A stretch of DNA of 64,000 bases from Nitrosopumilus sp. (lineage in GTDB: Archaea > Thermoproteota > Nitrososphaeria > Nitrososphaerales > Nitrosopumilaceae): the NCBI GenBank assembly GCA_965249555.1, contig OZ252243.1, forward strand, positions 736,001-800,000. The letters are read 5' to 3'. The position numbers and the translations under genes were made by a program. The notes beneath the pieces were generated by a model. The model saw only the letters and a list, made by a program, of their open reading frames with translations. It did not search any database and had not been told where the DNA came from. Numbering within the stretch: position 1 is the stretch's first letter; the number at the start of each line of letters is the position of its first letter. Shown here one piece after another: positions 1 through 64,000 of the stretch.

Positions 1-1960
1 ATTCTACTGCTTTTTGAATATCGTCATTAGTTCGAATAGCAGATCTAAAGTCTCCAAGAGTATGGGTACCGATAGATGAAACATCTTTTACAAATGTGGA
101 TTCAAATATTATTTGATCATCTTTTTTTGTATTATAAGCAAGATATACATAATTTTTTAATGCCTCTATAGTACACAACACCTTGTCATTATTTTCTGTA
201 GATATTCTAAAACCTCCATATGTATTAGTCATGTAAAACTTTGTATCTGGACATTCTGAAGAAATTTTATCTTTCAAAGTATTCCATAGATCTATACATT
301 CCTTTCCATCAAGATGATCTTCTTCAAGAATATCTGGCTCAGAAGTAGGTATTGTTTGTATTTCTGGACACTTCCATATTGCAAGGGCTTGTTTAGTAAG
401 ATACTCTGTACGTTCTTGCATGGTTTGTTCATTCCATTTGTCATATTTGATTAAATCTCTAGTAATTATCACATTACTATTTTTGTACGTTTCACATTTC
501 TTTGAAAATGATTTATTGCCAAGCTTTGCATTATAACCTGTAAATGTAAGATTCCCAATTTTGTCAATATATGATTCATGAATTTCTTTATGCTTGTCTC
601 CAAGATCATTTTCCCATGAAGGGTTTAGAGTTTGAGGCATAATATGTTCTATTTCGAGAGTATTAGGATCAACCAATTCTTTAGTTCTATTGTGTTCTAG
701 TCTAGCAAGTATGTATCTACACATGGTTCTATTGTTGTATAATAATACTTGTTTTAGTTTCTCTGCAAATATAACATCTGTATGGAATTTTCTATTTCCC
801 GATCTGGATGTCAAAAAGTTCTCTATACTTTTTACATAATTCTTTTCATCTATCTTTGGGATCATCTCTGGAAAAACCTTGTTTCCACCTTTGGTTGTTT
901 CACACACATAACTTCGGAGTAAATAACTGTCAACTAGTAATAGTATTTTTTCTACCTGCTCCTCATCAAGTATTTTAGCATAGTCTGCTAAAACTTTTAA
1001 CATAAAAGAAAAGGCTACATTAGTGTCTTGAGTGCGTATGAATCGAAGTACTTTATAGATTTTATCAGATTCATGTTTAGATAAGGTCAAGATTTCTGCA
1101 TAATATTTTGAATATTTATGCATGTTTTGAATTTCTTGTTCTCTGTCACGATTTTGCATATGGTCCTTAAAAAATTCATAGGTTTGTTTCTTTGATACTA
1201 TTTTACCTCTATGCATGATTAGATAATTTCTTAAAAATTCATCAAAATCATCCTGTAACTCGGATTCCATAGGTTTCCAATATTTTTCGTAGAGTTCCTT
1301 TTGTTTGGTTTTGTTATGAGACATTAACATGTAATTTTGTATCATATCTGTATCAGACAAATTAAGACCAGTAGAATTCATACTTTCAAAAATAGCTTGT
1401 ACGTTATTTTCGACATCAACCATAACGCTTACTATAGCAAGTTTGTTTATCCCCCTCCAAACCAAATCAATATTCAAATCATTTAGTTCAGTTTTAAAAT
1501 AGTTATAATTTACAGAGAGGTTGCTTGATTCTGCTATTTCATTGTCATCTAATATATTTCTCAAGATTAAATCATCATCATCTGTCAATATTAATTTGAA
1601 ACGTTTGTCACCATCATCATGTAGATTAAACAACAAGTTTTCAATTATACCTTGCAATTTTTCGTCAATACCAGATGAGCTTTTTAATGCTTTTAGCAAC
1701 AACAGCAAAGTTGTCAGTCTTTGTTGACCATCAATAACTTGATAAATATTTACATCTACTGCATCAGTCAATTCAGGTAGATAGGTAATTGTTCCTAGAA
1801 AATGCTTTGAATTTGTATTATCTTTGCCTATTTTTTTAATGTCACAAAGTAATTGCTTACAGTGTTTTTTCTGCCAATCGTATGTACGTTGATATATTGG
1901 TATATTGAATTGATTTCGCCCGTCTAAGAGGGCTATCAAGTTTATGTATCTTGCCTCCAT
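1..1960 (-). CDS. GmrSD-like restriction protein (DUF262 + DUF1524/HNH), 3' end runs off the window
   Basis: Not in the ORF track; hand translation from ATG at 1960 gives MEARYINLIALLDGRNQFNIPIYQRTYDW...VIDGQQRLTT...IFESMNSTG (DUF262 motifs), later EIEHIMPQ...KIGNLTF (DUF1524). Confidence 0.88.
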   Translation of the reverse strand, partial: MEARYINLIALLDGRNQFNIPIYQRTYDWQKKHCKQLLCDIKKIGKDNTNSKHFLGTITYLPELTDAVDVNIYQVIDGQQRLTTLLLLLKALKSSSGIDEKLQGIIENLLFNLHDDGDKRFKLILTDDDDLILRNILDDNEIAESSNLSVNYNYFKTELNDLNIDLVWRGINKLAIVSVMVDVENNVQAIFESMNSTGLNLSDTDMIQNYMLMSHNKTKQKELYEKYWKPMESELQDDFDEFLRNYLIMHRGKIVSKKQTYEFFKDHMQNRDREQEIQNMHKYSKYYAEILTLSKHESDKIYKVLRFIRTQDTNVAFSFMLKVLADYAKILDEEQVEKILLLVDSYLLRSYVCETTKGGNKVFPEMIPKIDEKNYVKSIENFLTSRSGNRKFHTDVIFAEKLKQVLLYNNRTMCRYILARLEHNRTKELVDPNTLEIEHIMPQTLNPSWENDLGDKHKEIHESYIDKIGNLTFTGYNAKLGNKSFSKKCETYKNSNVIITRDLIKYDKWNEQTMQERTEYLTKQALAIWKCPEIQTIPTSEPDILEEDHLDGKECIDLWNTLKDKISSECPDTKFYMTNTYGGFRISTENNDKVLCTIEALKNYVYLAYNTKKDDQIIFESTFVKDVSSIGTHTLGDFRSAIRTNDDIQKAVE

Positions 1961-2448
1961 AGGTTATATTTTTTTGATGAGATTAAACATCTTTCTATTG
2001 ATCTTTAGACTATTGACAAATTATTTTCAATAATCTTCTTATTCTTTTTGTCATCAACTACAAATTTACAGATACTTTTAGTTTTGACTTTGCTTCTGCA
2101 CGTTGTTTTGATAAAGTGTGGAGCTGGACTCTACAAATCTCTTCTTTATTGGAGTATTGAGAATTCTATTTACCATGATTGGTAAATGTATAATTTATCA
2201 TAACACCAAGATTGTGATTTTTCACATTGCTTGTCACAGGCAATAATTCTAGGTGATTGGGTACCTACAGCCTCTAGATTATTGTGGAATATTTCATAAA
2301 AATAATGGATGGACTTTGTATCATTTGCAAAAACAATCCCTGATGAATCATTGTTAGTATAATTCCTAGAATCAAGATACGCCGAGAATCTTTCCTGTAC
2401 TTTTTATAAAAACAAGACTCTCTATATCATGAAAAGCAGGGACAAAAT

Positions 2449-2763
2449 TTAATTTTTATTTGATTCAATTAAAAATAGATTTTTCTCGAATCTGCCTCGT
2501 TTCTCTGCCTTTTCAAGTTGAATTTTATCAAATTCTTTCAATGATGTGCCTCGTAGGTTTACAATTTTTTGAATAACTTCCACCATATCTGCAAGTTCTT
2601 CTACTGAACTACTTTCATGATATTCTTTCAACTCTTCATCTAGTTTTTTGTCTAGTTCTACTAGAAACTCTTCATCAGATAATGTTTTGATTTCACATGT
2701 TCTGCCATGTTCTTTGATGATTTCTGGAATCCTATCTCTGATAGCTTTATGATATTTTGTCAA
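2449..2763 (-). CDS. MazG-like nucleoside triphosphate pyrophosphohydrolase (PRA-PH-like)
   Basis: KAIRDRIPEII...KLDEELKEY...EELADMVEV...KRGRFEK motif pattern. Confidence 0.85.
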   Translation of the reverse strand: MTKYHKAIRDRIPEIIKEHGRTCEIKTLSDEEFLVELDKKLDEELKEYHESSSVEELADMVEVIQKIVNLRGTSLKEFDKIQLEKAEKRGRFEKNLFLIESNKN

Positions 2764-3029
2764 ATTTTCTCCCTCAAAAAAGAATCATTTGTTATGTGAA
2801 TCATTTGTTTATAAAGATCATCCTGTGCAGGATCAAATTTTTTGAGGTAAGGAGTTACTTTTCTTTAAATTACATTGTTTATGAGAAAGTACTAAATTTC
2901 AAATTTACATCTGAAAATTTAAAAAAATTAAAAGAATTTTATTTTTTAGATTGGAAAGAACTAGTTCATGAAATATCAGAATTAAATAAATTTGAACCTA
3001 AAGGACAAGATAATTGGCAAAAATATTTT

Positions 3030-3272
3030 AAAGATTTGATAGTGCTTAGAAATGCTGTACCGAATGAAATTAGTGATAATAAAAAAACTGTATGTACTGT
3101 TGCATATTCAAATGAACATGGTTTGATTAGAATTTATCCAGTACCACCAAATGCTCCTATGAAACGCTGGAACATAATTTCAATTCCTCTTGAACGTAAC
3201 AAACAGGATAGTAGAGATGAGAGTAAAGAGTTGCTACCATGTACAAGGGTTACACAGACTAACTCAAAGTGA
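3030..3272 (+). pseudogene. Truncated fragment of a conserved defence-island protein (within ORF 2757-3272, which looks chimeric)
   Basis: DLIVLRNAVPNEISDNKKTVCTVAYSNEHGLIRIYPVP...DSRDES resembles a conserved N-terminus (VCxAG...IRLYP...DxRxES), then breaks off. Confidence 0.45.
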
Positions 3273-3334
3273 GCGGAGAACAAAATACCACACAGATGGT
3301 AAATGGGAGCATTCCACTAGATCAGGCAACTTGA

Positions 3335-3582
3335 TCAGAAAGGAGGCGATGGTAAAGTACCATGATACACTTCAAAATAATGATCAAAGCCTCTAGTAGA
3401 GTTTAATTTCACAATTGGTTTCCCAAGCACAACTTCAAGCTTTGCAAGATATGCACAAGTCTCTGGCAGTTCAGCTCCTGTATCACAAAAGAAATATTCC
3501 ATATCGGCAACTTTGTCTCTCATGTATACTGCAAGTGCACTAGAATCTTTACTTCATGTATTCCACATACATGTCGTACCAT
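3335..3582 (-). pseudogene. PAPS-reductase family (SspD-like) pseudogene, frameshifted and truncated
   Basis: MVRHVCGI + frameshift through a degraded SGGKDS + KDSSALAVYMRDK...EYFFCDTGAELPET...LPSP then stop. Confidence 0.75.
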
Positions 3583-3641
3583 AGTCAGTATACTCTTTCA
3601 TCGTGATATAACCAAGCGTTAAAAATCGATTAACCTGAGCA

Positions 3642-5048
3642 TTATGGCATTTTAATAACATTGAATCCATACTCATTACAAGTCTCGTAATGATTGCGTA
3701 TCTCACGTTTCCATCCTAATCTTGTATCAATTAATTTAATGGAGTGATCCAAGAGTGGTATTTGATCTCTGTATTTTTTATTTCGATCTACCAGGCAGCC
3801 CTCCCAGCTCGGGTCTGGTAGGGAACCACTCTTTTTGAGGTTACAGTCCTGACATGCTAAAACTAAATTCCATGCATCATCTGCAAAGATATACGACCAC
3901 GGCACAAAGTGATCCACATGTATGTAACCTGTCTCAAGCCTGTCACCACAATAAAAACAATGATTTGTATGTGTCAGATATGCATCACGGTATTTGCTCA
4001 AGGATCTTCTCTGAGGATCTTCTTGTTCTATCTTTGCTATTAGGTTGGGTAATGAACCGTTTATTTTTTCTAAGAATTTGGCCCACTCTGCAAGAACTGC
4101 CAACGAAAGTAAACTGTTATTGTCTTTGAAGAATCTAAATGCTTCGGGGTAAAGAGTTATCTTTTTTGCAGCATCATCATAGTCATAAAACACCTTCGTT
4201 AGATTTGAATATCTGCCTTCCACTATCTTTTGAAATCTTGGCACAACAAGTGATGTCTTTGATTTTTCATTACCAAAAACAGTCTTTAGGATGGTACGTT
4301 TGGCAAGACTCTTCTGTTCCTCATCAACAAGATCAAAATCAGCTGGCACAGAATCATTAAACACATCACGTATTGCTTGTATGACTTTGGGTGTACTTTT
4401 AATCTTAAAATCTTGTTTAATTTTGAATTTACATTCTTGATGCCAGTAATATTTCAGGAATTTGTCTGCAAGGTATTCGTATGGTATTACTCTATGTGCG
4501 TCATTCTCATCGTATGATGTTTCTTTACAATATTCTAACAGGGCACGAGCTAGGGCAAACTTGTATGTGTTGTCTTTACGTCCATTTCTAAGTATTGACA
4601 CAAATATTTTTTTTGGATCATTTTGATCCACACTGTCAGGCAGTACACTCTTCTTTGATTTGTCTAAACTTACTGTGGGTTTCTGGAATGTCTGATTTGT
4701 ATCTGTCAGTCTAATTATGCCCGTGCGTTTTGGTCTGTTCCAATCTACGATGATTTTTTTCTTTCTTAGTTTACTAATTTCCTGATCTATAATATTGTAA
4801 AAATCAGCTGATGTTCTTTGAGGCCCCCAGTATTTTGGGCTAAGCTGCAGTTCTTGGGCAAGATTTTCTATCAAATCCATTCGATTATGCCAAACAGGCA
4901 TGTTTTCATACTTGCTTTGTGATTGATCATTTGGAATTGATTTGTGCTTTTTTTCCTTCATCTCTGCAATGGTTATGCCCGGTTGACTCAGAGAATATTT
5001 TAGAAATTCTGGAATATACTTGCGAAATTGGTTAATGGATGTAGACAT
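3642..5048 (-). CDS. HNH endonuclease, putative restriction enzyme with N-terminal extension
   Basis: NTYKFALARALLE; C-terminal CFYCG...HVDHFVPWS...WNLVLACQDCNLKKS. Confidence 0.85.
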   Translation of the reverse strand: MSTSINQFRKYIPEFLKYSLSQPGITIAEMKEKKHKSIPNDQSQSKYENMPVWHNRMDLIENLAQELQLSPKYWGPQRTSADFYNIIDQEISKLRKKKIIVDWNRPKRTGIIRLTDTNQTFQKPTVSLDKSKKSVLPDSVDQNDPKKIFVSILRNGRKDNTYKFALARALLEYCKETSYDENDAHRVIPYEYLADKFLKYYWHQECKFKIKQDFKIKSTPKVIQAIRDVFNDSVPADFDLVDEEQKSLAKRTILKTVFGNEKSKTSLVVPRFQKIVEGRYSNLTKVFYDYDDAAKKITLYPEAFRFFKDNNSLLSLAVLAEWAKFLEKINGSLPNLIAKIEQEDPQRRSLSKYRDAYLTHTNHCFYCGDRLETGYIHVDHFVPWSYIFADDAWNLVLACQDCNLKKSGSLPDPSWEGCLVDRNKKYRDQIPLLDHSIKLIDTRLGWKREIRNHYETCNEYGFNVIKMP

Positions 5049-5558
5049 GTCTAATTCTCACCAAATTTTTTCAACATTATGTTTAATTGAATCGCATATT
5101 AAAAATTATCAGATAAGATATTTGATTGCAAATTAATATCACTTGACAATCGTAAAAAACTAGACAAACATTCTGACGAATTTTTAGAAAAGATGTTATC
5201 TTTAATTAAAGAGGAAGTTAAAGAATTATAGTTAGTACACTTGCATCTTAGAGACATTTCCTGAATTTTCTTGATTTCAAGAAAGTGTTACGTTAGAGAC
5301 ATGGAATTATACGCCTGTTTTAGGATTCTGACAGTCCGGATCACCAAAATTGTACAGGTCATATTTTTAGAAATTCCGATTGGCAGTATTCAAGAATTTT
5401 TTATATCACTTTTGAGCAGAGGTTTTTTCAAGGGGTCGGGCAATCCTGAGATCCATGTTTGTCACTTTTGAGCACTGATTAGAATTTGTTACTAGAATAG
5501 ACCAACTGCCAGAAAGTATAATCTAAACAACTTAATAGGATAATTTCAAAAGTGGATC

Positions 5559-6023
5559 ATGCCATTAAATGTCGGGGATACTGCTCCAGACTTTGAACTT
5601 CCAGATACGGAATTGAAGTTGCGGACTTTGGACGAGTTCAAAGGGGGCAAAATTGTATTGTCATTTATCGTAGCTGCAAGCTCTCCTGTTTGTGAAGCTG
5701 AGCTGTGTACATTTAGAGACTCTTGGCAAGAGATCTCAGATCTTGGTGCAAAGATAGTATCAATTAGTAATGACGGTCCATTTGCAAACAAGGCATTTGC
5801 AGAAAAACACCACTTTAATTTTCCGTTATTGGGGGATTATAACAGCAAGACAATTCGCGATTATGACATATTGATGAAGGATTTGCTTCACATCAAGGAC
5901 TATAATGCCGCAAAACGTTCCGTATTCATTATAATGGAGGACGGAAAGATTGGTTACAGATGGGTTTCAGAGGATCCATTAAAGGAACCAAACTATGAAG
6001 AGATCAAAAGTTTCTTGAAATAA
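5559..6023 (+). CDS. Peroxiredoxin (AhpC/TSA family)
   Basis: VGDTAPDFELP, SPVCEAELC, FPLLGD, AKRSVFII. Confidence 0.9.
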   Translation: MPLNVGDTAPDFELPDTELKLRTLDEFKGGKIVLSFIVAASSPVCEAELCTFRDSWQEISDLGAKIVSISNDGPFANKAFAEKHHFNFPLLGDYNSKTIRDYDILMKDLLHIKDYNAAKRSVFIIMEDGKIGYRWVSEDPLKEPNYEEIKSFLK

Positions 6024-6027
6024 GATT

Positions 6028-6540
6028 TTATTCTATCTCTGCAATTACGTCGCCTTTGGCAACGGTTCCAGCTTTTTTTACTTTGATTGATTTTATGACA
6101 CCGTCTTTGTGTGCCTTGATGGCAACTTGCATCTTCATAGACTCCAAAGTACAAACAACATCTCCCTTCTTTACAGAATCACCGTCTGCAACTGAAACAG
6201 ATACAACCTTTCCGGGAATCTGGCTTTTCAAGGCTAATTGTGCATCACCGGTACCGCCTCTGCCGGTATTTTTGTAAACAATTTCATCAAAGTGGGAATT
6301 AATGTTTAGAGTGATTGGGACATTATCAATTACAAGATTCATTTCATTTGTGGATTGTTCAAGATATTTTGCTCGGTGATACTTTTGGTCTAAAATAAAC
6401 TCAACTCCTTTTGAACTCATATTGATAATTTTTAATGCATGCTCGTTGTCGTTAATCCTAATTACATATTCATTATTACCAAGATTTTCTGTTATCCTTC
6501 CTTCAAATGATTTTTCAATGTCTGGTATCTTATAATCCAT
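6028..6540 (-). CDS. accB: Biotin carboxyl carrier subunit of acetyl/propionyl-CoA carboxylase
   Basis: ESMKM biotinylation motif; operon with the two genes upstream. Confidence 0.93.
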   Translation of the reverse strand: MDYKIPDIEKSFEGRITENLGNNEYVIRINDNEHALKIINMSSKGVEFILDQKYHRAKYLEQSTNEMNLVIDNVPITLNINSHFDEIVYKNTGRGGTGDAQLALKSQIPGKVVSVSVADGDSVKKGDVVCTLESMKMQVAIKAHKDGVIKSIKVKKAGTVAKGDVIAEIE

Positions 6541-6546
6541 AATTCA

Positions 6547-8034
6547 TCAATCCAATTTGTTCTTCCAATTGGAATTACTGCTAGCATTATTTTGTACACG
6601 GCTCTTAAAGTATTCAGAGTGAATTATTGCAGCAGCCAAGGCTGCCTCACTCTTCTCTTCTTTTTCTTTCTTAAGATCTTCAGTCAGTCTATCAATCATA
6701 TTGTGACGCTTGAGAAAATCGGTGGACAGTTCTCCATTTTTGTACTCATCGGAATTTAGAATTGTTTTGTATAGAGGAATTGATGTCTCCACTCCCTGAA
6801 TGTAAAAGTCATTTAGCGCTGAGAGCATTCTGGTCCTAGACTCTTCAAATGTTTGACCCCATGTACAGAGTTTTGCCATAAGTGAGTCATAAAATGGAGA
6901 GACTGCGCATCCCGGATATAGATAAGTGTCACATCTAACGCTTGGTCCTGCGGGAATTGTAACATCGGGAATGGGGCCAGTAGAGGGGGCAAAGTCCAAG
7001 AACGTGTCTTCTGCATTGATTCTGCATTCTATTGCATATCCATTCATTTTGAGATCACTTTGTTTGAATGGTAATGCTTCACCATTTGCAATATCTATTT
7101 GCAATTTGACCAAATCCAGTCCAGATACAAGTTCTGTAATTGGGTGCTCTACTTGTAATCTTGCATTGATTTCAATGAAATAGAACTCCCCATCGTCTGC
7201 CCTTAGAAATTCAGCAGTTCCCAAGTTAGTATAGCCAACTGCATCAGCTGCTTTACAAACCAATTCACCTATACGGTTTCTTGTTTCCTCATCAACAATA
7301 GGTGACGGTGTTTGCTCAATTAGTTTTTGATTTCGCCTTTGAATCGAGCATTCTCGCTCAAAGATATGTACTGCATTACCATGAGTGTCTCTAGCCATTT
7401 GAAATTCAATGTGCCGCGTCTTTTCAAGGAATTTTTCTACAAGAATGGCAGATTTTCCTACTGATGCCATTGATTCTCCGGTAACAGATTCATAGCCATC
7501 GCGTAACTCTTTATCATTAGTTACTATTCTAATTCCACGACCACCGCCGCCATATACTGACTTTAGCATTACAGGATAACCAATGTCATTTGCAATTTTT
7601 TCTGCATCAGCAGCATCTTTTACAAGACCGGGACTTCCAGGTACGGTTGGAACTTTGGCCTTTAACATTGCATCCTTGCATTTCATCTTGTCACCACAGA
7701 GATCCATTGAATCTGCAGTTGGGCCGATGAAATTAATTTTATTTTTTTCACACAACCGTGCAAAGTCATCATTTTCAGAAAGAAAACCATAACCCGGATG
7801 AACGGCATCTGCACCAGAAGATAACATGACTTCAAGAATTTTTTCTTGGTTAAGATATGATTTGGTAGGAGTTGCCTCTCCAATGTGATATGCTTCGGTG
7901 GCTTGCTTTACGTGCAAGGAATTATAATCTTCATCAGAATAGACTGCAACGGATTTGATTCCAAGTGCCTTACATGTCCTAATTACACGTAAAGCAATCT
8001 CTCCCCTGTTTGCGACAAGTATTTTTTCGATCAT
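6547..8034 (-). CDS. accC: Biotin carboxylase subunit of acetyl/propionyl-CoA carboxylase
   Basis: ANRGEIA, HPGYGFLSEN, GGGGRG, RECSIQRRNQK, RLQVEH. Confidence 0.96.
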   Translation of the reverse strand: MIEKILVANRGEIALRVIRTCKALGIKSVAVYSDEDYNSLHVKQATEAYHIGEATPTKSYLNQEKILEVMLSSGADAVHPGYGFLSENDDFARLCEKNKINFIGPTADSMDLCGDKMKCKDAMLKAKVPTVPGSPGLVKDAADAEKIANDIGYPVMLKSVYGGGGRGIRIVTNDKELRDGYESVTGESMASVGKSAILVEKFLEKTRHIEFQMARDTHGNAVHIFERECSIQRRNQKLIEQTPSPIVDEETRNRIGELVCKAADAVGYTNLGTAEFLRADDGEFYFIEINARLQVEHPITELVSGLDLVKLQIDIANGEALPFKQSDLKMNGYAIECRINAEDTFLDFAPSTGPIPDVTIPAGPSVRCDTYLYPGCAVSPFYDSLMAKLCTWGQTFEESRTRMLSALNDFYIQGVETSIPLYKTILNSDEYKNGELSTDFLKRHNMIDRLTEDLKKEKEEKSEAALAAAIIHSEYFKSRVQNNASSNSNWKNKLD

Positions 8035-8040
8035 TTCAAA

Positions 8041-9588
8041 TCACAGATTGATGTTTCCGTGTTTTCTGGGTAGTTGTTTCTCTCTCTTGTTTTCAAGCAT
8101 CTCTAGTGCTTTGATTAGCATGGGTCTTGTTTCGGCAGGATCAATTACATTATCAACTGTTCCATGAGATGCTGCAACGTAAGGATTTTCAAATTTTTCT
8201 GCAAATTCATCAATTAGCTCTTTTTTAAGAGACTCGGGGTCTTCAGATTTTGCAAGTTCCTTTCTATACATGATTTTTACGGCTGCCTCTCCACCCAAAA
8301 CAGCACATCTTGCAGTAGGCCATGCATAGTTGATGTCAGTTCTAAGATTCTTACTTCCCATTGCAATGTATGCGCCGCCATATGCTTTGCCAATGACTAG
8401 GGTGATTCTTGGAACAGTAGCTTCACAGAATGCATAGAGCAGTTTACTTCCATGTCTAATTATTCCATTGTGTTCTTGATTGGAGCCAGGCATGTAACCG
8501 GGAGTGTCAACCAGAGTGACAAGAGGTATGTTAAATGAATCACAGAACCTAATGAAACGTGCTGCCTTGTTTGATGAATCAATATCAAGCGCACCAGCAA
8601 GGTGCATAGGATTGTTTGCAACAAATCCAACAACTCTGCCATTCATTCGTCCATAGCCAACCACAATATTTGGTGCAAACAATTCATGCACTTCAAAGAA
8701 TTCATGATTGTCAACTATAGAGTTGATGATATCCTTCATGTCATAGGGTTGCAGGGGATTTTCCGGAATTATATTGATCAGATTGTGATCTAATCTATTT
8801 GGATCATCATCAGTTGCAGTTTTAGGTGGCTCTTCAGTATTATTTTGCGGAAGATATGAGAGTAATTTTTTGACGTAATCCATGCACTCGTATTCATTTT
8901 CTGCAACAAAATGTGCAACCCCACTCTTTGCACCATGGGTAATTGCACCGCCAAGGTCTTCAAATGAAATTTCTTCGCCCAATACAGTCTTGACCACATC
9001 AGGTCCTGTGACAAACATGGTTCCTATCTTGTCAACCATAATTACAAAGTCAGTCATTGCTGGAGAGTATACGGCACCGCCAGCAGAAGGGCCAATGCTT
9101 GCGGTAATTTGTGGAATTACTCCAGAAGCTAATTGATTGTAATAGAAGATATCTGCAAATCCATCAAGACTCATTATTCCCTCTTGGATTCTGGCACCGC
9201 CAGAATCCATTATTCCAATAATTGGGCATCCGGTTTTGAGTGCATGCTCTGTAAGTTTTGTAATTTTTTGAGCTCCCATCCTACTCAGTGTTCCACCAAG
9301 TACAGTAAAGTCATAAGCAAAGACAAAGATCTGTCTGCCATTTGCTGTCCCATATCCACAAACTACGCCATCTGTAAAGAATTTCTTCTTCTGCATGTCA
9401 TATTCATGATAGTGGTGCGTGGTTAACGGATCAATCTCAGTAAAGGTACCCTCATCAAGCAAAAGATTGATTCTTTCACGGGCAGTTAGTTTTCCCTTAT
9501 CATGTTGAGCCTTGATTCTATCCTGGCCCCCTCCCTGTAATGCCGTGTTATTCTTTTTAGTATATTCTTCAATCTTTTCAGAATGCAT
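8041..9588 (-). CDS. pccB: Carboxyltransferase subunit of acetyl/propionyl-CoA carboxylase (3HP/4HB cycle)
   Basis: GKLTARERI, DSGGARIQEG, KAYGGAY, KHGNINL. Confidence 0.95.
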   Translation of the reverse strand: MHSEKIEEYTKKNNTALQGGGQDRIKAQHDKGKLTARERINLLLDEGTFTEIDPLTTHHYHEYDMQKKKFFTDGVVCGYGTANGRQIFVFAYDFTVLGGTLSRMGAQKITKLTEHALKTGCPIIGIMDSGGARIQEGIMSLDGFADIFYYNQLASGVIPQITASIGPSAGGAVYSPAMTDFVIMVDKIGTMFVTGPDVVKTVLGEEISFEDLGGAITHGAKSGVAHFVAENEYECMDYVKKLLSYLPQNNTEEPPKTATDDDPNRLDHNLINIIPENPLQPYDMKDIINSIVDNHEFFEVHELFAPNIVVGYGRMNGRVVGFVANNPMHLAGALDIDSSNKAARFIRFCDSFNIPLVTLVDTPGYMPGSNQEHNGIIRHGSKLLYAFCEATVPRITLVIGKAYGGAYIAMGSKNLRTDINYAWPTARCAVLGGEAAVKIMYRKELAKSEDPESLKKELIDEFAEKFENPYVAASHGTVDNVIDPAETRPMLIKALEMLENKREKQLPRKHGNINL

Positions 9589-9690
9589 AACAGTGATCTA
9601 AAGCAAGAGGTTTTCCTATATTAATTTAATTTGACAACAGAGACATTGTCAAATTTTTACAAAAATTCAGGTATTGTCCATTTTGGAAAT

Positions 9691-10002
9691 TCAAGAGTTG
9701 AGAATTATGAATTTCTTTTTGACTGATTTCTGGTAAGAGTCAAAAGCATCTTTCTCCTCGCTACACTTCTTACAGATACATAGTTGAGATACGTTTGGAA
9801 TATCACAATTTTCCTGAAATTCACATTGTGAACAGCCAGCAGATGCACCACATACTGCGCATTGCAATTCATTGGTTTGAGCACATTTTTCATGTTTTAC
9901 ACCCAATCCTTTTGCCCATAATCCAATTTCATTGACCTTGATTTTTTCATTGCACACTATACAGGTCCCCGGAAACTTCATAGGGATTTTTCTCCAGCTC
10001 AT
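9691..10002 (-). CDS. Conserved Cys-rich hypothetical protein
   Basis: Several CxxC pairs; overlaps the rfcL stop by 4 nt. Confidence 0.75.
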   Translation of the reverse strand: MSWRKIPMKFPGTCIVCNEKIKVNEIGLWAKGLGVKHEKCAQTNELQCAVCGASAGCSQCEFQENCDIPNVSQLCICKKCSEEKDAFDSYQKSVKKKFIILNS

Positions 10003-11168
10003 TGGATTAGTTCGATCTCCTTGTCTATAACATCGCCAAAAGTTTCTTCCATGTCTAATTCAAGAGTCTTATTTTTAATGCAAAATAAGACATAAGGCAG
10101 ACAAAGTGCCACAAAAGTACTGGATGACATGTGTAGTTTTTTTGCCATGACATGTGACAATGACTTTATTTTTTTGCCATCCCAACGAATTCTGTTAAGT
10201 AATGGCCATGAAAGATTGTATTGAGAATACCTGATTCTGTCATCATTTTGATACAATTCCACCAAAGTATCATTGAGATATCGTAAGAGTCTCCAATTCT
10301 GGGTTTTCATAATCTTGCCATAAAGCATATCAGCATTTGAAATTACTTGCAGGTATTTTGCAAGTGTTATATTATCTAGATCACTTGTGATGATACTGGA
10401 ATAAAATGCATTGATCTTCTCTCGCGGATCAATTTGCATAGAATATAAAACGCCTCTGGCTTCCTCAATTGAATTTGCCTTAAAGAATGCATTTACCCCA
10501 TCTTCAACATTAACACTTTCAAAAGACGTTTCAGTCTGAGGATTAAATCCAGTCACTAAAGACTGAGTCAAATTGATCATTGAGCGGATATCTCCATGTG
10601 ATTTGCCAATTACCTTGATCAGAGAGCCAGGACTTAGTTTTGCACCTTCTTTTTTCAGAATGTTTTCAAGATAGACCCTCAAAAGACGAGGAGGAATTCT
10701 TTTGAAGCGTATTGTTTTAACCACTTTTTTGATGCCTTTCATTTTATCTGATGCATCATCGTTTGCAGCAAGGATGATGGGTACTGTAGGTTCTTTTAGA
10801 ATGTCAACAAGTGCCGCTGCGCCACCATAATCACCACGACCATGAATGCCATCCACCTCGTCAACAAATATCATAGGTGTTCCCAAAACACTCACATTAC
10901 CTAAGACAGGTGTAAGAATTTCATTGATTCTGGACTTGCTTCGTGCATCACTAGCATTAAGCCCAATCATGTCATATCCAAATTGTTTTGCAACAAGATA
11001 GGCTATTGTGGTTTTTCCAATTCCAGGCGGTCCAACTAAAAGAAGGGGTTTTGTTCCTTTCTTCCATTTTGCAAACCATTCCATGATAGCGGCACGGGGT
11101 TCTTCGTTTCCTATCATATCAGAAATAATCTGAGGCCGATGTTTTTCAGACCACATCAATTTTATCAC
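9999..11168 (-). CDS. rfcL: Replication factor C large subunit
   Basis: WSEKHRP, GPPGIGKTT, LNASDAR, DEVDG, GDIRS. Confidence 0.9.
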   Translation of the reverse strand: MIKLMWSEKHRPQIISDMIGNEEPRAAIMEWFAKWKKGTKPLLLVGPPGIGKTTIAYLVAKQFGYDMIGLNASDARSKSRINEILTPVLGNVSVLGTPMIFVDEVDGIHGRGDYGGAAALVDILKEPTVPIILAANDDASDKMKGIKKVVKTIRFKRIPPRLLRVYLENILKKEGAKLSPGSLIKVIGKSHGDIRSMINLTQSLVTGFNPQTETSFESVNVEDGVNAFFKANSIEEARGVLYSMQIDPREKINAFYSSIITSDLDNITLAKYLQVISNADMLYGKIMKTQNWRLLRYLNDTLVELYQNDDRIRYSQYNLSWPLLNRIRWDGKKIKSLSHVMAKKLHMSSSTFVALCLPYVLFCIKNKTLELDMEETFGDVIDKEIELIQ

Positions 11169-12280
11169 TTTGGAAGTTTGGATTCAAACTCGGACCATCT
11201 GTTGGCTTTTTGTAATTTATTATACCAATACTGGTTATAATGCTCTACAGTCAAAAACAAAAATTCCAGAAATTCTCTGTGTGAGAATCCATCAGGTAAC
11301 AGTTCCAGGGTAAGACGGGCATCCTGCAAAAACAGATTACTCTTTTCCAAAGTAATTTCAAATCCTTTCTTCACATCATTTGCTAACAGTGAATAGTAGA
11401 GTGGCCAAGAAGGTATCTTTACAAATCCATTTTTAATCGAGTCCTCAATTTCATTTCCACAGCCAACACCTTCTGCAGCTCTTGCCATACCCAAATAGAA
11501 AATTTCACCTAATGGTCGTTCTGCCAAAGCCATGTTTTTACCTGCAGTGCCCATTACTGCTCGATATTTTTTGTAAGATAGGGTCATTTCTTCTTCAGTA
11601 ATTTCAGTAGGTCTTGATTTTAATTTTTCATCAAGATATTGTCCTATTCTTGCATCTTTGAATCCCTCTTCAAATTCTTTTAGTACTTGTTCACCACCCT
11701 TTGAAATTTTATCACGAGCCAATTTCAAGATGTATGGGTTCATTAGTTTGTAATCATCAAGAAATTCCAAGTCTTCATCTCTATCTACAATTCTGTCCAT
11801 TGGCTCACTGAGATCTATTGCTAAGATATGTCCCTCAACCACATCCTGTTTTAATTGAGGATCATCTCTTCCAGCATAATCTGCCGCAGCGTCAAACAAT
11901 CCATTGAAAACAGGAAAGGTCATTTTTACAAAATTTGAGTTTAAAATTCCAAGTACCCGGTCTTTTAGTACATCAGGACTCTCTAACTTTGATTTTATAG
12001 GCTCAATTTCTGTTGCATTCAGTATTATTTCAGTAGAGCCCACTTCATCACCGAATGCCTGCTGAGTAGAATTTGGGTTAGTATCAGATTTTATTTCATT
12101 AAGAAGGCCTTGTGCAAATCTTTCGGCAAAATTTGGAAATTCATTTTCCGTCTCTTCTTTATACTTTTTAAATAACTTGTAACCTTTTGATTTGAACAAG
12201 CCCTGTTTGATAATTTGTTTACCAGGTTTTGTGCTCATCAAAGCTTCTTTACTTACAACAGATTGATCTTTGCCACTCAC
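11165..12280 (-). CDS. Conserved thaumarchaeal hypothetical protein
   Basis: 371-aa ORF with host-like composition, coupled to rfcL. Confidence 0.8.
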   Translation of the reverse strand: MSGKDQSVVSKEALMSTKPGKQIIKQGLFKSKGYKLFKKYKEETENEFPNFAERFAQGLLNEIKSDTNPNSTQQAFGDEVGSTEIILNATEIEPIKSKLESPDVLKDRVLGILNSNFVKMTFPVFNGLFDAAADYAGRDDPQLKQDVVEGHILAIDLSEPMDRIVDRDEDLEFLDDYKLMNPYILKLARDKISKGGEQVLKEFEEGFKDARIGQYLDEKLKSRPTEITEEEMTLSYKKYRAVMGTAGKNMALAERPLGEIFYLGMARAAEGVGCGNEIEDSIKNGFVKIPSWPLYYSLLANDVKKGFEITLEKSNLFLQDARLTLELLPDGFSHREFLEFLFLTVEHYNQYWYNKLQKANRWSEFESKLPK

Positions 12281-12353
12281 AAACGTAAATTTCTTTGTTG
12301 TTATTTATGCTTTCAAGACAAATGTTTACTTCACTTAAATTACGAAAATCTAA

Positions 12354-13163
12354 ATGTTCAGCATGGAAGTAATAGAGATCCTTCGGGAAGCTTCAAATAG
12401 AATTTATAAAAATGTAAAAGATCTTGCAGGTACTGAGCAAGCTGCAGGGGATTTTGGCAGAGGGGCAGGAGGGGACATTTCACGAAACATAGACATTGTT
12501 GCTGAAAAAACAGTTTTAGATTATCTCAAAGAGATTGATTTTGAATGTACTGTTTTAGGTGAAGAATGTGGAAGAGTTGAATTGTCAGATAATTCTAAAG
12601 GATATATCATTATGGATGCAATAGATGGGTCTGCTAATGCAGTACGTGGCGTTCCTTTCTTCTGCAGTTCATTGGCATTTGCAACTGAGAACAAACTTAG
12701 TTCAGTTACAGATGCAGTTATTACAAATCTGACAAACGGGGAGATGTATTGGGCTTTGAAAAACAAAGGCGCATTTTTCAATGAGGAGCAGATCAAAGTG
12801 CATAACAGTGATCCAATATACAAAATAGTCGGCATCAACACGTCTGGGGCATCAGTGGATTTGATGAGACGATTACATCCAATATTTGAAAACCACAATC
12901 ACACAAGACATTTTGGTGCAAATGCCCTAGAAATGGCACTGTTTGCGAGAGGATTGATGGATGTCTTTATTGATTTGAGGGATAAGATCAGAATTCAGGA
13001 TATTGCTGCAGGGTATCTAATTGTTAAAGAGGCAGGCGGGTTACTATTAGATGCAGATTTGAACCCACTTGATGCTGACCTAAGTTATGATACAAGAGTT
13101 TCCTTTATTGCCGCTGCAAACCAGAAAATTCTGGATGAAATAGTATCGCAGATCAATCAGTGA
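12354..13163 (+). CDS. Inositol monophosphatase / fructose-1,6-bisphosphatase family
   Basis: GEE, DAIDGSAN, DIAAGYLIVKEAGG. Confidence 0.92.
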   Translation: MFSMEVIEILREASNRIYKNVKDLAGTEQAAGDFGRGAGGDISRNIDIVAEKTVLDYLKEIDFECTVLGEECGRVELSDNSKGYIIMDAIDGSANAVRGVPFFCSSLAFATENKLSSVTDAVITNLTNGEMYWALKNKGAFFNEEQIKVHNSDPIYKIVGINTSGASVDLMRRLHPIFENHNHTRHFGANALEMALFARGLMDVFIDLRDKIRIQDIAAGYLIVKEAGGLLLDADLNPLDADLSYDTRVSFIAAANQKILDEIVSQINQ

Positions 13164-13295
13164 ACAAATTACAATGGAAGATTAAATTTTCACAAGTGAT
13201 TTTATAGTTTTTCATACTTGAGAACAATAATCAAGTTTTGAGAATGAAAATATAAAAGAAATATTTTTATTTATAATAGGGGAAAAACTTCTTGT

Positions 13296-14138
13296 ATGGT
13301 TTCTGAGATGAAGGCAAAGGTCACTTATATGGAAATGCTAAAAGAAGATCTTGTAATTATACGACTAGTTCCAGAAAATGGAATGCCAGAATACAGAACT
13401 GGTCAATTTCTAACTATCGGCCTTCCAATACCAGCAGAAAAAAAGGTGGTTAGAAGGGCATATTCACTTGCATCCCATGCAGGAAATAGGGATTATTTTG
13501 AATTTGTAATTAGATGGGTAAGAAAACCGCTTCCAGGCCGTGTTACAACCGAATTATTTTATCTAAGTGTTGGTGATGAGGTATCACTAGGATATCCTAC
13601 GGGAGCCGCATTACAAATTAGTGAAAGGCTACCTAGCGGAAAAAAAGACGACAGGAGAGTTATTTGCGTTGGTGGCGGAACAGGATTGGCACCATTTATT
13701 GCATTTGCACACCATTTCCATGATACTAATGACAAAAGAGAGTTGATTATTTTACACGGGGCAAGTTACATTGATGAATTGAGTTACAAGCGACTCTTGA
13801 CAGATTTCGAAAATGAAAGTGAAAGAAGAGGAAGAGATCAATGGAACTTTAGATATAGGGCAGCCATAAGTAGACCAAAAGAATTCTACAACAGATCTTG
13901 GTCCGGCCATATAGGCAGAGTAGAATCATTTTTCAAGCCTGATAAAAAAACCGGATTATCACCAGTAGATGAGATGGTAGGAGAAGAGATAACACCAGAG
14001 AACACCATAGTGTACATTTGCGGTTATCAAGGTACAATTGATGGGGTAATTGAGTCTCTTGGTTCAAAAGGTTTTGTTACTGAACACGAGAAAAATCCAG
14101 ATGGAAGCTTTGGAATAAAGTTTGAATCTTACGGATAA
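13296..14138 (+). CDS. Ferredoxin-NADP+ reductase (paralog 1)
   Basis: RRAYSLAS, GGGTGLAPF, YICG, FESYG. Confidence 0.9.
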   Translation: MVSEMKAKVTYMEMLKEDLVIIRLVPENGMPEYRTGQFLTIGLPIPAEKKVVRRAYSLASHAGNRDYFEFVIRWVRKPLPGRVTTELFYLSVGDEVSLGYPTGAALQISERLPSGKKDDRRVICVGGGTGLAPFIAFAHHFHDTNDKRELIILHGASYIDELSYKRLLTDFENESERRGRDQWNFRYRAAISRPKEFYNRSWSGHIGRVESFFKPDKKTGLSPVDEMVGEEITPENTIVYICGYQGTIDGVIESLGSKGFVTEHEKNPDGSFGIKFESYG

Positions 14139-14252
14139 GAGCGATTTTTCAAAAAAATAATTACAAAGTTTTGTTTGTAGAATTTAAAAAATCGGTTTTT
14201 AGCAGATGCGGCATACCTGTGGATTTTTATATTGTAGTATTTTTTCTAAAGT

Positions 14253-14420
14253 ATGGCAAAACTCAAGTGTGCAGATTATGGATTTGAGTGTGATTTTGTA
14301 GCAGACGGGGAGATGGAAAAAGTAATCGATAATTTTAGAAAACATACTGATGAGGAACACGGAATAGACTATTCCAAGGAAGCAGTAATGCAGTTTCTCT
14401 TAAGAAAACAAGGCACATAG
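14253..14420 (+). CDS. DUF1059-like small metal-binding protein (55 aa)
   Basis: Hand translation: MAKLKCADYGFECDFVADGEMEKVIDNFRKHTDEEHGIDYSKEAVMQFLLRKQGT. Confidence 0.85.
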   Translation: MAKLKCADYGFECDFVADGEMEKVIDNFRKHTDEEHGIDYSKEAVMQFLLRKQGT

Positions 14421-14426
14421 AAAAAA

Positions 14427-15503
14427 TTAAGCATCCAATCTCTTCATTGTTACAGATAAGATAGGAACTTCTTTTGCAATAATTTTTTCAACTGCAGGGA
14501 CGATTCCGACTCTGGTTTTAACACTATCTTCATAAATTTCGTGAACTTGATCTCTAAACAATAGTTTGATTCCGGGAAGTTTAGTAATTCCTTCATCAAC
14601 AGTTCTAGGATCTGACAGATCTAAAATCAGCGTACCTTTTTTCTTTTCTTCCATCACCAAATGGATTCTATCATATGTGATTAAGAAATAATCACATGTT
14701 GTTGCAACAAAGATCACATCATATTTATCAAAACCAGACAAAATTTCATTAAACTCAACAGGGTTTCCCCCCAAAAGTGTCGTAAATCCAGTTGCACGTT
14801 CAATTTCCCTACTTGTTACATCAAAGTTGATGTCTTTGGTATTCAGAGTTTTGGCAACCATAGCGGCTAGCTCACCAGTGCCAATAAGTAACACTTTTTT
14901 CTTGGCATCAAGTCCTGTTTTTTCATCTACCAATTTTACTGCAACATCACCAAGAGAAAATACGTCTTTTGAAATTCCAGTGGTATCTCGCATTCTTGTG
15001 GCTAGTCTAATTACGCTTTCAAATAATTTATTAAGAATTTTGCCAGATACGCCCGCACTCTTTGCTTTGGCTAATGATAACACTATTTCATCAAACACTT
15101 TTTGTTTTCCCACAACAGGGGAATCTAGTCCGGATGCTAAACGTAATAGATGAAGATACACATCATCGCCTTTGTATACTTCGAGAGTTTGATCAAAATG
15201 ATCAATGTCAATCTGTTCCAATGAAGATAATGGTATCCAGGTATCTTTGATTTGATTTAACACAAGAGTTTTTCCTTCAGCTCTTCGTGCATCAGGGGAA
15301 TCAGAAGTTTCAACATTGCTTACTAAAAAGATTTCAACCCTACTTGCTGTTTGAATGATGATGCATTCATCAACCCCAGAGATTTTTTTGAATTCTTCGG
15401 ATGCTGCAAGTACATCTTTGAAAGTATACTTTGCTAATGCATGTAGAGGAACATTTTTGAAAGTGACTCTTGCATTCATAACATCAAAGTGTACCTGACT
15501 CAT
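14427..15503 (-). CDS. hemA: Glutamyl-tRNA reductase-like protein with non-canonical active site
   Basis: HemA architecture (HLLRLASGLDS, Rossmann IGTGE, DLSDPRTVD), but TASR in place of TCNR. Confidence 0.82.
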   Translation of the reverse strand: MSQVHFDVMNARVTFKNVPLHALAKYTFKDVLAASEEFKKISGVDECIIIQTASRVEIFLVSNVETSDSPDARRAEGKTLVLNQIKDTWIPLSSLEQIDIDHFDQTLEVYKGDDVYLHLLRLASGLDSPVVGKQKVFDEIVLSLAKAKSAGVSGKILNKLFESVIRLATRMRDTTGISKDVFSLGDVAVKLVDEKTGLDAKKKVLLIGTGELAAMVAKTLNTKDINFDVTSREIERATGFTTLLGGNPVEFNEILSGFDKYDVIFVATTCDYFLITYDRIHLVMEEKKKGTLILDLSDPRTVDEGITKLPGIKLLFRDQVHEIYEDSVKTRVGIVPAVEKIIAKEVPILSVTMKRLDA

Positions 15504-15513
15504 ATCATCACCA

Positions 15514-16251
15514 TTAAGATTTTAGCTTGTCTCGTCCACCTTTAGCAGTTCGGAAAACATTCATTCCGATATAGAAATTTTCATGTAATGATTCCAAGTA
15601 AGTAATGTCATTTTTGGCGTTTTTGATTTGTTGTGCAGTGGATTCGGGATCATTTTTTAATTTTCCAAGTCTTTGTTTTGATTCCTCTAAAAATTTATCA
15701 ACTGCGTGTTCATAGTTTGAAACACCGGCAAACTCTGGACTAAGAACATGTTCAGGAATATAAGCAGGGGTTGTATCTTGAAACAACTCAGCTTTTCTTG
15801 TTATAGATTCCTGTTCTTCTGCTGAAAGAATTGGTCGTGGGAATCGATCTTTTTTATCTAACCAAAATTCTGGTTCACCCATCTCTCGTCTAAAGATTTC
15901 CTCACCTTGTCTCTTGAAGGTGTAATCAGGGCCTTTTGCTGCATCTGCTTTTACTTCATCAGCAATTGCTTTGTATTCTGCTTCTGCTGCTGCTTCAGCT
16001 TTTTCTTTTGCAGCGGCTGCTTTTGCAACAGCTTTGTTTGCCGCAATCTCTGCTTTTTCAGCTGCTTTTGCTGCTGCATCTGCCTTACTTGTTGCATCAA
16101 CTGCAGATTTTACTTCTTTTTCAGATTTAGTTTTTGCAGTTTTATCGGTAGATGGTTTATCGGTAGATGGTTTATCGGTAGATGGTTTATCTGATGCTGA
16201 ATCTTTTGTAGGTTTTGCTTCTACTTTAGGATCTTTGTCCTCAGACATCAA
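15514..16251 (-). CDS. Hypothetical protein with low-complexity Ala/Lys-rich N-terminus
   Basis: DKPST x3 and AKA-rich helix followed by a globular C-terminus. Confidence 0.75.
   Translation of the reverse strand: MMSEDKDPKVEAKPTKDSASDKPSTDKPSTDKPSTDKTAKTKSEKEVKSAVDATSKADAAAKAAEKAEIAANKAVAKAAAAKEKAEAAAEAEYKAIADEVKADAAKGPDYTFKRQGEEIFRREMGEPEFWLDKKDRFPRPILSAEEQESITRKAELFQDTTPAYIPEHVLSPEFAGVSNYEHAVDKFLEESKQRLGKLKNDPESTAQQIKNAKNDITYLESLHENFYIGMNVFRTAKGGRDKLKS
16141..16191. repeat. 15-bp tandem repeat x3.4 (TTTATCGGTAGATGG), in frame
   Basis: Directly visible; encodes DKPST repeats. Confidence 0.95.
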
Positions 16252-16382
16252 AATTTACTAAAGTTGCCTGAATTTTAAGATTCTTGTATAAAAAATCATT
16301 AATCATTTCTTTTTAGCATATACAAATGTCGTTCTGATCGGTTGTAAAACGATTTTCCGCTAACCAAATTTTGTAAAAATTA

Positions 16383-16460
16383 TGGCGCCCTCGGCGGGAT
16401 TTGAACACGCGTCTCAGCCGTGACAGGGCCGAATTCTAGACCGGGCTATACTACAAGGGC
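16383..16460 (-). tRNA. tRNA-Asp(GTC), CCA encoded
   Basis: GCCCTTGTAGTATAGCCCGGTCTAGAATTCGGCCCTGTCACGGCTGAGACGCGTGTTCAAATCCCGCCGAGGGCGCCA folds as a cloverleaf. Confidence 0.93.
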
Positions 16461-16556
16461 ACAAATACTTTGAATCAAAATGCTAGATTAAAAGTTTCTG
16501 TCACAACAAAATCTTTTGTAAAAGACTAAATTATACACGTAAAGTATTTTTCATAA

Positions 16557-16630
16557 GGGTCTATGGCGCAGCCAGGTAGCGCACCGGACTTTTAATCCGG
16601 TTGTCAAGGGTCCGAATCCCTTTAGACCCG
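16557..16630 (+). tRNA. tRNA-Lys(TTT)
   Basis: GGGTCTA acceptor pairs with TAGACCC; anticodon arm CCGGA-CTTTTAA-TCCGG. Confidence 0.93.
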
Positions 16631-16673
16631 CCTCTTTTTGTTTACAAATAAAGACCCACCTGCCACTAATTAC

Positions 16674-16893
16674 ATGGATATCACAGTAGAGGACAGAAAG
16701 TATATACTCTAACTTTGTTGAATCAATCAAAAGTAATAAAACTAGACGAGGATATCAACGAGACCTACAGCAGTTTCTAGAGAAGATACCTGATAATTTT
16801 TTCATGCAATATCTGGATGAAAAATCAAAGTCACGTAATACAAAAGATCTTTCAGAGTCTTTAGCTATGAAAAAAACATTATCTCATATCTAA
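16674..16893 (+). pseudogene. N-terminal remnant of a tyrosine integrase
   Basis: Frameshifted MDITVED / SIYSNFVESIKSNKTRRGYQRDLQQFLEKIPDNFFMQYLDEKSKSRNTKDLSES, 44 bp after tRNA-Lys; resembles thaumarchaeal integrase N-termini. Confidence 0.55.
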
Positions 16894-17069
16894 ATTGTGC
16901 ATCAAGAAGATTTCAGAAAAATCAGCGTTATGAATACTTGCTAAAAATCTGACGAATAATAGCGTAAGATTCGTTTTCAGTTACAACAAATCCATCACCA
17001 ACAATAAAAGACTTGAGTCTTAATTTTTCCATAGATTATATTATATAAAAGCATCATAAAAGTATTTTC

Positions 17070-17558
17070 ATGACTAGACATGGAGTTTTAAAAGAACGAA
17101 TCATAGAAATAGTTAGTCAATTCTTTCCATGTCAAGAAAAAGAATTTGGCAATACAATGATAGAATTTTCAATTATTGTGAATCCATTTGCTACGGATTT
17201 ATTCAGTTTTGCTATTGAGAAATTTAAAAATGTGGATATCATTAGAGTAACATGTATAATTGTGGCTACCCAAAAAGTTCAACAATCTTTAAAAAAACTA
17301 TCTAAAGAAGATATGAAGAACACAATGAGGGAATTTGATAAAATATATCATGAACAATTCAAAACAGAATATCAATTCACAAAAGACTATACATCAATTC
17401 AAAATACAAAGTTTTTTCTTAGTCAAAATTTATCATATCAGTTTTTATTGGATTTGCTTTTTTGGAATGTCGCACTTGTAAAAAAGGTTGGAAAAATTTT
17501 TAATGCCATGGATACAGGAATAAAATCTCCAGAAATAGACCCAAATAATTCTATGTAG
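17070..17558 (+). CDS. Hypothetical protein (AT-rich, accessory)
   Basis: 162-aa ORF with TATA-like TTATATAAAA about 30 bp upstream. Confidence 0.55.
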   Translation: MTRHGVLKERIIEIVSQFFPCQEKEFGNTMIEFSIIVNPFATDLFSFAIEKFKNVDIIRVTCIIVATQKVQQSLKKLSKEDMKNTMREFDKIYHEQFKTEYQFTKDYTSIQNTKFFLSQNLSYQFLLDLLFWNVALVKKVGKIFNAMDTGIKSPEIDPNNSM

Positions 17559-17667
17559 AAATAATGTCTAATATTTTTTGGAACGAATTGCTGAATGTTC
17601 ATGCAAGCCCAAAATAGTCAGCAAAAACGTTTAATCCCTCTAGACTCGCTGCTCTTCTTTAATTTAG

Positions 17668-19128
17668 TTATTGGATTATTTCTTTAACTTGTTTTTCCAA
17701 GTTTTCAATAGATGAATTGATTTTATTTTCTCTTTGTAACACATCAGATCTGTATTGATTAATTTTTTGAGTTCTGTCAGAGATCATTCTTTTTTGCTCA
17801 TCATATCCAGAGGATCCAAACGAAGTTCTATCCTTAAGAGAAGAAACAACAGTTGTGGAAGAAATAATTTTCGAGACAATTTCAGGATCAACTGTAGTAC
17901 CTATTACGGATTTTTTAATTTCAGACAAAGTTAGTTTTGAAACAGGTTTTTTTGAATTATGAGCCAATTGAACTAAAATTCCTGAAATCTTATGAGTAAC
18001 TCTAAACGGAATTCCTTCCTGAACTAATTTTTCAGCAATATCAAGTGCAATAAGATTACTTGACTCTGTTACTTTTTTCATCTGTTCTTCATTCACTTTC
18101 AAGGTTAGAAGCATTGATTTTAAAATTATCAATGCACCAATAGAAATTTTCGATGTTGCCCAAATGGATGATTTTATTTGTTGTAAATCACGTCCATAAC
18201 CAGATGCCAGACCTTTGATGGTTGTTAGGATTGCAGTCAGGTTTCCAATAACTTCAGCAGTCTTACCTCTTGTTAGTTCTAAAACATCTGGATTTTTCTT
18301 TTGAGGCATTACACTTGAGGGAGACGTAAATTCATCAGCAAGTTCAATAAAAGAAAACTCAGATGTGGACCAAAGGATAAAATCTTCAGATATTCTACTT
18401 AGGTTAGTCATCAAAATTGAAATCATTGCGACATATTCTGCTACAAAATCACGCGTACTTGTTGCGTCAATTGAGTTCTCAACAAGATCATCAAAACCCA
18501 ACATCTCTGCGGTGCTATGCCTATCAATTGGGATACTTGTTCCTCCAACAGGTCCTGCGCCAAGTGGACTTTGATTTACTCTCTCAAAGGTTCCATAAAG
18601 TCGTTGAAAATCTCTGGACAAAGCATCGGCATGTGCCAAAAGATAATGAGAAAACAGACCAGCTTGAGCTTGCTGAAGATGAGTGTATAGTGGCATGATA
18701 GTTTTTTGGTGATTTTTAGCCACAGAAACAAGAGCTTCGATTGAATCCAAAAGGCAATTGCAAATGATGTTGATATCATCTCTAATCTTCATTCGAATAT
18801 CCAAAGCAACTTGATCATTACGTGACCTTGCAGTATGCATCTTTCCCCCACTTGCCATTCCGGCCTTTTTGATGATTAGTGATTCAATTAATTCATGAAT
18901 ATCTTCTGCATCTGATGATGCGTCAAATTTTTCTTTTTTCAAATTCTCTAATGCCGACAAGATCTTTTTTGCATCGTTTTTTGTTATGATATTTTTTTGA
19001 TATAACATCAAAGTGTGAGCTTTGCTTCCAAGTATATCATAGAGTGCGATTTCAGAATCATCATTTACTGATGAAACGTAATCTAAAGTGATATCACTCA
19101 GATCATTACCAAGACGGGAGCGATACAT
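17668..19128 (-). CDS. argH: Argininosuccinate lyase
   Basis: HTARSRNDQ, YTHLQQAQ, SSVMPQKKNPD. Confidence 0.96.
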   Translation of the reverse strand: MYRSRLGNDLSDITLDYVSSVNDDSEIALYDILGSKAHTLMLYQKNIITKNDAKKILSALENLKKEKFDASSDAEDIHELIESLIIKKAGMASGGKMHTARSRNDQVALDIRMKIRDDINIICNCLLDSIEALVSVAKNHQKTIMPLYTHLQQAQAGLFSHYLLAHADALSRDFQRLYGTFERVNQSPLGAGPVGGTSIPIDRHSTAEMLGFDDLVENSIDATSTRDFVAEYVAMISILMTNLSRISEDFILWSTSEFSFIELADEFTSPSSVMPQKKNPDVLELTRGKTAEVIGNLTAILTTIKGLASGYGRDLQQIKSSIWATSKISIGALIILKSMLLTLKVNEEQMKKVTESSNLIALDIAEKLVQEGIPFRVTHKISGILVQLAHNSKKPVSKLTLSEIKKSVIGTTVDPEIVSKIISSTTVVSSLKDRTSFGSSGYDEQKRMISDRTQKINQYRSDVLQRENKINSSIENLEKQVKEIIQ

Positions 19129-19239
19129 TACCTAAGATTCTGATACTGGTAAATTTATGTGATCTGTTCAAAATGTTGGTAACTAGTGATATACGAATTT
19201 TATCCAAGATTTTTCCATGTATTAATTTTGAGTTCTGTT

Positions 19240-19644
19240 GGGTTATCAGATGATGAATTCAAAGTGATGTGAAATCACGATCTTATTCGGATTCAAAAAT
19301 TACAAGGTATATTGAAAATCAAACAATGTTCAGTAAAGCCCCTTTATCTGAATACATCACAATATCTTCCAAATCTGAGATGATTCAGTTTGAAGGAAAC
19401 GAGCTAGTCGGAAGTGGTCAGATGGACATATAATACTGATTCTGAACTGTCTTGCTTTAATGTGCAAGAGGACAACTCCTCGGTGTACAGTCTAGAGTAT
19501 ATGTGAAGGATTATTCGCAATATAAAACGAGTAAGCAAGAACGTCAATATGGAATATGGAACACAGACATCAATTCATCTTTTGTTTGAGATGAAGCCAA
19601 AGGCTAAATCTGAATATTATCTTGCATCAAGAGTAAAAAATTAA
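19240..19644 (+). pseudogene. PCNA (sliding clamp) paralog pseudogene; 5' boundary approximate
   Basis: Broken frames give EYITISSKSEMIQFEG..GSGQMD and SVYSLEYM*RIIRNIKRVSKNVNMEYGTQTSIHLLFEM..KSEYYLASRVKN*, matching the PCNA C-terminus (YSLEY...YYLAPR). Confidence 0.75.
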
Positions 19645-19653
19645 GATTAAATA

Positions 19654-20238
19654 TTACTTTGATGGATTTTTACTTTGTAAATGTTGTGAAATTAATTCCT
19701 TTAACTCTCTTTTATAATTCTCACGTCCAATGAATTTCTTTGTCTTGCCACGCTTGATTAATTTCTGCTTTTCTTGTTCTAACAATCCTAGTTCTTCTAA
19801 TTGATTTCTTTTCCATATCAAAGCACGATATATTGCCATAGGAACATTCTCTGATATGTCTTTTTTTCTAAATTCTTTTGCAAAAATCATAAGTTCTCGT
19901 AGATATGATTCAGAGAGAGCAAAATCACGTTGCAATGCGTTGGCATAGTTGGTAATATGAAATATGTTACGGGTATTGTTGTGAAATTTGCGTAACATTT
20001 CTCCCAATTGCCAGGATGTTACACGTGGTAAGTTCTGCCGTTTCTTCTGTATATTTCCACCGTAAAACAGTTCTTCGGCTTTTTTTACTAAATCAAAATA
20101 GTCCTTTTCAAGTTTTTTGATCTTTTTTCGCGTATCTTCTCTCATTGTGAAATAATATGTAGAGTCCAGCATTACACCTTTTTTTGTATCTCCGCTAGGA
20201 GATGTAACCTGAATTATCTTTACGGGTATTTTTTCCAT
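19654..20238 (-). CDS. Hypothetical protein with a DUF1016/YhcG N-terminal-like helical motif
   Basis: SWQLGEML...ALQRDFALSESYLRELMIFAKEF; 2 bp downstream of the GHKL gene. Confidence 0.6.
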   Translation of the reverse strand: MEKIPVKIIQVTSPSGDTKKGVMLDSTYYFTMREDTRKKIKKLEKDYFDLVKKAEELFYGGNIQKKRQNLPRVTSWQLGEMLRKFHNNTRNIFHITNYANALQRDFALSESYLRELMIFAKEFRKKDISENVPMAIYRALIWKRNQLEELGLLEQEKQKLIKRGKTKKFIGRENYKRELKELISQHLQSKNPSK

Positions 20239-20240
20239 AA

Positions 20241-21761
20241 TTAGTCATATGTCGAATGTAAAAGATCTCTTGTTTTGTCAAACGCCATGTTTGCGTCCCA
20301 ATTCTCAGCATCAACTTGATAACGCACTAACGCCTCTATTACGATTCTGTATTTGTGGAATTCGGCAATGTATGTGCCATTAATTTTCTTGTAGAATGGG
20401 TGTCCAATATTGATAATTACGGCTTTGTCCTTTTCGCTTACATACGCTTCCATCTTTTCAGTTTCATCGTGCTCGATTTCACTTATGCTAATTCCACGTG
20501 TATTTCGAATTTTTATTTTGCCTTGTCCATCACCCTTGGGATCTAATATGATGCCTGTACCCTGCTCCTGTCCAAAAATTGTTGGATTGTCAGTACCTTT
20601 TCCTCCGCCTGATTCCTGAGATCCAGGTGTTTCTGAAATTGGTTTATCGCCATCTTTGTCAGAACCAATAGTTTCTCTGGGTCTTTTGGCAAGAAATGGA
20701 TTCAGATCTTTGAATTCGTTTGATTGTAGCATAGTATTTAATTTATCAGTTAATTTTTCTAGTTCTACATTTTTGGTGGCATCTTTCACCCTGTCTTTGT
20801 ATAATCCTTGTTCTTTAATAAAATCCCAGAACTTGTTTCTTATTTTGTTTCTGATTTTTGTCACATTTCTATTTTTTTCAAAACCCTCTTTGCTTTTAAG
20901 TACAAAACTTGCCATAAATGTCACATCTGCGTAACAAAAAATTCTTGCCCCAAAGTTATTTTTTATGCTTAACACTGTGTCTATTTTTTCATTTTCTATT
21001 CTCTTGCCATGCACTGTATATATTATGTTCTGAAAATCATCATCAAGTTCTTCATCGGATATATAAAAAAATATTTTTATTTTTTGGGAATGTATAGTGG
21101 TGCTTTTAGAAAAATGTTTTACTTTGCTTGGAAATTTTGGTTCTAATATTGTTCCGTTGATTTTAATAGTAAATAATTTTGTAATTATGGCATAATTCCA
21201 CCAAAAGTGAATGATTTTTTCTATATCTTTTTGTAGTTCTTGATATTGTTCAGATGCCAATTTACAGATGAATGTTGTTCCATCTTCATGTGGAAATTTT
21301 CTCAAATCGACAATATCTGAAATTAAATATTTTTTATTAGTAACATATTGTGCTCCTTGATCTGTCCATTTCCATTTTGTTACAAGTTTTTTTGATTTGC
21401 CTGTAATTGTTATTATCTCTGCGTTTTTATGTGATGGAAGAAATATTTTTGCTCCTATTCCTACAAATCCTATATTATCTCCAACTGTTTTTGATGATTC
21501 AAACAATGTTTGATATTTTTTGTCGAAAAACTTTTCTGGAATTGGTTCAGAATTGTTATGAAATATTATGTATTTGTCACTACCATATATTCTAAAATTA
21601 ATGTCTACGGTTGGATTTTTTGTATTATGTTCTGTGAATGCATCCTGTGCATTTGCAATAATTTCTTGAATCATAGTGATGTGAGCAGGATATTTGTATG
21701 ATTTTAACTCCATTTCCAAGGCACGTTTGGAGTTGACATGCATGGACTTCCATTCAATCAT
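20241..21761 (-). CDS. GHKL (MORC/MutL-like) ATPase
   Basis: IQEIIANAQDA (N-box), IGFVGIGAK (G2), DGTTF (G3); C-terminal VIINIGHPFY. Confidence 0.85.
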   Translation of the reverse strand: MIEWKSMHVNSKRALEMELKSYKYPAHITMIQEIIANAQDAFTEHNTKNPTVDINFRIYGSDKYIIFHNNSEPIPEKFFDKKYQTLFESSKTVGDNIGFVGIGAKIFLPSHKNAEIITITGKSKKLVTKWKWTDQGAQYVTNKKYLISDIVDLRKFPHEDGTTFICKLASEQYQELQKDIEKIIHFWWNYAIITKLFTIKINGTILEPKFPSKVKHFSKSTTIHSQKIKIFFYISDEELDDDFQNIIYTVHGKRIENEKIDTVLSIKNNFGARIFCYADVTFMASFVLKSKEGFEKNRNVTKIRNKIRNKFWDFIKEQGLYKDRVKDATKNVELEKLTDKLNTMLQSNEFKDLNPFLAKRPRETIGSDKDGDKPISETPGSQESGGGKGTDNPTIFGQEQGTGIILDPKGDGQGKIKIRNTRGISISEIEHDETEKMEAYVSEKDKAVIINIGHPFYKKINGTYIAEFHKYRIVIEALVRYQVDAENWDANMAFDKTRDLLHSTYD

Positions 21762-21896
21762 GACATAACTAAATCCGCCTCGTATTTTTAAATATGTAAA
21801 TCATATAAAAATTACTTTTGCCAACCATTTGCATTATGTCAAATCTACTGTGAAGGTTCTAAAATGATTATATATAGCATCAACGCTTTTGCCCAC

Positions 21897-22220
21897 ATGA
21901 GCCAAGATATCAAATTAATGCGAGTGAAAATATTTGACGAGTTATCAAAGATTGTGGATCCAGAAATTAACACATCAATTGTTGATTTAGAATTAATTGA
22001 TGAGGTCGATATCAATGACAGTAATGTGAAAGTTGATCTGCATCTTACTAGTCCATTCTGTCCAGCAGTATTTGGTTTTAAGATTTGTCAAGATGTTCAT
22101 GACAATCTTTTGAAGGTAGATGGAGTGGATGATGTCAAGGTAAATGTTTCAAATCACTTTATGGCAGAACAGATCAACAATCAGGTAAACAACAGCCCAA
22201 ATCCAAAAAAACTAGGTTAA
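21897..22220 (+). CDS. DUF59 / SufT-like Fe-S cluster assembly protein
   Basis: VDPEINTSIVDLELI, LTSPFCP; start set at MSQDIK. Confidence 0.9.
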   Translation: MSQDIKLMRVKIFDELSKIVDPEINTSIVDLELIDEVDINDSNVKVDLHLTSPFCPAVFGFKICQDVHDNLLKVDGVDDVKVNVSNHFMAEQINNQVNNSPNPKKLG

Positions 22221-22969
22221 CTTTTAAAACCTAGCATATATCCTCGAAGTAGTTGTATTCCCATTGCAGGATCAACTCCTTTTGGACATACCTGACTGCA
22301 GGACCCAGCAAAGTGACATCTCCATATGCCATGAGATTCATCAATCATCTTGAGTCTGGAATCTTTTCCCTTATCTCTACTATCAGCAACATATCGATAT
22401 GCCTGAGCTAATGCTTGTGGGCCAACAAACGAAGAGTCTGTCGCCATTGTAGGACATGCGGCATTGCACAAACCACATTTGATACAATTGGCAAATTGGA
22501 TGTATTGTTCTACTTCTTTAGGAGATTGCAAAAATTCTTTTTCATCGGATTCTATCTCAGTGTCATCTCGAATCAGATACGGCTTGATTTTACGATGAGT
22601 GTCAAACAATCTCTCAAACTTTACTGCCAAATCACGAATAATTGGAAAGTTGCTCATAGGTTCAACTGTAACAACATTGGAATCAAGCTCACTAATTTTT
22701 GTAAAACATGCAAGTCTAGGTTTTCCGTTAATCATCATTCCGCATGAGCCACATGTAGCTTGTCGACAAGAATAACGAACTGCCACTGAGTGATCAAAGT
22801 ATTGTTTGACCTCAAGAATTGCCTCAAGAACGGTAGTCCATTTCTCATATGAAACATTAAATTCCATAAATCCGCTTGCATCATCATATTCAGGATTGTA
22901 TCTTGAAATTCGAAGCGTAACTGACTTTGATGTCGCTTGTTTGTCTGCAACACCAGATACCTGTGCCAT
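22217..22969 (-). CDS. sdhB: Succinate dehydrogenase iron-sulfur subunit
   Basis: SCRQATCGSC, CIKCGLCNAACP, CHFAGSCSQVCPKG. Confidence 0.95.
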   Translation of the reverse strand: MAQVSGVADKQATSKSVTLRISRYNPEYDDASGFMEFNVSYEKWTTVLEAILEVKQYFDHSVAVRYSCRQATCGSCGMMINGKPRLACFTKISELDSNVVTVEPMSNFPIIRDLAVKFERLFDTHRKIKPYLIRDDTEIESDEKEFLQSPKEVEQYIQFANCIKCGLCNAACPTMATDSSFVGPQALAQAYRYVADSRDKGKDSRLKMIDESHGIWRCHFAGSCSQVCPKGVDPAMGIQLLRGYMLGFKS

Positions 22970-22972
22970 CTT

Positions 22973-23329
22973 CTAGACCATCCCCATGTTAACCATAATG
23001 ATAGTCCTTGAGCCATATGCTATTAATCCAACCATTGCTGCAAGGCAACCATAAGAGACGGCTTTTTCGTAAGTTCTTCCTTGTTTTAACTCCAATAAAA
23101 TAACTCGCAGTCCATTAAACCCATGGACTGAAATCAACACCAGGATTAACTCCAACATTACAGCATATGGAATGAATTTGTAGTTGGCAATGACACTCTC
23201 ATATTCCAAAGATTCTGCAAATCCCTGCGTAAGACGCATCAAAATGTGAACTGCCACTAGTGCCACTGCTGCAATGGCAGTTCCGTAGTGAATCTTCATG
23301 ATTGTACTTTCTCTCATCTTATTCACCAA
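22973..23329 (-). CDS. sdhD: Succinate dehydrogenase membrane anchor
   Basis: Three TM segments, HGFNGLR; operon position. Confidence 0.85.
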   Translation of the reverse strand: MVNKMRESTIMKIHYGTAIAAVALVAVHILMRLTQGFAESLEYESVIANYKFIPYAVMLELILVLISVHGFNGLRVILLELKQGRTYEKAVSYGCLAAMVGLIAYGSRTIIMVNMGMV

Positions 23330-23750
23330 ACATTACCGCTAGCCCATACATCATTGCAACTGCTGCAAGAACAATTGCAGAGTAGATGCCTATCTTGTGT
23401 CTGTAGTTTTGTGATGCCGGATCATATGGATAATCAGGCCTGGCAGGTTTTCCCACACCAACCCCTCCATGTCCCAACATCACTCTAACTCCATTAACAG
23501 TATGAAATACACACATTCCAATTACAATTGCCAAAATAGCATGACCTTCAGTAGTTGCTGTCATTTCCATCAGTTCATCCCATCCAACTCGTCCTCTCAG
23601 GATATTACTTGTTTCATAGATATGGGCGATAAAATATGCTAACAGTCCCAATCCACTCAGTCGCATCAACAGATATGCAACTCGTTCTATCCCATAGCGA
23701 CGAGGGTTGATCATTCCTCTAATGCCTTCTTTGTTTTCGTCCCGAGTCAT
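23319..23750 (-). CDS. sdhC: Succinate dehydrogenase cytochrome b subunit
   Basis: RLSG, HTVNGVR, TM segments; operon position. Confidence 0.85.
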   Translation of the reverse strand: MTRDENKEGIRGMINPRRYGIERVAYLLMRLSGLGLLAYFIAHIYETSNILRGRVGWDELMEMTATTEGHAILAIVIGMCVFHTVNGVRVMLGHGGVGVGKPARPDYPYDPASQNYRHKIGIYSAIVLAAVAMMYGLAVMFGE

Positions 23751-25463
23751 CTAATATTTTCTCTCCACTGGCTGGTACTTTGTAATTGTGACTGGATGTG
23801 TTTTCATGATTGGCTCATCTGGATCATAGTAAGCAAGTGTATGATGTAAGAAGTTTGTATCATCACGTTTAGTATGATCTGTTCTAGCATGTGCGCCACG
23901 AGATTCTTTTCGATTAATTGCGCCAATCAACACAATCTCTGCCACTCTGAACATAGAATCAAGTTCCATGACATTTGAAAAGTTGGTATTGTACTCTTTT
24001 GCTTTGTCATCAACATGTTTCCAGGCTTGCACTTTTAGTTCACGAATCTTTTTGAGACCTGCAACTAGATCAGTTTCATTTCTGTAGACATATGCCTTTT
24101 CATTCATGGTATCAGTAAGTTGCTGTCTAATTTCATATGGATTTACATTACCATTTCCTCGAAAAATCCCATCATAGATTCTTTTTTCTTCTGCCACAAC
24201 CAAGTGATGGGGCCAAGGAATTGATGGAACGCCCTTTTGGATATACTCTGCTGCCAATTCTCCCGTAATTTTACCCCAGACGATGCATTCTGAGGTGGAA
24301 TTTGCGCCTAGTCTGTTTGAGCCATGAACGCTATTACATGCAGCCTCACCTGCAGCCCAAACTCCCAGCATCTCTGTTGCACCTTGAATATCAGTATGAA
24401 GTCCACCCATCATATAATGGCAGACAGGTCTAATGTCAAGTAATTCTTTGGCAGGATCAGCACCAGAAAATTTGATGGAGATCTCTCTAATTCCGCCTAA
24501 CTTCTCTTTGATTTTTTCATCTCCAATATGTCTCAAATCAAGCTTCATACAATCAACTCCAGTTTCATGTTTGAATCCTCGGCCTTCTTTAATTTCTGTC
24601 ATTATTGATCTTGATACGATATCACGTGGAGCTAATTCCATTTTGCTTTCAGCATAATTCTTCATAAATCGTTCACCTTTGTTGTTAAGCAGGTATGCAC
24701 CTTCGCCGCGTGCACCCTCTGTGATCAAAATTCCAGATGGTAAAATTCCTGTTGGATGGAATTGTACAAACTCCATGTCTTTTAGTGCCAAGCCGGCACG
24801 AAATCCCATATCCAAACCATCTGGAGTTGATGACAATGCATAGGTTGAAAAACTGTACAATCTTCCAGCGCCGCCAGTTGCAATGATAAGGGCTTTGCCT
24901 TTGATTGTGTAAAATGTACCAGAAGACAGTTCTATTGCAGTAAGTCCCATGAATCGTCTTCCATCGTGAACTATTGATGTTGCAAACCATTCGTTAAGAT
25001 ATTCTATATTTTCATATTTCTGACATGTGTCATACAATGTCTGCATTTCAAAAAAGCCAACCTTATCGGATGCATAAGTTGCTCTTGGAAAACTATAACC
25101 GCCAAAGTTTCTTTGATCAATCCTGCCATCATCTTTTCTGGACCATGGCATTCCCCAGTGTTCCAACTGATAGATTTCTTTTGGCGCTTCCACACAAAGT
25201 TTTTCAGCAACATCTTGGTCTGCAAGAAAGTCACTTCCTTTGACAGTGTCATAAATATGGGATTCAATGGTATCACCTCCGTCTTCACAAATTACTGCTG
25301 CAGTTCCCCCTTCTGCAGATACAGAATGAGAACGCATTACTTGTAATTTTGAAACAATGCCGATTTTGAGATTTGGTCCCTTTTTTGCAGCCGCTATTGC
25401 AGCCCTCAAGCCAGCAAGGCCAGAACCGCAAATTATCAAATCAAATTCTATAGAATCTACCAT
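23751..25463 (-). CDS. sdhA: Succinate dehydrogenase flavoprotein
   Basis: GSGLAGL, RSHSVSAEGG, QFHPTG, HGSNRLGANS. Confidence 0.96.
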   Translation of the reverse strand: MVDSIEFDLIICGSGLAGLRAAIAAAKKGPNLKIGIVSKLQVMRSHSVSAEGGTAAVICEDGGDTIESHIYDTVKGSDFLADQDVAEKLCVEAPKEIYQLEHWGMPWSRKDDGRIDQRNFGGYSFPRATYASDKVGFFEMQTLYDTCQKYENIEYLNEWFATSIVHDGRRFMGLTAIELSSGTFYTIKGKALIIATGGAGRLYSFSTYALSSTPDGLDMGFRAGLALKDMEFVQFHPTGILPSGILITEGARGEGAYLLNNKGERFMKNYAESKMELAPRDIVSRSIMTEIKEGRGFKHETGVDCMKLDLRHIGDEKIKEKLGGIREISIKFSGADPAKELLDIRPVCHYMMGGLHTDIQGATEMLGVWAAGEAACNSVHGSNRLGANSTSECIVWGKITGELAAEYIQKGVPSIPWPHHLVVAEEKRIYDGIFRGNGNVNPYEIRQQLTDTMNEKAYVYRNETDLVAGLKKIRELKVQAWKHVDDKAKEYNTNFSNVMELDSMFRVAEIVLIGAINRKESRGAHARTDHTKRDDTNFLHHTLAYYDPDEPIMKTHPVTITKYQPVERKY

Positions 25464-25544
25464 TTTTCAGACAAACTTGCTTTGAGTGGGATAAATATGT
25501 AGTAATTGGCAGGCATGATCCCAAAATATTAAAATATATCACTA

Positions 25545-26069
25545 GTGATATCACTAGTGATGATTTCTGAATGGCTTCAGAGAGTAGGAAGTTCAATTCC
25601 CAGGGGATTTTCAAGATATTTCATCTTAGAACTATTGAAAAAGAAAACACGTACTGGAAAAGAGATCATCGATTATGCAGTTGAACAAAGTAATGGGATT
25701 TGGAAACCATCTCCAGGATTGATATATCCATTGCTAGGCAGATTACTAGATGAAGGACTAATTGAGGAGAGTAAAGATGGAAGATACCAATTAACAAAGA
25801 AAGGAAAGGAAACAGCAGAGGATGTGGATAAGATAAATGATATTGTTAGAAAACAATTAGAGGTTTTGTTTAGACTCAGCAATGTGGGAAAATTTGTTGC
25901 TATGGATCTATTAGAAAAGATTTCAGCAATGGGATCTATCCTTAGTTCAAATTTTGCCCATATGACTGATGAAGAGACCAAGAAATACAAGCATTTTCTT
26001 GAATCAGAATTAAAGAAAATTCAAGGAAAAGAAGTAAAGAAAAAAGGCAAGGAAATTAAGATCGAATAG
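25545..26069 (+). CDS. PadR-family transcriptional regulator
   Basis: WKPSPGLIYPLL...YQLTKKG; start may be the ATG at 25560. Confidence 0.88.
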   Translation: MISLVMISEWLQRVGSSIPRGFSRYFILELLKKKTRTGKEIIDYAVEQSNGIWKPSPGLIYPLLGRLLDEGLIEESKDGRYQLTKKGKETAEDVDKINDIVRKQLEVLFRLSNVGKFVAMDLLEKISAMGSILSSNFAHMTDEETKKYKHFLESELKKIQGKEVKKKGKEIKIE

Positions 26070-26172
26070 TAATGGAAAAATTATTTGGATAGTTTAAGAA
26101 CCAAATAATATCTATGAAATGATATTGGATAATTTTTGAAAGTCATAAATAATTCAGGGAAAGAACACAATT

Positions 26173-27039
26173 ATGAAAAATTTGAGAAGCATGTTAAAAT
26201 CAAAAAAACCACTTGTTATTCCAGGAGTTTATGATGCATTAGGAGCAAAAATTGCCCAAAAAGTTGGATTTGATGCAATGTTTCAAACGGGTTATGGAAC
26301 ATCTGCAACTCTATTTGGAATGCCAGACTATGGATTTATTGGAGCTGCAGAAACAGTGGATAATGCAAGACGCATATGCAGAGCAGTTTCAGTACCTGTA
26401 ATTGTAGATTCAGATACAGGATATGGAAATGCTTTGAGTGTATGGAAGATAGTAAAGGAATTAGAATCAGCAGGGGCGGCAGGGATTTTTCTTGAAGATC
26501 AAAGATGGCCTAAAAGATGTGGACACATGCAAGGAAAAGAGGTGATTTCACAAGCGGAATACACTGAAAAATTATCAGCGGCACTTGATGCAAGAGAGAG
26601 TAAAGATTTCATAATTGTTGCAAGAACAGATGCAAGAGCTACTGAGGGATTAGATGCAGCCATTGAACGTGGAAAACAAAACAAGAGAACAGGGGCAAAT
26701 GCTGTATTTGTAGAAGCGCCAAGATCATTAGATGAGATGAAAAGAATTGGAAAGGAGATCAATGCGCCATTAGTTGCAAACATGATTGAAGGGGGAGCTA
26801 CGCCATTGAGTTCAGCTGAAACATTAAGCAAGATGGGATTTAAAATAATTCTTTATCCACTGTCTGTTTTGTATGCCAACACATTTGCAACCATGAATAT
26901 TCTAAAAGAGCTAAAGAAATCAGGCAACACCGCAAAATACAAACAAAAAGTTGTGAGTTTTGATCAGTTTAATGACTTGGTTGAACTTCCAAAATTCAGA
27001 AAGATGGAAGAGAAATTCAAATCTTCAAAAAGAGCATAA
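26173..27039 (+). CDS. Isocitrate lyase/PEP mutase family enzyme (methylisocitrate lyase-like)
   Basis: DSDTGYG, EDQRWPKRCGH, ARTDA. Confidence 0.9.
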   Translation: MKNLRSMLKSKKPLVIPGVYDALGAKIAQKVGFDAMFQTGYGTSATLFGMPDYGFIGAAETVDNARRICRAVSVPVIVDSDTGYGNALSVWKIVKELESAGAAGIFLEDQRWPKRCGHMQGKEVISQAEYTEKLSAALDARESKDFIIVARTDARATEGLDAAIERGKQNKRTGANAVFVEAPRSLDEMKRIGKEINAPLVANMIEGGATPLSSAETLSKMGFKIILYPLSVLYANTFATMNILKELKKSGNTAKYKQKVVSFDQFNDLVELPKFRKMEEKFKSSKRA

Positions 27040-27065
27040 AAGAAAAAATTTCAAGTAAAGCGCAG

Positions 27066-27542
27066 TTATCCTGTGTTTCTCTTTACTTCAATTTCTATCG
27101 TTGAAACGTTTCTGGTTCTACCGTCTTGTGACTCTAATGCTTCTGAGCCAATTTTAATTTCTCCAATAGTGTATCCTGCACTTTCTGTTTTTCGTGCAAT
27201 GATTTGAGATACATCTACAGCACGACCAATGCTCATTCCTCTAGCTTTGATGTGGACGGCTGGTAAGTTTGCCAATTGAATTAGCGAGGATGTTACATAT
27301 GCCATCAATGGCTTCTTACCAATGAATATGGTATCCCTGGTACCTGAAGATTCTCTGGGTTTTGAATTCTGTGTGTTTTCTGTATTTTCTCTAGGTGCAG
27401 AATTCTCTGTGTTTTCTGTATTTTCTCTAGGTGCAGAATTCTCTGTGTTTTCTGTATTTTCTCTAGGTGCAGAATTCTCTGTGTTTTCCGGAGTTTCTTT
27501 AGATTCAGAAGACTGTGTGTTTTCTGTCGACATAGCATTCAA
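27066..27542 (-). CDS. albA: Alba chromatin protein with repetitive N-terminal extension
   Basis: IFIGKKPLMAYV, IKARGMSIGRAVDV, NVSTIEI. Confidence 0.93.
   Translation of the reverse strand: MNAMSTENTQSSESKETPENTENSAPRENTENTENSAPRENTENTENSAPRENTENTQNSKPRESSGTRDTIFIGKKPLMAYVTSSLIQLANLPAVHIKARGMSIGRAVDVSQIIARKTESAGYTIGEIKIGSEALESQDGRTRNVSTIEIEVKRNTG
27373..27488. repeat. 36-bp perfect tandem repeat x3.2 in albA
   Basis: GTGTTTTCTGTATTTTCTCTAGGTGCAGAATTCTCT x3; encodes ENTENSAPRENT. Confidence 0.95.
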
Positions 27543-27645
27543 CCACTTGAGGATAATTTAAGTTAAGAGTTTTTTGTGAATTTGACGAAAAAATTTTAAA
27601 AAATTTCAACCATTATTAACTAGAAAGGAGTAATTTCCTCAGAAC

Positions 27646-28185
27646 TTGGAAGATATTTCAAAAGTTTTAGAATCAGGAAGTTGTGAAGAAAAAATCAAAA
27701 TTTTAGAAACTCTAGAGTGTACAGAAAACCCAGAAATTTTAGAAAGGATAATTTTGAAATTGGATGATGATGATATTCAAGTTAGAGGAGAGGCGTTTAG
27801 CTCTCTTGTATTAAACGAAAATAAAATATCAAATTTTTTAATTAAAAGTTTGAATTCTGCAAGCAAAAACATCAGGGGTTTTGCATCATTGGTACTGGCA
27901 AACAGAAATGAAATAACTGCAATTCCAGAAATTATAAAGCTTGCAAAAGATGAGCACTCTATGGTCAGAGCATGCGCAATTGGAGCACTAGGGTATCTCA
28001 AAGCTCAAGAAGCTAGAGAAATTTTTCTTGAATCTTTGTCAGATTCTAATTTGGAAGTAAGAAAAAGTGCGCTTCAGGCAGTTATTGATCTAAATATCAC
28101 AGTTTCAGAAAATAAGATGAATGAAATTAGTAGAGAAGAAGATCCTGAGATAAAAAAACTGCTTTTGCTATTGAAAAAGAAATAG
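27646..28185 (+). CDS. HEAT-repeat protein
   Basis: DDIQVRGEA, MVRACAIGALG, EVRKSALQA. Confidence 0.85.
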   Translation: MEDISKVLESGSCEEKIKILETLECTENPEILERIILKLDDDDIQVRGEAFSSLVLNENKISNFLIKSLNSASKNIRGFASLVLANRNEITAIPEIIKLAKDEHSMVRACAIGALGYLKAQEAREIFLESLSDSNLEVRKSALQAVIDLNITVSENKMNEISREEDPEIKKLLLLLKKK

Positions 28186-28259
28186 TGGACCGGAAGGGAT
28201 TTGAACCCTCGATCCGATGCATGCCATGCACCTATCCTACCGGACTAGACGACCGGCCC
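28186..28259 (-). tRNA. tRNA-Ala(GGC)
   Basis: GGGCCGG acceptor with G3:U70; anticodon arm GGTGC-ATGGCAT-GCATC; TTCAAAT T-loop. Confidence 0.93.
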
Positions 28260-28383
28260 AATAATCAGAATTCTGATCGAATAATATTTTTCAAATTGGT
28301 TATTAACGTTTAGCGGTCGGTGAAATTTAGTATGAAACTAACACAAAAGATATTTAACCATAATTAATCATGATTGAATCGTT

Positions 28384-29229
28384 ATGGTGGTAGATAACAA
28401 AGCAACTGTCACATATGTTCAATTATTAAAAGAAGATCTTGTAATTATCAGACTAGTTCCAAAAGATGTTCCAGTTCCAGATTTCAGAGCTGGTCAATTC
28501 ATCACATTGGGATTACCAAATCCTGTAGAAGGTGGAAAAATCGTTAGACGGGCATATTCAATTGCATCTCATCCAGAAAATAAAGAGTACATTGAGCTTG
28601 TAATTAGATGGGTTAGAAAACCGCTCCCAGGCAGATTAACTACACAGTTATTTAATCTAAAAGAAGGAGACGAGATTCTCTGGTTGAAACCTACAGGTAA
28701 AGCACTAGACGTTAATGAAGAACTTCCAAACGGGGAAAAAGATAACAGAAGGATTATTTGCATAGGTGGAGGTACAGGTCTTGCACCATTTGTCAGTTTT
28801 GCACAGCACTTTCATGATACTGAGGACAAGCGGGAAATCATAGTTTTACAAGGTGCCAGCTACGTTGATGAGTTAAGTTACAAAGATTTGCTAACCTCGC
28901 TTGAAGACGAGAGTATTGCAAAAGGCAAGGACAAGTGGAACTTTAAGTACAGAGCTGCAATCAGCAGACCTCAAGAATGGTTCAACAGATCATGGGGAGG
29001 TCAAATTGGAAGAGTTGAAACATTCCTAAGACCTAGAGAGGATGGAATGTCACCACTAGAAGAACTAGTTGGCGATAAAATCACCAAAGACAATACCATA
29101 TTCTATGTTTGTGGTTGGCAGGGAACAATAGATGGCGTAATGGATTTCTTAAAACCAAAAGGTTTTGTCACAGAACATGACAAACGCAAAGACGGAAGCT
29201 TTGAACTCAAATACGAGTCATACGGATAG
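28384..29229 (+). CDS. Ferredoxin-NADP+ reductase (paralog 2)
   Basis: RRAYSIAS, GGGTGLAPF, YVCG, YESYG. Confidence 0.9.
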   Translation: MVVDNKATVTYVQLLKEDLVIIRLVPKDVPVPDFRAGQFITLGLPNPVEGGKIVRRAYSIASHPENKEYIELVIRWVRKPLPGRLTTQLFNLKEGDEILWLKPTGKALDVNEELPNGEKDNRRIICIGGGTGLAPFVSFAQHFHDTEDKREIIVLQGASYVDELSYKDLLTSLEDESIAKGKDKWNFKYRAAISRPQEWFNRSWGGQIGRVETFLRPREDGMSPLEELVGDKITKDNTIFYVCGWQGTIDGVMDFLKPKGFVTEHDKRKDGSFELKYESYG

Positions 29230-29280
29230 AATTATCAAAAAATCAATCATTGAAATATGAGATTTGTCCATGAATTATAA

Positions 29281-29883
29281 TTGATTACTGCACTATACCT
29301 TGCGCATCTAAATCCAGTGACAAACGCGCATGTTGAAATTATTTCAGAGTTGAAAAAAGAGGCCGATATCGTCAAAGTCATGCCGGTAGTTTTCAAAGAT
29401 GAGAATAGAGAGATAAACAGTAAAAGCTTTCCTTTTAATTTTGAAACCAGAAAGAAGATGCTCATGTCAGTTTTTGAAGACTCGATTCAAATTACAGATG
29501 ATTATGCATTTTTTGCTCCATTTAAAAAATACCTGCCACCTTTAATTAGATCAAGGTCATGGAAATTAAAAAAACAAATTCTTCGCGGAGTGGAGGGTGA
29601 CTTTTTTTCCTATACAGGAGACAAAGCCGAAGGCTATATGCTAAAAATGTACAGGCTAAAACCAAAGTTGGGGGAAAGGAAGTCACTTTCTGCATCATCA
29701 GTTAAAGAAAAATTGTTTGATGCCGCGCTTGGAAAAGAGACAACGTGGAAAGAAGACGTCCCAGAAAGCATAGTCAAAATAATAGAAGAAGAGTGGGCTA
29801 TAGTAGAGAAATTTGCAAACATGGAAGATAAAACTACCAGAGTTGTAGGAATGAAATTTCCTAAAGAAGGATATTCGAAATAA
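29281..29883 (+). CDS. Cytidylyltransferase-like (HIGH-type) nucleotidyltransferase
   Basis: AHLNPVTNAH (HxxH-like), PFNFETRKKM, LSASSVK. Confidence 0.7.
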   Translation: MITALYLAHLNPVTNAHVEIISELKKEADIVKVMPVVFKDENREINSKSFPFNFETRKKMLMSVFEDSIQITDDYAFFAPFKKYLPPLIRSRSWKLKKQILRGVEGDFFSYTGDKAEGYMLKMYRLKPKLGERKSLSASSVKEKLFDAALGKETTWKEDVPESIVKIIEEEWAIVEKFANMEDKTTRVVGMKFPKEGYSK

Positions 29884-29917
29884 ATAGAGATTAATACACA
29901 GTCAGTAAGAATTTTCT

Positions 29918-30835
29918 ATGAAACTCCCGCTTTCAAAATATGTCTGGTTTGATGGAAAGTATGTTCTCACAGAAAATGCTCAGGTTCCAATTACTACTCA
30001 TGCGATTCATTACGGAACATCAATCTTTGAGGGGATAAGGGCATATTGGAATGGAGGGAATCTCCATATCTTTAGACTAGACGAACATGTAAAGCGATTT
30101 AGAAGATCAGGACAGTTTTACAACATCTCACTTAATTTCTCTGATAAGATAATCACGGATGCAATTATTGGAATCTGTAAAAAAAATAAAATTAAAAAAT
30201 CATGTTACATCAGACCATTTTATTTTATAGGTGATTATGGAATAAGTCTACATGTAACTGAAAAAGCCCCAACAAGCGTTGCAATTTTCACATTTCCTTT
30301 TGGAAATTTGTTTGATAAAAATGGAATTTCAGCCGGGGTTGTCTCTTGGAGAAAATTCTCAGACACGTCCACTCCTTCACAAGCAAAAATGGGTGGAAAT
30401 TATCTAAATTCCATCATTGCAACACAGGAAGCAAAAAGAAACGGTGTTGATGAAGCAATTTTGCTTGATCACAATGGGAATGTTAGTGAAGCGCCAGGAG
30501 AAAATATCTTCATCGTAAGAAATGGGCAATTAATAACACCATCACTAGCGTCATCAGCACTTGAAGGAATTACTCGCGATGCAGTAATCAAAATTGCAAA
30601 AGATTTGGATATTGACGTTGCTGAAAGAGACATTGCAAGAAGCGAGCTGGTTATCTCGGATGAAATTTTTCTGACAGGAACAGCAGCTGAGATCACCCCC
30701 ATAATATCAATGGATTCAAAAAAGATAGGCAATGGCAAACCGGGAGACATGACAAAGAAGATGATGCAAGAGTATACAGACATAGTAATGAACAAAAATG
30801 ATAACTATTCTCATTGGTTAACTGTGGTGTATTAG
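29918..30835 (+). CDS. ilvE: Branched-chain amino acid aminotransferase
   Basis: HYGTSIFEGIRAY, AKMGGNY, LEGITR, GTAAEITP. Confidence 0.95.
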   Translation: MKLPLSKYVWFDGKYVLTENAQVPITTHAIHYGTSIFEGIRAYWNGGNLHIFRLDEHVKRFRRSGQFYNISLNFSDKIITDAIIGICKKNKIKKSCYIRPFYFIGDYGISLHVTEKAPTSVAIFTFPFGNLFDKNGISAGVVSWRKFSDTSTPSQAKMGGNYLNSIIATQEAKRNGVDEAILLDHNGNVSEAPGENIFIVRNGQLITPSLASSALEGITRDAVIKIAKDLDIDVAERDIARSELVISDEIFLTGTAAEITPIISMDSKKIGNGKPGDMTKKMMQEYTDIVMNKNDNYSHWLTVVY

Positions 30836-31771
30836 ATGAAAATTGTTCAAATTGGAACCGGTGGATGGGGCAAAAATCACACCAGGATTTTATCTCAACT
30901 AGATGTGCTTGTAGCTGTTTGTGATGCAGATTCTCAAAAAAGCAAAGAGTACGGAGAAAAATACTCTGTAAATCATTATGAATCATTAGATGAACTACTA
31001 AGCTCAGAAGAGTTTGATGGGGCATTTGTAGTAACACCCACATCAACTCACACAGAAATTGCAACAAAATTGTTGGAGGCAAAAAAACATGTTTTTGTGG
31101 AAAAGCCAATGACGTACAAATCTGAAGACGGCGAAAAACTCTCCAGACTTGCAGAGAAAAATAAAGTAGCTCTTACATGCGGATACATTGAGAGATTTAA
31201 TCCTGCAGTAGATGTTGTAAAAAAATTTGTCAAAGAAAAGAGATTTGGGGATTTAGTAATGCTAGAATTTCACCGTGAGAATAGAATGCCCCTTCATATC
31301 AAAGATGTTGGAATTATTTATGACACTTCAGTACACGACATTGATACTGCAAATTGGTTGTTTGATGATATGCCACATGTGGTATTTGCAAGAGCAGGTA
31401 AAATTAAACACGAACACGAGGATTTTGCAAGCATCATGCTAGGATACAAAGATGACAAAGTTGCAATCATTTCATCAAACTGGATTACGCCAAAAAAAGT
31501 CAGAAGGTTCAATGCTGTATGTACAGATGCCATAATTTCATCGGATTTTATCACTCAGGAAATTATTGTGGAGAAGAGCGATGAATCAGAAACCGTACAA
31601 AACGAAAAACAAGAGCCGTTACTATTAGAAATTCAGAGTTTTCTTGGAGCAATTGAAGGTAAGAACGAACAGGTTGTAAAATCACAAGAAGCAGTCAACG
31701 TTACAAAGATTGCAGAAGCTGCACTTTTATCTAGTCAAAAAGGAGTACCAATCTATCTGGATCTAAAATGA
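30836..31771 (+). CDS. Gfo/Idh/MocA oxidoreductase
   Basis: IGTGGWG, VEKP, ERFNP, HDID. Confidence 0.92.
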   Translation: MKIVQIGTGGWGKNHTRILSQLDVLVAVCDADSQKSKEYGEKYSVNHYESLDELLSSEEFDGAFVVTPTSTHTEIATKLLEAKKHVFVEKPMTYKSEDGEKLSRLAEKNKVALTCGYIERFNPAVDVVKKFVKEKRFGDLVMLEFHRENRMPLHIKDVGIIYDTSVHDIDTANWLFDDMPHVVFARAGKIKHEHEDFASIMLGYKDDKVAIISSNWITPKKVRRFNAVCTDAIISSDFITQEIIVEKSDESETVQNEKQEPLLLEIQSFLGAIEGKNEQVVKSQEAVNVTKIAEAALLSSQKGVPIYLDLK

Positions 31772-32037
31772 ACAAAACAATGATGAATATTTTGGCATGC
31801 CCTATAGACAAGAACCATCCTCTGGAACTATTTGAAATTAAAGAGAAAGACAGTATTGTCTCCGAGGGAGCACTGTTCTGCTCAAAATGTTCCAGATTTT
31901 ATCCGATTATTGAAGAGATTCCAATAATGCTTCCCGATGAATTAAGAGACAAAAAACAAGAATTGGAATTTCTAAAAAACAACAGAGATGAATTGCCTGA
32001 AAAAATTATTACAAAGGCAAACCCATGGCATTTGTGA
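31768..32037 (+). CDS. Trm112-family protein
   Basis: ILACPIDK...CSKCSRFYPIIEEIPIML. Confidence 0.9.
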   Translation: MNKTMMNILACPIDKNHPLELFEIKEKDSIVSEGALFCSKCSRFYPIIEEIPIMLPDELRDKKQELEFLKNNRDELPEKIITKANPWHL

Positions 32038-32041
32038 GATA

Positions 32042-32518
32042 ATGGTTACAAATTTTATTTCTGAAAAAGCAAAAATCGGTCAGAATGTACAGATTTGGCA
32101 TTTTTCATATGTTGGGGATAACGTAGAGATTGGAGACAATGTCAAAATTGGTTCTCTTGCACATATCGATTACAATGTAAAGATTGGTGAAAATACAAAG
32201 ATAGAAGGTCAGGCATACATTCCACCTTTATCTATAATCGGAAAAAATGTCTTCATTGGCCCGGCAGCTGCATTGACAAATGATCCTTATCCCATGTGTG
32301 ACAAAATGGTCGGAGTTACAATTAAAGACAATGCAATAATTGGCGCACGTGCAGTAATCAAGGGCGGAGTCACCATAGGAAAGAACAGCGTTGTTGCAAT
32401 GGGGGCAGTTGTAGTAAGAGATGTTCCTGAAGATACCGTGGTCGTTGGGTCTCCAGCTACAATCAGATACACCAGAGAAGAATACGACAAGAAGCAAAGA
32501 AGGTGGAAAGAAAGTTAG
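32042..32518 (+). CDS. Hexapeptide-repeat acetyltransferase
   Basis: IG-x-N-V repeats, TNDPYP, VVGSPA; start set at MVTNF. Confidence 0.9.
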   Translation: MVTNFISEKAKIGQNVQIWHFSYVGDNVEIGDNVKIGSLAHIDYNVKIGENTKIEGQAYIPPLSIIGKNVFIGPAAALTNDPYPMCDKMVGVTIKDNAIIGARAVIKGGVTIGKNSVVAMGAVVVRDVPEDTVVVGSPATIRYTREEYDKKQRRWKES

Positions 32519-32745
32519 GATTTTATCTCTTTTTTGAAAATCAAGTTTTTTAATTTAGATAAAATTAGAATCCATATTACAACTAGAATGATTGCAACTA
32601 TCGCTTTAATTACAGATCCTAAAAAGAAATCAAGTTCGCCAAATCCAGAAACTGAAATTGGTCCCAATATTGTTACAACAATTCCACCCCCGACAAGTAT
32701 CAGAATCCACATTGCAAACAAAAATCCAAAAAGACCAGACTTCAA
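32515..32745 (-). CDS. Small membrane protein (2 TM)
   Basis: Hydrophobic 76-aa ORF coupled to the upstream gene. Confidence 0.7.
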   Translation of the reverse strand: MKSGLFGFLFAMWILILVGGGIVVTILGPISVSGFGELDFFLGSVIKAIVAIILVVIWILILSKLKNLIFKKEIKS

Positions 32746-33734
32746 AGAGAGACACCCATCATAAACGCAGTAATTATGGCCAAAATTCCTGAAAACATGG
32801 CAAGTTTAAAGATTGCAAGCCCGACCTGCTTTTCGGATAATGGCCCTCCTGCAAGTATCAGTCTTACCAAAGTAACAGGAGCAGTCTTCTCATCAGTTGC
32901 CTTTAGTAGGAAATCATCAGTATGCTCTACAGGCCTTCCCTTGACTTTTCTGTGCTCTACTATCCGTTTTACGCTTGATAGGAACAAAAATGAGTTGATT
33001 ACGGCAGGCAACAGTGCAACTGCAGCTAGTATTTCCACACCGCCTACAATTGCAATTGTACCATACATTGCACCAAAGGTTAGCGCTCCTGAATCCCCAG
33101 GAAAAATCTTGCTTGGAATTTTGTGGTATTTGTAAAATGCCAATGAGACAAATCCTAGCGGCAAACTAACTATTGCAATTTCATAATTTTGCACTATAAA
33201 CAGACATATCGACAATGAAAAACTTGCAATCACCATAAAACCGCTAGCGACTCCATTTAGAACATCAATTGAATTGATTGTGTTTCCAGTAATAGGAATC
33301 ATAAAGACAATCAAAGCAAGATAGAGCACAGGGATTTGTACCGTTCCAAATAATGGAAAGACAAGATTTGAATCATACGCACCCAATGCAATAATTGGAG
33401 TTGCTGCAAATGCAAGTGCAACAGGTTTGAACCAACCACTCATCACTTTTCTGTCATCAACGTATCCAATTACAAAAGCGGCAGATGTAGTAATAATTAT
33501 GGCAAGAATTTCATTTAACTGTAAAAATGCATAAAGGATGATTTCGGATGCAATGATTCCTACAATTATTGCCGGTCCACCCGGTCTGACAACCATTACA
33601 TCTTCTTTTTTGTTCACATCCTTTACTGCTAGATTTCTTTTTCCTAGAAATTTGATTAGGGGAGGAGTCATTACAAATACGGCAAAAAATGCAACGATAC
33701 AAGAAGCTACTGCCGGAAGTATTAATTCAATCAA
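32742..33734 (-). CDS. UDP-GlcNAc:polyprenyl-phosphate GlcNAc-1-P transferase (MraY/AglH family)
   Basis: GYVDD, NTINSIDVLNG, IFPGDSG; multiple TMs. Confidence 0.88.
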   Translation of the reverse strand: MIELILPAVASCIVAFFAVFVMTPPLIKFLGKRNLAVKDVNKKEDVMVVRPGGPAIIVGIIASEIILYAFLQLNEILAIIITTSAAFVIGYVDDRKVMSGWFKPVALAFAATPIIALGAYDSNLVFPLFGTVQIPVLYLALIVFMIPITGNTINSIDVLNGVASGFMVIASFSLSICLFIVQNYEIAIVSLPLGFVSLAFYKYHKIPSKIFPGDSGALTFGAMYGTIAIVGGVEILAAVALLPAVINSFLFLSSVKRIVEHRKVKGRPVEHTDDFLLKATDEKTAPVTLVRLILAGGPLSEKQVGLAIFKLAMFSGILAIITAFMMGVSL

Positions 33735-35861
33735 TTATCTAACCTTTCGTAATTCAGACTTTATGTTATCTGCAAGGGTTGAACCAATTTTATCTATTTC
33801 TGCTAATTTATTCACCGGAATCTTTGCCAAATCATCTAGACTCTTAATTCCGCGTTTGTAGAGAGTTCTGGCTCTAACCCTTCCAATTCCTTTGATTTTG
33901 ACTAGTTCAAGTAACTCCTCCCTAATTCCATAAACGATTCTTTCTCTTAGGTTACCGAGTTCCTCAAGCAAATCTGCCCTCTCCACATGCTTGGAAATCT
34001 CCCTGAGGCAATATGAGAGCCAATTTGCAGTCTCAGTCATCCTATGCATGTCCCCTGACTCTATTCCAAGGTTATCAGACAGGGATAACTCTGAAGATTC
34101 GCTAACCCATGCATGCAAGGCCAAAAGGCTTCTTGAGCAATCATACTCTGAAACTGGTTCAAGCAGTTCTGAAGAATTGTTTTCTATCAAGAGACTGGCA
34201 GATTCATAATCCTTTTGTCGAAGTGAAAATTTAGGGAAAAATTCTTCACAGTTTGAGATCAAATGCAGGAATCCAAACGTATGTCTTCTTTCTTGGGATA
34301 CGTTTTCAATAGCATCTCTAAAGTATGTTGCAGTCAGAGGATCAATGTACAGCATCGATGCCTCTTTTCCAAATTCAGTAGCTGCATATCTTTCACCTTT
34401 TTTGACTATCAGACATTCGCCGGACAAAAAACGCAGCGAAATATCAATTGCAAATTTTATTGTGGGCTTTCTTGATTGCAATCCTCCCAATGTTTGCAAG
34501 AAAAATTCCAAGATCTCAGCTTTTTTGATTCCAGGATGTGTAACTATAACGCTAAGTATGTGAGTACGTAGAGATTTGTCATCAGTGATCTTTGAAACTA
34601 TCGGTTCTGGTTCCCCGTTAACGTAATAGTCAATCAGGTCTTCAGCATTTCCATTTCCAACAATTATTGCTTCCCCATAGTCATCATATTGCGGTCTTCC
34701 AGCTCTGCCACAGAGTTGTTTGTATTCCAAGACACTAATGGGTCTGTTTGCCCCAACTTTTGCATTGTATCTATTGACACTTGAAATTACAACTCTTCTT
34801 GCCGGAAGGTTAACTCCTGCGGCTAAAGTTGGCGTGGATGAGAGTAGCTTGATAGTTCCCTTACGAAATTCTGTTTCTATTGTTGCCCTGCAATTCTGAT
34901 TCAGCCCCGCATGATGAAATGCAACCCCTTTTTTTACAAGAAATGCCAATGTCTTTATTAGTTCTGTATGTTCGTTTCCAGCTAGAATTTTTTTTGAGGT
35001 TTTTTCTAGTTCCCTCAAATCTTTTTTTTCCAAAATCTGAGAGATGGCATCTGCTGCTTTTGTTGCAAGGGATTTCGAACGGTTTCTGGTCGCTGCAAAT
35101 ACCAGGGATTGGCCGCCTTCTTTTACTGACTGTACGCCTAAATCAATCGGAGTTCCACATATGCTACGCTCGACTGAAAAGGTCTTGCCGTCATTCATGG
35201 TAACTTTGCCTGCATCACATACCCCTTCTGTTAGTGGCACAGGTCTCCAGTCGTTTTGCACTAGCTTGCAATCAAGCCAGTCTGCAATCTCATCAGAGTT
35301 TGAAATAGTGGCACTAAGACCTACAATCTGAGGTCTTGTCTCCAATAATTTTAGATGTGTAAGAATCATCTCAAGTGTCGGGCCACGATTTTCATCTCCA
35401 ATCAAATGGACCTCATCAGTAATTACTAGTCCAATTTCTTCAACCCATTCAGCACCATGTCTAATAATTGAATCCATTTTTTCATTTGTTAAAATTAACA
35501 CATTGCTTTTCTCCAAATGCTTTTCAATATTCTCATAGTCTCCAGTAGATATGCTGACTCTGACTTTATTTCCCAGTGCAACTTTTTCTAATTTTTTAAA
35601 TTCTGAGAATTTTTCAGCAGCTAACGCACGTAAAGGGCTAAGATAGATCACCTTGCCGTTATTCTTTGAAAGATAGCTAATCATTGCAAGTATTGCAATC
35701 AAGGTCTTTCCACTTGCAGTAGGAGCAGATACCAGAACGCTCTTCCCATCTAATAGTCCAGACTTTACACTATCAGCTTGTGGCGGATATAATTTTTCAA
35801 AACCTTGTGATTTTAAAAATTCAATTGCAGAATCGGGAAGATCTAGTTTCTCTATTTTCAT
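33735..35861 (-). CDS. hel308: Hel308/Ski2-like DNA helicase
   Basis: APTASGKT, DEVH, HHAGL, GRAGRP, C-terminal HhH. Confidence 0.93.
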   Translation of the reverse strand: MKIEKLDLPDSAIEFLKSQGFEKLYPPQADSVKSGLLDGKSVLVSAPTASGKTLIAILAMISYLSKNNGKVIYLSPLRALAAEKFSEFKKLEKVALGNKVRVSISTGDYENIEKHLEKSNVLILTNEKMDSIIRHGAEWVEEIGLVITDEVHLIGDENRGPTLEMILTHLKLLETRPQIVGLSATISNSDEIADWLDCKLVQNDWRPVPLTEGVCDAGKVTMNDGKTFSVERSICGTPIDLGVQSVKEGGQSLVFAATRNRSKSLATKAADAISQILEKKDLRELEKTSKKILAGNEHTELIKTLAFLVKKGVAFHHAGLNQNCRATIETEFRKGTIKLLSSTPTLAAGVNLPARRVVISSVNRYNAKVGANRPISVLEYKQLCGRAGRPQYDDYGEAIIVGNGNAEDLIDYYVNGEPEPIVSKITDDKSLRTHILSVIVTHPGIKKAEILEFFLQTLGGLQSRKPTIKFAIDISLRFLSGECLIVKKGERYAATEFGKEASMLYIDPLTATYFRDAIENVSQERRHTFGFLHLISNCEEFFPKFSLRQKDYESASLLIENNSSELLEPVSEYDCSRSLLALHAWVSESSELSLSDNLGIESGDMHRMTETANWLSYCLREISKHVERADLLEELGNLRERIVYGIREELLELVKIKGIGRVRARTLYKRGIKSLDDLAKIPVNKLAEIDKIGSTLADNIKSELRKVR

Positions 35862-37945
35862 ACTCGGTTATAGTGACCGGGTCTTGATTCATAAATAGAT
35901 GCTTCTCTAAGCATTCGTCTGATATAGTCTCTTGCCTCGTCTTCAGTGAATTTTTCACTCTTTTCTAGTTCTTTGACAAATATCTTTTCTTCTACTGGCA
36001 CCTTGTTATCACCCTCAAGGCTTCTGAGAATATCCATGAATAATTGCATCTTTGAGACCTCACTTCTTGGCTTTCCTTGCAATACTCCAAGATCTACCTT
36101 TCCAGTATTGACATCTACCCCTGCATCCTCAAGCATATTCTGAAGCAAGAAGATTGCCCGTTCAGCATCTTCTAGTTCTACCTCGTTTTTCAAGAGTAAT
36201 CTTGCTCTTGCAGTAGAGAGTCTGATAATTCCCTCTAGTTGTCTTGGCGTAACTGTAATCATCTCTTCGGATTCTACATTTCTCATCTGTAGGTAATATT
36301 CGAGGATCTTTTCCTCAGCATCTTTGGTCATTTTAGGGGTACCACGTTTTGCATATGAGAGATATTTTGTCAGTAAATCAACATCAATTACAGAACGTTT
36401 GTCTATTCCTTGCGGAGTGTGCAGTTCTATAATGTGTCTGGCAATCTTTTCGTCTTTTTCCTTACTTGGAATATCCCTTACGACAAAAATCAAGTCAAAT
36501 CTTGTAAGCAATGGGATTGGCAAGTTTACATTTTCTGTAATATTTTTGAATGGATCATATTTCCCATACATTGGGTTTGCAGCAGCTAAAATTGATGTTC
36601 TAGCATTTAGTGTAGCTACAATACCGCCTTTTGCAATACTGGCTGACTGTTGTTCCATAACTTCGTGTAAGGCACTTCTATCTTCTGGTTTCATCTTGTC
36701 AAATTCGTCTATACATACAAGGCCTTGGTCACCAAGTACTACTGCACCTGCTTCAAGCATCATGATTCCAGTCTTGTCTTTAACTATAGCAGCTGTAAGT
36801 CCTGCAGCAGTTGAACCTCTGCCAGAAGTATACAGACCTCGTGGTGCAATTCTTGTACAAAACTTTAGCATCTCACTTTTTGCAGTACCGGGATCTCCAA
36901 CCAGAAATATGTTAATGTCCCCCCTAATCTTGCTTCCATCACCTAATATTTTCTGATTAGCACCAACGATAAGCAACATAATGGCTTCTTTGATTACTGA
37001 ATGTCCTTGAATGTGAGGAGCAAATGAATCAACTAGCTTTTGATATACATCAGGACTTTTACTTAACGCTTTGATCATTTCTTCTTCTTCAGGTGAAACT
37101 TCGTCTTTGGCTATCTTACGAGACATTTTAGAACCATGCCCACCCAAGAATTCAATGTTATTTCCTTCAATCCTTAATCGGTATAATCCACTATGGCCTC
37201 TCTGGACACCTGCAACTGATTCCTGCTCGATTCTGACTATACCTGTAAGAATAATTCTGTCTCCCGGCCTTGCATTGTCTACTAAATCCTGCCTAATTGT
37301 GACGTCAATATAGTGAGGAAGTTGTCCTGGAGGCAAGTCCTCAGGAAGTTCCTGTAATCTAAGAAGTTGAAAATCAATAAACTTGCTTGCTTCGGGTTTT
37401 ATCTCAAAATCCCTGTGTTTACAAGACGGGTTGTCACATACTACAGGAATTTTAACATCCATTCCTTTAAGCTGAATTACCTTGGTAGGGTGATCATCAG
37501 GACAGACAAAGACTAGTTCCTTTGCAAGAGGTTTTACTTCTGATGCCCTAACTACCATTCCTGAAACGCTTGTAATTGTTCCAATGGTTTCAGCATTGAT
37601 TTGTCTGAGACTTCGCTGAAGTGGAAAGTTAATCAGTCTTACACGAACTTCATCTTTTATTTTTTCAGCATAATCCGGAAATCTTGTTTGCAATGCTTCT
37701 TTGATTGCTCTAGAAAACGCATCAAAGACTCTGTCAGGACTTGCAGTGAATAATACCTCAATTTCTGGCTCTACAACCAAATCATTGTAATCAACTACAA
37801 TGTATTTCGCGTTTTTAGGCATCATCTCATCGATTGCCTCTACATAGATGTAGTTACCAGATTTATTTTTGAATCTAATAAGAAATTCTTTTACTCTATC
37901 TGACAATGCAGATTCTGTAAATGTACTAGTTTGAGTCTTGCTCAT
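35858..37945 (-). CDS. mcm: MCM replicative helicase (no intein)
   Basis: GDPGTAKS, IDEFDKM, SILAAANP, LLTRFD. Confidence 0.97.
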   Translation of the reverse strand: MSKTQTSTFTESALSDRVKEFLIRFKNKSGNYIYVEAIDEMMPKNAKYIVVDYNDLVVEPEIEVLFTASPDRVFDAFSRAIKEALQTRFPDYAEKIKDEVRVRLINFPLQRSLRQINAETIGTITSVSGMVVRASEVKPLAKELVFVCPDDHPTKVIQLKGMDVKIPVVCDNPSCKHRDFEIKPEASKFIDFQLLRLQELPEDLPPGQLPHYIDVTIRQDLVDNARPGDRIILTGIVRIEQESVAGVQRGHSGLYRLRIEGNNIEFLGGHGSKMSRKIAKDEVSPEEEEMIKALSKSPDVYQKLVDSFAPHIQGHSVIKEAIMLLIVGANQKILGDGSKIRGDINIFLVGDPGTAKSEMLKFCTRIAPRGLYTSGRGSTAAGLTAAIVKDKTGIMMLEAGAVVLGDQGLVCIDEFDKMKPEDRSALHEVMEQQSASIAKGGIVATLNARTSILAAANPMYGKYDPFKNITENVNLPIPLLTRFDLIFVVRDIPSKEKDEKIARHIIELHTPQGIDKRSVIDVDLLTKYLSYAKRGTPKMTKDAEEKILEYYLQMRNVESEEMITVTPRQLEGIIRLSTARARLLLKNEVELEDAERAIFLLQNMLEDAGVDVNTGKVDLGVLQGKPRSEVSKMQLFMDILRSLEGDNKVPVEEKIFVKELEKSEKFTEDEARDYIRRMLREASIYESRPGHYNRV

Positions 37946-38456
37946 TTAGATCTCCTCTTATTTGTTTTTCAAACTCTATGCTGTTTTCATGGATGGTTTT
38001 ATAGAAGACACTTTCTTCAACAGTTAATTTGTTATAGAGTTCAGAATTTAGTTTGATAGTGTCTGCTATCTTTACTAGTTTACCTCTTCGCATCCTAAAT
38101 AATTCCAACATCATGCTTTCAACTTTATCAAAATCATTGCGATTCAATTCTTTCATAGTTTCTTTTAGTTTGATGTAAAAGTGGGAGTCTAGTGTAGAGA
38201 TTTGATATTCTCCAACCATCTTTTCTTTTGATAATGCTTGTTTTAATTCAGTAATCATATCTGGAGAATCAAGTGTTGCCAGTTTATTATCAGCCAATAT
38301 TTTTCCAATCCACTGAGGCATGTTAATTACCTCACCTGAAGTTCCTTCGGTCTTTATTCCTGCAACATTGAATTTGAAATCACGATTAACTGAGACTTTG
38401 GTATCCTTTAGGCGGTATCCAACTGAATGCACTTTTTCTATCTTGTCTATTTCCAT
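37926..38456 (-). CDS. GINS complex subunit (Gins23-like)
   Basis: PQWIG...LDSHFY...RRGKL...LTVEE; overlaps the mcm start. Confidence 0.85.
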   Translation of the reverse strand: MEIDKIEKVHSVGYRLKDTKVSVNRDFKFNVAGIKTEGTSGEVINMPQWIGKILADNKLATLDSPDMITELKQALSKEKMVGEYQISTLDSHFYIKLKETMKELNRNDFDKVESMMLELFRMRRGKLVKIADTIKLNSELYNKLTVEESVFYKTIHENSIEFEKQIRGDLNEQDSN

Positions 38457-38461
38457 GGTGA

Positions 38462-38559
38462 GATCTTGATCCTCCTAGGGATCCTTCAAGAATCGGATCG
38501 ATCAATTGATCTGATCAAACAGCTCAATAGAATTGATCCGAGCGATCTCAAGGCTGATC
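38462..38559. promoter_or_regulatory. Cluster of 10 GATC sites between divergent GINS-MCM-Hel308 and rfcS
   Basis: GATC starting at 38462, 38468, 38480, 38496, 38500, 38508, 38513, 38535, 38544, 38556; regulatory role inferred. Confidence 0.7.
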
Positions 38560-38650
38560 GCATAGAAAATACAACTAATTTGGATTTTAATTTGCTGTAT
38601 GTCACAATAACCAATTCGGATTTATTAATGGGAATTGAACCTAGAATTTT

Positions 38651-39601
38651 ATGTCTGCAACAGGTATGTGGGTAGAAAAATATCGACCGACAAAACTTTC
38701 AGAAATTGTAAACCAGACGGAAATTATTGGTAGCCTAGAAGCTCTAATCAAAGATCCAACAGACATGCCTCACTTGCTGTTTTCTGGCTCTGCAGGAGTA
38801 GGCAAGACCACTACTGCATTATGTCTTTCAAGACAAATTTTGGGGGAGTATGTCAAAGACTATACTCTTGAATTAAACGCATCAGACGAGCGAGGAATTG
38901 ATATGGTTAGAGAAAAGGTAAAAAAGTTTTCAAGATTTGCCGGAATGGTTGATGTTCCGTTCAAGATTATCATTTTAGATGAAGCAGATGAAATGACTTC
39001 AGCTGCCCAAACTGCACTTAGAAGAATTATAGAAGACGCTGCAAAAATTTGCAGATTCATTCTAATTGCAAACAATGTTTCAAAAATAATAGATCCCATT
39101 CAAAGCAGATGTGCAGCCTTCAAGTTCACAGCAGTTTCAGAAGAGGATGTCATGGGTAGACTAGAAGAGATTGCCAAAAAAGAAAAAGTACAGACTGACA
39201 AAAATGGTCTAAAGGAAATTTATGAGTACACAGAAGGGGATTTGAGACATGCAATTAATCTAATGCAGGCAACTGCAAGTCTTGGTGGAATCACTCAAGA
39301 GAATGTAAAGGCATCAGCCGGACTGACAAAGACCAGTGATGTCGATGAGGTTCTGAAAATGGCACTATCCGGAAAAGTTGCTGAAGCAAGAGAGAAGATG
39401 ATAGAATTAATCAAGGTTTATGGAATGTCAGAATCTGACTTTTTAAAATATTTCAATTCAGCTGTTTTCAAATCAAAGCATGACAAACTATCAGATATTT
39501 TGCAAGTGATTGCAAAGTATGATTACAGAATACTAGTTGGGGCAAATTCTGAAATTCAGTTATCTGCAATGCTTGCAGAACTTGCAAAATTAGAAAACTG
39601 A
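38651..39601 (+). CDS. rfcS: Replication factor C small subunit
   Basis: WVEKYRP, GVGKTT, ELNASDERG, LDEAD, QSRC. Confidence 0.96.
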   Translation: MSATGMWVEKYRPTKLSEIVNQTEIIGSLEALIKDPTDMPHLLFSGSAGVGKTTTALCLSRQILGEYVKDYTLELNASDERGIDMVREKVKKFSRFAGMVDVPFKIIILDEADEMTSAAQTALRRIIEDAAKICRFILIANNVSKIIDPIQSRCAAFKFTAVSEEDVMGRLEEIAKKEKVQTDKNGLKEIYEYTEGDLRHAINLMQATASLGGITQENVKASAGLTKTSDVDEVLKMALSGKVAEAREKMIELIKVYGMSESDFLKYFNSAVFKSKHDKLSDILQVIAKYDYRILVGANSEIQLSAMLAELAKLEN

Positions 39602-39609
39602 TTCAAATT

Positions 39610-40521
39610 TTAAGGATCTAGAGATTTTAGATTTTTACATCTGTTTCTGATTGTGACTTCAGTTACACCTGCAGCCATGGCAATTGTTTTTTGGGTCGTA
39701 TTCTCGCCAGTCTCCATACTTGCAATATACAGGGCAGATGCCGCCATTCCCATCGGATCTTTTCCAGATATGATTTGACTCTGTTCAGCCTTTTTGAGAA
39801 GCTTCATTGCATGACGTTTAGTTTTTTCTGACAGGCCAATCTGACTTGCAATTCTTGAAATACACTGAACTGAGTCAACCACAGGCATCTTCAAGTCTAA
39901 TTCTTTTACTATCATTCTGTAACAAATAGCGAGATTTTTTCTCGTGATGTTAATTGAACCTGAAACGTCATTAAGAGTTCGCGGAGTACTAGTTTCACGG
40001 CAAGCAGCATAAAGTGTTGCAGCAATTAATGCATTAATTGATCTGCCTCTGACAAGTTTTTTTTCCAGAGCTTTTCTGTAAATGTAAGCTGCTTTTTCCA
40101 CGATAGCATCAGACAAAGATAATTTCTCTTTCATTTTGAGAAGTTCACTCAGTGCATGCTGGAGATTTCTATCAGCAGAATCCTTTGTACGACTTCGACT
40201 ATCCCAGATACGTAATCGCTTGATTGAGGATTTCATGGATGATGATAATGGGTTTCCAGAAGAGTCTTTGTTTATTGGGCTAATTATTGTACTTAGACCT
40301 TGATCATGTCTTGTTAGTGATGTTCTGTCTCCGGTTCTTGATTTGTTAGCACCGCTATCTGAGAATGTTCTTTCTGGTCCTTGACTGTCCACCCTATCAG
40401 TAATTACAAAGCCACATGTGCCACAAAACATTTCGCCTGTTTCATCATCAGTGATTATTCTGGTTTTGCCACATCTTGGACAGTTTTGCTTTTTTGATAG
40501 TTGCTGGTTTTGTTGTGCCAC
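39610..40521 (-). CDS. tfb: Transcription initiation factor TFB
   Basis: Zn ribbon CPRC/CGTC, cyclin repeats, GVTEVTIRNR. Confidence 0.95.
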   Translation of the reverse strand: MAQQNQQLSKKQNCPRCGKTRIITDDETGEMFCGTCGFVITDRVDSQGPERTFSDSGANKSRTGDRTSLTRHDQGLSTIISPINKDSSGNPLSSSMKSSIKRLRIWDSRSRTKDSADRNLQHALSELLKMKEKLSLSDAIVEKAAYIYRKALEKKLVRGRSINALIAATLYAACRETSTPRTLNDVSGSINITRKNLAICYRMIVKELDLKMPVVDSVQCISRIASQIGLSEKTKRHAMKLLKKAEQSQIISGKDPMGMAASALYIASMETGENTTQKTIAMAAGVTEVTIRNRCKNLKSLDP

Positions 40522-40590
40522 GGCATTTTCTCTTAAATGTTAATGTCTAATAAATCGTCAAGATCGTGGCATTGATCTATTAACAAAAAA

Positions 40591-40674
40591 CGCAGAGAGA
40601 GGGATTTGAACCCCCGTATGCTTGCGCACACAGGCTCTCAAGGCCCGCGCCCTACCGAGCTAGGCGACCTCTGC
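40591..40674 (-). tRNA. tRNA-Ser(TGA)
   Basis: GCAGAGG acceptor; anticodon arm CGGGC-CTTGAGA-GCCTG; long variable arm. Confidence 0.92.
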
Positions 40675-40745
40675 AAAAAATAGTGCAAAAAAGTGATTAA
40701 AATTTGTTGATGTAAAAATAAAAAATAGGAAAAAAGAAAGTTTCT

Positions 40746-41294
40746 CTAATCGTGAGCGTGCGGTCCGCCGCCACCGGATGGCATTTTAACATATGTGCCA
40801 TCTGCTTTCTCGTGCCATTCCAAGTTAGCCGCTTCAATACGAATTGCTCCCTGAGGACATATTTCTTGACATGCCATACAAATCGTACAATCATGTTCTC
40901 TGATTGGCTGTGATTTGTCTGAAGCATCTAATCTTTCAGTTGCCTCTGTAAGACCAGTACCTTCAAAGGTTGCATTCATACAGTCTGCTGCCGGAATGTC
41001 TTGTTCGGTTCTATACCATTGAAAAGTTTGGACAGGACATACGCCAAAGCACTCACCTGCTGCAATACATGAATCCCAGTCAACTGCGACAGTTGTTCCA
41101 TGAATTCCTAAAGGAACCATTTTTTCTCCATGTTCTTCATAGGCTGCTTTGACATCCTCATTTGAGAATGCTTTGCCGTTTGGATCTCCTTTGCCCCAGA
41201 TAAAGTGCTTATTTTCTCCATCTGAATGGCTGGTTTTTCCTACTGGCTTTACGTCATTTGTACAAAAATCTTCTGGTATTACTAAATCTACCAT
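40746..41294 (-). CDS. Dicluster ferredoxin (Zfx-like)
   Basis: CIAAGECFGVCP and CTICMACQEICP. Confidence 0.9.
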   Translation of the reverse strand: MVDLVIPEDFCTNDVKPVGKTSHSDGENKHFIWGKGDPNGKAFSNEDVKAAYEEHGEKMVPLGIHGTTVAVDWDSCIAAGECFGVCPVQTFQWYRTEQDIPAADCMNATFEGTGLTEATERLDASDKSQPIREHDCTICMACQEICPQGAIRIEAANLEWHEKADGTYVKMPSGGGGPHAHD

Positions 41295-41315
41295 ACTAGA
41301 ATTATTCTAGAATAT

Positions 41316-41327
41316 TATTTAAAGCTA
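41316..41327 (-). promoter_or_regulatory. TATA-box element of ferredoxin 1
   Basis: TAGCTTTAAATA about 22 bp before the ATG; identical 12-mer before ferredoxin 2. Confidence 0.65.
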
Positions 41328-41405
41328 GACAAAATTAGTCGCGACTAAATCAGATATTACATAGGAAAAATATTGGTTCTTTATTTGTGAGAATTCTCAG
41401 AATGC

Positions 41406-41927
<522 letters not shown>

Positions 41928-41937
41928 TTATAGATAA

Positions 41938-41949
41938 TATTTAAAGCTA
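41938..41949 (-). promoter_or_regulatory. TATA-box element of ferredoxin 2
   Basis: TAGCTTTAAATA about 23 bp before the ATG. Confidence 0.65.
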
Positions 41950-41959
41950 AGCCAGAATG

Positions 41960-43401
41960 GTATGAATCAAGCACTTAGATGTATTTTGCCATCTCAGAAA
42001 ACATGTTCAATTCCCTTATTCTCCATGTCTCAAAGCATGTGAGAAAGACTGAGATCATCCTCATGCCCTGATCACTCTTCATCTGCCCGCGAACATTCCT
42101 CTGCATCACGCACTTTCGAATGGAATTCTCTGCATCATTGTTAGTTGACGGGACATCGCCATCCATGACAAACGTAAACATGCTGTTCCTTGCAGTCTTT
42201 AGCTTCTTGCCAAACTGAACCATCTCCATATCACCTTTCAAATATCGTGCAATGATACGGTCTAGCTGTTTTAGTAAATCATCCCTGTACGTTTCCCGCC
42301 GTTTTGTATGACGATTACCTACACTCCAAACCCTGGCATGACCTAGCATATCTGAGAGTTTCTCGTATAGAATCCTTGCCTTTTTGTCCTGTGATTTTAT
42401 TGCCAGATATTTGGCATCGCGCTGCAGGTGTGCAGTGCATCTCTGCTTTGTGTTATCACAAAATACTGTCCTGTACGGAGCATATCCGTCAGACACTAGG
42501 GTTCCTTTGAATTTCTTCCAGTACTTTTTTAGAACATTGGCACCTCTGCTGTACTCCAAGGCATACTGTGCACTAGTCTTGCTTCTTGCAACCCACATCC
42601 ATCCAGTATTTCCATCAATTGAAAATCCTGTCTCATCGATTCCGAGAATATTTTCAGTCACGATTTCGCTGTGGATTGTATTGTAAAATGACTCTAACAT
42701 CACACTACCGTTGCGAAGAATGGATTGTACGGTTGTATTGCTGATTTCTAATCCATATCTTTCATAGAGTGTGGTTCTGATAGCATCGTATGTCAATCTC
42801 TTTGAGAACAGTGAGACGACCTCACGTATCACTGAACCATCAAAACATCCATGTAGTGGAAGGTTTCCCGTGGTTTGAAAATTATCAGAACAGTCCATGC
42901 AGATGTATTGATTCAAAACATGCTCAGTTATACCGTAGGGTGTTGGTGGAGGAATCTCAACCATTATCCTTTTGCAGGTTTTGGTTTGATGAATATTTTC
43001 ACTACCGCATTTGGGACATGCATCTGATCTGTGGTGTTTGGTGCTAGTTGGTCTGAATTTCTGTGTCTTGCCAACGTGTCCTGCTATTCCACCACGTCTT
43101 GATTTGCCTGGCTGTCTGTGTTGTCTTTTTTGCTTTCTCCATTCAAGGGAATTCTTTGATGGCGGAGAGTGTGCATTCTCATAATATGACAGCTTTTTTT
43201 GCAGTTCCTTGTTTGATTCTATGAGATTTTCTATGATTAGCGGTAGTTGTTTTAACTTTTCTTGCAGTTGTTTTATCTCTGCTTGTAGCTGTATGATGAT
43301 TTTCTCATGACCACAACCTGACATGTTTTGTATGATGATTTAGTTGATCTTAGATCTTTTTGTGTAATGATATTGATTTGTGCGTGAAGGTTGATACATA
43401 C
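41960..43401 (-). mobile_element. IS66-family insertion sequence, single-ORF type, 1442 bp
   Basis: 8-bp direct repeat CCAGAATG at 41952-41959 and 43402-43409; terminal IRs GTATGAATCAAGC / GTATGTATCAACC. Confidence 0.9.
41975..43324 (-). CDS. IS66-family DDE transposase
   Basis: Coiled coil, HSPPS, GGIAGHVG, CPKCG, IDETG, SDGYAPY, QRCTAHLQR, TNNDAENSIR. Confidence 0.93.
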   Translation of the reverse strand: MSGCGHEKIIIQLQAEIKQLQEKLKQLPLIIENLIESNKELQKKLSYYENAHSPPSKNSLEWRKQKRQHRQPGKSRRGGIAGHVGKTQKFRPTSTKHHRSDACPKCGSENIHQTKTCKRIMVEIPPPTPYGITEHVLNQYICMDCSDNFQTTGNLPLHGCFDGSVIREVVSLFSKRLTYDAIRTTLYERYGLEISNTTVQSILRNGSVMLESFYNTIHSEIVTENILGIDETGFSIDGNTGWMWVARSKTSAQYALEYSRGANVLKKYWKKFKGTLVSDGYAPYRTVFCDNTKQRCTAHLQRDAKYLAIKSQDKKARILYEKLSDMLGHARVWSVGNRHTKRRETYRDDLLKQLDRIIARYLKGDMEMVQFGKKLKTARNSMFTFVMDGDVPSTNNDAENSIRKCVMQRNVRGQMKSDQGMRMISVFLTCFETWRIRELNMFSEMAKYI

Positions 43402-43495
43402 CCAGAATGAATAACAGTCTGCCAGTCAGTGTGAGATCAATTACATAGGAGTAATTTCCTTACGTTCATAACGATCTACGATCAATTCCGGTGAT

Positions 43496-44161
43496 ATGGA
43501 TATTTTCAAATTTGATGTGTATAGGGGTCCTAATCTTGGAGTATACATCAGTGTTAATGATAATACGATTCTAGTTCCAATGGGTTATGCCAAATCCAAA
43601 GCAGAAAAACTTGAAGAATATCTTGATGCAGAGGTTTTATTCACATCAGTTGCAAACACCAGACTAATTGGAATATTATCTGTAATGAACAACAAAGGAA
43701 TTCTACTTCCAAAGACTGCATATCAGGATGAATACGATTTTCTGAAAAATGAGACTGACTTGGAAGTTGGTGTACTTGATTCAAAATTTACCGCATTAGG
43801 AAATGTAATTTGTGCAAATGACAAGGGAGCAGTTGTATCTCCTTGGTTGTCAGATAAGGATTGCCAGACCATCAAAGATGTGCTAGGAGTTGAGGTGATT
43901 CAGAAAAGAATTGCAGGATTCAACCAAACAGGAGTAGTCCTTGTTGCAAATAATTCTGGTGCTGCTATCCATCCGGAAGCCGATGAGGAAGACATGAAGA
44001 CATTTTCTAATCTGCTAGGCGTAAGAATAGAGCAGAGCTCAATTAATAATGGAACACCATATGTCTCATCTGGAATTCTTGCAAATAACCATGCTCTAGT
44101 TGTTGGGTCATTAACTACGGGTCCCGAGATTATGATGTTAACTAGGGCTTTTCTAAATTAA
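43496..44161 (+). CDS. eif6: Translation initiation factor aIF6
   Basis: PNLGVY, ALGNVICAND, GSLTTGPE. Confidence 0.93.
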   Translation: MDIFKFDVYRGPNLGVYISVNDNTILVPMGYAKSKAEKLEEYLDAEVLFTSVANTRLIGILSVMNNKGILLPKTAYQDEYDFLKNETDLEVGVLDSKFTALGNVICANDKGAVVSPWLSDKDCQTIKDVLGVEVIQKRIAGFNQTGVVLVANNSGAAIHPEADEEDMKTFSNLLGVRIEQSSINNGTPYVSSGILANNHALVVGSLTTGPEIMMLTRAFLN

Positions 44162-45422
44162 GAATAGAGTTTGGGTCTTCGGTAAGTTTCTCCAAAGATA
44201 TTATTTCTTCTGCTCCGTCATTCATGTCACGCAGTACGACATTTCCTTGCTCCAGTTCCTTTGGTCCAACAATAATTGAGAATCTTGCATTTGTTGCAAT
44301 CTCCATCTGTCTTTTTAGATTACGTCCTGCCAAATCAATGTCAGTTGGGATGTTTGCCAATCTTAGTAGTGATGCGATGGATAGTGCAACTTTTTGCATC
44401 TCATCATTAATGTACAATACTGCAACGCGCTTTTGTGTTACTTTGGGAACTATTCCTTGCTCATCCATTGTTAGTATGATTCTCTCCACACCACCTGCAA
44501 CTCCAGTTGCACCAATGTCTTTCCTGCCAAATGCCTTGGTTAGAGAGTCGTATCTACCACCACCAGCAAGTGCTCCCAGTGTAGAGTTTTTATCAAATAC
44601 CTCAAAGACAACACCAGAATAGTAATCCAATCCCCGAACTATGCCAAAATTAATTCTAACATTTGAGACTCCGCGATTCTCTAAGGAGTCAATTAACAAT
44701 TTTAGTTCATCCCAAGACTCTAGCTGTGATACATCAAATGCCTTTTCTACTTCAGAAATGGTTCCCTTGATTTGTGAGAACTCTAGAATCTTTTCTAGCT
44801 TGTCTGTGTCATATCTGTCTTTGAACTCATTTAGGATATCGTCTTTTGATTTTTTTGCAATCTTATCTACTGCTCTTAGGATATCTGCCACCAGTGTTGT
44901 ATCTATAGAGTCAAAGATTTTGTTAATATAGGATTCTACAAGATTTCTATGGTTAATGTCAATTGTAATATTTTTGAGCAACAGTGAATCAAATAGTCTG
45001 GATGTCAACTCTATAACTTCGGCTTCAGATTCCAGGGTTGGTTTTCCGTAAATTTCAATATCCCACTGATGAAAGTAGCGATATCGTCCCTTTTGAGGCT
45101 CGTCGTATCGAAATACTCCTCCAAAACTAGAGATTTTTGCTGGGAGTTTCATTGATTTTTGAGCAGCGGCGTATCTGGTTAATCCAATTGTAAAGTCAAA
45201 TCGTAGTGCTACATCTCTGTCTCCTTTATCTTTGAAATAGTAAATTTCATCTTTGATTGCAGGACCTGACTTGGTTTCAAGTACTGATAGTAACTCGATT
45301 GGGGATGGATCCATAAATGAAAACCCGTACAGATTTGATAGTTGCTTGAAATGATACCTGATATGCTCAATGTTTGCAGTCTCTGCTCCTTCAAAGTCCT
45401 TCATTCCGCGTGGTAATTCCAA
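44142..45422 (-). CDS. hisS: Histidyl-tRNA synthetase
   Basis: PRGMKD, FRYDEPQKGRYR, VRGLDYY, GGGRYD. Confidence 0.96.
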   Translation of the reverse strand: MELPRGMKDFEGAETANIEHIRYHFKQLSNLYGFSFMDPSPIELLSVLETKSGPAIKDEIYYFKDKGDRDVALRFDFTIGLTRYAAAQKSMKLPAKISSFGGVFRYDEPQKGRYRYFHQWDIEIYGKPTLESEAEVIELTSRLFDSLLLKNITIDINHRNLVESYINKIFDSIDTTLVADILRAVDKIAKKSKDDILNEFKDRYDTDKLEKILEFSQIKGTISEVEKAFDVSQLESWDELKLLIDSLENRGVSNVRINFGIVRGLDYYSGVVFEVFDKNSTLGALAGGGRYDSLTKAFGRKDIGATGVAGGVERIILTMDEQGIVPKVTQKRVAVLYINDEMQKVALSIASLLRLANIPTDIDLAGRNLKRQMEIATNARFSIIVGPKELEQGNVVLRDMNDGAEEIISLEKLTEDPNSILNLEKP

Positions 45423-45913
45423 GATGATTCTGTGTGTAATGATTAGGATTTAGATTTTACTAAATTTGGTGAAAGTATTTACTAGACTTTTAGAGAACAT
45501 ATGATTTGATCATTAAATTAAAATGCTTTGAAGAAATAATTGTATCATCTAAAAAATTATCAGATAAATTTTGACACTGATGAATTATGCGTAAACACAT
45601 TGTGATTATACGGCATAATCGTCATGGTGGATGTTCTAATTGTTGGGATTGTTAAAGAACGAGGATGTATCATTGCATTTGTGATCAATGGTGGGTTGTA
45701 CGATAAAGACGATGTGGTATCAACCATATTGTTAGACAAGATGATGGATGGGAACATGTTTACATATTTGTTGAAGGTTATACAAAAGCCAGAGTTTTGT
45801 AAAAACATCATACACTGGAACCAGTTTTCTATGTACTCCTCCTGATGGGATACTGAAAAACAACCTCGGTGAACTTCCTCAGCATTGATTTTTGAGTCTG
45901 CTTCAAACCAAAA

Positions 45914-46390
45914 CTAGACTATTTTTGGATCCAAAAATACATTCAAAAGATAAACTAACAAAATAATAGAAATCCATGCAAATTTCCCCATTTCTGCAGC
46001 ACCAAACCCAAGTGCTTCTAATTCAAGTGGTACTTTCATTTTATCATATGTTGAAAATTTCCTGATGGCTTCTAAGGCATGTTCGTGAGGGTATAGATTA
46101 TGAGCATAAAGATTTCGAATTTCATTTAAAATTTTTAAATCTCGATTGTAGGTTTCATCGATTAACCCTAACTCAAACAAACGCTGTTGTTTTGTTGCAA
46201 ATCCATCCTTACTATAATCTTCAGAAATCTGATGTAAAATCCCGTTGAAGAACTCTTCGGCCTATAGATGTGTGCGCATAATCTGACCAATCAAATCAGA
46301 AGTCTCAGTAATTGAATTCATTACAATCAACATTGCATCTTTTGGTTCCATGGATTTCCATGATTTGATTATTTCATCTGGAGTTGTCAT
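45914..46390 (-). pseudogene. HEPN/MtlR-like protein interrupted by one in-frame TAG
   Basis: MTTPDEIIK...IMRTHL*AEEFFN...FATKQQRLFELGLID...LNEIRNLYAH; TAG at 46262-46264. Confidence 0.65.
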
Positions 46391-46454
46391 GGTTTTTCTC
46401 ATTTTGTAGGATCATGATGTCTCTAAAGCCATATGATCAAGTTTTTCAATAATT

Positions 46455-46976
46455 TCATTTAGAATTTTGTTTGGTAATATCTTTATCTAAAAAATGTTTT
46501 ATAAGTATGAAAATTTGACATGTGAACAAAATCATCGCAATAACAAGAAAGATTACTAAGCTTAGATGTATATTTTCAAAGTGCTCATCTGCGGATTTAC
46601 CTTCTATTTCATTTGAACGTACAATCAAATCAATATTGTCTTCTTTCTCTTCACTGTCTACATAAAAAAATGCTCTGTCTTTTGGATACATGTGTGATAT
46701 GTGGTATATTTTTTGATCATGATTTGTGTAATTTGTGATTATTTCTCCAGACAGTTTTGTATGATTGATATAATTGATTGTCAATTTCTGATTTGGATCA
46801 AATTCTATAGTTACATCGGTTGCTTGTTTGAAACCAACATTTTGGATTGTTAGATATGTTGCATCCCCATAGTATATCAGCGTAGGTGTAAGGGGTGAAG
46901 CAAAAATCCACAAAATGACACTGATTAATCCACTTATTCCAAGTAGCGTGATATTCTTTTTTGTACTTTTTTTCAC
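46455..46976 (-). CDS. Hypothetical membrane protein (N- and C-terminal TM)
   Basis: 173-aa ORF with hydrophobic ends and beta-rich middle. Confidence 0.7.
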   Translation of the reverse strand: MKKSTKKNITLLGISGLISVILWIFASPLTPTLIYYGDATYLTIQNVGFKQATDVTIEFDPNQKLTINYINHTKLSGEIITNYTNHDQKIYHISHMYPKDRAFFYVDSEEKEDNIDLIVRSNEIEGKSADEHFENIHLSLVIFLVIAMILFTCQIFILIKHFLDKDITKQNSK

Positions 46977-47255
46977 ATGTTTAGAAAATATTTGAACTAA
47001 ATAAGTTTTCTAATTTACCTGTGAAGAGTAAAAATGTGGATCAGTCAAAATTTGAACATTGAAAACTCTCAAGATGCAGTTAAAACATGCTGATGAACGA
47101 TTAGCAATACTTGAATCGGAATTATCCAATTTCAAAACTACTCGAATACAAAAAATACACATCCTAAATTGTTAGATGTTAACACTAAATTTTATATCTA
47201 AATTCATACAAGTATGAATGAACTAGTTATAAATTCGTCATAATATAATAATGAC

Positions 47256-48731
47256 ATGCCTACATCAAATGCATGTCAGTACAATCATGACTATTACTCT
47301 TCAATTTTAAAAAAAATTATTCCTTTCAAATGTGTACATAATCCCCTTTCCTCTGGTTACTGTATCTTTCATGATGAAGATTATTTAATTGGGCATGAAG
47401 ATGAAATTCGTGAATTTGTTGAAAATTATTTAGAGGAATGCCAACAACGTGGATTGCCATTTGAATGTGTAGGATATCATTTACCTGAACTAGATTTTGA
47501 AGATACTCGATTTTTAATTTCTGTTAATTTTACAGATGCTAAATTTTATGGGGAAGTTATATTCGATAATTCAGAATTTACTCAATATTCTGATTTTTCA
47601 CATGCTACTTTTTTTGAAACTGCCGGATTCACTAATACTCTATTTTTAGATGATCTGAATTTTAATTATGTGCCACAGGCTAAAAATATTTTATTTAGAT
47701 ATAGTAAATTTAAGAAAAAAACTGATTTTAGATATTCGCATATTAAAAATGGCTCATTCTTTCATTGTGAATTTGAACATGTGGATTTTTCTGAATGTCA
47801 CTTTTACACTTCTATTAGTTTCGCTTCTAATTATTTTCATAATAGGACTGATTTTACTGGTTGTATTTTTGATGATAAAGTATATTTCTCGTCATCACAA
47901 TTTTCTGAAGAATTGATATTTGACAAGCCTGAGTTACACGATAAATGTATGCTACAAAATGTTGTTTTTCTAAAACCTAAATCTGTCTATGTTGCAGGGG
48001 ATTTATCATGGGTTTCTTTTTTAAATACTGATTTATCCAGAATACATTTTGGAAATTATTTAATTTGGAATAACACTGCAAAAGATTCTAAATTCCAAAA
48101 TCAACAATTTATTATTTATGATGAAAAATTATTGGATGACGATGTTGAAAGTGGATTAGAATTAAATGCTGTTTTAGATGTATATCGAAATTTACGTGAA
48201 AATTTTGATTATTATTTGAGATATGATGATGCTGGTGATTTCTTTATTCGTGAAATGGAATTAAAACGTAAGTATAAACAATCTGCCAATAAAATTGGAA
48301 AACAAACATCAAAAAAAAATTGGGTAATTAGTAGATTTTCCATTATGGGGTGGTATGGTTTAATTTCTCAGTATGGTCATTCATTATCTAGATCCTTTTC
48401 TTCTTCATTGATTGTTTTTTCATTTTTTGTAGTTTTCTTTGGAACTAGTAATTTTTGCAATGTGGATTACTCTACTTGGCACTTAGATGTTTCTTCATCT
48501 TGGTACTGGGATTTTTCTTCATCTTGGTACTTAGAACCAATTGTGAACTGTAAGTTACTACCATTGGACTTTGCTTTACAGAGAGCATTTTCTGGATTTT
48601 TTCCCTTCTATTCCTCAAATCCTGAAGATCTGGAGTTGTCTGATATTCTTTTACGTGTGATATTATTGCCAATTTCGGGTTCTTTCTTTATTTCGCTTAA
48701 AAGAAAACTTGAACGTAAATTCAGACATTGA
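47256..48731 (+). CDS. Pentapeptide-repeat membrane protein
   Basis: N-terminal YCIFH, FxxxxF repeats, YRNLRENF..AGDFFIREMELKRK, YGHSLSR, C-terminal TMs. Confidence 0.85.
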   Translation: MPTSNACQYNHDYYSSILKKIIPFKCVHNPLSSGYCIFHDEDYLIGHEDEIREFVENYLEECQQRGLPFECVGYHLPELDFEDTRFLISVNFTDAKFYGEVIFDNSEFTQYSDFSHATFFETAGFTNTLFLDDLNFNYVPQAKNILFRYSKFKKKTDFRYSHIKNGSFFHCEFEHVDFSECHFYTSISFASNYFHNRTDFTGCIFDDKVYFSSSQFSEELIFDKPELHDKCMLQNVVFLKPKSVYVAGDLSWVSFLNTDLSRIHFGNYLIWNNTAKDSKFQNQQFIIYDEKLLDDDVESGLELNAVLDVYRNLRENFDYYLRYDDAGDFFIREMELKRKYKQSANKIGKQTSKKNWVISRFSIMGWYGLISQYGHSLSRSFSSSLIVFSFFVVFFGTSNFCNVDYSTWHLDVSSSWYWDFSSSWYLEPIVNCKLLPLDFALQRAFSGFFPFYSSNPEDLELSDILLRVILLPISGSFFISLKRKLERKFRH

Positions 48732-48766
48732 GGTAGATTTATCCAATAGATTGTATTAAAAAAATA

Positions 48767-49960
48767 ATGGTTAAAACCAACGATCCCATATTTTTGGAGG
48801 CAAAAAAAGAATTTGGAAAGAAAACCTCTGTTGCATTTATTGGAAGAACATATGATGGTAAAACAGTTGCGTCCACTTTACTGTATGATGCAATTTTTAA
48901 TCATTTTTATCCAAAAAATAAAGATAAAGTAAATGTTCGACCTATATTTGGTACAGACAAATTAGTGACAGATCATAAACGCATGTTTCTCAAAGGACGT
49001 TTTCCAGCGCCAACTCTTCCTGGTTCAAAATTACAAATTGTTGTTAGAATTGCAAGCAAATCTAGTTTTGGGCCGAAAATTGATTTAATGTTAAAAGATG
49101 CTTCTGGAGAAGATTTGATGAAAATTTTACGAAAAGGTGACAAGACTGATGAAGAACTACTAACACTTGTGTTGAATGAAGGTCTTTCTGACTCTGAATC
49201 CTATGGCCCTTTAAGCTATTTGCCTTTTGTCGAATTATATGTACTTTTAATTGATTGTGAAACTCATAAGGATTGGATTAGTGAACAATACAATTATGCA
49301 AAAATCATTAATTCTATTAACCAATTAAAAACAATAACTAAAGAAGTAGACAAGCAAGGACGTTTTAAATCTGCAATTGCCATAGTTTTCACTAAAGTAG
49401 ATAAATTGCCCCCTGATATTCTAAAACCCCAAGGTAAGAAAATATCTGCTAAAGAAATCGTGGCAAATAAGTTACTTGCTTTAGAATCTACTTTATCTGA
49501 TAGTCATGATGGCAAAGTCGGTTATTTTATGATGAGTGTTAACAATGTACATGAAGCATCTCCTGAAGAAGCAAGTGAAATTGCCCTTGAAGAATCCGAA
49601 GAATTATCGTCACAAATAGAAGATTCAGAATTAGAAGAAAGAGAAATAGCAAAACGCATGATTGAACAAAAAATTGATGAACGCGTTCAAAAAGTGATTA
49701 GTAAAATTCGACAACAACGAATCGCCGAAGGACATCCTGTAGATGTTGCAGAAAAACATGCACAGACTGCAGGTAATGTTGAATTAGAAATAGCAAAAGA
49801 AGAGTTAACTATTGATGAAGAATTCATTGCAAAACAAAACATATTGGATAAACTCAGAAATCCTGATAAGAAACACTATACGATCTTACTCCCATTAAAA
49901 TACAGTTCAAGAGAATACATCAGGTTTATTTCATGGATGCATGAAGTATTGACAGAATAA
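48767..49960 (+). CDS. TRAFAC-class GTPase (double-GTPase/GAP1-system type)
   Basis: G1 GRTYDGKT, G2 PAPT, G3 DASGE, LLID, G4 FTKVD. Confidence 0.82.
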   Translation: MVKTNDPIFLEAKKEFGKKTSVAFIGRTYDGKTVASTLLYDAIFNHFYPKNKDKVNVRPIFGTDKLVTDHKRMFLKGRFPAPTLPGSKLQIVVRIASKSSFGPKIDLMLKDASGEDLMKILRKGDKTDEELLTLVLNEGLSDSESYGPLSYLPFVELYVLLIDCETHKDWISEQYNYAKIINSINQLKTITKEVDKQGRFKSAIAIVFTKVDKLPPDILKPQGKKISAKEIVANKLLALESTLSDSHDGKVGYFMMSVNNVHEASPEEASEIALEESEELSSQIEDSELEEREIAKRMIEQKIDERVQKVISKIRQQRIAEGHPVDVAEKHAQTAGNVELEIAKEELTIDEEFIAKQNILDKLRNPDKKHYTILLPLKYSSREYIRFISWMHEVLTE

Positions 49961-49963
49961 TTC

Positions 49964-51703
49964 ATGTTACACAGTCAACATTTTATCTATACTACTGCAT
50001 CATTAAAAGACAAATCGGGATATCAGATAGTTGCTCAAAGCAAGAATATCTCCCCACAATTATTATCTAAACTCAGTGGAAATTTCTTACCTGTGGGTGT
50101 GGATCCAACTAATATTAAAAAATGTTACATGTTTTTTGTATTTGAAAATGATGTTGTATTTAGCACAATTAAAAATATTGGTGTCGGATTTGATGGCAGA
50201 AATAACACGTTATACAACCATTCGATTATTTTATCCAAAGATGATTTTTTAAAAATACATAATAATCCTAGAGTCATGTCTGAATATTTCATTGATGATT
50301 ATTCTATGCATGGTAACTTAGACCCTCTAATAATTAATGAACAAGATATTAAAAATTATGATTTATCCTTTTTTTCTAATTGGCCAAAAACAATATTGGA
50401 GAATGTCTTTGACGGGATTTTTAATAACAAAAAGATTGCATTATCGGGAATATCTGATGATCAGTTCCTTCTTAATTTAATTTCAATACTACCTAAATCT
50501 TTACGTTTAAAGTCATTTTCCACTGGAATTTCAGATTCTAATAAACAAACCATGTTTGATATTTTTCAAATAAACCCTGATGTAATTTTCAACAAAAATC
50601 ATAATTATGAAATAATCCATGTTTCAAAGCTACGTCCAATCTATACCCATGATGCAGATACCGTTTTTGAACGAAGCATTAAATTTTTTACAGATTTAAT
50701 AAAAAATCAACATGAAAAATCTTTAGAATCTGTGAACATGTTATTTGATGAAATTATTGATGTATCTGATGTTAACAAATTAAAATTGACAACCTATTTT
50801 GAACGTGTAAAGACGATCTCTGACGACTCCACAAAACAACGATTGTCTATAGAAATTTTTACCATGTTGGATAATTTTGAAATTAACACTATTGGTAAAA
50901 TACTTCCAACGATAAAAAATTTTGTGTCTGTTGATGTATATGACAAATATTCACTCCAATTAGAAATTCTACACCTCGTTAAATCTACCATGAATACTGA
51001 TATTGATTTTGCATATGTGTCATCATTATTTCATCGCCTTTCTCATGATAATTCTGAAAATAGATTGTTGTTATTGGATGAGCTTATTAAAACTAGATTT
51101 GATGAAATGAAATCTGTAGGTGATAAACTGTTGTTAGATTCTAAGTATGTATTGTATTATGGGGATGATATTGTTAATAAAATTCTTACTACTCCTTCAC
51201 TACATTCCTGTATTTTTAAATTGTTTGTACCAAGAAACAATTTTCCAAAAATTTACCAACAACCATTTTTTGAATTAATAATTAAAAACTCTCTTACCAT
51301 TGATGCATCTATTACTTTAAAACTTCTTCAAACATCAATTTTTGATTTCAATAACCAATTTGAAAGTAAACATTACAAGGAGATTCTTGGCAATGTATTT
51401 GATCATTTGATTTTATCCAATATGAAATACATGAAAGAAATTCTCAATTTATCTCTCTTCTTATATGAAAAAATATTTACAATTACTAATCACGTTCCGT
51501 CATCTGATACTACTAAATCTAATCTTGAACAATTTATCCAAATTATTAATATTCTTCATAACTATTTTGAAACTCACAAAAAATCTATTCCTAAAAATAT
51601 TCGTTTACATGAAAAAATATCTGCACATTTTGAATCTTTATCAAATTATTTAGATCAGCATCATATTGAACCAGAACCTAGACCTTGGTGGCATTGGTTT
51701 TAG
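49964..51703 (+). CDS. GAP1-N2-like GTPase-associated protein with long helical C-terminus
   Basis: QHFIYT...SGYQIVAQS...DGRNNTLYNHSIIL; LPKSLRLKSFST; 3 bp after the GTPase. Confidence 0.7.
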   Translation: MLHSQHFIYTTASLKDKSGYQIVAQSKNISPQLLSKLSGNFLPVGVDPTNIKKCYMFFVFENDVVFSTIKNIGVGFDGRNNTLYNHSIILSKDDFLKIHNNPRVMSEYFIDDYSMHGNLDPLIINEQDIKNYDLSFFSNWPKTILENVFDGIFNNKKIALSGISDDQFLLNLISILPKSLRLKSFSTGISDSNKQTMFDIFQINPDVIFNKNHNYEIIHVSKLRPIYTHDADTVFERSIKFFTDLIKNQHEKSLESVNMLFDEIIDVSDVNKLKLTTYFERVKTISDDSTKQRLSIEIFTMLDNFEINTIGKILPTIKNFVSVDVYDKYSLQLEILHLVKSTMNTDIDFAYVSSLFHRLSHDNSENRLLLLDELIKTRFDEMKSVGDKLLLDSKYVLYYGDDIVNKILTTPSLHSCIFKLFVPRNNFPKIYQQPFFELIIKNSLTIDASITLKLLQTSIFDFNNQFESKHYKEILGNVFDHLILSNMKYMKEILNLSLFLYEKIFTITNHVPSSDTTKSNLEQFIQIINILHNYFETHKKSIPKNIRLHEKISAHFESLSNYLDQHHIEPEPRPWWHWF

Positions 51704-51902
51704 GATCCAAACTCATTAGATCAATTTCACTTAAAGATTCAAAATATTATGATTGTACAAATCTGTTGAGATTTGGTATTTTCTAAACCTAAATCTTTTT
51801 TGAACATATTTTACAGCAAATATTTGTATGTCCTAAACTATCTAATTCCCTCATAGGGATTCATCATTCTAGTTCAATACCCTAAAAATAAAAAAAGAAA
51901 GA

Positions 51903-52750
51903 TTAGTTATCAGGAACTACAATTCCTCTATCTATCATCTTTAGTGCAGTATCTGCTTTTAGACACATTGCCACACCGTTTGATGCTTTCATTACAAAGC
52001 TGAATCCTTCACGACATTCAACGTCTGCAGCATCAAAGCCGGCAGTCATTTGAGTACGTGGGAAAATCCATGCTAGTTGCATGTCTTTGGCCTTTTCAAT
52101 TAAATCTGCTCCAAGTTCTTGTTTTTCCTCGTCAGCCATATCAGATGCTCTTTCTCGAAGATCAGCTTTGAAGGCTCTCATCTCAGCGATTCTATCATGA
52201 ATCTCTGATTTGCGCTCCTCAGTTGGATTGACTGTTGACATGTATTCTCTGTATTTCATTTTGAGTTCAGACTTTTTTGCATCGGTCCAATCACCATGCT
52301 TTTCTTTGAATTTCATCTTGATTTCATCCATTCTCTCGTCCGTAATGTCATGCTTTTCCATGATCATTGCTTTGAGTCGTGGAGAAATATCAGACATTTT
52401 CATTTTGTCATGTAGTTTGTCTTTTGCGACATCAGACATTCTGTCTTTTGCCATATCTGACATTCCATCAAAGTCATGTTTTTTGTCCATCATTCTGTCT
52501 TTCATGTCGCCTTTGTGATCTCGCTTGTAGTCTTCTCTTTCTTCTGGTGTCATTTCACACCATTTAGAGATTCTATCAAGTTTTGCTACATCAATGATTT
52601 CTAATACACGATCAGATGCTGCCATATCACATAGTCTATCATAATTCATGTGAGGTCGTTTGTCAGACATTTTGTCTTTCATATGATCTTTGATGAAATC
52701 CGTTCTTGCATTGTCATCTAGTGAACAGTATTTGTTCATCTTTTCGACAT
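51903..52750 (-). pseudogene. N-terminally truncated Met/Asp/Lys-rich thaumarchaeal protein
   Basis: C-terminal PRTQM...VECREGF...CLKADTALKMIDRG; no signal peptide; abuts another partial ORF head-to-head. Confidence 0.55.
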
Positions 52751-52761
52751 GATCTGCTGCT

Positions 52762-53046
52762 TTGTCATGTTCAGGTCAAGATGTACTCAAATTTACTGAA
52801 ATAATGTGGCACAAGGCAGCAATGCTAGAGGCCAAAAAAGACCGAATTAAATCAAGACTTGAAGAATCATTTGGACCAGCACTAGACAGAGGTGCAGACG
52901 CAGTAGTTGAAGCAGTTGGTAAAAAAATTAGCTCAGCAGTTCAAAGCGCCAATTCAGAGCAAGAATTGCACAACAAACTATCTTCAATATTAAAAGAAGC
53001 CACAAACCAGATTTTTTTATTCAGTTTTTTTCTTTTTTATTTTTAG
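52762..53046 (+). pseudogene. Degraded helical hypothetical protein
   Basis: No room for a promoter; reads through a poly-T tract (IFLFSFFLFYF). Confidence 0.45.
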
Positions 53047-53076
53047 AATCTTTATGATTAAGATAGTTACATGTTT

Positions 53077-53604
53077 CTAAGTGGTAAGATTCAGTGCCTC
53101 GCCAAAGTAATATCCAGCCAAAATTGTTGCAGCAGACCAAATACATGAACCTGCAAACGTATACAATACGAATTTAGGAATTTTCATTTGTAGTAATCCG
53201 GCCGGAACTGAAATCATCTCTCTCATTACTGGAATCATTCTTCCCAAAAATACTGCCTTGTCTCCATACTTTTCAAACCAAATCTCAACTCGTTCTAATT
53301 TTTTTTCTGATACCTTGACATACTTCAGATAACGAAGTAAAACTACCCGTCCAAGTTTTAATGCAACAAAATAGATTGCAGAGGTTCCAATGGTAGCACC
53401 GATTGCGCCAAGAATGATCATAGGAATTACACCAATCAATGGAATTCCTTGTTGTGACGCCAAGAATCCTGCTGTTGGAAATATTGCCAGAGTGGGAATT
53501 GGCGGAATTATAGTCTCAATTAGAGCAGCTAGGAATATGCCCTCATAGAGATGTCCTCCTAAAAATTCTGTAACCCATGCCAAAAACGAATCAAATGGTT
53601 CCAT
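53077..53604 (-). CDS. DedA-family membrane protein
   Basis: ETIIPPIP, GFLA, FEKYG, FLGRMIPVMR; start set at MEPFDS. Confidence 0.9.
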   Translation of the reverse strand: MEPFDSFLAWVTEFLGGHLYEGIFLAALIETIIPPIPTLAIFPTAGFLASQQGIPLIGVIPMIILGAIGATIGTSAIYFVALKLGRVVLLRYLKYVKVSEKKLERVEIWFEKYGDKAVFLGRMIPVMREMISVPAGLLQMKIPKFVLYTFAGSCIWSAATILAGYYFGEALNLTT

Positions 53605-53677
53605 TTGCTTCTGGCAACGAGATCCCACTAAATTACTTTACGAGTAAAAACTTGCAATGATTAGTCATATTTTGTAC

Positions 53678-53929
53678 CTAAAGATTGAGGATGAAAGTAC
53701 TGTATTAAGACTAGAGAACTTTGAATCTGCTAACTGTCCAGACTTGTTTGTCTACTTGCCAACATACGATAACGCATCAGAGTTCATCAATCCAGGAGGG
53801 CGCTAAAGGCAGACAATGGGAATCAAAATTATGAAATCCCGGATGACACTGATCTTAGCAAATACAAAAGTTTTGATTTGGTATAAATCATTTAGTGTTT
53901 TGTTTGAAAGTGCTGAATTATCTTCCTAA
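53678..53929 (+). pseudogene. DM13-domain pseudogene
   Basis: Broken frames: VLRLENFESANCPDLFVYL / LKADNGNQNYEIPDDTDLSKY / LIWYKSFSVLFESAEL. Confidence 0.8.
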
Positions 53930-53943
53930 TAATTTTTTTTAAA

Positions 53944-54384
53944 ATGGCTCAAAAGGAATTTTTTATATCCAATACCAGTTGTAAACAATCAGTGTTTGTG
54001 TTAACTACTAATTTTCCTGTCTTTTCATTTTCAGAGATTATTCCAAAGAATCTGTTTTCTTTTTCAGGAACAGATGGTGGGGAATCAGCACCAAATCCCA
54101 GATTCAAAATGATACTTTGGTTTATCATTTCAGGCACAAAGGGGGGAATTAACAGAGCAAAAATCCTGAATTTGATAAAGGATACTCCAATGAATGCAAA
54201 CAAGATTGCAACTGTATTGAATTTGGATCATAAAACAATAGTCCATCATGTAAAAATTCTTTCAAAAAATGAACTTGTTGTAAAAGCAGAAAAAGACTAT
54301 GGAGCAGAATATCAATTATCGCAAATCATGAAGGACAATCATATGGTACTCGAGGAGATTATGCAAAAAATTGGAACAAAATAG
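53944..54384 (+). CDS. ArsR-like winged-helix regulator (true start probably about 54070-54110)
   Basis: GTKGGINRAKIL...PMNANKIA..LNLDHKTIVHHVKIL. Confidence 0.8.
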   Translation: MAQKEFFISNTSCKQSVFVLTTNFPVFSFSEIIPKNLFSFSGTDGGESAPNPRFKMILWFIISGTKGGINRAKILNLIKDTPMNANKIATVLNLDHKTIVHHVKILSKNELVVKAEKDYGAEYQLSQIMKDNHMVLEEIMQKIGTK

Positions 54385-54411
54385 ATTAACTATCAAGAGG
54401 TAAGATGCGTC

Positions 54412-54714
54412 ATGGTAGACTTTATGCTGGCTGCAGTAATATCTGCATTTCTTAACATTGGATTACTGTTAGTTACAATTGCAACCTATATTCAAAACAT
54501 GAGAGTTATCAGGTCATACTATACGTCCGGTTTGGTTCTGGTTGCATCCTTACTAATGATCCAAAATATCATGATTGTATTGTTTTGGTCAACACTATAC
54601 ATAGATGATAAGGCCTTGATGATGTCAGCTGATATGGTTTCACAGTACCTGTTTGCAATCAATGTAGTTCAGACAATTGGATTGTCAATTCTTGTCTGGA
54701 TTACCAGAAGATAG
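54412..54714 (+). CDS. Small 3-TM membrane protein
   Basis: Hydrophobic 100-aa ORF following the regulator. Confidence 0.75.
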   Translation: MVDFMLAAVISAFLNIGLLLVTIATYIQNMRVIRSYYTSGLVLVASLLMIQNIMIVLFWSTLYIDDKALMMSADMVSQYLFAINVVQTIGLSILVWITRR

Positions 54715-54784
54715 TCCAAAAAGTTGAACGAAAGCAGAGCAATACCATCTAAATTAATAATCAGAAAGAATTCAAAATGGATAA

Positions 54785-55201
54785 TTGAGTTATAGGTTTT
54801 TAGATCATGCAACTGACGCAATAATTGAGGTTACAGCCAAAGACCTCAAAGAGGCGTTTTCAGTAACGGCTGATGCGGTGATTAATCTAACACTTGATCA
54901 AGACAAAGTAGAGGAAAAAGATCAAAAAGAGTTTTCAGCAAATGGAAAAGACCTAAGATATCTTTTATTTAGTTGGCTTGAAGAGGTTACTTTTGTTCTA
55001 ATTACGCAAGGATTTGCAATAAAGAGAGTAGAATTTGATATTGAGGAAAAAGAGGGCTACAAAATTATTGCCAAAGCATACGGTGAGCCTCTTGATTTGC
55101 ACAAACACAATTTCAAAGTAGAGATAAAGGCACCCACATTTTACGAAATGGAAATTAAGCAAGATGAAGGTGTTTTTATGAAATTTTTACTTGATTTGTG
55201 A
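54785..55201 (+). CDS. Archease
   Basis: YRFLDHATD, EIKAPTFY, LDL C-terminus. Confidence 0.92.
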   Translation: MSYRFLDHATDAIIEVTAKDLKEAFSVTADAVINLTLDQDKVEEKDQKEFSANGKDLRYLLFSWLEEVTFVLITQGFAIKRVEFDIEEKEGYKIIAKAYGEPLDLHKHNFKVEIKAPTFYEMEIKQDEGVFMKFLLDL

Positions 55202-55279
55202 TTTTAGTTAATTATTCTTTGCAAGAAACAAGAAGAAATTATACGTGTTTTTTAAAAATAAACTCTGAAAACCAGTATT

Positions 55280-56749
55280 ATGCGCACAAGACTAGCAACA
55301 ATTGCAGTATTTTCGTTGTTTACACTGATGATGATGCCAGCCTATGCAAGTGTTACATCAATGTCACTTGAAAAGAACTTTTACACCACTAATGAGAGTT
55401 TCAAGTTCATTGGAATCCAAGATGGAAAGAACATAGTCCATATCATAATCCGTGATGCAAGGGGAAATTTTGAGGGAATGCTCTCAGACCCTAAACAGAT
55501 TCAAGGTGAATTTGATGCAATTCCCAAACCAGTATCAGATTACTTCAAAGATAATGGAATCTATAACGCAACGGGATTCACTGGTGATGAAAAAGAAGAA
55601 GACGGATTTACAATAAAACTAGAGTTTGACGGATACAAATTATTTGAAGTTCCGGATGCTGTGTTACAGCTAAATACAATTAACGACAAAACAGTAGAGG
55701 TGGAAAAAACTATTACATTTACAGCTAGTATTACTGATAGCTCAATTGATAATGCAGTGTTTAGTTTACAAAATGATTCTACAGGAGCTACAATAGATCC
55801 AAGTTCTGGACAATTTGTTTGGACTCCATCTAAATCGTATGGAAGTACACAAGACCAACCATATTATTTTGACATCATTGTAACTTATGAAGCACAAGAG
55901 GATAAAGAAAATTTCATAATTACTGTAATGCAAGCATATGTTGAACCAGAAAAACCGGAACCAACACCAGAGCCGGAACCAACACCGGAACCGGAAGAAT
56001 TGGAAATTCCAGCACCATTTGTAGATGAGGCAAAAGATCCGCAAAGTTATGTGGACAGATACAACAGTGAGGCAATCTACAAAAAGTGGTTTGATGATAC
56101 ATATCCAGAATATGATTCAATTTATGAGGCGATAGGACTGGATGGACCCAAAGAATTAGCACCATTTGTTGATCCAAATCTAGACCCCCAATACTATGTT
56201 GATAGATACAATAATGAAATTACATACAAGGATTGGTTTGATAAAACATATCCAGATACTACAATTTACGAAGCAGTAGGAGCAGAAGAACAAGTTGTTG
56301 AAGAACCAGAGTTTGGAGAATGCGGTGAAGGAACAGATCTTGTAAATGGAATGTGTGTTGTTGTTGATAATTCGGAAGGCGGCGGTTGTCTTATTGCAAC
56401 TGCAGCATATGGCTCAGAGATGGCACCACAAGTACAATTACTCAGAGAGATCCGTGATAATCAACTAATGAATACCGATTCTGGAGTGTCATTTATGACA
56501 GGATTCAACGAATTGTATTATTCATTCTCACCACATATAGCTGATATGCAAAGGGAAAACCCAGTATTCCAAGAAGCAGTAAAGATTGGGATAACTCCAT
56601 TGCTATCATCGCTATCAATAATGAAATATGCTGAATCAGACGCTGAAATTCTAGGGTATGGAATTGGCGTTATTTTGATGAATATTGGAATGTATTTTGC
56701 AGCACCAGCAATCATAATTTTTAAGGCTAGAAAATACATCAGAATCTAG
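55280..56749 (+). CDS. Cell-surface protein with Ig-like domain and CFI-box-CTERM anchor
   Basis: Signal peptide; GATIDPSSGQFVWTP; PE linker; GGGCLIATAAYGSEMAPQVQLLREIRD; C-terminal TM. Confidence 0.88.
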   Translation: MRTRLATIAVFSLFTLMMMPAYASVTSMSLEKNFYTTNESFKFIGIQDGKNIVHIIIRDARGNFEGMLSDPKQIQGEFDAIPKPVSDYFKDNGIYNATGFTGDEKEEDGFTIKLEFDGYKLFEVPDAVLQLNTINDKTVEVEKTITFTASITDSSIDNAVFSLQNDSTGATIDPSSGQFVWTPSKSYGSTQDQPYYFDIIVTYEAQEDKENFIITVMQAYVEPEKPEPTPEPEPTPEPEELEIPAPFVDEAKDPQSYVDRYNSEAIYKKWFDDTYPEYDSIYEAIGLDGPKELAPFVDPNLDPQYYVDRYNNEITYKDWFDKTYPDTTIYEAVGAEEQVVEEPEFGECGEGTDLVNGMCVVVDNSEGGGCLIATAAYGSEMAPQVQLLREIRDNQLMNTDSGVSFMTGFNELYYSFSPHIADMQRENPVFQEAVKIGITPLLSSLSIMKYAESDAEILGYGIGVILMNIGMYFAAPAIIIFKARKYIRI

Positions 56750-59500
56750 AGAAATCTTCAGATATTGTAAACCTCAATTGATCAAATGGGTAGTGAAATT
56801 TATTACTTGATTTATTAAATTTGTACTAATGTGACTAGTTACAAATTGGGAAAAAAAATAATTTTTAGTCTTTTATTCGTGCTTTGTATTGCATCTATTC
56901 AGATTGCATATGCTGAACCAGAATTTGCTTTCAAATTTGGCTCATCTGGTACGAATGTTGATGAACTAGATAATCCTACAGATGTGATATTAGATGAGAA
57001 GAGAAAGAAGGTCTATGTAATAGATAACAAGAACAATAGAGTTAGTGTGTTTGAAGATGATGGAGATGATGAATTCATTTATGGATCATTTTGTGACATT
57101 GAATCTATTCAAGACTGTAATAACAATGCAAATGGGGCAAATGATGATGGGGATGGTCAATTCAATGATCTAATTAGTATTGCCAGAGATGCATTAGGAA
57201 AATTTTTTGTTGTAGATGCAGGTAATTCAAGAGTACAGATATTTGATGATGATGGTGAATTCCAATCAAAGTTTGGCTCATCAGATAGTGTTGATGATGA
57301 ATATCTTGGCCTAGCTGTAGGAATTGTAATACAAGAATCATCTAGGGATATTTTTGTTTCAGATGTTGAAAGAGATTCAATATCTGTTTTTGATTCAACA
57401 GGTAGCTTCAAGTTTAAATTTGATTCATTTGATGGAAGCGATAACTTTCAAAATCCAACAAACATGATAATTGATAATTCAGAAGAAATGTTGTTTGTTA
57501 CAGACACAGGAAACGATAGAATCATCATCTTTGAACTAGTTGATGACACAACTTGTCCTAGTGGAACAGTAGAGTCAGTTGATGGCATTTGTTTTGTGAA
57601 AGAATTTGGTTCTGCAGGTGTAGGAAATGGAAAATTTGATGAACCAGCAGGACTTGCGTATGATTCTGTTAATGATTTGTTGTATGTGGCAGATACAAAT
57701 AACGATAGAATTCAGATCTTTGAGATAATTGATGATGATACTTGTCCTAGTGGAACAGAGGAAATAGTTGACGGGGTTTGTTTTGTTGAAGAATTTGGTT
57801 CTTCAGGTGCAGGAAATGGAAAATTTGATGATCCAGTTGGAATAGCACTAGATACAACTAGTGATTTGTTGTTTGTGGCTGATGCGGATAATGATAGAAT
57901 TCAGGTATTTGATCTAAACACGGCGCCACGAGTTCTTACTCCAGATGTGCCTGATAATCTAAAGGCATTTCCAATTTCACCAACGTCAATAGTAATTTCA
58001 TGGAATGAGCCAGAAATGGAAGAGAACGTACCTGCAATTTCAGGATACAAGATAGAATACAAGACTGGTTCAGACGATTACATTACAATCGCTGAAAATA
58101 CAGCAAGTACGGTAACATCATTTATTCATCAGGGACTTAATTCTGGTGAAGTTTATTTTTACCATGTTTATTCAATTAATTCAGAAGGAACAAGCGTTTC
58201 ATCATTGGTGTCAACTAAACCAGAACACACTACAACACCTACATTATTAACTGCAACAGCAATTTCGCCTAGCCAGATAAAACTTTCTTGGTCACCACCA
58301 TCAGAAACTTTTAGACAATCAATTAGTGGTTATGAAATTAAAAGAGAAGTCATTCTAGAAGTTTATGATGTTGTAGGAAATACGAATGCACAAACCACCA
58401 CATACATTGTAAGTGGTTTGGAAACCGATAAGACATACACATATGTAATTAGTGCAAATATTGGATATGGATCAACACAAGAATCAAATTTGCTATCTGT
58501 TACTCCACGAGAGGATTCAGTAGATTCATCAGAAGAACCAATGACATCAACTGAGGTACGAATGACAGTTTCCACACCACCGATAAAATTAACGGCATCA
58601 GTTGTTTCGGCAACTCAAATCAACTTATCATGGAGTCAGCCGGTAAAAGATGGAAATTCATCAGTTACAGGTTACAAAATTGAAGTGAAGAGAGATAGTG
58701 GTTCATACACTACACTAGTTGCAGATACAAAAAGTAGAACTAGGGCATACTCACACACAGATCTCATAACAAATTCAATGTATACCTACAAGATTTCAGC
58801 AATAAACATTGTAGGAGTTAGTGAACCATCAAATGAATTTTCTACTACACCAAAATCATCAAATGTGCAAATCAGCCCCATGGGTAAATTAACAATAGAC
58901 GAAGGAAAATTATTATCTTTCACAGTCAATCTTGTAGATAATTCAGTCAAAGATGTAATATTTAGTTTGGATGAAGATTCACCATCAGGTGCAAACATCA
59001 TATCAAATACAGGCATGTTTTCATGGACACCATCAGGTTCTGATGGTGGAAAAACATACACATTTGATGTGGTAACAAAAAAAGATGAAAACTCAGATAG
59101 GGAGACAATAACTATTACAGTCAATGACGTAATGAATGATTCACAGTCAACAACAGAGCCTGAACCAACAACAGAGCCTGAACCAACATCAGAGCCTGAA
59201 GAGTTAGGAATTGCATCATTTGTAGATGAGTCAAAAGATCCGCAAAGTTATGTGGATAGATACAACAGTGAGGCAAGCTACAAAAAGTGGTTTGATGATA
59301 CATATCCAGAATATGATTCAATTTATGAGGCTGTAGGGCTAGAAGAGCCATTAGAAATTCCAGCACCATTTGTAGATGAGTCAAAAGATCCGCAAAGTTA
59401 TGTGGATAGATACAACAGTGAGGCAAGCTACAAAAAGTGGTTTGATGATACACACCCAGAATATGATTCAATTTATGAGGCTGTAGGACTAGAAGAGCCA
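56003..59500 (+). repeat. Near-identical ~130-150 bp module in three copies (about 56003-56130, 59216-59350, 59355-59500) plus one diverged copy (about 56155-56280)
   Basis: PFVDE.KDPQSYVDRYNSEA.YKKWFDDT.PEYDSIYEA.GL; 150-bp period between the last two copies. Confidence 0.9.
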
Positions 59501-59611
59501 AAAATTAAAGAGAAGAAATTTGGAATATGCGGTCCTGGAACAAAGTTGATTGACGGCGTATGTACAATTATTCAAAAACCAATTGTAAAGCCATGGTGGA
59601 AATTTTGGTAA
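56831..59611 (+). CDS. Secreted NHL-repeat + 3x fibronectin III + Ig-like surface protein
   Basis: Signal peptide; G.F..P.G.A.D..LYVADT.NDRIQ repeats; ISWNEP..GYKIE Fn3 motifs; KPWWKFW C-terminus. Confidence 0.9.
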   Translation: MTSYKLGKKIIFSLLFVLCIASIQIAYAEPEFAFKFGSSGTNVDELDNPTDVILDEKRKKVYVIDNKNNRVSVFEDDGDDEFIYGSFCDIESIQDCNNNANGANDDGDGQFNDLISIARDALGKFFVVDAGNSRVQIFDDDGEFQSKFGSSDSVDDEYLGLAVGIVIQESSRDIFVSDVERDSISVFDSTGSFKFKFDSFDGSDNFQNPTNMIIDNSEEMLFVTDTGNDRIIIFELVDDTTCPSGTVESVDGICFVKEFGSAGVGNGKFDEPAGLAYDSVNDLLYVADTNNDRIQIFEIIDDDTCPSGTEEIVDGVCFVEEFGSSGAGNGKFDDPVGIALDTTSDLLFVADADNDRIQVFDLNTAPRVLTPDVPDNLKAFPISPTSIVISWNEPEMEENVPAISGYKIEYKTGSDDYITIAENTASTVTSFIHQGLNSGEVYFYHVYSINSEGTSVSSLVSTKPEHTTTPTLLTATAISPSQIKLSWSPPSETFRQSISGYEIKREVILEVYDVVGNTNAQTTTYIVSGLETDKTYTYVISANIGYGSTQESNLLSVTPREDSVDSSEEPMTSTEVRMTVSTPPIKLTASVVSATQINLSWSQPVKDGNSSVTGYKIEVKRDSGSYTTLVADTKSRTRAYSHTDLITNSMYTYKISAINIVGVSEPSNEFSTTPKSSNVQISPMGKLTIDEGKLLSFTVNLVDNSVKDVIFSLDEDSPSGANIISNTGMFSWTPSGSDGGKTYTFDVVTKKDENSDRETITITVNDVMNDSQSTTEPEPTTEPEPTSEPEELGIASFVDESKDPQSYVDRYNSEASYKKWFDDTYPEYDSIYEAVGLEEPLEIPAPFVDESKDPQSYVDRYNSEASYKKWFDDTHPEYDSIYEAVGLEEPKIKEKKFGICGPGTKLIDGVCTIIQKPIVKPWWKFW

Positions 59612-59659
59612 AATACATTGAAAGTTAAGTTTTAATCACAATACTTTTTCATCATCATT

Positions 59660-59806
59660 ATGGGAGAATTAGGCAAGAATCTTCGAATTTGTGGTGATTG
59701 CGGTATTGCATATACTTCGACTAGTTATACAAAATACATCGATCAGTGTCCCATATGCAAATCAAGAAGATATGAGAAAATTTCAATAAATACAGAGGAT
59801 AAATAA
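59660..59806 (+). CDS. Small zinc-ribbon protein (48 aa)
   Basis: Hand translation: MGELGKNLRICGDCGIAYTSTSYTKYIDQCPICKSRRYEKISINTEDK. Confidence 0.65.
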   Translation: MGELGKNLRICGDCGIAYTSTSYTKYIDQCPICKSRRYEKISINTEDK

Positions 59807-59850
59807 TTTTTCAACATAGATTTTTTAGTAGAACTGATTTTTCAGACATA

Positions 59851-60252
59851 TTGTCTGATGACCCAGAAATTGAGAAAATAAAGCAGCGAAGACTAGAAGA
59901 GATGCTCAAACAACAAAATCAGCCCAAAATTGAGCCTGGAATCATAGATTTGAATGACTCTAATTTTGACCAAACAGTATCAGCTGAGAATCCAACATTA
60001 GTGGATTTTTGGGCAGAATGGTGTGGCCCATGCAAGATGATGCATCCCGTTTTTGAAAGTCTGTCAAAAACGTATCCAAAAATAAAATTTGCCAGAGTCG
60101 ATGTTGATAACAATCAAAACATTGCAAGAAGATTTGCAGTTCAATCAATTCCTACATTTATCATGTTCAGGTCAGGACAGATTGCAGACAAAATGATGGG
60201 AGCAGTTGGCGCACCTGGAATTCATATGATTTGTAAAAAATATTCAAACTAG
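59851..60252 (+). CDS. trxA: Thioredoxin
   Basis: DFWAEWCGPC, SIPT. Confidence 0.93.
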   Translation: MSDDPEIEKIKQRRLEEMLKQQNQPKIEPGIIDLNDSNFDQTVSAENPTLVDFWAEWCGPCKMMHPVFESLSKTYPKIKFARVDVDNNQNIARRFAVQSIPTFIMFRSGQIADKMMGAVGAPGIHMICKKYSN

Positions 60253-62030
60253 TAAGCGTATACTGGCTCTTTTTCTCGTTGAATCCTAACTATCTCATTT
60301 AGAATTTGTTGTTCTTCAGTGCTGAGTTTATGCATGAATCTATTTAGTAGTTGTTTTGCTTGGTGTGATGGCGGAAACGTATAGTAGACTTCTTCTTCAA
60401 AGATTTGTCTCCCAATAGTTACATCTCTGACAGAGCATGCTACCTCATCGCCAGTTTTTGCAGAAGTGACCGTCTTTTTATCAAGCTGAAGTTGATGGAT
60501 ATTTCCAACCTTTCTTCCACTCATGTTCATAAATGGAATTTTTTGTTTTAGGGTTCCCACATCTATGCGAATTCCAAAAACGGCAGGATCGTTATTTCGG
60601 AAAACCATTCCTTTGAGAAAAGTAAACTTTACGATTGGAACTAGTTCTGAAAATATTGCATCCTCCTCATTTGCACTGTCTTCTTCAACCCATGCATTGT
60701 AGTTGTCAATTAAACTGTAGATTACTTTGTCTTCAAACACTTTGATATGACTGTCTTCTGATTCATCTTTTGCATCAGGTAGAACCCTAACATTAAATGA
60801 CAAAACAACTCCTAGATGTCTGTCTTTTTCTTTGATTGCTCTGGCCTCTATGACATCTCGTCTGGTAACAGGACCAATGTCGGCTTTGGCAACAGGTACT
60901 TGTGAACGTCGAAGCATCTCAATTATGGCCTCAAGTGAGCCTATAGTATCACATTTTAGTATAATACCATCAGTTTCAGTATCAATAAACATAGATTTCA
61001 TCTCAGATTCGATGAGTTTGGTAAATTTTTCAATCTCTTGTTGGTTTGATGCGACATAAAGAGTACTTCCTGGAAGAACTCCTTCAAGATCAGGTGATGC
61101 AATTTTTAGTCCAGCAGCAGCATCTACTTGTGTAACTGGTTTGAATTTGTCCCGAGGATCTCGCATCTCATCAAGAGGTTTTGGCAAAAGCAGTGCTTTT
61201 GGTTTTATAGCGATAACAGAATCTCTTTTAGCTACAACAATGCTGTTTTCTTTTTTGATTGTGCCATCAATTAGAATAATATTTGCCGTCTGTCCCAATC
61301 CCACCTCGTCTTTTACCTCCAAGATAATGCCGCGTGGATCTTTCTCTTCTTTACTTAGTCTTTTTTGAAGATATTGTTGTGTCAGTCCTACTAGTACGCT
61401 AAGTAGCTCTGGAATGCCAACTCCAGATCGTGCAGAAATTGGAACTATTGCAATCTCGGATTTAAAGTCCTTAACACGGTAAAATGCTTCTGATTTATAT
61501 CCCAAAATAGAAAGAGTTCCTACTACATCATAGAGCTTTTGATCAAGATCAGCTTGAATGGATGCATCTTGTTCTTTTAATACCTGTGAGATGAATGAAG
61601 ATTCTGATTTTCTCCATCCAGAAATTTGATCACATTTGTTTAGTGCAACAACAAATGGAACTTTTCTGTTCTGTAAAATTTTCAAGCTTTCGTTTGTCTG
61701 TGGTTGAAATCCGCGATTAACATCAACTACAAGAATTGCAATGTCAGCTGCTGAACCTCCTCGAAAACGAAGGTTTCTAAAAACTTCGTGTCCTGGAGTG
61801 TCAATAACTAAAATTCCTGGAACTTGGTTTTCTGATTCTTCAAGTTTCTTGTATAGGATACCACATGTTTCTTTGATGGTCTCAGTTGGAAGAAAGCTAG
61901 CACCAATATGCTGAGTGATTCCACCTGCTTCTCTACCTTGAACACCTGTACCACGAATTCGATCTAAAAGGGATGTTTTACCAGAGTCTACATGACCAAG
62001 AACTGCCACTATGGGCTGACGAATTTGCAA
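60249..62030 (-). CDS. infB: Translation initiation factor aIF5B/IF2
   Basis: GHVDSGKT, AGGITQHIGA, DTPGHE, NKCD. Confidence 0.96.
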   Translation of the reverse strand: MQIRQPIVAVLGHVDSGKTSLLDRIRGTGVQGREAGGITQHIGASFLPTETIKETCGILYKKLEESENQVPGILVIDTPGHEVFRNLRFRGGSAADIAILVVDVNRGFQPQTNESLKILQNRKVPFVVALNKCDQISGWRKSESSFISQVLKEQDASIQADLDQKLYDVVGTLSILGYKSEAFYRVKDFKSEIAIVPISARSGVGIPELLSVLVGLTQQYLQKRLSKEEKDPRGIILEVKDEVGLGQTANIILIDGTIKKENSIVVAKRDSVIAIKPKALLLPKPLDEMRDPRDKFKPVTQVDAAAGLKIASPDLEGVLPGSTLYVASNQQEIEKFTKLIESEMKSMFIDTETDGIILKCDTIGSLEAIIEMLRRSQVPVAKADIGPVTRRDVIEARAIKEKDRHLGVVLSFNVRVLPDAKDESEDSHIKVFEDKVIYSLIDNYNAWVEEDSANEEDAIFSELVPIVKFTFLKGMVFRNNDPAVFGIRIDVGTLKQKIPFMNMSGRKVGNIHQLQLDKKTVTSAKTGDEVACSVRDVTIGRQIFEEEVYYTFPPSHQAKQLLNRFMHKLSTEEQQILNEIVRIQREKEPVYAY

Positions 62031-62036
62031 ATCAGA

Positions 62037-62438
62037 TCACTCAAACGCTACCCTCGATTCGTGATCAAAACTTTCCTGGCAATCAGATGCATGGATAATA
62101 TTTTCACTTAATCCTAATCCAAAGTCTCCCCTAATGGAACCGGGTTCTGCTTCAAATGATTTAGTTGCACCAATCATAGTTCTTGTAGTAGCAATTGCAT
62201 TGTTTCCTTCAATGATTGCTGCAACTACAGGTCCTGATGTGATAAATGATGTTAGTTCACCAAAGAAAGGTTTGTCTTTGTGTATATCATAGAATTTCTT
62301 TGCCTGGTCTAGAGTAAATGTAAACATCTTTAATTTCAAAATTTTAAATCCTTTTTTTTCAAATCTTGAGATGATTTCACCAACTAGATTTCGAGCCACT
62401 GCATCTGGCTTTACAATGAATAGGGTATTTTCAGACAA
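62037..62438 (-). CDS. ndk: Nucleoside diphosphate kinase
   Basis: VKPDA, PGSIRGDFG, NIIHASD. Confidence 0.96.
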   Translation of the reverse strand: MSENTLFIVKPDAVARNLVGEIISRFEKKGFKILKLKMFTFTLDQAKKFYDIHKDKPFFGELTSFITSGPVVAAIIEGNNAIATTRTMIGATKSFEAEPGSIRGDFGLGLSENIIHASDCQESFDHESRVAFE

Positions 62439-62440
62439 TT

Positions 62441-62641
62441 CTACTTCTTTCTAATTCCGCCTTTAACGTGTTTTTTAGTCCATTTTAATTTTCTTGGATC
62501 ACGTTTTAGAACTAGTGCATTTTTTTTACATTTTGAAGAACAGAACCATAAAACAGTTCCATCATTTTTAGCAAGCATCGTACCAGAACCTTTAGCAACA
62601 GGTCTATCACAAAAACTGCAAGGCTTGGTTAAGAGACTCAT
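62441..62641 (-). CDS. rpl24e: 50S ribosomal protein L24e
   Basis: CSFC...FCSSKC...PRKLKWT. Confidence 0.96.
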   Translation of the reverse strand: MSLLTKPCSFCDRPVAKGSGTMLAKNDGTVLWFCSSKCKKNALVLKRDPRKLKWTKKHVKGGIRKK

Positions 62642-62649
62642 CTAATCAC

Positions 62650-62862
62650 CTATTTGATCTTTTTTGCTTCTCTCTCTGTTTCTCTTAGCATGAGAATCTC
62701 GCCCACTCTAACAGAACCTTTGACATTTCTTGTAAGAATTCTTCCTTTATCATTTCCTGTAAGAACTTTTACTCTAACTTGAATTACCTCACCGGCAATG
62801 CCAGTTCGTCCAACAATTTGAATAATTTCAGATTGAACTACTTGATCAGTTGTGGAGCTCAT
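62650..62862 (-). CDS. rps28e: 30S ribosomal protein S28e
   Basis: GRTGIAGE...[20 protein letters not shown]. Confidence 0.96.
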
Positions 62863-63245
62863 TGATCAGTCTTGCCACCTTTGATTTTAGAAATTGTTTC
62901 AATAATTTGATCTACGATATGTTGTGCATCACCAGCATCCAAAATTGCTGCAGCAGCAGAAGTTATCTCAATGCCCAATGAACTACCTAATTCTTTCTTT
63001 GTTGGAACAAATACAAATGCTGCACCTTGCTCCTCACACAGAATTGGAAGATGAGCTACTACCTCTGGCGGTTCAACATCCTCTGCTATAATGATTAGTT
63101 TACTTGTACCACGTTCGATTGCCTTGGTGGCTTCATTGGTTCCTTTCTTGACTTTGCCGCTAGTAGATGCTACTCTAAGTGCCTCTAAAATTGGACTAAC
63201 AAGATCCTCTGGTGTCTCAAATTTAACGTAATATGCTTTTCCCAT
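62859..63245 (-). CDS. rpl7ae: 50S ribosomal protein L7Ae
   Basis: [29 protein letters not shown]. Confidence 0.96.
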
Positions 63246-63306
63246 ACTTTGTCACCCTAAGGTTCATTCTCCATTCTCTCAGTCGATTCGTTTGGTATTA
63301 AAAGTG

Positions 63307-64000
63307 TTATCTGGAAATAATCGACTTTACTTTTTTGAGATATTCAGATATCAAAGCGTCTAGTTTCTCCTGACTTTCAGATTCTGCATATACTCTAACT
63401 ATTGGTTCTGTTCCACTAGGTCTGATCATTACCCAATTTTTAGAATCGATTGTAATTTTGATACCATCAGTTGTATCAGAACTTGGAAATTCTTCTTTTA
63501 GTGAAAAAATCAGTTTTGAAACATTTTCAGGAGAGCATGAAACCTTGTCTTTTGTGGTAAAAGAAGGAGGTAAACTGGCAATCTCATCTGATAGTGATTT
63601 TCCCGTAGCCAAGAGCTCAAGCATCAATGCCAAAGTCATGCAGCCATCTCGAACCTGATTATGTTTTCCATACATGAATCCACCATTTTCTTCAAATCCT
63701 ATTAGTGCACCAGTTGAAACCATCTTTCTTGATACCTCGACACTTCCTACTTTGGTGCGAATAACTTTTGAGTTAAATTTTTCAGTTAAAACTTCAATGT
63801 TAGAACCAGAATTCAAACAAGTAATAATCAAAGAGTTTGGATTCTTCTTTAAGATATGTTGAGTAAGAAGTAACGCAGATTTATCACCAGATAAAACACT
63901 ACCTTTATTGTCACAAAAAATACTTCGATCTCCATCTCCATCAAATGCAATTCCAAAATCAGCATTGTTTTCCATCACAGTCTTTGAAAGTTCTGAAAGA
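63307..64000 (-). CDS. Phosphohexomutase (phosphoglucosamine/phosphomannomutase), 5' end outside the window
   Basis: FDGDGDR, GFEENGG, RPSGTEP. Confidence 0.9.
   Translation of the reverse strand, partial: LSELSKTVMENNADFGIAFDGDGDRSIFCDNKGSVLSGDKSALLLTQHILKKNPNSLIITCLNSGSNIEVLTEKFNSKVIRTKVGSVEVSRKMVSTGALIGFEENGGFMYGKHNQVRDGCMTLALMLELLATGKSLSDEIASLPPSFTTKDKVSCSPENVSKLIFSLKEEFPSSDTTDGIKITIDSKNWVMIRPSGTEPIVRVYAESESQEKLDALISEYLKKVKSIISR

Follow-up and report, generated by a model that had tools for sequence, protein, structure and literature searches.

A conserved array of GATC sites upstream of the GINS-MCM-Hel308 operon in Nitrosopumilus and its relatives, a candidate methylation-sensitive promoter element

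Ten GATC sites packed within 98 bp mark the region directly upstream of the GINS-MCM-Hel308 operon in the genome of Nitrosopumilus sp. (G000; 2,230,439 bp, 99.97% complete). The array is unique in the genome, deeply conserved in relatives and held in register with the GINS start codon; its GATC sites turn over, the unit recurs as a portable promoter module before other ORFs, and a Dam-family methylase is both present in the genome and conserved. The array may work as a methylation-sensitive promoter switch of this operon, which encodes the CMG helicase, a reading to which we give an even chance. The placement of the transcription start site and TATA box, the methylation of the array sites, and the transcriptional effect with its direction are what we infer from the comparisons below.

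The GATC array and its setting

Coordinates refer to the window, the whole stretch of 64,000 nucleotides analysed, unless said to be genomic. The features are as follows, with their basis in parentheses where it applies.

33735..35861, minus strand: Hel308-type helicase gene, overlapping the MCM stop (gene annotation)
35858..37945, minus strand: MCM replicative helicase gene, overlapping the GINS stop (gene annotation)
37926..38456, minus strand: GINS (Sld5-domain) gene, the first downstream of the array (gene annotation)
38462..38559, minus strand (GINS sense): array of 10 GATC sites directly upstream of the GINS start; unique, non-random, conserved
38462..38483, minus strand: three proximal GATC sites between core and ATG, at -6, -12 and -24 (alignments)
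38496..38503, minus strand: core GATCGATC, the best-conserved block; in 18 genera it precedes the GINS start by 34-51 nt (alignments)
38500..38511, no strand: 12-bp palindrome GATCAATTGATC, fused to the core in this genome and separated from it by 22 nt, on its upstream side, in most relatives
38513..38538, minus strand: rewritten module centre, in the place of the GT[TGA][AG]A box of relatives (TGTTAACA-type, TATA-like)
38544..38559, minus strand: two distal GATC sites, including the GCGATCAGCC block conserved in long-spacer genomes
38579..38590, minus strand: A/T-rich block, TTAAAATC-type on the minus strand (conservation)
38621..38628, plus strand: RFC-S TATA box TTTATTAA, centred 26.5 nt before the RFC-S ATG, a leaderless geometry (conserved block TAACCAATTCGGATTTATTAATGGG)
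38651..39601, plus strand: RFC small subunit gene, the divergent neighbour (gene annotation)

GATC tetranucleotides start at 38462, 38468, 38480, 38496, 38500, 38508, 38513, 38535, 38544 and 38556, and a single AGCT lies among them at 38521-38524. The GINS start codon occupies 38454-38456 on the minus strand, and the nearest GATC begins 6 bp away from it. These positions bear out the preliminary description, which had counted ten GATC and one AGCT in 98 bp, starting 6 bp before GINS; the gene names that it gave to both sides of the spacer (GINS/MCM/Hel308 and the divergent RFC-S) were also right. The spacer between GINS and RFC-S spans 38457-38650 (194 bp). It had been described as GATC-free outside the array, and its RFC-S-proximal 91 bp indeed hold no site, the next GATC being found at 38753.

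The genome contains 6864 GATC, or 3.08 per kb. In a scan of all 2.23 Mb the array is the densest 100-bp window, with 10 sites, and no second cluster is comparably dense: the next window holds 7 GATC, in a period-15 repeat within an ORF (genome position 275819), followed by windows with 5. At least 4 GATC per 100 bp occur in 34 windows, among which the array is the sole non-coding one exceeding 4; the 13 other non-coding windows, with 4 sites each, feature no resemblance to the module and no evident replication genes, as judged from unannotated flanking ORFs. When 6864 sites were placed at random, all 2000 trials gave a genome-wide maximum of 4-7, and an array-like cluster has a Poisson expectation of 2.5e-7 per genome. 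GATC is otherwise under-represented, with an observed to expected ratio (O/E) of 0.66 relative to a second-order Markov expectation, the lowest among the 16 palindromic 4-mers (GGCC is next at 0.67). Comparable clustering of any other rare palindrome was not found in the genome. The core GATCGATC occurs only 4 times in the genome, and GATCAAWTGATC once, within the array.

Most genes of this genome have a TATA box, which peaks at -28 to -25. GINS has none at this distance. From its conservation, the TTAAAATC-type block may serve long-spacer genomes as the TATA of a second GINS promoter further upstream. RFC-S has its own canonical TATA box, and across the 18 genera that carry the core the distance from array to GINS is fixed, whereas the length of the spacer up to RFC-S ranges between 100 and 579 bp. 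The earlier proposal that the clamp loader is jointly controlled is thus unsupported, and RFC-S is probably not under the control of the array. Two other elements of the locus were discarded. A TFB paralogue beside RFC-S (39610-40521) was considered as a dedicated factor, but the adjacency is found in just 4 of 96 loci (L015, L016, L028, L104), and the gene is therefore excluded from the conserved system. An 82-aa ORF spanning the spacer (38427-38675, plus strand) belongs to no family, and the spacer lengths of close relatives differ by non-multiples of three, so that it was not retained as a gene.

Conservation, turnover and loss in relatives

All 30 loci examined in the same genus carry 5-10 GATC in the GINS-proximal 110 nt. 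In the family, at least 4 GATC were found in 35 of 45 loci sampled from 25 genera, and these cover 20 of the 25. Exact matches to the pattern GATCAAWTGATC-N(18-26)-GATCGATC were retrieved from 145 of 201 family genomes, which represent 18 of 25 genera; most of these genomes have a single such locus, and N = 22 in every match listed. The reversed pattern, used as a control, has no match in any of the 201 genomes. The conservation in orthologous spacers on which the preliminary description had made its case depend is thereby established. The core stays unchanged while the identity of the GINS protein falls to 36-41%. Outside the family, 13 loci were examined, and 0-1 GATC were found at the GINS-proximal position.

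The layout in most genera is a TATA-like box (GT[TGA][AG]A, most often TGTTAACA) with a GATC pair on either side and more GATC towards the start codon. The centre is rewritten with more GATC in the studied genome, L016 and L104: an extra GATC (38513) and the AGCT are found there, and the segment ends at the GGATCAATT block (38535). According to the alignments, a centre of this type is shared by L015, L016 and L104 only. The -6 site (AGTGATC-type) is widely conserved, and the -12 and -24 sites turn over; in L028 and L038 one GATC is lost and another gained elsewhere. In the variable segment between core and ATG, GATC is the top 4-mer over 18 genera (25 observed against 2.3 expected), an enrichment reached by 0 of 10,000 shuffles. 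This turnover suggests that the functional unit is the tetranucleotide GATC, more than any one fixed word.

The array has been lost in genera g38, g28, g29, g26 and g33. Genera g28 and g26 still show the frame of the element, with its GATCs mutated. GATC-less genera are scattered among GATC-bearing ones in the MCM tree; judged from this branching pattern, the array is ancestral to this family of ammonia-oxidising archaea and has been repeatedly lost. A general depletion of GATC as the cause of the losses was rejected, because, over some 5 kb of sequence surrounding MCM, the O/E of the array-less genera does not leave the range seen in array-bearing genomes (1.0-2.8 in g26, g28, g29 and g33, 0.6-0.8 in g38, all small samples).

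Some genomes carry extra copies of the module. All 6 copies examined precede an ATG-ORF of 57-338 aa in the same orientation, the start of which is 11-40 nt downstream. The ORFs flanking the extra copies match no Pfam or PHROG family, save one phosphatase and one amoA/dam pair. The latter copy, located between amoA and dam in G110, was considered as a dam operator and dismissed, since the 57-aa ORF that it drives points away from dam. The composite pattern has 0 matches in viral contigs.

GATC methylation and a second promoter

The genome encodes a Dam-family methylase (TIGR00571 dam, 296.6 bits, cut-off 114.85) outside the window. Its neighbours are amoA and a MORN-repeat gene, with no nuclease among them, and amoA adjoins dam in G110 too. 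Nucleases of the DpnII/MboI and MutH/Sau3AI families have no match in the genome; for the DpnI family, the control of the search matched nowhere. Orthologues of the methylase, 52-90% identical, reside in 191 of 201 family genomes and in 25 of 25 genera: the core genes of the family include a Dam-family methylase for which no nuclease partner was detected. Its specificity for GATC is predicted, from homology and from the methylomes of presumed relatives, which are other strains. None of the genera that are now array-less (g38, g28, g29, g26, g33) has lost the gene, and a Dam homologue is universal in family f15 (31 of 31 genomes), of which one genome examined (G050) lacks the array. The methylase is thus no predictor of the array.

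The statement in the preliminary description that GATC adenine methylation has been reported in marine thaumarchaea agrees with published methylomes of presumed relatives, as far as the available excerpts go. In a genome of Ca. Nitrosoarchaeum, GATC is reported as m6A at 9446 of 9618 sites, with a methyltransferase outside any restriction-modification system (PMC6329791, in excerpt). In Ca. Nitrosomarinus catalina more than 99% of GATC are methylated, as cited in the excerpted part of PMC11033074. Among archaeal MAGs, GATC was methylated in all but two, and both thaumarchaeal MAGs were also AGCT-methylated (PMC8919816, in excerpt). These methylomes, about 98-99% G(m6A)TC in the published strains, presumably come from related ammonia-oxidising thaumarchaea. 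As far as feasible, absence of the cluster from orthologous spacers, lack of GATC methylation and abundance of such clusters in the genome were looked for, and none was found.

In the promoter switch considered here, the array would be a cis-regulatory module within the GINS-MCM-Hel308 promoter, and its GATCs the target of the stand-alone Dam-type adenine methylase. The methylation state of the sites would set the use of the promoter by TBP, TFB and RNA polymerase, or by a putative reader protein. Full methylation of the sites would prevail through most of the cycle, with a hemimethylated phase right behind the fork, which would reach the GINS array some 230-310 kb after initiation; transcription of the helicase genes would thereby be coupled to the progress of replication. 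A SeqA homologue (PF03925) has no match in the 99.97% complete genome, the control being matched in E. coli, and a GcrA homologue (PF07750) has no match in it either. Array sites are fixed relative to the start codon and, in relatives, to the TATA-like box, which the studied genome lacks. The replacement of this box by GATCs is left unexplained by the proposed placement of the promoter. The core also features strongly conserved non-GATC bases (AAWT, AATT, flanking G and C, the exact 22-nt spacing) that speak against the switch. The earlier proposal of a Dam-like control element is thus partly supported, by uniqueness, conservation, a core methylase and the published methylomes of presumed relatives, and is unsupported as to the co-control of the clamp loader and the reading as an origin.

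A second conserved promoter with a GINS-like layout precedes an origin-adjacent gene encoding a winged-helix protein of 128 aa. The distances from GATC to box and from box to GATC are 13 and 10 nt there, versus 14 and 12 nt at GINS. The box is centred at -26.5 from the ATG, the position expected for TATA, and a GTTAAC-type box may thus be simply a TATA variant. A scan of the studied genome for GATC-box-GATC upstream of ORFs retrieved only the origin-adjacent gene and one probable chance match. The densest GTTAAY cluster in the genome (7 in 300 bp) is in the region adjacent to cdc6. GATC sites at the second promoter number 0 in 4 of the 7 lineages that lost the GINS array, and are retained in g33, G086 and G018. 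The losses at the two promoters thus coincide only in part, and co-evolution of the two was not retained: besides these counter-examples, a test on independent pairs gave 2 changes in the same way, 0 opposite and 1 unchanged (starred branches), which is non-significant (p = 0.5). In the outgroup f4 (G039) the second promoter carries 4 GATC; a Dam orthologue was not found in 7 f4 genomes at E <= 1e-20.

A wider and more tentative interpretation is an epigenetic timer of replication, analogous to bacterial Dam/CcrM control, that would have arisen independently on archaeal promoters of the TBP/TFB type. The core orphan Dam would keep GATC methylated, and the two promoters would carry GATC pairs bracketing a GTTAAC-type TATA-like box. 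The winged-helix gene, located at the origin, would be replicated at once, and the CMG helicase operon, 230-310 kb away, later; the passing fork would turn each promoter hemimethylated in turn, giving ordered expression in S phase.

Other readings, related systems and significance

The most serious competitor is an operator that works independently of methylation, possible though we rate it clearly below an even chance. Its palindromes (GATCAAWTGATC, GATCGATC, GGATC...GATCC) would bind a dimeric or tetrameric sequence-specific transcription factor, which would bracket the TATA-like box and repress or activate the GINS operon, GATC being part of the recognition word. A sequence-specific protein fits the conserved non-GATC bases and the exact spacing as well as methylation does: positions other than GATC are conserved in and beside the blocks, the blocks are 22 nt apart in every match listed, and their centre-to-centre distance computed from the pattern (about 32 bp) corresponds to about three helical turns. 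One site per genome, plus a related site at the origin-adjacent winged-helix gene, is typical of a small autoregulated regulon, and retention of Dam where the array was lost is in keeping with it. A candidate factor would be the 128-aa protein itself, which in a structural model has a confident C-terminal winged helix (pLDDT 78) resembling repressors of the ArsR/BlaI/MecI/Fur type; the best Foldseek E is 3e-3, among generic fold matches. The protein has no sequence match in PDB, its family matches are sub-threshold, and no Foldseek hit has E <= 0.001. It is found order-wide (128 of 151 genomes), also in genera devoid of the array, and is thus no specific partner of the latter. The operator is further challenged by the gain of GATC at non-homologous positions with unrelated flanks and by the top enrichment of this 4-mer in an otherwise unconserved segment. 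The studied genome, moreover, has swapped the central box for two more GATC and yet kept the array.

The operator and methylation readings are compatible, as a methylation-sensitive factor would satisfy both.

An RNA element is improbable. The array would be transcribed from the TTAAAATC promoter as a GINS 5' leader of about 100 nt, the fold of which, or a factor bound to it, would control translation or stability. The missing TATA of GINS at the usual -26, the upstream A/T block conserved in long-spacer genomes, and GGAGG-like purine runs 10-20 nt before the ATG in several genera would all suit a leader. Short-spacer genomes, however, have no room for an upstream promoter, and the extra copies sit 11-40 nt from an ATG. 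RNAalifold on 32 leaders returned only GATC:GATC pairs, 0 of 8 with a compensatory change, at -3.9 kcal/mol, and the invariance of these pairs is by construction, since the sequences were chosen by the pattern. The leader of the studied genome has z = -1.38, 20 of 200 shuffles folding equally well. Rfam gave no match, the best two hits having E of about 5 and 13 bits.

The array is not a replication origin, and a broader role as a secondary origin or a chromosome-maintenance site (SeqA-like sequestration, partition or termination) is very improbable. It does lie beside replisome genes and has a single location in most genomes, and oriC of E. coli is characterised by GATC clusters. A single Cdc6_C match is nevertheless found at genome positions 1,008,916-1,010,118, the cumulative GC skew has its maximum at about 1.01 Mb, and the array is at 774,462. 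The array is thus 234 kb from the sole Orc1/Cdc6 gene, the ORB-like repeats and the skew extremum (1.009-1.011 Mb), and five other complete genomes have 231-313 kb between the GINS locus and cdc6. The region adjacent to cdc6 features inverted ORB-like repeats (TTTCCAYTC-type) and an A/T-rich run, and is itself devoid of clusters of at least 4 GATC per 100 bp. Judged by eye, ORB-like inverted repeats and an A/T-rich unwinding stretch are not seen inside the array, which shows no local inflection of the GC skew; it is in register with a start codon and has been duplicated before other ORFs. The origin-associated element of the preliminary description is abandoned on these grounds. A neutral cluster, such as a decayed repeat or the remnant of a mobile element, is hardly credible: nothing beyond the existence of extra copies favours it, and the unchanged core in the face of GINS divergence, the chance expectation and the absence of the pattern from viral contigs oppose it.

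In E. coli, GATC clusters mark oriC and the dnaA promoter, where Dam methylation is combined with sequestration by SeqA. The archaeal array resembles this system in its dense packing of GATC within the promoter of a replication-initiation or helicase gene, in the otherwise unclustered GATC background and in the conserved stand-alone Dam-family methylase; hemimethylation after fork passage would be the implied timing signal. Unlike the E. coli clusters, the array lies on a promoter of the TBP/TFB type, away from the origin and with no SeqA found. Its genes are GINS-MCM-Hel308, not an initiator, and its sites are arranged in a rigid composite motif with exact spacing, in contrast to the looser clusters of E. 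coli. In Caulobacter, CcrM and GcrA control cell-cycle promoters (ctrA, dnaA, ftsZ) through GANTC methylation. A shared trait is an orphan methylase, vertically inherited and clade-wide as the archaeal Dam is; a placement of methylation sites, few in number, at constant positions of particular promoters may be another. In both, how far a gene lies from the origin would time the hemimethylation of its promoter. The archaeal motif is GATC, the methylase is of the Dam/D12 class, the organism belongs to another domain of life, and no GcrA was found. DnaA boxes in the dnaA and nrd promoters exemplify an initiator acting as a transcription factor. Similarly, the GINS promoter of most relatives contains a box of the GTTAAC type, which is also repeated at the origin; in contrast, the studied genome has no such box at GINS, and a GTTAAC binding protein is only putative. 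Small cell-cycle repressors with promoter operators, aCcr1 among them, are described for Sulfolobales (bioRxiv 10.1101/2022.07.28.501860). They are similar as operators embedded in promoters of cell-cycle genes in a TACK archaeon, and differ in protein family (RHH), motif and lineage; the aCcr1 system has no known link to methylation.

How archaea devoid of cyclin/CDK homologues order their cell cycle is the question that the array addresses. Ammonia-oxidising thaumarchaea are among the most abundant microbes of oceans and soils, and to our knowledge their conserved GATC methylation has been observed and assigned no function. In the array this methylation has a concrete candidate target, the replicative helicase promoter. 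Also at hand are a precise motif, a second promoter of the same layout, portable copies that may serve as reporters, and natural loss-of-site lineages; at least 5 lineages that lack the GATC sites and keep the methylase represent a natural experiment. Control of cell-cycle progression is called unclear in a 2024 review, 'The Archaeal Cell Cycle', the accessible text of which does not contain the word methylation (PMC7617429), and the accessible text of a 2026 review of prokaryotic epigenetic regulation holds no mention of Nitroso- or thaumarchae- (PMC13076061). The array suggests that DNA methylation may time the expression of replication genes in an archaeon. If its dependence on methylation is true, epigenetic cell-cycle control of the Dam/CcrM type would be extended from Bacteria to Archaea, and the timer, if real, would give Archaea their first cell-cycle circuit coupled to methylation.

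The GATC array and its conservation

Ten GATC and one AGCT (window 38521–38524) are packed into window 38462–38559, directly upstream of the GINS-MCM-Hel308 operon of the Nitrosopumilus genome G000, according to a listing of all sites and a reading of window 38200–38800. GINS and the RFC small subunit gene (RFC-S) diverge from a 194-bp spacer, and the GATC sites occupy its GINS-proximal half. The names of MCM and of the Hel308-type helicase at this locus are borne out by Pfam, as are those of three further genes.

Genes assigned by Pfam around the array
Window 37926–38456, minus strand: GINS/Sld5
Window 38651–39601, plus strand: RFC small subunit
Window 39610–40521, minus strand: TFB paralogue, tail-to-tail with RFC-S and just past it

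G000 is a single contig of 2,230,439 bp (34.4% G+C), of which the window covers positions 736,001–800,000, and has 6864 GATC (3.08 per kb). The array has the highest GATC count of any 100-bp segment, the runner-up having 7 and the next 5, and is the only non-coding segment with more than 4. Random placement of 6864 sites never gave a maximum above 7 in 2000 trials (Poisson expectation 2.5e-7). Elsewhere in G000 GATC is avoided: its observed/expected ratio under a Markov model, 0.66, is lower than that of any other palindromic 4-mer (GGCC follows at 0.67). The cluster reported in the preliminary description is real, and such clusters are not common in the genome. The runner-up is a period-15 tandem repeat inside an ORF (genome 275819–276014, 7 plus 4 sites). 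Segments with 4 GATC lie in non-coding DNA a short way downstream of the stop codons of two giant ORFs, of 11,290 aa (674714–708586, minus) and 5,943 aa (509159–526990, minus).

The array is kept in orthologous spacers. All 30 same-genus loci, fetched by GINS protein (identity 71–100%), feature 5–10 GATC within the 110 nt that precede GINS, and the spacer measures 189–199 bp in all 29 loci reaching RFC-S. In the same-genus alignment some sites are fixed and others turn over; loci L028 and L038 have lost one GATC and gained another close by. The centre of the module is rewritten, with more GATC, in G000 and its closest relative. Three of the four genomes in which a TFB gene adjoins RFC-S also carry a rewritten, GATC-richer array. 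Three genomes labelled with the same genus have 54–63% G+C and an absent or degenerate array (L047 in G018, L048 in G002, L049 in G031); it was not found in G018 and G002.

At the family level, at least 4 GATC were found in 35/45 loci and 20/25 genera, with a core quartet at about +40, +44, +70 and +78 from the GINS start codon. Read in the GINS sense, the family core is GATCAAWTGATC, 22 nt and GATCGATC. The exact pattern, searched with a free gap of 18–26 nt, marks 145/201 family genomes and 18/25 genera (140/196 genomes without the unpublished G132, G133, G148, G235 and G254), mostly at one site per genome, and the gap is 22 in every listed match. The reversed control pattern matched 0/201 family genomes. 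G000 itself has no exact match because its version is rearranged. In the other families of the order, 13 loci have just 0–1 GATC at the equivalent place, and several of these loci still have the divergent GINS/RFC-S order; two other outside loci, in which tblastn did not find GINS, were left out.

Organization of the promoter module

Tetranucleotides were counted in 18 genera, at one locus each with exact GATCGATC 15–60 nt ahead of the ATG, and only in the poorly conserved stretch between the two. GATC is the commonest, observed 25 times vs 2.3 expected; several genera share homologous sites at -6 and about -25, so the 25 are not independent events. None of 10,000 shuffles reached 25 GATC (shuffle maximum 11). 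Genera g28 and g26 retain a recognizable frame of the element, with its GATCs mutated. Together with the turnover among same-genus loci, these results indicate that GATC is the unit under selection in the array. An AGCT was also seen inside the 22-nt spacer of several genera among the listed core matches (L079, L083, L089, L090, L099, L106), at two offsets, as AAAGCTA (g43, g40, g30, g45, g32) or TTAGCT (g24, g39).

In 18 genera the distance from core to GINS start is 34–51 nt, whereas the spacer to RFC-S varies between 100 and 579 bp. A separate TATA, TTTATTAA, belongs to RFC-S; its centre lies 26.5 nt 5' of the RFC-S ATG. The array is thus in register with GINS, and the clamp-loader genes, included in the control element first proposed, drop out of it. 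The RFC-S TATA sits exactly at the genome-wide peak of TATA-like words, 197 in the -28 to -25 bin vs a background of about 30–60 per bin in 898 G000 upstream regions; most G000 genes therefore appear leaderless. GINS departs from this pattern, as its usual TATA position is filled by GATC sites.

A GT[TGA][AG]A box starts at offset 10 of the 22-nt spacer in 31/32 GINS promoters selected by the pattern. Its position, and a layout shared with the promoter of a winged-helix gene near the putative origin (GATC to box and box to GATC, 14 and 12 nt at GINS vs 13 and 10 nt at that gene), argue for a TATA-like GINS box in the spacer. In most genera transcription would then start about 10 nt past GATCGATC, giving a leader of roughly 30 nt. 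Alternatively, the TATA may directly follow the core, with the start site at the -6 GATC; for genomes with long spacers, an upstream GINS promoter is another alternative. A box in the spacer leaves the G000 GATCs at the box position unexplained. In G000, L016 and L104, two GATC (window 38513–38534) replace the box of relatives L017–L044.

Twelve genomes, some of them MAGs with two GINS copies, have the core pattern at two or more places. All six non-GINS copies examined, from five genomes, are followed in the same orientation by an ATG-initiated ORF of 57–338 aa, starting 11–40 nt downstream and matching no family in Pfam or PHROGs; two also bring the first bases of RFC-S. By its sequence context, the array behaves as a GINS-operon promoter module.

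The putative origin region and a second GATC promoter

The array had also been considered as an origin-associated element. The sole Cdc6_C match of G000 (genome 1,008,916–1,010,118) coincides with the peak of the cumulative GC skew, a maximum, not a minimum. In the adjacent 490-bp intergenic region (genome 1010119–1010608; L045 2665–3154), three TTTCCAYTC-type repeats, two direct and one inverted, surround an A/T-rich run, judged by eye. The region also holds 7 GTTAAY in 300 bp, more densely clustered than anywhere else in the genome, and resembles a classical archaeal origin. The array lies 234 kb away, with no local inflection of the GC skew, and GINS is 233, 240, 272, 231 and 313 kb from cdc6 in five other complete family genomes; the origin reading of the array does not hold.

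A further gene flanks the origin-like region.

Genome 1,010,609–1,010,995, plus strand: 128-aa ORF, just past the putative origin, divergent from cdc6

The 128-aa protein was found in 61/61 sampled family genomes (60/60 without the five unpublished ones) and in 128/151 genomes of the order. In its model (pLDDT 78), a beta-hairpin and a helix at the N-terminus are followed by a winged helix at the C-terminus; it matches folds of a generic repressor type (best E 3e-3, none ≤0.001), and it was assigned to no curated family. The protein is a candidate regulator linked to the origin.

The promoter of the 128-aa gene is kept from genus to genus. In G000, GGATC-N-ATTGAAC, TGTTAACA, GATCC and AGATCT follow in order, the last directly before the ATG. 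In 30 loci GTTAA starts at -30 to -25, a box centred at the expected TATA place, and GATC starts at -43 to -38, -20 to -15 and -11 to -6. Four GTTAAC-type boxes lie at about -118, -75, -59 and -29 (L124–L167, L203–L210). A regulon search in G000 yielded no other promoter of this type.

Variants occur outside the family. In thaumarchaea the other motif with reported methylation is AGCT (m4C). Three f15 genomes, all of genus g68 (L207–L209), have 4–5 AGCT and 0–1 GATC in the 125 nt upstream of the winged-helix gene, at the place of the GATC sites of family f1; this may be a motif swap at one promoter, in a single genus and effectively one observation. The promoter of G039 (family f4, L206) has 4 GATC and GTTAAC boxes, and no Dam orthologue was found in 7 f4 genomes (E ≤ 1e-20). 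Either another GATC methylase would be present in f4, or these GATCs need none.

The Dam methylase, loss of the array, and possible control of helicase genes

G000 encodes a predicted stand-alone GATC-type adenine methylase (Dam).

Genome 1,288,425–1,289,282: Dam-family gene (PF02086, 219 bits; TIGR00571, 296.6 bits)

Immediately upstream of dam is amoA, the key ammonia-oxidation gene; a MORN-repeat gene comes after dam. The amoA-dam order was seen in both genomes looked at, G000 (1287586–1289282, L001 611–2310) and G110 (L111); in the latter a GATC-module copy with a 57-aa ORF is inserted between the two. The G000 genome has no match to the DpnII/MboI, MutH/Sau3AI and SeqA families. It is rich in methylases, with four D12-class matches over cut-off and the N6_N4 family at eight places (L002–L014).

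Dam orthologues (52–90% identity) reside in 191/201 family genomes and 25/25 genera, the ten genomes without a match being MAGs 81–97% complete. Without the five unpublished genomes the tally is 186/196, one further tally being 192/196; beyond these and the two tallies given for the core pattern and the 128-aa protein, nothing depends on the five. Sorted by family, Dam was found in 32/32 genomes of f1 (the G000 family), 31/31 of f15 (39–49% identity), 6/32 of f10, 2/7 of f7, one each of f11 and f18, and 0/46 from ten other families of the order.

The organisms with published methylomes presumably belong to the same family as G000, judging by amoA and taxonomy. G(m6A)TC reaches 98.2% in a Ca. 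Nitrosoarchaeum genome, with the methylase outside an R-M system (PMC6329791), GATC methylation exceeds 99% in Ca. Nitrosomarinus catalina (cited in PMC11033074), and all but two archaeal MAGs are GATC-methylated, AGCT being methylated in both thaumarchaeal ones (PMC8919816).

A quick IQ-TREE run on MCM from 27 family genomes plus 3 outgroups (9/27 inner branches starred, 10 open) places array-bearing genera on both sides of the basal split and scatters the array-less ones: g26 beside g43, g28 near g46, g29 in an open fork, g33 with g23/g39, and g38 inside a starred clade with g1/g37/g42/g25/g41/g36. Parsimony on the 24 rows with both data (three rows without second-promoter data left out) requires the GINS array to change 6 times and the second-promoter GATC 4 times. 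Tree and parsimony indicate that the array is ancestral to the family and has been lost repeatedly while Dam was kept. Second-promoter GATCs are missing in g38 (two genomes), g28, g29 and g26, and kept in g33, G086 and G018 (3 GATC). The losses at the two promoters coincide only in part, and an independent-pairs test of joint loss was not significant (2 pairs concordant, 0 discordant, 1 without change, p = 0.5). General GATC loss was rejected as the cause of the array losses.

A mobile or viral origin (no viral matches), a structured RNA (no covariation, no excess stability, no Rfam family) and a dedicated TFB (adjacent to RFC-S in only 4/96 loci, G000 and three close relatives) were rejected. 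Full-text searches of openly accessible papers returned no description of this element, nor was one found in passages of two recent reviews.

The analysis establishes a GATC array that is deeply conserved, embedded in a promoter and present at a single place in most genomes of a clade with a core orphan Dam. The proposal that the array is a Dam-linked control element for helicase genes survives every test that could be run, and methylation may have a role in it. A sequence-specific operator is a serious rival; the operator and the methylation readings may be combined in one methylation-sensitive factor.
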